From: a virus | Lineage: Duplodnaviria; Heunggongvirae; Uroviricota; Caudoviricetes | Direction: 5' to 3' (one strand) | DNA length: 18,508 nucleotides | Virus record (IMG/VR): IMGVR_UViG_2563366928_000009 | In this document: piece after piece, positions 1-18,508 of the stretch | Layout of the letters: every line of letters starts with the position of its first letter | How positions within the stretch are numbered: the first letter of the stretch is position 1 | Program-made: the position numbers and the translations under genes | The notes under the pieces: generated by a model | Told to the model about the DNA's origin: nothing | The model's database searches: none | Seen by the model: the letters and a program-made list of their open reading frames with translations, nothing else

Positions 1-1267
1 GCTTCAGAATGAAATTATATGGACGAAAAATCCCTCTATGCCCATATCCTTAACCTGACTGCACCATGGCAGGTTAAATCCCTTACCCTCGATGAAAATG
101 CAGGTTCCGTTACTGTTACAGTCGGAATTGCTGAAAATACTCAGTTAACCTGTCCGACCTGCAGGAAATCCTGTTCTGTTCACGATCACCGACATCGTAA
201 ATGGCGCCACCTTGATACCTGCCAGTTCATGACATTAGTAGAAGCCGATGTTCCCCGCGTTATGTGCCCGGAGCATGGCTGCCAGACTCTGCCTGTACCG
301 TGGGCAGGTTCCGGCAGTCGGTACACTCTGCTGTTCGAATCGTTCGTGCTCTCATGGCTTAAAATCAGCACCGTTGATGCGGTCAGAAAACAACTTAAAC
401 TTAGCTGGAATGCCGTTGACGGCATCATGACCCGCGCGGTTAAGCGAGGCCTGTCGCGGATTAAAAAGCCTTTATCAGTGCGTCATATGAATGTAGACGA
501 AGTCGCCTTTAAAAAAGGGCATAGGTATATAACCGTGGTATCTGATCGCGACGGGCGGGCACTGGCATTAACCGATGATCGTGGCACAGAGAGTCTTGCC
601 AGCTATCTCCGTTCGCTTACTGACAGTCAGTTGTTGGCCATCAAAACACTGTCGATGGACATGAATGCGGGCTATATAAGAGCAGCGCGTATCCATTTAC
701 CCAATGCGGTCGAGAAAATCGCCTTCGATCGCTTCCATGTGGCGAAGCAACTGGGCGAAGTGGTTGATAAAACCCGCCAGAATGAACATCCGCACCTCCC
801 TGTTGAAAGTCGTCGTCAGGCCAAAGGTACCCGCTTCCTGTGGCAGTACAGCGACAAATGGATGACTGAGTCCCGGCAGGAAAAGCTGATGTGGTTGCGG
901 GAACAGATGCAACAGACAAGCCAGTGCTGGACACTGAAAGAGCTGGCAAAAAATATCTGGGATCGCCCCTGGAGCACAGAACGCAGGAATGACTGGTTGC
1001 AGTGGATATCGCTGGCGTCTGAATGTGATGTGCCGATGATGAAAAACGCAGCGAAAACCATTAAAAAACGGTTATACGGAATACTGAATGCAATGCGTCA
1101 TCGCGTCTCGAATGGAAATGCGGAGGCGCTGAACAGCAAGATCAGACTGCTGAGGATAAAGGCCAGGGGATACCGAAACCGGGAACGCTTTAAACTGGGA
1201 GTTATGTTCCACTATGGGAAACTGAATATGGCGTACTGAGTCTTCCCACCATGATCGGGGAAGACCC
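1..1267 (+). mobile_element. ISL3-family insertion sequence, partial; left end lies outside the window and the right end is not resolved
   Basis: Contains the ISL3-like transposase gene at 19-1239. Only 18 bp precede the start codon, so the left inverted repeat is cut off. An 8-bp-stem inverted repeat (1240-1247 pairing with 1258-1265) follows the stop codon. No terminal inverted repeat could be identified by eye. Confidence 0.45.
19..1239 (+). CDS. ISL3-family transposase (N-terminal zinc finger plus DDE domain)
   Basis: 406-aa ORF with ATG at 19 and TGA at 1237-1239. N-terminal Cys/His cluster (CPTCRKSC...HDHRH...CPEHGC) resembles the zf-ISL3 finger. Central motifs DEVAFKKGHRYITVVSD, LSMDMNAGYI and AFDRFHVAKQLGEVVDKTRQNE match the ISL3 DDE transposase pattern as I remember it. 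Confidence 0.85.
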   Translation: MDEKSLYAHILNLTAPWQVKSLTLDENAGSVTVTVGIAENTQLTCPTCRKSCSVHDHRHRKWRHLDTCQFMTLVEADVPRVMCPEHGCQTLPVPWAGSGSRYTLLFESFVLSWLKISTVDAVRKQLKLSWNAVDGIMTRAVKRGLSRIKKPLSVRHMNVDEVAFKKGHRYITVVSDRDGRALALTDDRGTESLASYLRSLTDSQLLAIKTLSMDMNAGYIRAARIHLPNAVEKIAFDRFHVAKQLGEVVDKTRQNEHPHLPVESRRQAKGTRFLWQYSDKWMTESRQEKLMWLREQMQQTSQCWTLKELAKNIWDRPWSTERRNDWLQWISLASECDVPMMKNAAKTIKKRLYGILNAMRHRVSNGNAEALNSKIRLLRIKARGYRNRERFKLGVMFHYGKLNMAY

Positions 1268-1294
1268 ACATAACTACAGTTACAGGAGGGGGTT

Positions 1295-1543
1295 ATGCGT
1301 GTTGAGATCTGTATCGCTAAAGAAAAAATCAGCAAAATGCCGAAAGGTTCTGTTCCTGCTCTGCAGCAAGAAATGCTGCGCCGCATAGGTAAGCGATATG
1401 ACGATGCAGATGTGATCGTTAAATCTGCCAGCAATGATGGACTCACCATTTTAAGAGCCGTCGATAAAGAATCAGCACTGGAGTTCGTACAGGAAACACT
1501 ACAGGAAGTCTGGCAAACCGCGGACGACTGGTTTATGCAATAA
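1295..1543 (+). CDS. dinI: DinI-like DNA-damage-inducible protein
   Basis: 82-aa ORF with AGGAGG at 1284-1289, ATG at 1295 and TAA at 1541-1543. The sequence [11 protein letters not shown]...[12 protein letters not shown] follows the DinI family pattern (MRIEV.IAK...ETWESADDWF). Size and acidic C-terminus fit. Confidence 0.85.
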
Positions 1544-1634
1544 CGGGATCATAATCACTGTAATGACCTGTTTTGTATGACATTCTTAAAAGGCATAACA
1601 ACGAGCTTGTCGTTTCAAGCGACTTCTTCTGGTT

Positions 1635-1661
1635 GGGGAGCCTGAGTGCTCCCCTTTTTTT
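1635..1661 (+). terminator. Rho-independent terminator downstream of dinI
   Basis: GGGGAGC (1635-1641), loop CTGAGT, GCTCCCC (1648-1654), then seven T (1655-1661). On the minus strand the hairpin is not followed by a U-tract, so it is unidirectional. Confidence 0.6.
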
Positions 1662-1957
1662 CAGCTAAAAATCAGCATACAGCCATACAATCCCGCACAG
1701 GCCACCACCGGCACCACAAAATCCATCAGACTGGCCACATTCCACACACGCGGATCAAAACCGCCCCACCACGGCATGTTCTGTCTGTGACCATCACCAA
1801 AACGCTTAATCCAGCGATATTCTGCCTGGGTATGTTCTCGGGCAATAAAGAACGTACAACCCGCTATCGCTCCGTAAACCCAGTCACCGGTAATGCACCC
1901 GACCAGCCCCTGCACGGCTACTGCACAAATTGCATGAAGTATCGGCGTGATATCCAT
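1661..1957 (-). CDS. small hydrophobic protein (98 aa, two predicted transmembrane segments, possible lipobox LVGC); function unknown
   Basis: ATG at 1957 preceded by a GGGGAG Shine-Dalgarno; TGA at 1661-1663. It starts 9 nt after the stop of the upstream 92-aa gene. Hydrophobic N-terminal (ILHAICAVAVQGLVGCITGDWVYGAIAGCTFFIA) and C-terminal (LMDFVVPVVACAGLYGCMLIFS) segments. I do not recognise a family. Confidence 0.55.
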   Translation of the reverse strand: MDITPILHAICAVAVQGLVGCITGDWVYGAIAGCTFFIAREHTQAEYRWIKRFGDGHRQNMPWWGGFDPRVWNVASLMDFVVPVVACAGLYGCMLIFS

Positions 1958-1966
1958 CTGCTCCCC

Positions 1967-2245
1967 TTAAAACCACTCCCTGAGCGGGCGCTCTGGTGTA
2001 ACCACCCACTCACGGAACACGGATTCATCAAAGCCATCGTCAAGAAGACGAATATTAACAAAGTACCCTTCGTCTCGCGTGTATTCAGGCTCCCCGTCAG
2101 CAGAAACACCTGACTCACTGAACGTAAAACCAATCTCATCAACCAGAATGGCATTCTGCAGCTCTTCGTCCTCTTCCCAGTTAAGTTTCCTGAGAAATGC
2201 CCTGAAATCTGCTTTATCACTGAAACGCAACGTGAAATCTCTCAC
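1967..2245 (-). CDS. small acidic protein (92 aa) translationally coupled to the tail fiber gene; function unknown, possibly a fiber chaperone
   Basis: GTG start at 2245 overlaps the tail fiber TGA (GTGA overlap). A GGGGAGG Shine-Dalgarno lies 7 nt upstream. Open frame of 92 codons with no internal Met. Rich in Asp/Glu. Not similar to lambda Tfa by eye. Confidence 0.5.
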   Translation of the reverse strand: MRDFTLRFSDKADFRAFLRKLNWEEDEELQNAILVDEIGFTFSESGVSADGEPEYTRDEGYFVNIRLLDDGFDESVFREWVVTPERPLREWF

Positions 2246-4302
2246 TCCACAACCTCCCCAAGCTGCGCATCTGTTAGCTCTTTATGCCAGAGACGAAAAT
2301 TCCTCACATGCCCAAATAAATGGCGTAATCCTGCTGTAGTTTGTCCACCAATGCGAATGATTGCTGTACTCCGGATATATTCCCATGTGGTTTTTGTTTC
2401 GCTGGATATACGCCCGTTACTTACTGCACATGTAGACTGATCTGACTTTACACGCATCCCCATAACCATTTTTTTCAACGATGCGTTTTCGTTAACACGC
2501 CTATTTGATCCACCAATATCGCAATAAGGAAATCCGTCTGGCCCATCTGCCGAAGATCCGAAGCCAAGAATAATAGCCGCTCCGGTTTGATGACCGCCGG
2601 TATCAAAAACACGTGGCGCTGCATTTGGCGTTTTATACCAGTTCTTATGTACCTCACAAAGAACCGTAAAAGGAAGATTATAAAGATTATTCTTAATCGG
2701 AACTGTAACCATATCGCTTGCGCGCGTCGCCGCCGTCGTTCCTGATATAATAAAAGATGATACACACGAACCATCCTCAACCTGAGGGGTGGCCAGATAA
2801 ATATAGTCACCAGATTCAACGACACCACCTTTTTTTGGTGCGTATTGTATTGCAGAGGTTATGTAAGTTTCTTTACTTGCTTGAATCGTTGCCTCTACAA
2901 AAATCCAGCCCGTAGCTTCATCTTTGCTAACTCGTGCGGTGAGCCTGTCGGCAGCTACACCGGTGATTTCAACCAATAAAGACCGCGTATTAACAATGGC
3001 ATATCCAAGATTAGATGAAGCGCTGCCATCGAAGGCTTCAAACCTGATCCTTAACAGGAGTTCCAAATCCGTTTTAAATCTGCACGATGTCGTCACACAC
3101 TTATTATCGCCTGATACATCGACAGCCCCCGAGGTTGAAACTACTGCCATATTAAGGGTTGTACTTTGCCCAATTAATGATTCATTACAAACAAACTTTC
3201 CATAAGTAAAACCAAAACTATCAGTTCCAACCTCAGCGACATTCATATTTGCAGATTTACCCCAAGAAGCTGGAGTTGCTGAATTCAACATGTAGTTGGT
3301 TCGCTGACCTTCAATCAATAAACCTTCTTTTTCAAATCGTGGCTCATTAATTTCCGCCGTTTTCAGTTCGCCAGATTTGTTGATATATGTTGCCGTTGAT
3401 GCGCGACTGAAATTAACCTGTTTATCACTGGCAACCTGAACCACATTATCACCAATCTTCACTTTTTTATAACCCGGAGAATAGCCCGTAATCATATCCA
3501 GCGAATCATTAAAGGGTATCCACACATCCGGCAGCGGCTGTAAAACATATCTGTACGGCTCTGCTGTCTGGTTTGCGTATTCTCTGGCAGCATCTTCACT
3601 TGCTTTTGCTGCCGTCTGGCTTGCTGCCGATGCTTTCGCCGAGTTCGCCGCCGCTGTTTCGCTCACCTTTGCGTTGGCTTCACTGTCTTTGGCATTCGTC
3701 TCACTGGTTTTCGCTGCCGTCTGGCTGGATTTTGCGTTTTTTTCGCTGGCCTTTGTGGCTGTCTCGCTATTTTTCGCGCTGGTTTCTGATTTTTTGGCTG
3801 CTGTCGCGGAGTTTGCCGATGCAGTCTGCGAGGCCGCTGCCGCCTGTGCGCTGTTAGCTGCATTCGTTTCTGAGGTTTTCGCCGCATTCTTCGATGAGGC
3901 TGCTGCCGTTTCGGATTTCTTTGCCGCCGCTGCACTCTGTGATGACGCTCCGGCATGACGTGCCACTTCATTCACCATCAGCTCAAAACGGCGCAGTGCC
4001 TCCGGACGAACATCATCCTCCGTCATGGCGCCGAGAAAATCATTCAGCGTACCTGGTCTGGAACCTTCATAGACGGTAATGGTCCCGGCATGTGAAGGCG
4101 GAAAATCTTCAACCAGCAGGGTGACGCTGTACTGGCCATACTCAACATCCATGCTGTAACGCCCGGCTTCATCCGGATTTTCAGAGGCCACCGTGTTCAC
4201 CACCACCGTGCTGCTGGTCCGTCTGGCCTTCAGCACAATGGTGCAGTTCTGTACTGGTTTTCCTGTGCCATCTTTAAGCACGCCAGAAATTTTTACTGTC
4301 AT
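2242..4302 (-). CDS. stf: side tail fiber protein: lambda Stf-like N-terminus, Ala/Ser/Thr/Lys-rich shaft, divergent C-terminal domain
   Basis: 686-aa ORF, ATG at 4302. N-terminus MTVKISGVLKDGTGKPVQNCTIVLKARR...GRYSMDVEYGQYSV...PPSHAGTITVYE is near-identical in pattern to the lambda Stf N-terminus. The middle is low-complexity repeats (KKSETAA, KTSETNA). The C-terminal roughly 400 aa is unrelated to lambda Stf; its ending (FRLWHKELTDAQLGEVVE) is reminiscent of concanavalin/LamG-like folds, but that is memory-based. Confidence 0.9.
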   Translation of the reverse strand: MTVKISGVLKDGTGKPVQNCTIVLKARRTSSTVVVNTVASENPDEAGRYSMDVEYGQYSVTLLVEDFPPSHAGTITVYEGSRPGTLNDFLGAMTEDDVRPEALRRFELMVNEVARHAGASSQSAAAAKKSETAAASSKNAAKTSETNAANSAQAAAASQTASANSATAAKKSETSAKNSETATKASEKNAKSSQTAAKTSETNAKDSEANAKVSETAAANSAKASAASQTAAKASEDAAREYANQTAEPYRYVLQPLPDVWIPFNDSLDMITGYSPGYKKVKIGDNVVQVASDKQVNFSRASTATYINKSGELKTAEINEPRFEKEGLLIEGQRTNYMLNSATPASWGKSANMNVAEVGTDSFGFTYGKFVCNESLIGQSTTLNMAVVSTSGAVDVSGDNKCVTTSCRFKTDLELLLRIRFEAFDGSASSNLGYAIVNTRSLLVEITGVAADRLTARVSKDEATGWIFVEATIQASKETYITSAIQYAPKKGGVVESGDYIYLATPQVEDGSCVSSFIISGTTAATRASDMVTVPIKNNLYNLPFTVLCEVHKNWYKTPNAAPRVFDTGGHQTGAAIILGFGSSADGPDGFPYCDIGGSNRRVNENASLKKMVMGMRVKSDQSTCAVSNGRISSETKTTWEYIRSTAIIRIGGQTTAGLRHLFGHVRNFRLWHKELTDAQLGEVVE
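3590..3960. repeat. imperfect short tandem repeats inside the tail fiber gene (encode the Ala/Ser/Thr/Lys-rich shaft)
   Basis: Recurring GCTGCC/GTTTCG/TTTGC-type units on the plus strand, corresponding to repeated K-[ST]-SET-xA peptide motifs. Confidence 0.5.
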
Positions 4303-4313
4303 ACTTTTCCACC

Positions 4314-4348
4314 AATAAAAAAAGCCCGCAGCAGTGACGCCACGGGCT
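4314..4348 (-). terminator. terminator-like hairpin plus U-tract between lom and the tail fiber gene
   Basis: On the minus strand: AGCCCG, 14-nt loop, CGGGCT, then TTTTTTTATT, followed directly by the tail fiber RBS (GGTGGA) and ATG. Stem is only 6 bp. Confidence 0.5.
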
Positions 4349-4453
4349 TCAGGACAGTGTAACTTTACGTTTCCTCAAACGCAGTTCACCCCATAAGGCG
4401 GATGAACCTGCGTATCATAACAATATTTACAGAAGATAAATCGGCGTCTGTTG

Positions 4454-5053
4454 TCAGAAACGGTATCCGATACCAACAATAAATGCATCCGTTCGCCAGT
4501 CGCCACTACCGGAACCTTCATAAGCAAGGTCAATGGCCACGGATTCGGTCGGGTTAAACTGCACGCCAGCCCCCCACGCCAGAGAGGTATTGCTGTGGCG
4601 ACCGTCATCACTTCCGGTCAGCACGTCGTGCTTTTTCCCCTTGTTGTCAGTTACGCGGAGATAATCCCCGGAGAAAGTCGACACACGGCTGTAAGCCACA
4701 CCCGCCATCGCATACGCGCTGAACCATTCATTCACGCGCACAGACGGCCCCGCCATTACGCTGAACCAGCGGTTACGCACGGAATCTTCATGCCAGCGGG
4801 TATCGCTGTAGTGCGTTTTTTGCTCATCCTCAGCATTGGCATAACTGAAGGACGTAATCAGCCCCAGCGCGTCCGTAAACTCATAACGGTATTTCACGTT
4901 AATCCCGTTCAGATTATCGCTGCCGGGAGCGTTCGTACGGGCATGAAGATACCCTGCGCTCAGTGTGGACTGATGTTCAGACGCCCATGCAGGCGCACTG
5001 GATACGGACAGACAGATGGCTGCGGACAAAATGGCTGCACAAACTTTACGCAT
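4454..5053 (-). CDS. lom: Lom outer membrane protein (Ail/Lom/PagC family beta-barrel)
   Basis: 199-aa ORF with ATG at 5053 and a GAGAGG RBS. Signal peptide MRKVCAAILSAAICLSVSSAPAWA. C-terminus AIDLAYEGSGSGDWRTDAFIVGIGYRF closely matches lambda Lom (VVDIAYEGSGSGDWRTDGFIVGVGYKF). Confidence 0.92.
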   Translation of the reverse strand: MRKVCAAILSAAICLSVSSAPAWASEHQSTLSAGYLHARTNAPGSDNLNGINVKYRYEFTDALGLITSFSYANAEDEQKTHYSDTRWHEDSVRNRWFSVMAGPSVRVNEWFSAYAMAGVAYSRVSTFSGDYLRVTDNKGKKHDVLTGSDDGRHSNTSLAWGAGVQFNPTESVAIDLAYEGSGSGDWRTDAFIVGIGYRF

Positions 5054-5074
5054 AATTACCTCTCGCTTTTCTGC

Positions 5075-5101
5075 AATAAAAAAGGCGCCATTTCTGGCGC
5101 C
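5075..5101 (-). terminator. Rho-independent terminator between J and lom
   Basis: On the minus strand: GGCGCC, loop AGAAAT, GGCGCC, then TTTTTTATT. It sits 20 nt after the J stop, immediately before the lom RBS. Confidence 0.6.
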
Positions 5102-5120
5102 CGTATTGGGGTTATAAAAT

Positions 5121-8100
5121 TCAGCTAATCGTGATGCCTGCAGTGGCTTTCTTCATCACAACAACCAGCAAATCGCTGATACTTGCTGTGGGATACCAGC
5201 CATTTACCCACCATGCTGATACAGAAAACTCCAGCGTCATGTGGCCGCGACCAGCAGGCATATCAATAACACCACTGTAAACCAGCGTATTATCCAGCGC
5301 GGTACGGTTATAAATTTCAGCACCGTTTTTCCGTACTATCAGGCGGCATGACGAATAAATATCGTTATTCTCCCGCTCATGTCTGGCACCGCTGAATGCC
5401 ACCGCCGGAATAACAATTTGCCGGTCAAACGGCTGATCGTCATAAACCCTGACGGTAATGGTCCCTGATGGCCACCTCTCCGGTGCACGGGAGTCACGGG
5501 GGAAAGCCTTACCCACTGTTTTAACGAGATCGCCTTCAATCTGGTTTGCAGACAGTTTCCCTCTGATGACACAGTTCTCGTTAATGGTGACATTATTGAG
5601 CGTGCCGGTATTCGCCGTGATGGCTCCACTGATATCCGCATTGCGGGCTGCCAGCCTGCCATCCGGCGTCAGGGAAAACGTAGGAGGATTGCCGGATGAC
5701 GTGATGCTCACCGCAAACAGTCGCTTCAGGAACACGTCGTTCATGAACAGCTGATTCCCCTGCGCCACAAACAGCGGCGTGGTGTTGCCATTCTCCGGGG
5801 TAATCATCGCGATACGGTCCGCCTGCAGCAGAATACTGCTCAGCGTCTGACCATCAACATCCTCAATCCCCGCACCAATCCCGGCCACATAGGGAATACC
5901 GTTTTTTGTTTTCTGCACCTTCAGCATATACATGGCATTCAGCTCATTGCGCGTGTCTGACTGAACCCGCTGGATTTGCTGTATGGTCACGGCCTGGTCA
6001 CCCAGTTTTTTATCCGTGGTCGAGGTAATTTCACTCCCTTTTTTATCCACGTACTGGCGGACCTGTGCTATCTGTCGGGCATTTTCTGACTGCCCCTGGC
6101 TGACAGTCTGTGAGATTTCACTGCTCACCCGGTCCACTTTCTGGCTCACCTGCGCGATGGCCAGTGTCTGGTCCTCATTCTTTTTCGCAACCAGCTGCGT
6201 GAGGCTGTTTTCCGCCTCCCCGATTTTCCGGGTCACTTCTGCGATATCCGTGTCCATCCGCTGACGGATGTCTTCTTCCAGTTGCGTGACCTCCGTACGC
6301 AGCGCTGAAGCATCAATGCGCTCTTTCAGTGCCTGGCCCAGAAGCGTCTCATCTATCAGACCACGGAAAAATTCCAGATACCCTTTTGCATCATTGCTGG
6401 CCTGCCCGCTGGCTTCCACAAATGCAGACTTGCCCACCAGGTTGACACTGCGCACATAAAACCAGAAATCCGTCCCCGGCTTAATCCGATCGCCCTGGAC
6501 AGTCCACTGACTGCCGGTCCCCAGATAACGGGCAGATTTTTCCACCTGTGCCGTGTTCGTGATGCGTTTTTCCGAAAACCAGAACTCAAACTGCACCGTC
6601 GGGTCATACACCGCCAGCACCGGTACCGCCGTTATCTGAAAATACCCCGGCGTCAGCTCAATGGTGGCGGGTTTTGCAGGCGCGTTAATCCGGAAGGTGG
6701 TGGTCGCAGGTTCGCCCTGCTGGCCGTAGCTGTTAATGGCCCGCACCGTCAGGGTGTATTCCCCCAGCGGCAGACCACTGAAACGGTGCTCCGTGTCTGC
6801 GGTGATGGCGGTGCTCACCAGACGGCTGTCTTCTCCGCTTCCGCTGGTCAGACGCAGACTGAAGCGCACACCCTTCACCACCCGCGGCGTGTCCCATTTC
6901 GCCTGTGCCAGATACTGACCGTCAGCTGCACTCACCTCCACCGTCAGGTGCTGCACTGCCGGTGGGATAACGCTGTTCAGGCTGCCTGACTGCGGCTCAA
7001 AGCTGGCCCCGTTATCCACAATGGCTTCTTTTTCCGGTACGTGCTGCACCGCCGTGATGGCGAACGTGCCGTCCGTGTTTTCCCGGATGGAGACACAGCG
7101 GAACAGGCGACGACGCAGTGACGGCAGGGAGAGTCCCCACACCCCGTATGTCTCCACACCATCCGGCAGGGTGCTGACCTGTATCCGGTCAGGCGCGGGG
7201 TGTGCGGTGATGGCCACGCTCGCCGGCTTACCGCTGCCGTTAATCAGATTAACAGTGGCCGTGCCGGTCTCCGGCAGTGTCACCTCCCGGTCCAGCGTCA
7301 GGGTACGGCTGGCGGCATCGATGGACAGGACACGTCCGCCGGTCATGGTCCCGGCATAGTCGTTATCACAGATTTCAATGATGTCACCGGGTGTGTGACG
7401 CAGCCCCTGTGACCCAAGCGTGAAATCCACCGTCTGCGTTTCCAGCAGTTCGGTCTTTATCACCCACAGCCCGGCACGGTGGGCCTGACCGCGGCTGGTA
7501 CAGCCGAACGCGTCCATCTTCAGCAGGTTGCATCCGTAGCGCAGTATGGCTTCCGGGTCTTCCACCAGTTCCGTGGAGGTCTGCCAGCCGTTCTGCGGGT
7601 CGGTGTAATTCACCTCCACTGCCGTGTGCCGGTCCTTCAGGGCACTGAAGCTGTAGCGGAAACCCACGCCGTTATCATCCACCACCACATCGCTGTTGGT
7701 GTACGGCCACACCACATCCGACGGGCGGTCCTGAACGAACGTCAGCGTCTGACCGTTCCATACCGGCATACAGCGCATCGCAGAGCAGAAATCACTGAGA
7801 ACGTCCCACGCCTTACGCTGTTGTGCCAGGTACGCATAAAAGGTCATCCGCGGCTCGGTCCCCCCGAAACCATCCGGGACCGTCTGGTCGCAGTACTGCC
7901 CGATGGCATACAGCGCCCACTTGTCCACATCCGCCGCCCCCAGACGTTTTCCCATGCCGTAGCGCGGGTGAGTCAGCATGTCCCACAGACACCAGGCCGG
8001 GTTGTTGCTGTATGCCGGTTTCAGGCTGCCGTCCCAGATACCACTGTACGTGCGTTTTTCCGGGTCATAGTTTGACGGCACCTGGATGATGCGACCGCGG

Positions 8101-8813
8101 ATATGGTAGTTCACCGTCATCTGCTGGCCGCCGAACTGCTCCGCATCCACCTGCAGCCCCACAATGGCCGTGTTCGGGTAGCACTGTTTCACATCGATGA
8201 TTTCGGTGTATGACGACCACAGCGTCTTATTCTGCAGCTGGTCCGTGGTGCTGTCCGCCGTCTCCCTGACCATCCGGATGTTAAAGGGCCGGGGAGGCAG
8301 ATTATCCAGAATCACCGAGGCCAGGAACTGCGAGGTGGTCTTGCCGTTAATGGTGACATCCTTTTCCGTCACCCAGCGGCCATTACGCTGTAACTGAATC
8401 AGAATCCGGACAGAGGAAGGATTACGGTCGCCCTTTGACGTGGTCTGCACCAGTGACTGCACCCCGAAGGTAACCCGCAGGCGGTCAATGTTCGCGGACG
8501 TAATGGTGCGCGTCACCGGTTTTGCCTTCGTCACTTCCACGCCCAGTCCGGTTTCAGCTCCGGAGGACTCAAAGCCTTCCGGTGGTGTCTGCTCCTGCTC
8601 CCCGGCACGCCAGACCGCGGTCACACCGTGTATCACGGGATTACCGTCCGTGTCCGTCAGCGGGGTTTTGTTCACCAGGATACTCTGCAGTCCCTTCACC
8701 GGACCTTCTATCGGTCCCTCACCAATCGCATCAATCACACTCATCATCTGCGTGGATTTGAGATTATCCTTCGCCTCACGAGGCGTGTGTGCCTTACCGC
8801 CACCTTTTCCCAT
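5121..8813 (-). CDS. J: tail tip host-specificity protein J (central tail fiber)
   Basis: 1230-aa ORF, ATG at 8813 with a GGGGAAGG RBS. Long stretches are near-identical to lambda J ([22 protein letters not shown]..., [50 protein letters not shown]). It has a longer coiled-coil segment than lambda J and a diverged C-terminal receptor-binding region. Confidence 0.95.
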
Positions 8814-8919
8814 ACAGCCTTCCCCTGAATAAATTAACCGCCACTTGCCATTCCGTACAGAAGTCGGATATCCTTCGCCCGAAAAGCATGAAACACATTT
8901 CTGCCATGCTAAAGAGAAA

Positions 8920-8952
8920 CCCCGGTATCAGCAGATACCGGGGTTTTCTTTC
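8920..8952. terminator. strong hairpin with U-rich tracts on both sides (potentially bidirectional terminator) in the I-J spacer
   Basis: 10-bp perfect stem CCCCGGTATC (8920-8929), loop AGCA, GATACCGGGG (8934-8943). Followed by TTTTCTTTC on the plus strand and by the equivalent of TTTCTCTTT on the minus strand. Confidence 0.55.
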
Positions 8953-9018
8953 ATGCCCACCGATAATCCTGTTGGTTAAAACCGGTAATGGCATAAAAAT
9001 TCTGAATATCTTCACATT

Positions 9019-9046
9019 TTCACAAACTGACTGTGGCGCGTATAAT
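9019..9046 (+). promoter_or_regulatory. near-consensus sigma70 promoter on the plus strand, antisense to the tail operon
   Basis: -35 TTCACA (9019-9024), 16-bp spacer, -10 TATAAT (9041-9046). Lies in AT-rich non-coding DNA between I and J. Predicted transcription start near 9052-9054. Confidence 0.5.
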
Positions 9047-9052
9047 TTCTCT

Positions 9053-9149
9053 GCGTTAATTTTTTTGTCGTGATATAAGAATAATTCCTTACACTTAATC
9101 TTCGTAACTCTCCCGCAGTTCCTGTCCGCGATCACTGCGGGATTTTTTT
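9053..9149 (+). ncRNA. candidate small RNA of about 95 nt (promoter to terminator); unnamed
   Basis: Bounded by the promoter at 9019-9046 and the terminator at 9111-9149. No plausible ORF or RBS inside. AU-rich 5' portion followed by a terminator stem-loop and U-tract, an architecture typical of Hfq-binding sRNAs. Inferred, not demonstrated. Confidence 0.35.
9111..9149 (+). terminator. strong Rho-independent terminator on the plus strand
   Basis: TCCCGCAGT (9111-9119), 14-nt loop, ACTGCGGGA (9134-9142), then TTTTTTT (9143-9149). On the minus strand the hairpin is preceded by A's and not followed by U's, so it is plus-strand specific. Confidence 0.65.
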
Positions 9150-9156
9150 ATTCTTT

Positions 9157-9837
9157 TTACCCCTGCCGCCCGATAACCACGACCTTTCCGCCCCCGCCTT
9201 CATCACGGGTGCTGATGTCCTGGGATATACGGCGGGAGCCAACCAGCATTTCCCCGTAAGGCACCGGCATCGGGTTCCCCTGGGCAATCATGTTATCCAG
9301 CGAGGAAAAGTACGTGTTCTGTCTGCCGTTATCCGTTGCGCGGTAATCCGGTGTTTTTGCCTTCGGGGCCAGCATCTGGGCCACACCGCCCAGTATCATG
9401 CTGGCCCCCAGTGAAAACAGCATCGTGGTGGCAGAAAAACCGCCGGCACTCAGGGCTGTACCCCATAACACCATTGATGCCCCGGCCGTGAAGAAAGAGC
9501 CCACGATGGCTGCCGCCCCCAGCACAATCTGCAGTCCACCCTTTCCGGCCCCGGCCAGTCGCGGCACAATGTGGATGACCGTTCCCTCACCCAGCTGTTC
9601 GTGAAGACGGGCGTACACCGCCTCCGGTGCCGTGTCATCACCGGCAATACGTATCTGGTACCAGCCTTCGTTCATCTGACGGCGAAAGCCCGGCATCTGC
9701 ATCGACAGGGCGCGAATGGCTTCCGCTGCCGTGTTCACATACAGGCTGAGGCGGCGGCCAAATCGTTGTAAATCCCCGTGAAGGCGGATGCGTGCCAGTG
9801 GCGGTGACGCCAGACTGAATGCGTTCGTCGTTGCCAT
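9157..9837 (-). CDS. I: tail assembly protein I
   Basis: 226-aa ORF, ATG at 9837. MATTNAFSLASPPLARIRLHGDLQRFGRRLSLYV...LGASMILGGVAQMLAPKAKTP...NTYFSSLDNM matches lambda I closely. The 5' end overlaps the 3' end of K by about 100 bp, as in lambda. Confidence 0.92.
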   Translation of the reverse strand: MATTNAFSLASPPLARIRLHGDLQRFGRRLSLYVNTAAEAIRALSMQMPGFRRQMNEGWYQIRIAGDDTAPEAVYARLHEQLGEGTVIHIVPRLAGAGKGGLQIVLGAAAIVGSFFTAGASMVLWGTALSAGGFSATTMLFSLGASMILGGVAQMLAPKAKTPDYRATDNGRQNTYFSSLDNMIAQGNPMPVPYGEMLVGSRRISQDISTRDEGGGGKVVVIGRQG

Positions 9838-10478
9838 TTTTCGGAATACCTCTCCCGTTTACTCAGTTGTTCAGGAATATGGTGAAGCAGCTCACCGTTG
9901 CCGCAGTAAATGGCGGCATGGTTCGGTACCGAAGCACCAAAGCAGCACAGCAGAATATCGCCCGCCTGTGCAGAGGACAGGGGCACCCGGTAAAAGCCGG
10001 TGACCGCCATATTGTCCAGGTAAAGGTTCTGACCGTTGCGCCACCAGTCATCCTCGCGATGAAAATCCGGCATTTCAGTCCCCGCCAGATGGTATGCATC
10101 CCGGAACAGGGTGTAACAGTCCGTCACCCCGTGCTCAAAGCGCCGTCCCGTCAGGTGCGGCACGCAGCGGAATTTGTGAATGTCACCCCGGCAGACCAGC
10201 CACCAGGGCAGTGCGCTTTTTATCTGCAGCCGCCGGTCAGCCTCGCTCAGCCAGGGCAGCCCACCGGGATGACTGTGGACCAGTGCCACAATCTCCCCCT
10301 GCATCTCTGCCCGCAGCCAGTCTTCCGGTGCGATACGAAAATACGCCTCCGGCTCCGCGGAAATATTCACACAAGGGATATACCGCTCCCCCTCCGGCGT
10401 GCTTATCACGAAGCCGCACGACTCCGCAGGCGCACACCGCCGGGCATGCGCCAGAATCGCTGATTCAGTCTGTGTCAT
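9735..10478 (-). CDS. K: tail assembly protein K (JAMM/MPN plus NlpC/P60-like domains)
   Basis: The true start is the ATG at 10478 (MTQTESAILAHARRCAPAESCGF...), 10 nt after the L stop; the track ORF extends further upstream into L and is rejected. ALVHSHPGG matches a JAMM-type motif. Near-identical to lambda K over its length. Confidence 0.9.
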   Translation of the reverse strand: MTQTESAILAHARRCAPAESCGFVISTPEGERYIPCVNISAEPEAYFRIAPEDWLRAEMQGEIVALVHSHPGGLPWLSEADRRLQIKSALPWWLVCRGDIHKFRCVPHLTGRRFEHGVTDCYTLFRDAYHLAGTEMPDFHREDDWWRNGQNLYLDNMAVTGFYRVPLSSAQAGDILLCCFGASVPNHAAIYCGNGELLHHIPEQLSKRERYSEKWQRRTHSVWRHRHWHASAFTGIYNDLAAASACM

Positions 10479-10488
10479 AAACCGGGAT

Positions 10489-11187
10489 TTACTGCGAAAG
10501 TTTATTAATGGAAAGGAAACCGCCAAAATTGCCGACATTCCTGCGCAGTTCACACCCGCGCATGCACTTGCTGCATCTGTCCTTACGGATATCCGTGGTG
10601 GGTTTATCGAACTCATCCGCCACAGCCCCGCCCGTGTAACCACACTCATCAGAGCGGTAGGTCCACATACAGGTGTTCGCCAGCATGATACGACCGGGAA
10701 ACAGCGCCCCGTCCGTCTCGGTCGGTGTGGCCAGCACAAACGAGGCCGTCATGGCTGTCAGCTGCGACATCTGCTCCACCACCCAGCGGTCACTCAGCTC
10801 CTGCTCCGGGTCCGCCTCCGGATTGCCCGCAACGAAATTCACCGCATCCAGAAAACGGGCATACACCCGGCGGCGGACCACCGTGGCCCCCACCAGACTC
10901 TGCAGGTCTTCCGCCATCCCGGTGACCAGACCAAACAGATTGGACACCGTCAGCGATGGTCTGGCACTGCTGCCCTTCCCGTTCATCTCAAAGCCACTCC
11001 CCTCAATCGGGTACGCCTGATATTCACGCCCCTGCCAGGTCACCGGCTCCCCTTTTTCATTCAGCTCATTGCAGAAAAAATACCGCTCACCGCCCTGCAC
11101 CGTCAGGTCGATTTCCCAGAGTACCACCCGCGGTGACTGCTCTGACTTAACCGACTCGTTCAGACTTTCTTCGTGAATATCCTGCAT
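10489..11187 (-). CDS. L: minor tail protein L
   Basis: 232-aa ORF, ATG at 11187 overlapping the M stop (ATGA). MQDIHEESLNE...VVLWEIDLTVQGGERYFFCNE...NVGNFGGFLSINKLSQ is near-identical to lambda L. Confidence 0.95.
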   Translation of the reverse strand: MQDIHEESLNESVKSEQSPRVVLWEIDLTVQGGERYFFCNELNEKGEPVTWQGREYQAYPIEGSGFEMNGKGSSARPSLTVSNLFGLVTGMAEDLQSLVGATVVRRRVYARFLDAVNFVAGNPEADPEQELSDRWVVEQMSQLTAMTASFVLATPTETDGALFPGRIMLANTCMWTYRSDECGYTGGAVADEFDKPTTDIRKDRCSKCMRGCELRRNVGNFGGFLSINKLSQ

Positions 11188-11528
11188 CAGTTCACCACCT
11201 GCTCAATCGTACAGCTGAAATCACTGTACCGGGCGTTATCCGTGACGCTCCACTCCCGACACACCACCCTCACCGTCCGGTTATGTTTCGGCGGTCGCCA
11301 CAAAAAGGCACGGTAACCACCATGCCAGGATAAAAATTCATCCAGCCAGCGCCGGGTTGACTCATCCGTCACCCGGAACACCGCCTGAAACGTCTTCAGT
11401 CTGGCATTAAGTCCCGTCGGTCGGCGCTGTTCATAACCGTCACCAAACCGAACCCTCACCACCGACGGTTTCTCACTCACCTGCATCCCTTCACGCGGGA
11501 CCAGATGCAGCGTTTTTATCTCAGCCAC
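11187..11528 (-). CDS. M: minor tail protein M
   Basis: 113-aa ORF with GTG start at 11528 (GGAGGA RBS 5 nt upstream), overlapping the H stop. VRVRFGDGYEQRRPTGLNARLKTF...FLWRPP...EQVVN matches lambda M (VRKVRFGDGYSQRAPAGLNANLKTY...FLWTPP...EQVVN). Confidence 0.9.
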   Translation of the reverse strand: MAEIKTLHLVPREGMQVSEKPSVVRVRFGDGYEQRRPTGLNARLKTFQAVFRVTDESTRRWLDEFLSWHGGYRAFLWRPPKHNRTVRVVCREWSVTDNARYSDFSCTIEQVVN

Positions 11529-14500
11529 TCAGCATTCCTCCGTCACGTCGCATGGACAGCATCACCGCCTGCACCCGCTGGTCAATCAGCTGCACAAGAC
11601 TGCCTGCCGCCTCCGGCCCTATCTGTCCGTTAGCCCCGTCATTCTGAATGGCGATGTGGTAGACCGGGGAATACACCAGACCGGCACTGCCGTTCATACT
11701 GCCCACCGCGCGTACGCCCAGCGAGCCATCCGCCGCCCGGGTCAGGGGCATAATGGCTTCAGGTCCGGCTTCCCCCATCAGCCCGGCCCCTTTTGCAAAC
11801 GCAAAGTACGTGGGCGTGTCCACAATGCTGTTGCTGTACGCACTCAGGTTTGCCGAGGTATACACGCCGCCTTTTGCATTGGCCACCGCACCGCCCAGCC
11901 AGTCACCAATGCTGCCAATAAATCCTCCCGCACCGGACATACCGTTTGCCGCCGTCTTAATTCCGTTGACAATCGCGGCATTCATAAGAACTTTTGAGAT
12001 TTCCTGCAGTACGGATGAGGCCCAGTTGCGCCATTCCACTTTGTTTCCGTTCAGCATCTCCGTGATGTTATTCACCAGTCCTGAAATCCCCTCCGTTGCC
12101 AGCTGTGCTGCCTGAGAGGCGTAATCGGATGCATTGTCCACCCAGTTACTGAGCCCCTCCTGCAAGCCTTTCTGCCAGTCCGCACGCTGCGCATCCGATT
12201 CGGCATAAAAGGCTGCCTGGTCCTTAAGGCGTTCGCTCAGATACTGCGCGTTCTGTGCCCGTGCCTGTCTGTAAAAATCCTCACTGATATCCCCGGTCTG
12301 ATACTGAGACTGAAGGTCCGCATCCTTCTGGCGGAAGCTGTCGCGGATCTGCTGCAACTCCCGCATGCGTTCCCTGGCTCGTTCTCCCTGCCCGTACCCC
12401 AGCAGTTCGGCTTCATTTGATGCACGCGCAGCCACATTATCATTCTTCAGGGTCTCTTCCCGGGATCGCAACTGTTCCCGGATTTTTTGCTGGTCAATCA
12501 GGGCCGCATTGCGCAGCAGTTCCTGCTTCTGTATCTCCGTCAGGGTTTTCAGTTCGCCCTGCGCTGTCTGGTACTTCAGCTTCGCCAGCTCTGTATTCTG
12601 ACCCGCCAGTGCCAGTTGCTCTTTCTGCTGCTTCAGTAGCCGGGAAAAACTGTCTTCCGCTTTTTCCGTCTCTGATTTTCCACCCCGGGATTTGGTTTTA
12701 TTCGCCTCGTTATTGCGCCAGGCTTCCAAGGCATTACTGATATAACGTTGTCTCGCCTCCTGATACGGATCACCCACAAAACCGAGGTCATCCGCCGCAT
12801 ACCCCAGTCGGACACGCTCTTTTTCTTCCCCTTTCAGTCTGGACAGGGCCAGCTCACGCTCTGTTTTTGTCAGGGCACTCTGCTGTTTATCATCCAGAGT
12901 GGCCTGTGGCAGCCGTAACGGCACATTCACCAGTCCCTGCCGCTGCTGAAGCAGTTCATTCCCCAGCCCCAGCAGACGGTTGAATTCCGTATGCTGAACA
13001 TTCGTCTGCAGTAATGCCTGGTATGCCCTGTTCTGCTCTGCCGCCTCCTCACGTATCCTCGCCACACGGTTGTATTCCAGTGACGCCAGCGTTTCCTGTA
13101 CAGACTTCGCCTTTTCCTGTATCTGTGTCAGGCGTGACTGCTCGACCGCCAGCCTGCCGGTTGCCTCCGCAAGGCCGTGGGTTATAATCTCCGCACCTGA
13201 ACCACCCTGTGGATTTTCCTGCAGCCAGCGCTGATAGTCAGCAATCTGTGTTTTCAGTCCCCGGACTTTACTTTCCTGCTCAGCAATCAGACGATTCTGC
13301 TCTTCCAGTGCCTCGCGGGTTTTACCCTCATTATCAGCCAGTTCCGGAAGGGTCATTCCCGGTACCTTTGCCCGGATTTCATCAATCGTCGATGCATACT
13401 GACGGGCGGACTCCCTGGCCTGTTCCTGATTCTGGTACACCGTGTACCAGGCACCGGCTCCCAGCATCAGTAAACCGGGTATCCCGCCGACAAGCGAAAG
13501 CAGGGATGCCGCGCCACTTTTCAGCATTCCCGTAACCGACGTGGCATTCTCCAGCGCCTTCCTCGAGGCCGCCACCGCCTGATTCGACTGTACCAGTGCG
13601 GCATTGGCCACAATCATGGCCCGGCGTTTTGCGACGGCATTCTGTGTGGCCAGCGCCTCCGCACTGGTGTTTCTGGCCAGTGCAAGTTCAGCCTGTGCCA
13701 GTTGCCAGGCACGTTCTGCCGCCAGCGCGTCAGCTGCCGCCTTACGCTGCACCTGAACAGACGCATCTGCCTGTGCGGCTGCCAGGGCAACCGTCCCGGA
13801 CTTCGCCGCGATCAGCTCTGTGGTGGCCTTTCCCACGCCTGCGGCCATATTGCCAAAGTACCGGGCCACCCCGACAGCAACCAGCACGCCCGCCGCCGCG
13901 GCCACATTATCAATATGTCCGGCCACACCATTCAGCACGCCGGAGAGCGTTTTCGTCGAGCCGCTGGCCTCATTCACACCGCCCACCCAGGCCATAAAGG
14001 CGTTTTCCACCTTTGTGATACTACCGGAAACCGTTTCCGGCATGGCCGCATATTCATCACGTAATATCCCCAGCTGGCTGATTAACGCGGGGACCACTTT
14101 ATCCGCTGTCAGTTTTCCGTCATCCGCCATTGCCTTCAGATCTTTACGGGCCACCCCCATCCCCGCAGCAAGCGCGCGGATCACCCGGTCGCCATTTTCG
14201 TTAACAGCATTAAATTCTTCGCCACGCAGTACACCCTGTGCCAGTGCCTGGCTGAACTGGGTGATCACCGAACCGGATTCCGCAACTCCAGCCCCTGACA
14301 GTTTCAGTCCTGTCGAAATGGCCTCCGTCACCTTCAGCACATCATCAGCACTGTAACCATATTCACGCATCGAGGCAGCCGAACGGGCAAACAGGGCCGC
14401 ATTATCCGAAAACGCGGTACCTGTCCGCTGACTGATATCCATCAGCACTTTCTGTGATGACGAAAATTCATCGGATGACTGCGACGCCTGTTTCAGACGG

Positions 14501-14607
14501 GCATTTACGGAACTCCACTCATCCGCCAGTGAAATCAGGTGTCCGGTGGCAAAGGCACCGGCAAATGCGCCAGCCACTCCGACAGCAGAACCGCGAATTT
14601 CCGTCAA
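11521..14607 (-). CDS. H: tail tape measure protein H, main open frame (begins 24 codons downstream of an in-frame TAG; see pseudogene feature and finding)
   Basis: 1028-codon frame. The track start at 14607 is a TTG. Long coiled-coil central region. C-terminus HIAIQNDGANGQIGPEAAGSLVQLIDQRVQAVMLSMRRDGGMLSG matches the lambda H C-terminus (VVINNDGTNGQIGPAALKAVYDMARKGARDEIQTQMRDGGLFSG). The same frame continues upstream through a TAG at 14677-14679 to an ATG at 14787. Confidence 0.85.
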   Translation of the reverse strand: MTEIRGSAVGVAGAFAGAFATGHLISLADEWSSVNARLKQASQSSDEFSSSQKVLMDISQRTGTAFSDNAALFARSAASMREYGYSADDVLKVTEAISTGLKLSGAGVAESGSVITQFSQALAQGVLRGEEFNAVNENGDRVIRALAAGMGVARKDLKAMADDGKLTADKVVPALISQLGILRDEYAAMPETVSGSITKVENAFMAWVGGVNEASGSTKTLSGVLNGVAGHIDNVAAAAGVLVAVGVARYFGNMAAGVGKATTELIAAKSGTVALAAAQADASVQVQRKAAADALAAERAWQLAQAELALARNTSAEALATQNAVAKRRAMIVANAALVQSNQAVAASRKALENATSVTGMLKSGAASLLSLVGGIPGLLMLGAGAWYTVYQNQEQARESARQYASTIDEIRAKVPGMTLPELADNEGKTREALEEQNRLIAEQESKVRGLKTQIADYQRWLQENPQGGSGAEIITHGLAEATGRLAVEQSRLTQIQEKAKSVQETLASLEYNRVARIREEAAEQNRAYQALLQTNVQHTEFNRLLGLGNELLQQRQGLVNVPLRLPQATLDDKQQSALTKTERELALSRLKGEEKERVRLGYAADDLGFVGDPYQEARQRYISNALEAWRNNEANKTKSRGGKSETEKAEDSFSRLLKQQKEQLALAGQNTELAKLKYQTAQGELKTLTEIQKQELLRNAALIDQQKIREQLRSREETLKNDNVAARASNEAELLGYGQGERARERMRELQQIRDSFRQKDADLQSQYQTGDISEDFYRQARAQNAQYLSERLKDQAAFYAESDAQRADWQKGLQEGLSNWVDNASDYASQAAQLATEGISGLVNNITEMLNGNKVEWRNWASSVLQEISKVLMNAAIVNGIKTAANGMSGAGGFIGSIGDWLGGAVANAKGGVYTSANLSAYSNSIVDTPTYFAFAKGAGLMGEAGPEAIMPLTRAADGSLGVRAVGSMNGSAGLVYSPVYHIAIQNDGANGQIGPEAAGSLVQLIDQRVQAVMLSMRRDGGMLSG

Positions 14608-14676
14608 CTGGCTGTTCAGCTCAGCCAGGGCGCGTCGCTGCTCCCGGGCGACTGCGGCAGCCTGACGCCCGCCATT

Positions 14677-14787
14677 CTACAGGGTCCGGTAATATTCACT
14701 GCCCATGCGGGAAGCCCGCTGGATCTCCGACTGGAATGACTGCGAATTTGCCGAAATTTTGATAATCAGTTCACGTAACGTCGCCAT
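14677..14787 (-). pseudogene. H: 5' segment of the tape measure gene: ATG at 14787, 36 sense codons, then in-frame amber TAG at 14677-14679
   Basis: RBS GGAGAAAGG precedes ATG 14787. The encoded MATLRELIIKISANSQSFQSEIQRASRMGSEYYRTL follows the lambda H N-terminal pattern (GDLVVDLSLDAARFDEQMARVRR). It is in the same frame as the main H ORF and separated from it only by the TAG. There is no ATG or GTG between the TAG and 14607. Confidence 0.6.
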
Positions 14788-14802
14788 TCACCTTTCTCCG
14801 GA

Positions 14803-14826
14803 CGAAAAAAAACCGCCTCAGCGGTT
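14803..14826 (-). terminator. short hairpin plus U8 tract between T and H (terminator or attenuator-like)
   Basis: On the minus strand: AACCGC, loop TGAG, GCGGTT, then TTTTTTTT, just upstream of the H RBS. Stem is only 6 bp. Confidence 0.4.
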
Positions 14827-14834
14827 CTCATCAT

Positions 14835-15514
14835 TTATGACTGTGCAGCAAGGCTCAGCGCGTCTTCCAGTCCCGCAAAAGGATCCGCTTCCGGCTTGTC
14901 CTCATCCTCGCCCCAGCAGAGCATGGCGTCCTTCAGTGAAACATTCATCCCCTGCGCCCCGAAAACCGCTTTCACGATCTGCGCATTACGGATATCCCCG
15001 CGCTCATCGCCCAGCGGGGACACCCTGTCGAACTCCATCCACATCATCGCCTCGCTCGCACTCAGACTGTGGCGCAGTTCGGATAAGGTGCGCCCCAGAC
15101 GGAGCGCAAGTCGCATCAGAAAGCGAATTTCCGGGCGGGCTACTTTTTTCTTGCCGACTCAGCATCGGTGATCAGTTCCAGTGCCTGACGCAGCAACCGG
15201 GCATGCACCGGACCATAGACAGCCAGCACCTGCTCGCGATCATCTGCGGTGAACACACGTTTCATGTCCTTATCACACAGAACATCACAGAACAACGTCA
15301 CATCCGCCTCCAGGTTACGGCGGGTTTTTGCCACCACCGACAGGGTATCGTCACCCGCATCATCGCCATTAAGAACTTCCCGCCAAAGATACCAGGCCTC
15401 TGCCGAAGGCTCGCGCAGCACCACGCTGACATTCCCCCATTCCGGCACCTTCACCGTTTTATGACGAAATCCGGACAGTCTGGCCAGCGCCAGTGTTTTC
15501 AGATCTTTTGCCAT
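14835..15514 (-). CDS. GT: tail assembly chaperone G-T fusion, made by a programmed -1 ribosomal frameshift at the end of G
   Basis: The G frame ends ...ESARKK then TAG (15140-15142). A slippery heptamer A AAA AAG occupies 15143-15149 on the minus strand. A -1 shift continues as VARPEIRFLMRLALRLGRTLSELR... to TAA at 14835-14837. Position between V and H matches lambda G/G-T. Confidence 0.7.
15140..15514 (-). CDS. G: tail assembly chaperone G (zero-frame product)
   Basis: Preferred start is the ATG at 15514 (MAKDLKTLALARLSGF...), with an AAGGA Shine-Dalgarno 7 nt upstream and 13 nt after the V stop. The alternative in-frame ATG at 15541 overlaps V and lacks a good RBS. Stop TAG at 15140-15142. 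Confidence 0.75.
   Translation of the reverse strand: MAKDLKTLALARLSGFRHKTVKVPEWGNVSVVLREPSAEAWYLWREVLNGDDAGDDTLSVVAKTRRNLEADVTLFCDVLCDKDMKRVFTADDREQVLAVYGPVHARLLRQALELITDAESARKK
15143..15149 (-). promoter_or_regulatory. -1 programmed frameshift slippery heptamer A AAA AAG (G to G-T)
   Basis: An X XXY YYZ motif in the G frame immediately before the G stop codon; the -1 frame downstream is open and continues into the T reading frame. Confidence 0.65.
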
Positions 15515-15527
15515 CGGATTATCCTTA

Positions 15528-16241
15528 TCAACCTGCGCCATTTACCGTTACCGTGCACGCGTCAGAGGTAATTCTCTGCGGCTGTTCTGCAGAATCCGTT
15601 ACCATGCAGGTATAAGCCCCCTTATCACCTGACTGCGTATTGGCTTTACTGAAAGTGTCAGTAGTCTGTCCCTCGACCGGCTGACCATCCTTCTTCCAGG
15701 CGTATTTATAAGGCGGCGTTCCCCCGTTGACACTGACTGACATTGTCAGCAGCGCACCGGTATTCACGGTAAGCTTCGCCTCCGGCTTTTTAACAAACGC
15801 CAGCGGTACCACATAGGACACCGTTTTGCCTTTCAGACGCAGTGAAAACGTTGCTGCCACCACGCCGTTGGTACCGGATGACCAGGTGTGCTGACGCACT
15901 TCCGCCAGGAACTTAAAGCCCTTACCGGACGGAAACTGCACCTTAAACGCATACAACGAGTCATTGTCATAGGCATCACGCAGGGCGTTCTGGGCCTGAT
16001 TCAGATAAAAATTACCCGACATGGAAATCTCAGACGACGCCCCCAGACCGTTGATGTTCTCCTGCTCTGTGGAGCAGAGCGTGGTCACATCAATATCCTG
16101 TTTCTGACCGGCGGTGAACTGGACTTCCTTGATGGTGCAGTCCAGGCGCAGATATTCCGCCTTATCCATAGTTTCAGCAGTCGCCGGGGCAGATGAAATC
16201 ATCACCTGCGTCAGCTGTGAGCGTTCATACAAAGCAGACAT
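15528..16241 (-). CDS. V: major tail tube protein V with a C-terminal Ig-like domain
   Basis: 237-aa ORF, ATG at 16241 with an AGGAGG RBS. Position directly upstream of G/G-T. C-terminal segment (PPYKYAWKKDGQPVEGQ...GAYTCMVTDSAEQ...TVTVNG) looks Ig-like, as in the lambda V C-terminal domain. The N-terminal tube domain is diverged from lambda V. Confidence 0.85.
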   Translation of the reverse strand: MSALYERSQLTQVMISSAPATAETMDKAEYLRLDCTIKEVQFTAGQKQDIDVTTLCSTEQENINGLGASSEISMSGNFYLNQAQNALRDAYDNDSLYAFKVQFPSGKGFKFLAEVRQHTWSSGTNGVVAATFSLRLKGKTVSYVVPLAFVKKPEAKLTVNTGALLTMSVSVNGGTPPYKYAWKKDGQPVEGQTTDTFSKANTQSGDKGAYTCMVTDSAEQPQRITSDACTVTVNGAG

Positions 16242-16254
16242 TCTGCCTCCTGAT

Positions 16255-16279
16255 AATAAAAAACCCGCACGCGGCGGGG
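16255..16279 (-). terminator. terminator-like hairpin plus U-tract immediately upstream of the V RBS
   Basis: On the minus strand: CCCGC, loop CGCGT, GCGGG, then TTTTTTATT, followed by AGGAGG and the V ATG. Stem is only 5 bp. Confidence 0.45.
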
Positions 16280-16290
16280 TATGGGTTTTG

Positions 16291-16319
16291 TAGAAAAAAA
16301 GAAAAAGTCACACCGTGAC
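16291..16319 (-). terminator. second hairpin plus U-rich tract overlapping the stop codon of the tail terminator gene
   Basis: On the minus strand: GTCAC, loop GGT, GTGAC (the TGA stop lies within the stem), then TTTTTCTTTTTTTCTA. Weak 5-bp stem but a long U-rich tail. Confidence 0.35.
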
Positions 16320-16652
16320 CTGAAACTCCAGGGTTGCACGGTAACAGCGGTTTTCCGGAATATAGTCCTGCATTTCACTGACCGATTCCGGGGCCAGCGA
16401 CATGATGGACTCACGGGCCTGCTGACGTATCTGACGCGCCTGTGTGACCGTCACCGCATAAACGTCAATCTGCACCGACACCGATGACTCTGCCTGTCCG
16501 CCCATCACGTCCGCAGACACCGATGAAATCAGGCTGAAAACCACCCACGGTAACGATACAGAGGGTCTGCCATCCTGCAGGGGAACCACATACGGATACG
16601 CCTGCCCTCCCGCAAGATGCGCCAGATGTGGGTACAAATCCGTCTCCGTCAT
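16308..16652 (-). CDS. tail terminator/completion protein (DUF3168-like; occupies the lambda U position)
   Basis: 114-aa ORF, ATG at 16652 overlapping the upstream gene stop (ATGA). Sits immediately upstream of the major tail gene. Pattern LYPHLAHLAGGQAYPYVVPLQDGRPSVSLPWVVF resembles tail-terminator families as I remember them. No clear similarity to lambda U itself. Confidence 0.6.
   Translation of the reverse strand: MTETDLYPHLAHLAGGQAYPYVVPLQDGRPSVSLPWVVFSLISSVSADVMGGQAESSVSVQIDVYAVTVTQARQIRQQARESIMSLAPESVSEMQDYIPENRCYRATLEFQVTV

Positions 16653-18508: not shown

Follow-up and report, generated by a model that had tools for sequence, protein, structure and literature searches.

A candidate tail fiber accessory protein and a separate membrane protein encoded behind the side tail fiber gene of a lambdoid prophage

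Background

In the position that tfa occupies in phage lambda, immediately behind the side tail fiber gene, the lambdoid prophage described here carries two small genes, referred to below as orfA and orfB. The window, i.e. the whole 18,508-nucleotide stretch of IMG/VR record IMGVR_UViG_2563366928_000009 that was analysed, is the right-hand end of this prophage, read on the minus strand. A preliminary description of the DNA treated the two genes as a single cassette translationally coupled to the fiber gene, and proposed either a non-canonical fiber chaperone plus a membrane factor or a moron. The question raised by this locus is whether the two genes form one unit, and what each of them is likely to do. 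The answer that we favour, by a modest margin over even chances, is that two independent modules lie behind the side tail fiber gene: orfA, which would specify a partner of the fiber, and orfB, which would specify a membrane protein.

Locus organization

The gene order on the minus strand is tail genes, J, lom, a terminator-like hairpin, the side tail fiber gene, orfA and orfB. Beyond orfB lie a convergent DinI-like gene and an ISL3-type transposase gene (Table 1). The preliminary description left the strand of orfA and orfB unstated; both are on the minus strand.

Table 1. Positions of the features discussed in the text, numbered from the first nucleotide of the window
Feature	Position	Strand	Basis
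J	5121-8813	-	reading of the window
lom	4454-5053	-	reading of the window
Strong intrinsic-terminator-like hairpin between lom and the fiber gene, 13-bp stem and T-run	4321-4350	-	
Side tail fiber gene, 686 aa	2242-4302	-	Pfam, PHROG and NCBIfam matches
fibC, distal module of the fiber, residues 262-686	2245-3519	-	homology upstream of orfA
Shine-Dalgarno sequence of orfA (GGGGAGG), within the end of the fiber gene	2253-2259	-	sequence reading
orfA, 92 aa, acidic soluble protein, phrog_1361, candidate fiber accessory protein	1967-2245	-	
Spacer GGGGAGCAG, 9 nt, carrying the Shine-Dalgarno sequence of orfB	1958-1966	-	
orfB, 98 aa, three-helix membrane protein, phrog_1443	1661-1957	-	
GC-rich hairpin directly past orfB, T-run on the plus strand	1635-1654		sequence reading
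DinI-like gene, convergent	1295-1543	+	
ISL3-type transposase gene	19-1239	+	

Since the hairpin between lom and the fiber gene resembles a terminator, transcription of the fiber gene, orfA and orfB from upstream would need read-through, i.e. anti-termination; phage 21 has a terminator annotated at the equivalent place. The hairpin directly past orfB is followed by its T-run on the plus strand and is thus a terminator of the DinI-like gene, the minus-strand transcript having only an A-run before this hairpin. No sigma-70-like promoter site for orfB was found on the minus strand between 1200 and 4600, and an Rfam scan of 1–5200 found no RNA elements.

The side tail fiber and its distal module

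In the fiber protein an N-terminal attachment domain of the Stf type is followed by a shaft rich in Ala, Ser and Lys and by a distal module that is lectin-like. Residues 1–131 correspond to Pfam phage_tail_N (E=1.3e-67), residues 329–528 match NCBIfam GTA_spike_fiber, and the protein matches phrog_1419 (tail protein). The distal module, fibC, is a mosaic: its scaffold and its closing motif (RIGGQT..G.RHLFGH.RNFR.WHK.LTD.Q) are conserved, and its central segments are hypervariable. Residues 37–282 of fibC match the head spike fiber Rcc01080 of RcGTA (PDB 6tb9; E=3.4e-6), and a distant fibC homolog in Chelativorans carries Pfam Laminin_G_3, a concanavalin/LamG-type lectin domain.

The orfA gene and its product

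The GTG start codon of orfA (2245–2243) overlaps the TGA of the fiber gene (2244–2242) in the sequence GTGA, with GGGGAGG (2259–2253) located 7 nt upstream of the GTG. These elements and the 92-aa acidic reading frame had been read correctly in the preliminary description, as had the 98-aa second gene starting 9 nt later. The product has a pI of 4.25, with 23 aspartyl and glutamyl versus 11 lysyl and arginyl residues. The gene ends in TAA, which is followed by the spacer GGGGAGCAG and the ATG of orfB. The GTG start is correct, as even homologs of orfA with no more than 30% identity can be aligned from the first residue onward. Residues common to the homologs are M1, D3, L6, F8, D36, G39, G60, V63-N64, R66 and a C-terminal P.R.W.

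Absence of these reading frames from related prophages would have suggested spurious ORFs, but orfA is a real, conserved gene under purifying selection (dN/dS=0.17–0.41), and so is orfB. Residues 1–92 of the orfA protein align with positions 1–92 of the 92-position profile phrog_1361 (E=2.7e-39), and the window and phage 21 types of orfA have diverged to saturation at synonymous sites while keeping the core residues. As had been supposed, both proteins are uncharacterised, their only family assignments being phrog_1361 and phrog_1443, both of unknown function. Database homologs are named "hypothetical" or "prophage protein". The two proteins are unmentioned in the papers searched on lambdoid stf/tfa, the BASEL collection, DT57C, the lambda stf chimera and RBPseg, and a literature search with their PHROG and FIG identifiers gave no mention of either.

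Pfam, NCBIfam, PADLOC and PDB searches assigned neither protein to a significant family. For orfA, a Pfam scan up to E=1 gave three chance-level matches, none of them to Caudo_TAP or another chaperone family, and NCBIfam gave zero matches; PADLOC, again up to E=1, gave zero for either protein. The earlier impression that neither gene resembles tfa is borne out by the lack of a Caudo_TAP match at this threshold. The AF2 model of the orfA protein (pLDDT 92.9) is a small alpha/beta domain for which structure comparison returned no confident relative. PDB profile-search matches to telomerase p19 (E=0.0085) and RUS1 (E=0.15) were dismissed as chance-level. An exhaustive representative search for orfA gave 53 matches, the very long ones among which (PKD-repeat proteins) were set aside as compositional or irrelevant.

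Association of orfA with fibC-type fibers

Locus searches for orfA used single-protein queries. By TBLASTN, 187 phage records contain orfA and 205 the fiber tip (last 150 aa), and the two sets have the same make-up by organism name and taxon. Loci containing an orfA reading frame, 162 in all, were then collected from phage records and IMG/VR. In 144 of these 162 loci orfA shares a stop/start overlap with a long upstream ORF (4 nt in 98, 1 nt in 46), and in nearly all orfA loci the upstream ORF ends in a homolog of fibC (40–100% identity). Such fibC-ended ORFs precede orfA in lambdoid phages, Drexlerviridae (orkinos; T1-like), T5-like phages (IrisVonRoten, L6jm), Dhillonvirus (KarlBarth), Seuratvirus (VogelGryff) and rV5-like phages (JeffSchatz). 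In every annotated example examined, among them EmilHeitz and the lambdoid phages 21, Lambda_2G7a and HannyBb, the gene directly before orfA encodes a lateral or side tail fiber, and among the loci examined orfA was not seen away from a fibC-type fiber gene. In most loci the spacing 3' of orfA is 9 nt, whatever the next gene.

Two loci depart from the common arrangement. The ORF upstream of orfA in fp01 has only a partial fibC match, and in phage D2 an IS insertion separates fibC and orfA.

The conserved stop/start overlap ties orfA to the fiber gene, and a non-canonical fiber accessory role is thus the best reading of this gene. The degree of orfA identity does not track that of fibC, as in VogelGryff (fibC 83%, orfA 44%), which counts against a partnership of the two proteins. 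The synteny survey called for in the preliminary description gave a divided result: orfA travels with the fiber C-terminal domain and orfB does not. Many of the phages that carry orfA are virulent; of the groups named above, most are virulent and have no orfB.

A natural module exchange in rV5-like phages

MaxBurger and EmilHeitz are rV5-like phages which are otherwise syntenic. Over 1049 aa their large fibers share 88% identity, and the genes downstream of the fiber are approximately 98% identical. Past residue ~1049 the MaxBurger fiber has a tip ending in a Peptidase_S74 intramolecular chaperone, and the phage lacks orfA, whereas the EmilHeitz fiber continues into the lectin-like module and is followed by a separate orfA which overlaps the fiber stop codon. 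This difference indicates that the exchangeable unit is the lectin module together with orfA, which replaces a self-chaperoning fiber end. No argument for orfA as a fiber accessory protein is stronger than this exchange, which also hints at a role like that of a chaperone. In the RBPseg paper the same pair of phages is described as differing by S74 versus a "lectin-like head", in RBP_10, which is presumably the same gene; its virion maps are of low resolution and the small partner is unmentioned (PMC12143355).

A second fiber protein in many orfA loci

Three layouts were observed. The order fiber-orfA-orfB is that of the window, phage 21 and relatives. In a larger set of lambdoid prophages, approximately five times as many (219 versus 46 IMG/VR matches), a second fiber protein, here called X, is encoded between the two genes (fiber-orfA-X-orfB), so that orfB lies 700–1080 nt beyond orfA. 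Five of the seven virulent loci examined have the order fiber-orfA-X. As a single gene X specifies 234–709 aa; in orkinos and KarlBarth it is split into two short ORFs. Its N-terminus (M.T.T.IP.DI..LK) is conserved among lambdoid, T5-like, T1-like, Dhillonvirus and Seuratvirus loci, and in five of six loci checked it has its own C-terminal Peptidase_S74 domain.

These layouts bear on the possibility that orfA is mainly a structural adaptor, which would stay on the fiber tip as a socket for the N-terminus of X and so give a branched fiber; the version without X, as found in the window, would then be a reduced derivative. We regard this as possible, with distinctly less than an even chance of being correct. 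The types of orfA separate cleanly: those at least 60% identical to that of the window are always followed by orfB without X (50 loci), and those at 39–51% identity are always followed by X (77 loci, five phage groups). Since X carries its own S74 chaperone, orfA would not be needed to fold it. In the X loci the divergence of orfA correlates best with that of the first 40 aa of X (r=0.68, versus 0.40 for the last 40 aa of the fiber), which favours docking over a pure chaperone, although the comparison is confounded by shared ancestry and the correlation may merely reflect linkage. Branched lateral fibers are documented in the T5-like phage DT57C, but there the branches form without orfA (PMC4728585). 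Against an adaptor, orfA is retained and constrained in three contexts without X, namely in EmilHeitz and in the loci of the phage 21 and window types. Chaperone and docking piece are treated here as two versions of one conclusion, that of a fiber accessory protein.

Comparison of orfA with known fiber-associated proteins

Like Tfa, P2 gpG and Mu gpU (Caudo_TAP), orfA is a small gene immediately after the fiber gene, with which it is co-expressed. It differs from them in having no sequence match, a fold without a confident relative and a lectin-like module as its counterpart. Peptidase_S74, as in the K1F endosialidase and T5 pb1, occupies the equivalent slot, and in the rV5-like phages the two are interchangeable alleles; it is part of the fiber polypeptide, from which it cleaves itself off, whereas orfA specifies a separate, non-homologous protein of 92 aa. 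The gp38 proteins of the T-even phages (a chaperone in T4, a tip adhesin in T2 and S16) are again small proteins encoded after a distal fiber gene which may assist folding or stay at the tip, and again show no homology to orfA. The sequence of orfA varies less than the hypervariable parts of the fiber do, which argues against its being a specificity-determining adhesin. In function orfA would be nearest to trans-acting fiber chaperones, to tip proteins of the gp38 type and to the cis-acting S74 chaperone that it replaces.

The LtfA/LtfB pair of DT57C resembles the many orfA loci in which an S74-bearing X is encoded after orfA, suggesting a two-protein fiber. DT57C differs in having no orfA and S74 on both fibers (PMC4728585), and the window in having no X.

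The orfB gene and its product

Residues 1–91 of the orfB protein align with positions 1–91 of the 97-position profile phrog_1443 (E=1.9e-48), and dN/dS is 0.13–0.19. There are more than 538 homologs at cluster level. An alignment of 32 of them (53–98% identity) revealed a polar, near-invariant motif, REHTQAEYRWI...G.R...PWWGGF...W, the invariant positions being H8, Q16, G24, G29, C34, R40-E41, T43-I50, G56, R58, P62, W64-F67, W72, P83 and C87.

The preliminary description had noted two hydrophobic segments and a possible lipobox (LVGC). A membrane protein is upheld, with three helices rather than two segments: the AlphaFold model (pLDDT 90.2) places them at residues 4–23, 26–52 and 74–97. The lipobox is no property of the family, since Cys21 is not a conserved column, being replaced, mostly by leucine or isoleucine, in 30 of 31 aligned homologs; a lipoprotein is accordingly rejected. 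In the model the segment with LVGC is a transmembrane helix; Gly20 is nearly invariant, and it is Cys34 and Cys87 that are invariant cysteines. A 102-aa Aeromonas homolog is labelled "prolipoprotein diacylglyceryl transferase" in UniRef, which was judged a mis-annotation.

Distribution and possible function of orfB

In temperate siphoviruses, podoviruses and myoviruses of the Proteobacteria, homologs of orfB follow the receptor-binding genes, whatever the type of fiber, and the family extends to Enterobacteriaceae, Aeromonas, Comamonas, Acidovorax, sphingomonads, Halomonas and Desulfovibrio. The phage database contains 74 records with orfB, nearly all the full-length matches being in temperate-type phages. 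Two observations count against this pattern: partial orfB-like matches occur in a few large phage genomes (156–237 kb) which do not look temperate, and some alphaproteobacterial homologs lie in plain chromosomal contexts after ligA or pnp.

The neighbouring genes vary widely. In the P22-like phage Gally, orfB lies between the tailspike gene and int, after the tailspike terminator and a weak promoter-like site; in the epsilon15-like phage phiv142-3 it is directly past the fiber gene; and in the P2-like Halomonas phage phiHAP-1 it overlaps the tail fiber assembly gene and is followed by the sheath gene. It is also found behind a pectate-lyase/S74 tailspike in Desulfovibrio, behind a LamG fiber in Chelativorans, and in Comamonas between a fiber gene, which is a DGR target, and the DGR Avd gene.

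Prophage genes behind receptor-binding genes include Cor of phi80 and N15, P2 Z/fun, P22 gtrABC, HK97 gp15 and the O-antigen conversion genes of epsilon15 and D3. The slots of orfB (tailspike-int in P22-like phages, assembly gene-sheath in P2-like phages, the end of the lambdoid late operon) are the ones that these genes occupy. From their products it differs in showing no homology and in not being a lipoprotein. Since orfB occurs independently of the type of receptor-binding protein and largely in temperate phages, its distribution points to a generic host-interaction role. The conservation of orfB, irrespective of the receptor-binding protein and extending over different proteobacterial classes, makes the masking of a single specific receptor unlikely. 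Judged from genomic position alone, we consider exclusion of incoming phage or modification of the envelope the most likely roles.

A lysis protein, i.e. a holin, antiholin or pinholin-like small membrane protein, is an improbable identity for orfB. The three helices recall class I holins, but the protein has no charged C-terminal tail, and its match to Pfam Phage_holin_8 is weak (E=0.003), the 18.1 bits falling below the Pfam cut-off of 26.4. Although orfB lies just upstream of the lysis genes in phiv142-3, and an endolysin gene is downstream of a few distant homologs, the downstream genes are in general heterogeneous (integrase, Avd, sheath, GGDEF); in the window no lysis gene adjoins orfB, its neighbours being orfA and the convergent DinI-like gene. 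Finally, its very high conservation, extending from alpha- to deltaproteobacteria, is unlike that of holins.

One cassette or two modules

A single cassette, in which a cytoplasmic chaperone and a membrane factor together serve the fiber, has very little probability left. The two genes are 9 nt apart in the window and adjacent in phage 21 and other lambdoid phages, and in a Comamonas prophage the fiber gene, a weak orfA-like ORF and orfB all follow one another with 4-nt overlaps, indicating that an orfA-like ORF and orfB can be tightly packed. The wider distribution nevertheless largely refutes it: none of the seven virulent orfA loci examined contains orfB, unrelated tailspikes and fibers are followed by orfB in loci that lack orfA, and in the larger of the two lambdoid sets X separates the two genes. 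Of the proposed pair, then, the fiber accessory role of orfA stands and its joint action with orfB does not.

The moron alternative likewise could hold for one gene only, orfB behaving more like a host-interaction "rider" than like a fiber factor. That orfA might have nothing to do with the fiber and act as a moron in host interaction or anti-defence (for example as an acidic mimic or an immunity-like protein) is the least credible of the readings, and fails because virulent phages retain orfA, which furthermore always accompanies a fibC-type fiber gene in the loci examined, is exchanged together with the fiber tip as one unit and has no PADLOC match.

Proposed roles of the two proteins

The reality and conservation of the genes, the coupling, the co-occurrence patterns and the module exchange are observed; every biochemical role in the two-module reading is inferred from them, as follows. 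The orfA protein, made by translational coupling with the fiber, would bind the conserved scaffold of the lectin-headed distal module in the cytoplasm and help this module to fold or trimerise, acting in trans as Peptidase_S74 does in cis. It may also, or instead, stay on the fiber as a small distal piece, which in the commoner "branched" loci could be the docking site of X. The orfB protein would be an inner-membrane protein with no part in fiber assembly. Its target would be a conserved component of the host envelope or membrane, and it would most likely shield the lysogen or the infected cell against attack by further phages, or change the surface of the cell.

The orfA family, which goes with lectin-headed fibers in six phage lineages or more, likely represents a new tail fiber accessory protein, while orfB is a widespread, uncharacterised membrane protein of temperate phages. 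A more far-reaching version is conceivable, though we would not bet on it: orfA would found a new class of trans-acting accessory proteins for lectin-headed fibers, which replace S74 and serve as the hub of branch fibers, and orfB would be, in temperate phages of Proteobacteria, a universal membrane-protein companion of the receptor-binding genes, acting on a conserved envelope component by a new mechanism of exclusion or surface remodelling.

Many coliphages have lectin-tipped side and lateral fibers, among them T5-like, T1-like, rV5-like and lambdoid phages in use as model and therapeutic phages. If such fibers cannot be built or extended without orfA, host-range engineering by fiber swapping must move it together with the tip module, of which the EmilHeitz/MaxBurger exchange is a natural instance. 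That the polar motif of orfB is near-invariant in several proteobacterial classes points to a conserved target in the host. Splitting the fiber partner from the membrane protein that trails receptor-binding genes gives two concrete, testable annotations. The findings are useful for phage engineering and annotation, and stay within the known logic of fiber loci.

Occurrence of the locus in Escherichia coli

A 701-bp stretch of the window (1600–2300) recurs with 100% identity next to btsS in a prophage of E. coli IAI39, and 100% identity was also found in VR50; in both strains the copies of orfA and orfB are annotated as hypothetical. This stretch was matched in 1763 of 5426 complete E. coli genomes, about one third, the similarity being mostly in the orfB part.

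Second fiber protein and variants of the fiber-orfA layout

In many of the compared loci a second fiber protein, X, is encoded after orfA, the acidic ORF whose start overlaps the stop of the side tail fiber gene. The X proteins carry an N-terminal motif, M.T.T.IP.DI..LK, which is common to lambdoid, T5-like, T1-like, Dhillonvirus and Seuratvirus phages, and end C-terminally in a Peptidase_S74 domain; on the strength of these two shared sequence features, X is probably a portable 'branch fiber' module.

Coordinates of features in the window and in compared loci (L-numbers)
Feature	Location	Coordinates	Strand	Remarks
ISL3-family transposase ORF	Window	19-1239	+	Intact, 406 aa; prophage end
DinI-like gene	Window	1295-1543	+	Adjoins transposase ORF
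Terminator-like hairpin	Window	4321-4350	-	13-bp stem and T-run
X	L053	4792-5823		After orfA
X	L050	4789-6513		After orfA
X	L054	2037-3203		After orfA
X	L059	5292-5996		After orfA
'Mobile element protein' genes (three)	L056 (phage D2)	1933-4055		Between side tail fiber gene and orfA
orfA-like ORF, 95 aa	L172 (Comamonas kerstersii)	5714-6001		Weak similarity to orfA

In phage D2 the usual stop/start coupling of fiber and orfA is broken by the mobile-element insertion. In Comamonas kerstersii there is a 4-nt overlap on each side of the orfA-like ORF, with the upstream fiber gene and with orfB, the small membrane-protein gene. This arrangement is a betaproteobacterial version of the fiber-orfA-orfB layout, the orfA similarity being weak (E 6e-4).

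Transcription and the late-region junction

The strong hairpin of the window separates lom from the side tail fiber gene, and the phage 21 record has an annotated terminator at the equivalent position. Expression of the fiber-orfA-orfB block would require anti-terminated late transcription.

The IAI39 locus, otherwise identical, lacks the ISL3-family transposase ORF and is followed by btsS. In phage 21 (L002) and Lambda_2G7a (L055), orfB at the late-region end converges with sitABCD, an operon encoding an iron/manganese transporter. In phage 21-type phages sitABCD is a large cargo insertion at this same junction.

orfB in other settings

Homologs of orfB were found in non-phage chromosomal contexts in alphaproteobacterial genomes (L217, L218 and L230), directly 3' of an NAD-dependent DNA ligase or PNPase gene, and the family may have cellular members. 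In Comamonas nitrativorans (L195) and Pigmentiphaga humi (L197), orfB is wedged between an unannotated ORF of ~370-383 aa, which occupies the target-gene position, and the next gene, in L195 the accessory gene avd (Pfam bAvd) of a diversity-generating retroelement (DGR). The location of orfB in these two loci would be inside a DGR cassette.

Phage records of doubtful origin

The MG0656xx entries ('Campylobacter phage' C11-C15, A116 and others) are listed as phages of Campylobacter jejuni. They share stretches of 99-100% identity with rV5-like and T5-like phages of E. coli, and look mislabelled or contaminated.

Follow-up and report, generated by a model that had tools for sequence, protein, structure and literature searches.

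A Prophage Spacer between Tail Genes I and J Probably Carries a Small RNA Gene of the PasB Family

Introduction

What is the extra DNA that separates tail genes I and J in this lambdoid prophage? The stretch examined here (18,508 nucleotides in full, hereafter the window) corresponds to the late region of a lambdoid prophage from E. coli, in which the tail operon lies on the minus strand. By the coordinates of its ORFs, the I-J spacer measures 343 bp (8814-9156), whereas the same two genes in lambda are 60 bp apart (I ends at 15444 and J starts at 15505). The spacer is also rich in A and T, with a GC fraction of 0.38-0.46 over positions 8800-9100 compared to 0.56-0.63 in the flanks. These values agree with the remarks of a first-pass annotation of the window, which proposed that the plus strand of the spacer encodes an Hfq-type sRNA of about 95 nucleotides with its own promoter and terminator.

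Over the spacer, the window is 100% identical to the corresponding region of SK1144, where the neighboring genes are annotated as gpJ and a tail assembly protein and the prophage adjoins potB. Farther out, beyond the tail-fibre gene, positions 1-2300 of the window (188-2487 of locus L001) correspond to tail fibre assembly gene fragments in the 100% identical RefSeq region. These fragments are split by a class I SAM-dependent methyltransferase, and potB is a host gene at the prophage edge.

Results and Discussion

An Insert with Its Own Promoter and Terminator

The features that we recognize at this locus are listed in Table 1. Read on the plus strand, antisense to the tail operon, the spacer contains TTCACA-16-TATAAT at the position where the first-pass annotation had placed a promoter. 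This is the best of three promoter-like sites in 2 kb, for which shuffled sequences yield 1.1. The terminator is present as well, with positions 9111-9119 pairing with 9134-9142 and T7 following at 9143-9149. The longest complete ORF inside the transcript has at most 11 codons, which bears out the earlier judgment that no convincing coding frame fits within the promoter-terminator unit. Chance is ruled out because the unit is conserved: more than 1,400 complete E. coli genomes carry it in their I-J spacer. This argument does not draw on the statistics of a single window.

Table 1. Features of the I-J spacer and its neighbors, in window coordinates
Feature	Position	Strand	Basis
Tail tip / host-specificity gene J	5121..8813	-	ORF list; gpJ label in 100% identical RefSeq region
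Long-type left module, J start to sRNA promoter	8814..8992	.	Identity of 99% or more across 1,442 complete E. coli genomes
Strong hairpin, T-rich tail on each strand, terminator-like in both directions	8917..8951	.	Sequence and fold
Invariant box TCTGA-N6-TCACA, candidate site for a CRP-type regulator	9001..9016	+	Conservation across alleles
Sigma-70 promoter, -35 TTCACA, 16-bp spacer, -10 TATAAT	9019..9046	+	11 of 12 consensus positions
Predicted primary sRNA, 97 nt, window allele of PasB family	9053..9149	+	Start inferred from -10
Stretch matching the published 83-nt PasB species	9066..9149	+	PasB coordinates mapped via locus L004 and alignment
Conserved single-stranded blocks AAUAAUUCCUUA (9080-9091) and CUUAAUCUUC (9094-9103), candidate seed	9080..9103	+	55 alleles and fold
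Predicted Rho-independent terminator and Hfq-binding 3' end	9111..9149	+	9-bp stem 9111-9119/9134-9142 and U7
Tail assembly gene I	9157..9837	-	ORF list; RefSeq start at the position equivalent to 9738

A search with Rfam 15 returned nothing at the gathering threshold and, at a permissive one, no more than hairpin matches of chance level, so this collection holds no model for the family; as a positive control, AgvB was detected in a control locus. The models for AgvB, AsxR, and Esr41 (RF02702, RF02703, and RF02676) have no match in 8700-9300 at E values up to 10, and on these grounds, together with location, the three identities were rejected. Given these results and the absence of a GcvB-target CACAACA motif, the RNA is not a GcvB mimic, as had been surmised.

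Resemblance to PasB of EPEC

The closest published counterpart is PasB (pathogenicity-associated sRNA B), which is encoded by prophage PP6 of EPEC O127:H6 strain E2348/69 (Pearl Mizrahi et al. 2021, PMC8550237). PasB is an 83-nt RNA from the minus strand of NC_011601 (1466343..1466261; PMC8550237 tables S2 and S6) that was detected by RIL-seq and as an 83-nt Northern band. It takes part in 37 RIL-seq interactions, is the second RNA partner in 99-100% of its chimeras, and changes in abundance between delta-hfq and wild-type cells with log2FC values of -6.8 and -2.4 in two growth conditions (PMC8550237).

In E2348/69, the PasB gene lies between I (end 1466255) and J (start 1466496), antisense to both, and its 3' end is at 1466261. 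The order of elements is the same as in the window: the I stop codon comes first, followed by the 3' end of the sRNA, the sRNA itself, the promoter, a hairpin, and the start of J. The promoter blocks are identical at 56 of 60 positions (93%), each with the TCTGA-N6-TCACA box and TATAAT, and the 3' arm of the terminator plus U7 is identical over 25 nt. Over the transcript, 77 of 104 positions agree, as do 65 of 89 in the PasB-equivalent region (73-74%); outside the terminator, the identity is about 62%. The two RNAs are similar in length and have UCCUU and AUCUUC blocks in common, and the published PasB Northern probe matches at 20 of its 23 nt (9125-9144).

Several distinctions are also evident. 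The candidate seed reads UUAAUCUUCG in the window and UUGAUCUUCA in PasB, and the block at 9094-9103 has one difference from E2348/69 inside the UUAAUCUUC core (UUGAUCUUC). The terminator loop is 4-5 nt longer in the window allele, and the left module of the spacer is of a long type (179 bp) in the window compared to a short type in E2348/69. However, intermediate and recombinant alleles connect the window type to PasB. Given an identity of only about 62% between the bodies outside the terminator, the two RNAs need not have the same targets.

We conclude that the AT-rich I-J insert is most likely a self-contained PasB-family sRNA gene, antisense to the tail operon. This family has been described before, and the window carries a common, unnamed sequence variant rather than a new kind of element. 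Homology to PasB thus lends support to the plus-strand Hfq-type sRNA that had been predicted. The family, which the first-pass annotation had left unassigned, indeed has no Rfam 15 model, but it is the published family of PasB. Expression, Hfq dependence, and many RNA partners are demonstrated in relatives only; for the window allele itself, we infer expression, the transcription start, the seed, CRP control, and the existence of targets.

The predicted length needs some revision. Although the promoter and terminator stand as described, the published homologues (83 nt and about 85 nt) are 10-14 nt shorter than the transcript expected from a start at 9053. Furthermore, the published 5' end of PasB lies 22 nt downstream of its -10 element, compared to a usual distance of 7 nt. 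It seems that either the RNA is processed at the U-run or the published, coverage-based 5' coordinate is imprecise. Since the homologues measure 83-85 nt, the abundant species from the window allele may have a length near 84 nt (9066-9149) instead of 97 nt.

EcOnc22, EcOnc23, and EcOnc24 of EHEC Sakai

A second set of relatives is likely to have been reported from EHEC strain Sakai. EcOnc22 of prophage Sp15 is an Hfq-CRAC sRNA that runs at about 85 nt on a Northern blot and is destabilized in delta-hfq cells, and EcOnc23 (Sp14) and EcOnc24 (Sp11) are repeats of it (Tree et al. 2014, PMC4104026 Table S2). The three peaks fall in the I-J spacers of Sp15, Sp14, and Sp11, on the antisense strand, and the three spacers hold identical PasB-like units (L005 2192-2431, L006 1123-1362, and L007 1173-1412). 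The published coordinates refer to an older Sakai record and need to be shifted from NC_002695.1 to NC_002695.2. The size of this shift (+137 to +146 bp) was measured at 1.94 Mb, where the AgvB1 peak can be compared to the Rfam AgvB match, and not at the EcOnc loci. With this extrapolated offset of about +140 bp, the EcOnc22 peak is placed inside the PasB-like body.

Like the window allele, the EcOnc22-24 units carry the same box, a 5' end composed of GC(A/G)UUA and a U-run, the UUAAUCUUC block, and a CCCGCAG/CUGCGGG terminator with U7. They differ in having a poor -35 element (TTCCGG) and AATAAT as the -10 element, and their identity to the window over the transcript is 71%. Based on position, sequence, and an inferred coordinate offset, EcOnc22-24 very probably belong to the PasB family.

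No EcOnc homologue is listed for PasB by Pearl Mizrahi et al., and the term EcOnc is absent from the text of Zhu et al. In a 2021 review, the targets of EcOnc22 are entered as unknown. One other Sakai candidate, EcOnc36 (Sp5), was rejected as a member of the family; its position is within a large ORF, outside any I-J spacer.

The family has therefore been known experimentally since 2014 (EHEC) and 2021 (EPEC), and was rediscovered here from raw sequence. What the present analysis adds is that PasB and EcOnc22-24 appear to be one family, and that this family is far more diverse than the few-nucleotide variants reported, with at least 55 transcribed alleles, mosaics, and tandem arrays.

Distribution and Diversity of the Alleles

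In BLAST searches, 1,662 of 5,426 complete E. coli genomes contained the spacer, as did Stx-converting and other phages. When only the transcribed part was used as the query, window-type bodies were recovered from 1,427 of the 5,426 genomes and E2348-type bodies from 1,223. The window-type bodies are at least 99% identical in 634 genomes and 90-95% identical in 545, O157:H7 strains among them. The window allele is the commonest in the viral sample, and it is very common in extraintestinal E. coli. Strains that carry exactly this allele include ATCC 25922, CE10, and SK1144.

Outside E. coli, a scan of one genome per species recovered the unit only from E. albertii and from two short contigs labelled Parendozoicomonas and Streptomyces, which agrees with the reported restriction of PasB to Escherichia and Shigella. 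The two short contigs, from assemblies of Parendozoicomonas haliclonae (L023) and Streptomyces flavalbus (L025), carry E. coli-type PasB units and are probably contaminating E. coli DNA.

Zhu et al. described PasB variants that differ by only a few nucleotides, and their survey of bacterial genomes used BLAST with a word size of 28 and more than 75% query coverage. The longest word common to PasB and the window allele is 25 nt. Because this is shorter than the word size, the window allele was probably missed by the published survey. A literature search with sequence strings of the window allele gave no match.

Twenty fetched loci and two scans of viral contigs yielded 62 distinct units with 55 distinct transcribed sequences. 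These alleles are mosaics in which promoter types, body types, and terminator loops occur in many combinations. Spacer lengths range from 234 to 424 bp, and neither these differences nor the frequent indels between alleles are multiples of three. The loops and the 5' body vary, whereas the features described in the next section are retained. Thus, conservation across 55-62 distinct alleles fits an sRNA gene, as judged from comparison of sequences.

The same alleles bear on whether the spacer could encode a small protein instead. Candidate frames do exist on the minus strand (113 aa at 8794-9135 and 66 aa at 8794-8994) and on the plus strand (94 aa at 8789-9073), and at the equivalent position of phage ASU11 a hypothetical protein, gp9c, has been annotated. 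However, no ORF is conserved on either strand across the alleles. The strand, position, and length of those with at least 25 aa are not constant, and two alleles lack them altogether, while the spacers themselves differ in length without regard for reading frame. The ORFs also cross perfect hairpins, the three in the window have no Pfam match, and the RefSeq annotation is empty here. We therefore regard a protein-coding role as highly improbable.

In some spacers, two or three different units are arrayed in tandem (L012, L015, L064, L069, and L074), for example at L012 236-395 and 415-552 and at L015 1-80, 165-301, and 387-522. Every unit in these arrays is equipped with the TCTGA-N6-TCACA box and a terminator of its own; in the non-PasB units, AACUCCUUAAGG is found together with a CUCCCG...CGGGAG terminator. 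A different arrangement is seen at L146 1560-1765 and in 16 identical viral contigs, in which a window-like sRNA body lacks the promoter. There, the 3' flank and terminator of a sodC-like ORF (543-1577) take the place of the sequence upstream of GUUAAUG, and L146 looks like a rearranged prophage.

Conserved Features of the Transcript

A consensus fold of the 55 alleles (RNAalifold) reveals the terminator as the sole conserved structure. Its stem is paired in 53-55 of the 55 alleles, and its loop varies. Directly upstream are two conserved blocks, AAUAA(C/U)UCCUUA and (G/C)UUAAUCUUC, which are unpaired in the consensus fold and also in the 84-nt fold of the window RNA. At the other end of the RNA, the 5'-terminal GCGUUA and the U-run that follows are conserved across alleles. 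The UCCUUA block resembles the anti-Shine-Dalgarno end of 16S rRNA.

A conserved, single-stranded seed just 5' of the terminator has been proposed for PasB (Zhu, Shabalina & Storz 2026 preprint). The block CUUAAUCUUC at 9094-9103, which is unpaired and conserved, has the properties expected of such a seed. Sites complementary to the seed were sought within the window, where the search returned only the gene itself and one chance match with two mismatches.

A CRP-Like Box Upstream of the Promoter

Besides the terminator, the most conserved block of the spacer is TCTGA-N6-TCACATT (9001-9018), as determined from 18 units that were gathered by similarity of the body alone. Both half-sites of the box are invariant in 18 of 18 units. 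A pattern scan based solely on the body gave 124 copies, 107 of which have the exact box; the 6-bp spacer between the half-sites occurs in five versions. All of the remaining 17 copies belong to one clonal variant with a replaced promoter, adjacent to a sodC-like gene. The core promoter is preserved less evenly; the -10 element is largely kept across alleles, but the -35 element is not (for example, TTCCGG in Sp15).

Read on the opposite strand, the box is AAATGTGA-N6-TCAGA (that is, TGTGA-N6-TCAGA), which matches 9 of 10 core positions of the CRP consensus and has an AAA flank. Such a CRP-like site occurs once in the window, where 0.68 would be expected by chance. The -10 element begins 32.5 bp downstream of the center of the box (9008.5), which places the box at about -44.5 relative to the inferred start at 9053, and not at the canonical class II position of -41.5.

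Growth conditions offer a circumstantial indication. PasB reaches higher levels in static overnight LB cultures than in DMEM at mid-log phase, and the opposite pattern is seen for the CRP-repressed sRNA Spot 42. This would fit activation by CRP, with growth phase and oxygen as confounding factors. Control of this promoter by CRP is a hypothesis suggested by the sequence rather than a finding, but the invariant box points to a testable regulatory input.

These patterns of conservation also allow another possibility to be weighed, in which the unit is a functionless, decaying relic of an inserted extra gene whose promoter and terminator are fossils or transcriptional insulators. Prophage regions do decay, and some copies of the unit are damaged, as with a G-to-T change that breaks the stem in strain 95JB1 and with the clonal variant that lost its promoter. 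However, the box, the -10 element, the seed blocks, and the terminator are kept in many recombinant alleles while their neighbors vary. The unit is also carried by inducible phages such as ASU11 and by Stx phage genomes, and its relatives rank among the most abundant Hfq-bound accessory sRNAs. A relic is thus an unlikely explanation, and we favor a functional sRNA gene.

The Left Module and the Hairpin before J

Between J and the sRNA promoter lies a left module, for which a search for diverged relatives of the long type found none. Left modules pair with either body type, the long one being present in the window and in phage ASU11 and the short one in E2348/69 and in a Stx2c phage. The hairpin within the long module was noted in the first-pass annotation; its 10-bp core (8920-8929/8934-8943) is present, and the pairing extends to 8917-8946. 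It folds with a dG of -28.7 to -31.6 kcal/mol (z -6 to -7).

The proposal that this hairpin insulates J is only partly supported. Its T-rich tails occur on both strands as described, but lambda, which has no sRNA here, also has a tail-sense hairpin. In the 60-bp spacer of lambda, the only such element is a tail-sense hairpin, which lies upstream of J and ends in a T-rich tail (L184 846-905). Short-type E. coli spacers contain an analogous tail-sense terminator before J (for example, L005 2235-2265), and one compensatory C-G to T-A change distinguishes the types; in the long module of the window, the bidirectional hairpin takes the place of this terminator. These observations suggest that a terminator or processing element is conserved between I and J, and the sRNA unit looks like an extra gene inserted between the I stop codon and this hairpin.

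A further feature of the long module is a weak promoter-like site on the plus strand, TTGCCA-18-TATCCT (8845-8874). Downstream of it come a stem-loop and then the strong hairpin, with its U-rich tail (8881-8951). The latter two elements span 71 nt and fold with a dG of -31.6 kcal/mol (z -7.2). Judging from sequence, this arrangement could represent a second small transcript.

Possible Functions of the RNA

We propose that the sigma-70 promoter, located just downstream of the CRP-like box, would drive a transcript from about position 9053 to the U7 tract at 9149. The terminator hairpin and poly-U tail would be the Hfq-binding part of the resulting sRNA, which would act in trans by limited base pairing, with the unpaired stretch 5' of the terminator (UUCCUUA...UUAAUCUUC) serving as the seed. 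Pairing assisted by Hfq would then occlude the ribosome-binding sites of trans targets, and seed-complementary sites in these targets might read AAGGA(G/A) or GAAGAUUAA. Because the conserved stretch resembles an anti-Shine-Dalgarno sequence, occlusion of ribosome-binding sites is the likely mode of action. The many alleles amount to natural seed-swap variants that could be used to find targets.

Given the location of the gene, an RNA that acts mainly in cis should also be considered. The transcript is fully complementary to the I-J intergenic part of the late tail mRNA, and pairing could lead to cleavage by RNase III or could in some other way uncouple or dampen expression of J and of lom and the tail-fibre genes downstream. 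Without exception, the gene occupies this one spacer and runs antisense to the tail operon, and a tail-sense, terminator-like hairpin always lies between the unit and J. However, the RNA reaches neither the I stop codon, from which its 3' end at 9149 is separated by 7 nt (stop codon at 9157-9159), nor the ribosome-binding site of J, which is more than 220 nt away. A purely cis role would not need single-stranded blocks to be conserved in alleles that have otherwise diverged. In addition, a lysogen makes no late mRNA, and during lytic growth the late mRNA is expected to far outnumber the sRNA. PasB, moreover, has 37 trans partners in RIL-seq (PMC8550237). We therefore consider a mainly cis-acting RNA improbable, and prefer action in trans; some cis-antisense role is possible alongside it, as the two are compatible.

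A broader interpretation can be offered tentatively, and we would not yet wager on it. The I-J spacer might be a dedicated slot for sRNA cassettes composed of recombining modules, sometimes in tandem, with PasB and EcOnc22 as parts of one large, catabolite-controlled set of RNAs that manipulate the host. The modules may be a promoter with its CRP-like box, a variable 5' body, an anti-Shine-Dalgarno-like seed, and an Hfq-binding terminator. Under this interpretation, the window allele would be the commonest ExPEC form, missed by the survey.

Comparison with Other Prophage sRNAs

The PasB family resembles AgvB, AsxR, and Esr41 in general design. All are short, Hfq-dependent, horizontally acquired sRNAs that have their own promoter and terminator and reside on mobile elements of E. 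coli. Their locations are distinct, however. AgvB and AsxR are encoded downstream of the late promoter PR', in an extra-gene slot of lambdoid phages, whereas the unit in the window is situated within the tail operon. Likewise, Esr41 is encoded in SpLE1, in contrast to the I-J spacer that houses the window unit.

Follow-up and report, generated by a model that had tools for sequence, protein, structure and literature searches.

When the tape-measure gene of a lambdoid prophage has an amber codon near its start, what does this mean: a dead gene, a stop that the host decodes, a gene restarted downstream, or an error in the assembly? The question is posed by an 18,508-nucleotide stretch of prophage DNA (the window) from Escherichia coli KTE24 (GCA_000407865.1, scaffold KE136710.1). 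Here the frame of an H-like gene on the minus strand starts at an ATG (14787-14785) with GGAGAAAGGTGA just before it, encodes MATLRELIIKISANSQSFQSEIQRASRMGSEYYRTL and then meets TAG, with a further 1051 codons open in the H frame as far as a TGA at 11523-11521. The coordinates, ribosome-binding site, peptide and long continuation given in a preliminary description of this DNA are all correct. The frame that would give the full-length tape-measure protein is thus interrupted by the TAG at codon 37, and the following features were delimited around it.

11521..14787, minus strand: tape-measure (H-like) gene with one amber codon inside, 1088 codons plus TGA (by translation)
14677..14679 (read 14679-14677), minus strand: amber TAG, codon 37 of H; CAG (Gln) in relatives
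14680..14787, minus strand: N-terminal stub of 36 codons, retaining the normal H start and ribosome-binding site
14791-14799, minus strand: H ribosome-binding site, GGAGAAAGG
11521..14607, minus strand: 1028-aa ORF from TTG61, annotated as such in deposited genomes; no convincing ribosome-binding site

The Shine-Dalgarno (SD):anti-SD duplex at the H ATG has a predicted energy of -7.7 kcal/mol. The stub is annotated as a 36-aa gene in the source assembly and in other assemblies, and the exact 1028-aa product has been deposited as EOU75773.1 (E. coli KTE24) and under other entries.

The Pfam domains and gene order identify the gene as a tape measure. In an intact homologue that differs from the readthrough product of the window at one residue besides codon 37, TMP_3 spans residues 83-273 (E = 6e-57), Phage_HK97_TLTM residues 411-694 (E = 1e-74) and Tape_meas_lam_C residues 870-941 (E = 2e-17); the same three domains are on record for the window's own 1028-aa product. 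The gene follows the major tail protein and the G/T chaperone frames with their slippery site, and precedes the M-L-K-I-J homologues.

14835..15116, minus strand: tail assembly protein T frame, intact, 100% identical to the protein of strain B20123
15140..15514, minus strand: tail assembly chaperone G, with slippery AAAAAAG at 15149-15143 and its own TAG (15142-15140) directly after

Of the genes in the window, G alone is terminated by TAG; 13 others use TGA and 5 use TAA. In role and in gene place (after V, G and T with a G/T slippery site, before M-L-K-I-J), the protein corresponds to lambda gpH, whose C-terminal ~350 residues are homologous to it. The proposed match to the N-terminal pattern of lambda H did not hold, however, as BLASTP similarity is confined to those C-terminal ~350 residues (25% identity, E = 9e-20) and the N-terminal two-thirds has no detectable similarity. 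The lambda protein is also shorter, at 853 aa against 1088 aa here, and T and H overlap in lambda, whereas in the window they are separated by a 47-nt spacer with a terminator-like hairpin.

To identify the ancestral codon, we compared the locus with its relatives. Codon 37 is CAG in all four aligned relatives, namely E. coli AR_0017, CE10 and 07_3636 and the Stx1-converting phage 14040; in AR_0017 and CE10, it is the sole mismatch in a 231-base alignment. With a 451-base query, the ten closest genomes, AR_0017 among them, were one base off the window, and in a codon census all other prophages fetched from outside the TAG clade had CAG at this position. By tblastn, the protein WP_021541925.1 of strain B20123 was covered from residue 1 to 1088 with two mismatches, one of them the stop. 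The alignment of homologues that the preliminary description had proposed therefore yields glutamine (CAG) as the sense codon. Because relatives outside one clade all carry CAG, the stop is attributed to a single C>T transition on the coding strand (G>A at 14679 on the plus strand), an inactivating change of one nucleotide relative to intact close homologues. A Dcm deamination hotspot was considered and rejected, the context CCCTGCAGAA not being CCWGG. Intact homologues, of 1088 or 1080 aa, share the upstream ATG start; the case that the preliminary description gave as refuting, a functional tape measure beginning downstream with its own ribosome-binding site, does not apply. Records of Stx1 and Stx2c phages are ~94-95% identical to the window over the T-H junction, and the first 36 H codons are identical in DNA between the window prophage and Stx1 phages. 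The best-supported reading of the window is that H is a pseudogene by nonsense mutation, and with CAG homologues and one C>T transition the same holds for the earlier proposal of a nonsense mutation in a tail gene of a defective prophage.

The stop codon is not peculiar to one assembly. By exact look-up, the 1028-aa ORF was found in 38 index blocks and recorded on 15 contigs (NCBI, ENA and Logan). We checked the DNA of each retrieved locus, and the TAG was present in 21 fetched loci representing 13 independent samples: four isolates (KTE24, CP049609.1, NCTC UGAB01000002 and MDES01000359.1), three Logan read assemblies (ERR2242126, SRR33701471 and SRR7133522) and six metagenome assemblies (ERZ27246621, ERZ28625845, ERZ28602201, ERZ28574055, ERZ918630 and OIEU01000531). 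A sequencing or assembly error in the source genome was a natural suspicion, the source being a draft scaffold with a 180-N gap just past the window. It is now excluded, with a negligible residual chance, because the 13 independent samples share an identical TAG obtained with differing technologies and pipelines.

Over 5.2 kb, the TAG carriers differ among themselves by 0-3 SNPs, as against 14-16 SNPs from the nearest CAG prophages, which argues for a single origin and inheritance in one lineage. As judged from these sequences, the distances indicate that the mutation arose once and that one closely related E. coli lineage, including KTE24, carries the TAG. Members of this lineage were recovered as human isolates and in gut metagenomes. 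Rather than being scattered, the allele stays within this close clade: among complete RefSeq E. coli, 0 of 769 places (659 genomes) were 100% identical to a 61-mer centred on the codon, and neither the GTDB species representatives nor the IMG/VR viral contigs contain the TAG 38-mer. A literature search found no paper that mentions KTE24. In KTE24, the only carrier for which the chromosomal junction was retrieved, the junction comprises ISEc53, a DUF1706/ClbS-like gene and btsS; relatives of the window prophage are integrated at mlrA/yehV, next to btsS. In CE10, the tape-measure gene is cut off by a deletion adjoining btsS, so prophages at the mlrA/yehV-btsS site decay in other lineages too. 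The insertion sequence lies at the tail-fibre end of the window.

19-1239, plus strand: ISEc53 transposase, ISL3 family, between the ClbS/DfsB-like (DUF1706) gene and a DinI-like gene

ISEc53 is also found in B20123 and is missing from AR_0013, the closest relative.

Apart from the amber codon, the morphogenesis genes are in good order. Relative to strain B20123, all 18 remaining genes of the window have their full length, and with KTE24 as the reference, 21 other head and tail genes are intact in CP049609.1, in a 23-kb comparison reaching from the gene for the small terminase subunit as far as the tail-fibre region. We found no second head or tail lesion in the TAG carriers, except in the NCTC assembly, where nearly every gene has indels that are most likely long-read errors, and in one metagenome scaffold with a 1-bp insertion in TerL. 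Two apparent lesions were rejected. The '243-aa' gene call at the window's right edge arises artefactually from the 180-N scaffold gap, which falls in a region of 162-nt tandem repeats, and K, for which CP049609.1 has no gene call, carries a synonymous substitution in an intact ORF. The absence of a second lesion fits a young mutation and would be equally expected if the module were still under selection. As a measure of possible relaxed constraint, the ratio of nonsynonymous to synonymous changes is 9:5 within the TAG lineage; in comparisons of the lineage with relatives it is 52:59 for AR_0013 (p = 0.26) and 70:146 for B20123 (p = 0.02). The counts are small, and nonsynonymous changes are generally enriched in recent bacterial polymorphism. 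What the sequences show is the mutation itself, that it arose once and is inherited, and that the genes around it are intact.

AR_0013, the closest intact relative, carries a complete lambdoid prophage integrated in mlrA/yehV, with genes for an integrase, an excisionase, a LexA-type repressor, replication proteins, QuuD, two tRNAs and lysis. In this prophage, a gene for an OmpC-type porin (L037 11530-12612) lies between those for the Q-type antiterminator and the tRNAs, and close to the lysis region there are TolA-like and TonB-family genes, one of each. Sequence variation was also seen in the following genes.

17777-18508 and beyond: repeat gene between the portal and head-tail connector genes (L007 1-1037; L026 5599-6831)
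5121-8813, minus strand: J gene
4454-5053, minus strand: Lom-like gene

The number of 162-nt (54-aa) tandem repeats in the repeat gene is variable, and its product measures 353 or 407 aa, a difference seen even among TAG carriers; in the relative L023, the repeat gene and the portal gene form a single fusion that encodes an 861-aa protein. PGAP labels such repeat genes 'frameshifted portal'. The KTE24 gap falls in this tandem repeat, and the window ends there. At the other end of the module, no other assembly matched the KTE24 variants of the Lom-like and J proteins. The KTE24 Lom protein is only 89% identical to that of B20123, and CP049609.1, within the TAG lineage, differs from KTE24 by two amino-acid changes in Lom and four in J. 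These differences indicate faster variation at the host-contacting end of the tail module than in its other parts.

Just upstream of the H ribosome-binding site lies a hairpin with a U8 tract, present as first described.

14803-14826, minus strand: terminator-like hairpin AACCGC-TGAG-GCGGTT followed by a T8 run, in the T-H spacer (by folding and comparison)

Among the spacers compared (loci L003, L004, L015, L016, L018 and L023), the stems of relatives read AACCGC-TGAG-GCGGTT or AACCTGC-TGTG-GCAGGTT, followed by T7-T9. Since there are two stem versions (CCGC/GCGG and CCTGC/GCAGG), the pairing is maintained by compensatory changes. Shuffled versions of the 76-nt stretch that holds the hairpin fold about equally well (z = -0.26), so the case for it rests on the comparison; it was not among the hits of a simple terminator scan. 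Both CAG and TAG prophages have the hairpin, sequenced Stx phages included, and by this comparison it is a conserved feature of the prophage family, unrelated to the amber codon. It sits inside the Q-antiterminated late operon. Another non-coding stretch of the window, the I-J gap (8814-9156, minus strand), is ~340 nt long, AT-rich and conserved, with a similar size in relatives. It contains a strong hairpin, CCCCGGTATC-TGCT-GATACCGGGG, followed by TTTCTCTTT; a search of the window against Rfam, the I-J gap included, gave no match.

We next weighed the ways in which a TAG-bearing gene might still yield a working protein. If UAG were read as glutamine by a host supE-type tRNA (CUA) or, at a low level, by a near-cognate tRNA-Gln, the wild-type protein would be regenerated, and as few copies are needed per virion, the prophage could be conditionally or weakly viable. 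Several features would suit such decoding: the ancestral codon is CAG, so that glutamine insertion restores exactly the wild-type sequence; the base after the stop is A, and an A after UAG favours suppression; and apart from the amber codon, the TAG lineage has intact head and tail genes. The tRNA that it calls for was not found, however. The window contains no tRNA gene, and a cognate CUA tRNA is absent both from the window and from the whole prophage of the complete relative, whose only tRNAs are a tRNA-Arg(tcg) and one with a CAU anticodon. Efficient suppression would also extend G, which ends in TAG right after its frameshift site, whereas unsuppressed readthrough of UAG is generally well under 1%. 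Moreover, the allele is missing from IMG/VR viral contigs and from other prophage lineages, and so shows no sign of having spread as a phage. We regard a functional amber codon as unlikely on this evidence. The related idea of a tolerated, leaky or conditional allele, in which glutamine at UAG-A would give the exact wild-type tape measure, is improbable as well; if true, translation would limit the infectivity of a prophage carried by a widespread E. coli lineage of the human gut, which would also explain a 23-kb morphogenesis module without a second lesion. An alternative genetic code, with TAG read as glutamine as in some gut phages, might be suspected from a TAG standing in for a glutamine codon. 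Reassignment is excluded, and its chance is vanishingly small, because G terminates with TAG and no other gene has an internal stop, leaving a single in-frame TAG among the 19 genes; neither the window nor the relative's prophage yielded a suppressor tRNA, and the stop is not conserved among homologues, all relatives having CAG.

Restart downstream of the stop was the remaining possibility, in which translation would resume in frame at CTG54, TTG61 or GTG71 and give an N-terminally shortened working tape measure. The preliminary description had noted the lack of any ATG or GTG between the TAG and the downstream frame, which is true up to TTG61; beyond it, codon 71 (14577) is a GTG and codon 116 (14442) an ATG. 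In-frame TTG and GTG codons thus lie 24-34 codons past the stop, and a weak relay can be drawn through an out-of-frame ATG 2 nt past the TAG, which opens a 19-codon ORF whose TGA lies 8 nt before TTG61, so that the UAG and TTG61 are connected by a short overlapping ORF. A restarted product would keep TMP_3, the first Pfam domain, which starts at residue 83, and early amber alleles, at rpoS codon 33, exist in K-12 stocks (PMC2700278). The initiation signals are nevertheless poor: predicted SD pairing is -3.2 kcal/mol at TTG61 and -2.9 kcal/mol at GTG71, against -7.7 kcal/mol at the real start. CTG54 has better pairing (-6.6 kcal/mol) but is a very rare start codon, and the ATG at codon 116 is also a poor restart candidate. 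The identity of the first 36 codons in DNA up to Stx1 phages suggests constraint on the very segment that a restart would discard. In the lactococcal phage TP901-1, deletion of tape-measure residues 2-31 left heads only and no infectivity, and every deletion within the first 154 residues abolished infectivity (PMC5099701). A product lacking 60 or more N-terminal residues is, by this analogy, unlikely to work. The non-canonical restart proposed earlier is therefore weakly supported at best, given its poor SD sequences and the loss of tails in the TP901-1 deletions, and we consider it very unlikely.

Loss of function accounts for the locus most simply. It is highly probable that the TAG is a heritable CAG (Gln37) to TAG nonsense mutation that plainly inactivates the gene, in a prophage otherwise intact over 23 kb and at an early point of decay. 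Ribosomes loading at the normal site would stop after 36 residues, and little or no full-length tape-measure protein would be made. Without this protein, the tail initiator would not form and tail assembly would not start, such that induction would give tail-less heads at most; this loss of tail production is what we infer from the mutation. The Q-modified RNA polymerase of lambda resists Rho-dependent polarity, and for this reason the downstream tail genes would probably still be transcribed, to no purpose. The mutation may be recent and carried along by a successful host clone, which fits the lack of further lesions.

The locus can be placed among known systems. Like other defective lambdoid prophages of E. 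coli, it combines a lambdoid tail module of the Stx-phage type with one inactivating mutation in a morphogenesis gene, inherited vertically with the host; O157:H7 Sakai is said to harbour a pool of defective prophages with point-mutated structural genes. It differs from remnants such as the CE10 prophage in that its head and tail genes, over 23 kb, show no lesion besides the amber codon, which places it at a very early stage of decay. Laboratory amber mutants of the lambda Ham type similarly have a CAG-to-TAG change early in the tape measure, and a glutamine-inserting suppressor would in principle rescue either; here, however, the allele is natural and fixed in a wild E. coli lineage, and was not selected in a suppressor host. 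For the amber at codon 33 of rpoS, a stop-dependent internal restart yielding a functional truncated protein has reportedly been described. That K-12 allele likewise puts an early amber codon into otherwise normal strains (PMC2700278). In the tape-measure gene, by comparison, the restart signals are weak, and the N-termini of tape measures were essential in the one system tested (PMC5099701).

The amber-bearing H gene is an ordinary nonsense pseudogene, a kind of defect already known from defective prophages of E. coli, and represents nothing new in kind. For annotation, a single tape-measure pseudogene accounts for both the 36-aa and the 1028-aa ORF that KTE24 and related genomes have on deposit, and this prophage is best recorded as tail-defective. 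Were the amber codon suppressed or leaky, the locus would offer a natural example, of modest interest, of a prophage that is conditionally viable. The TAG allele provides a convenient single-nucleotide marker of one E. coli lineage and its prophage.
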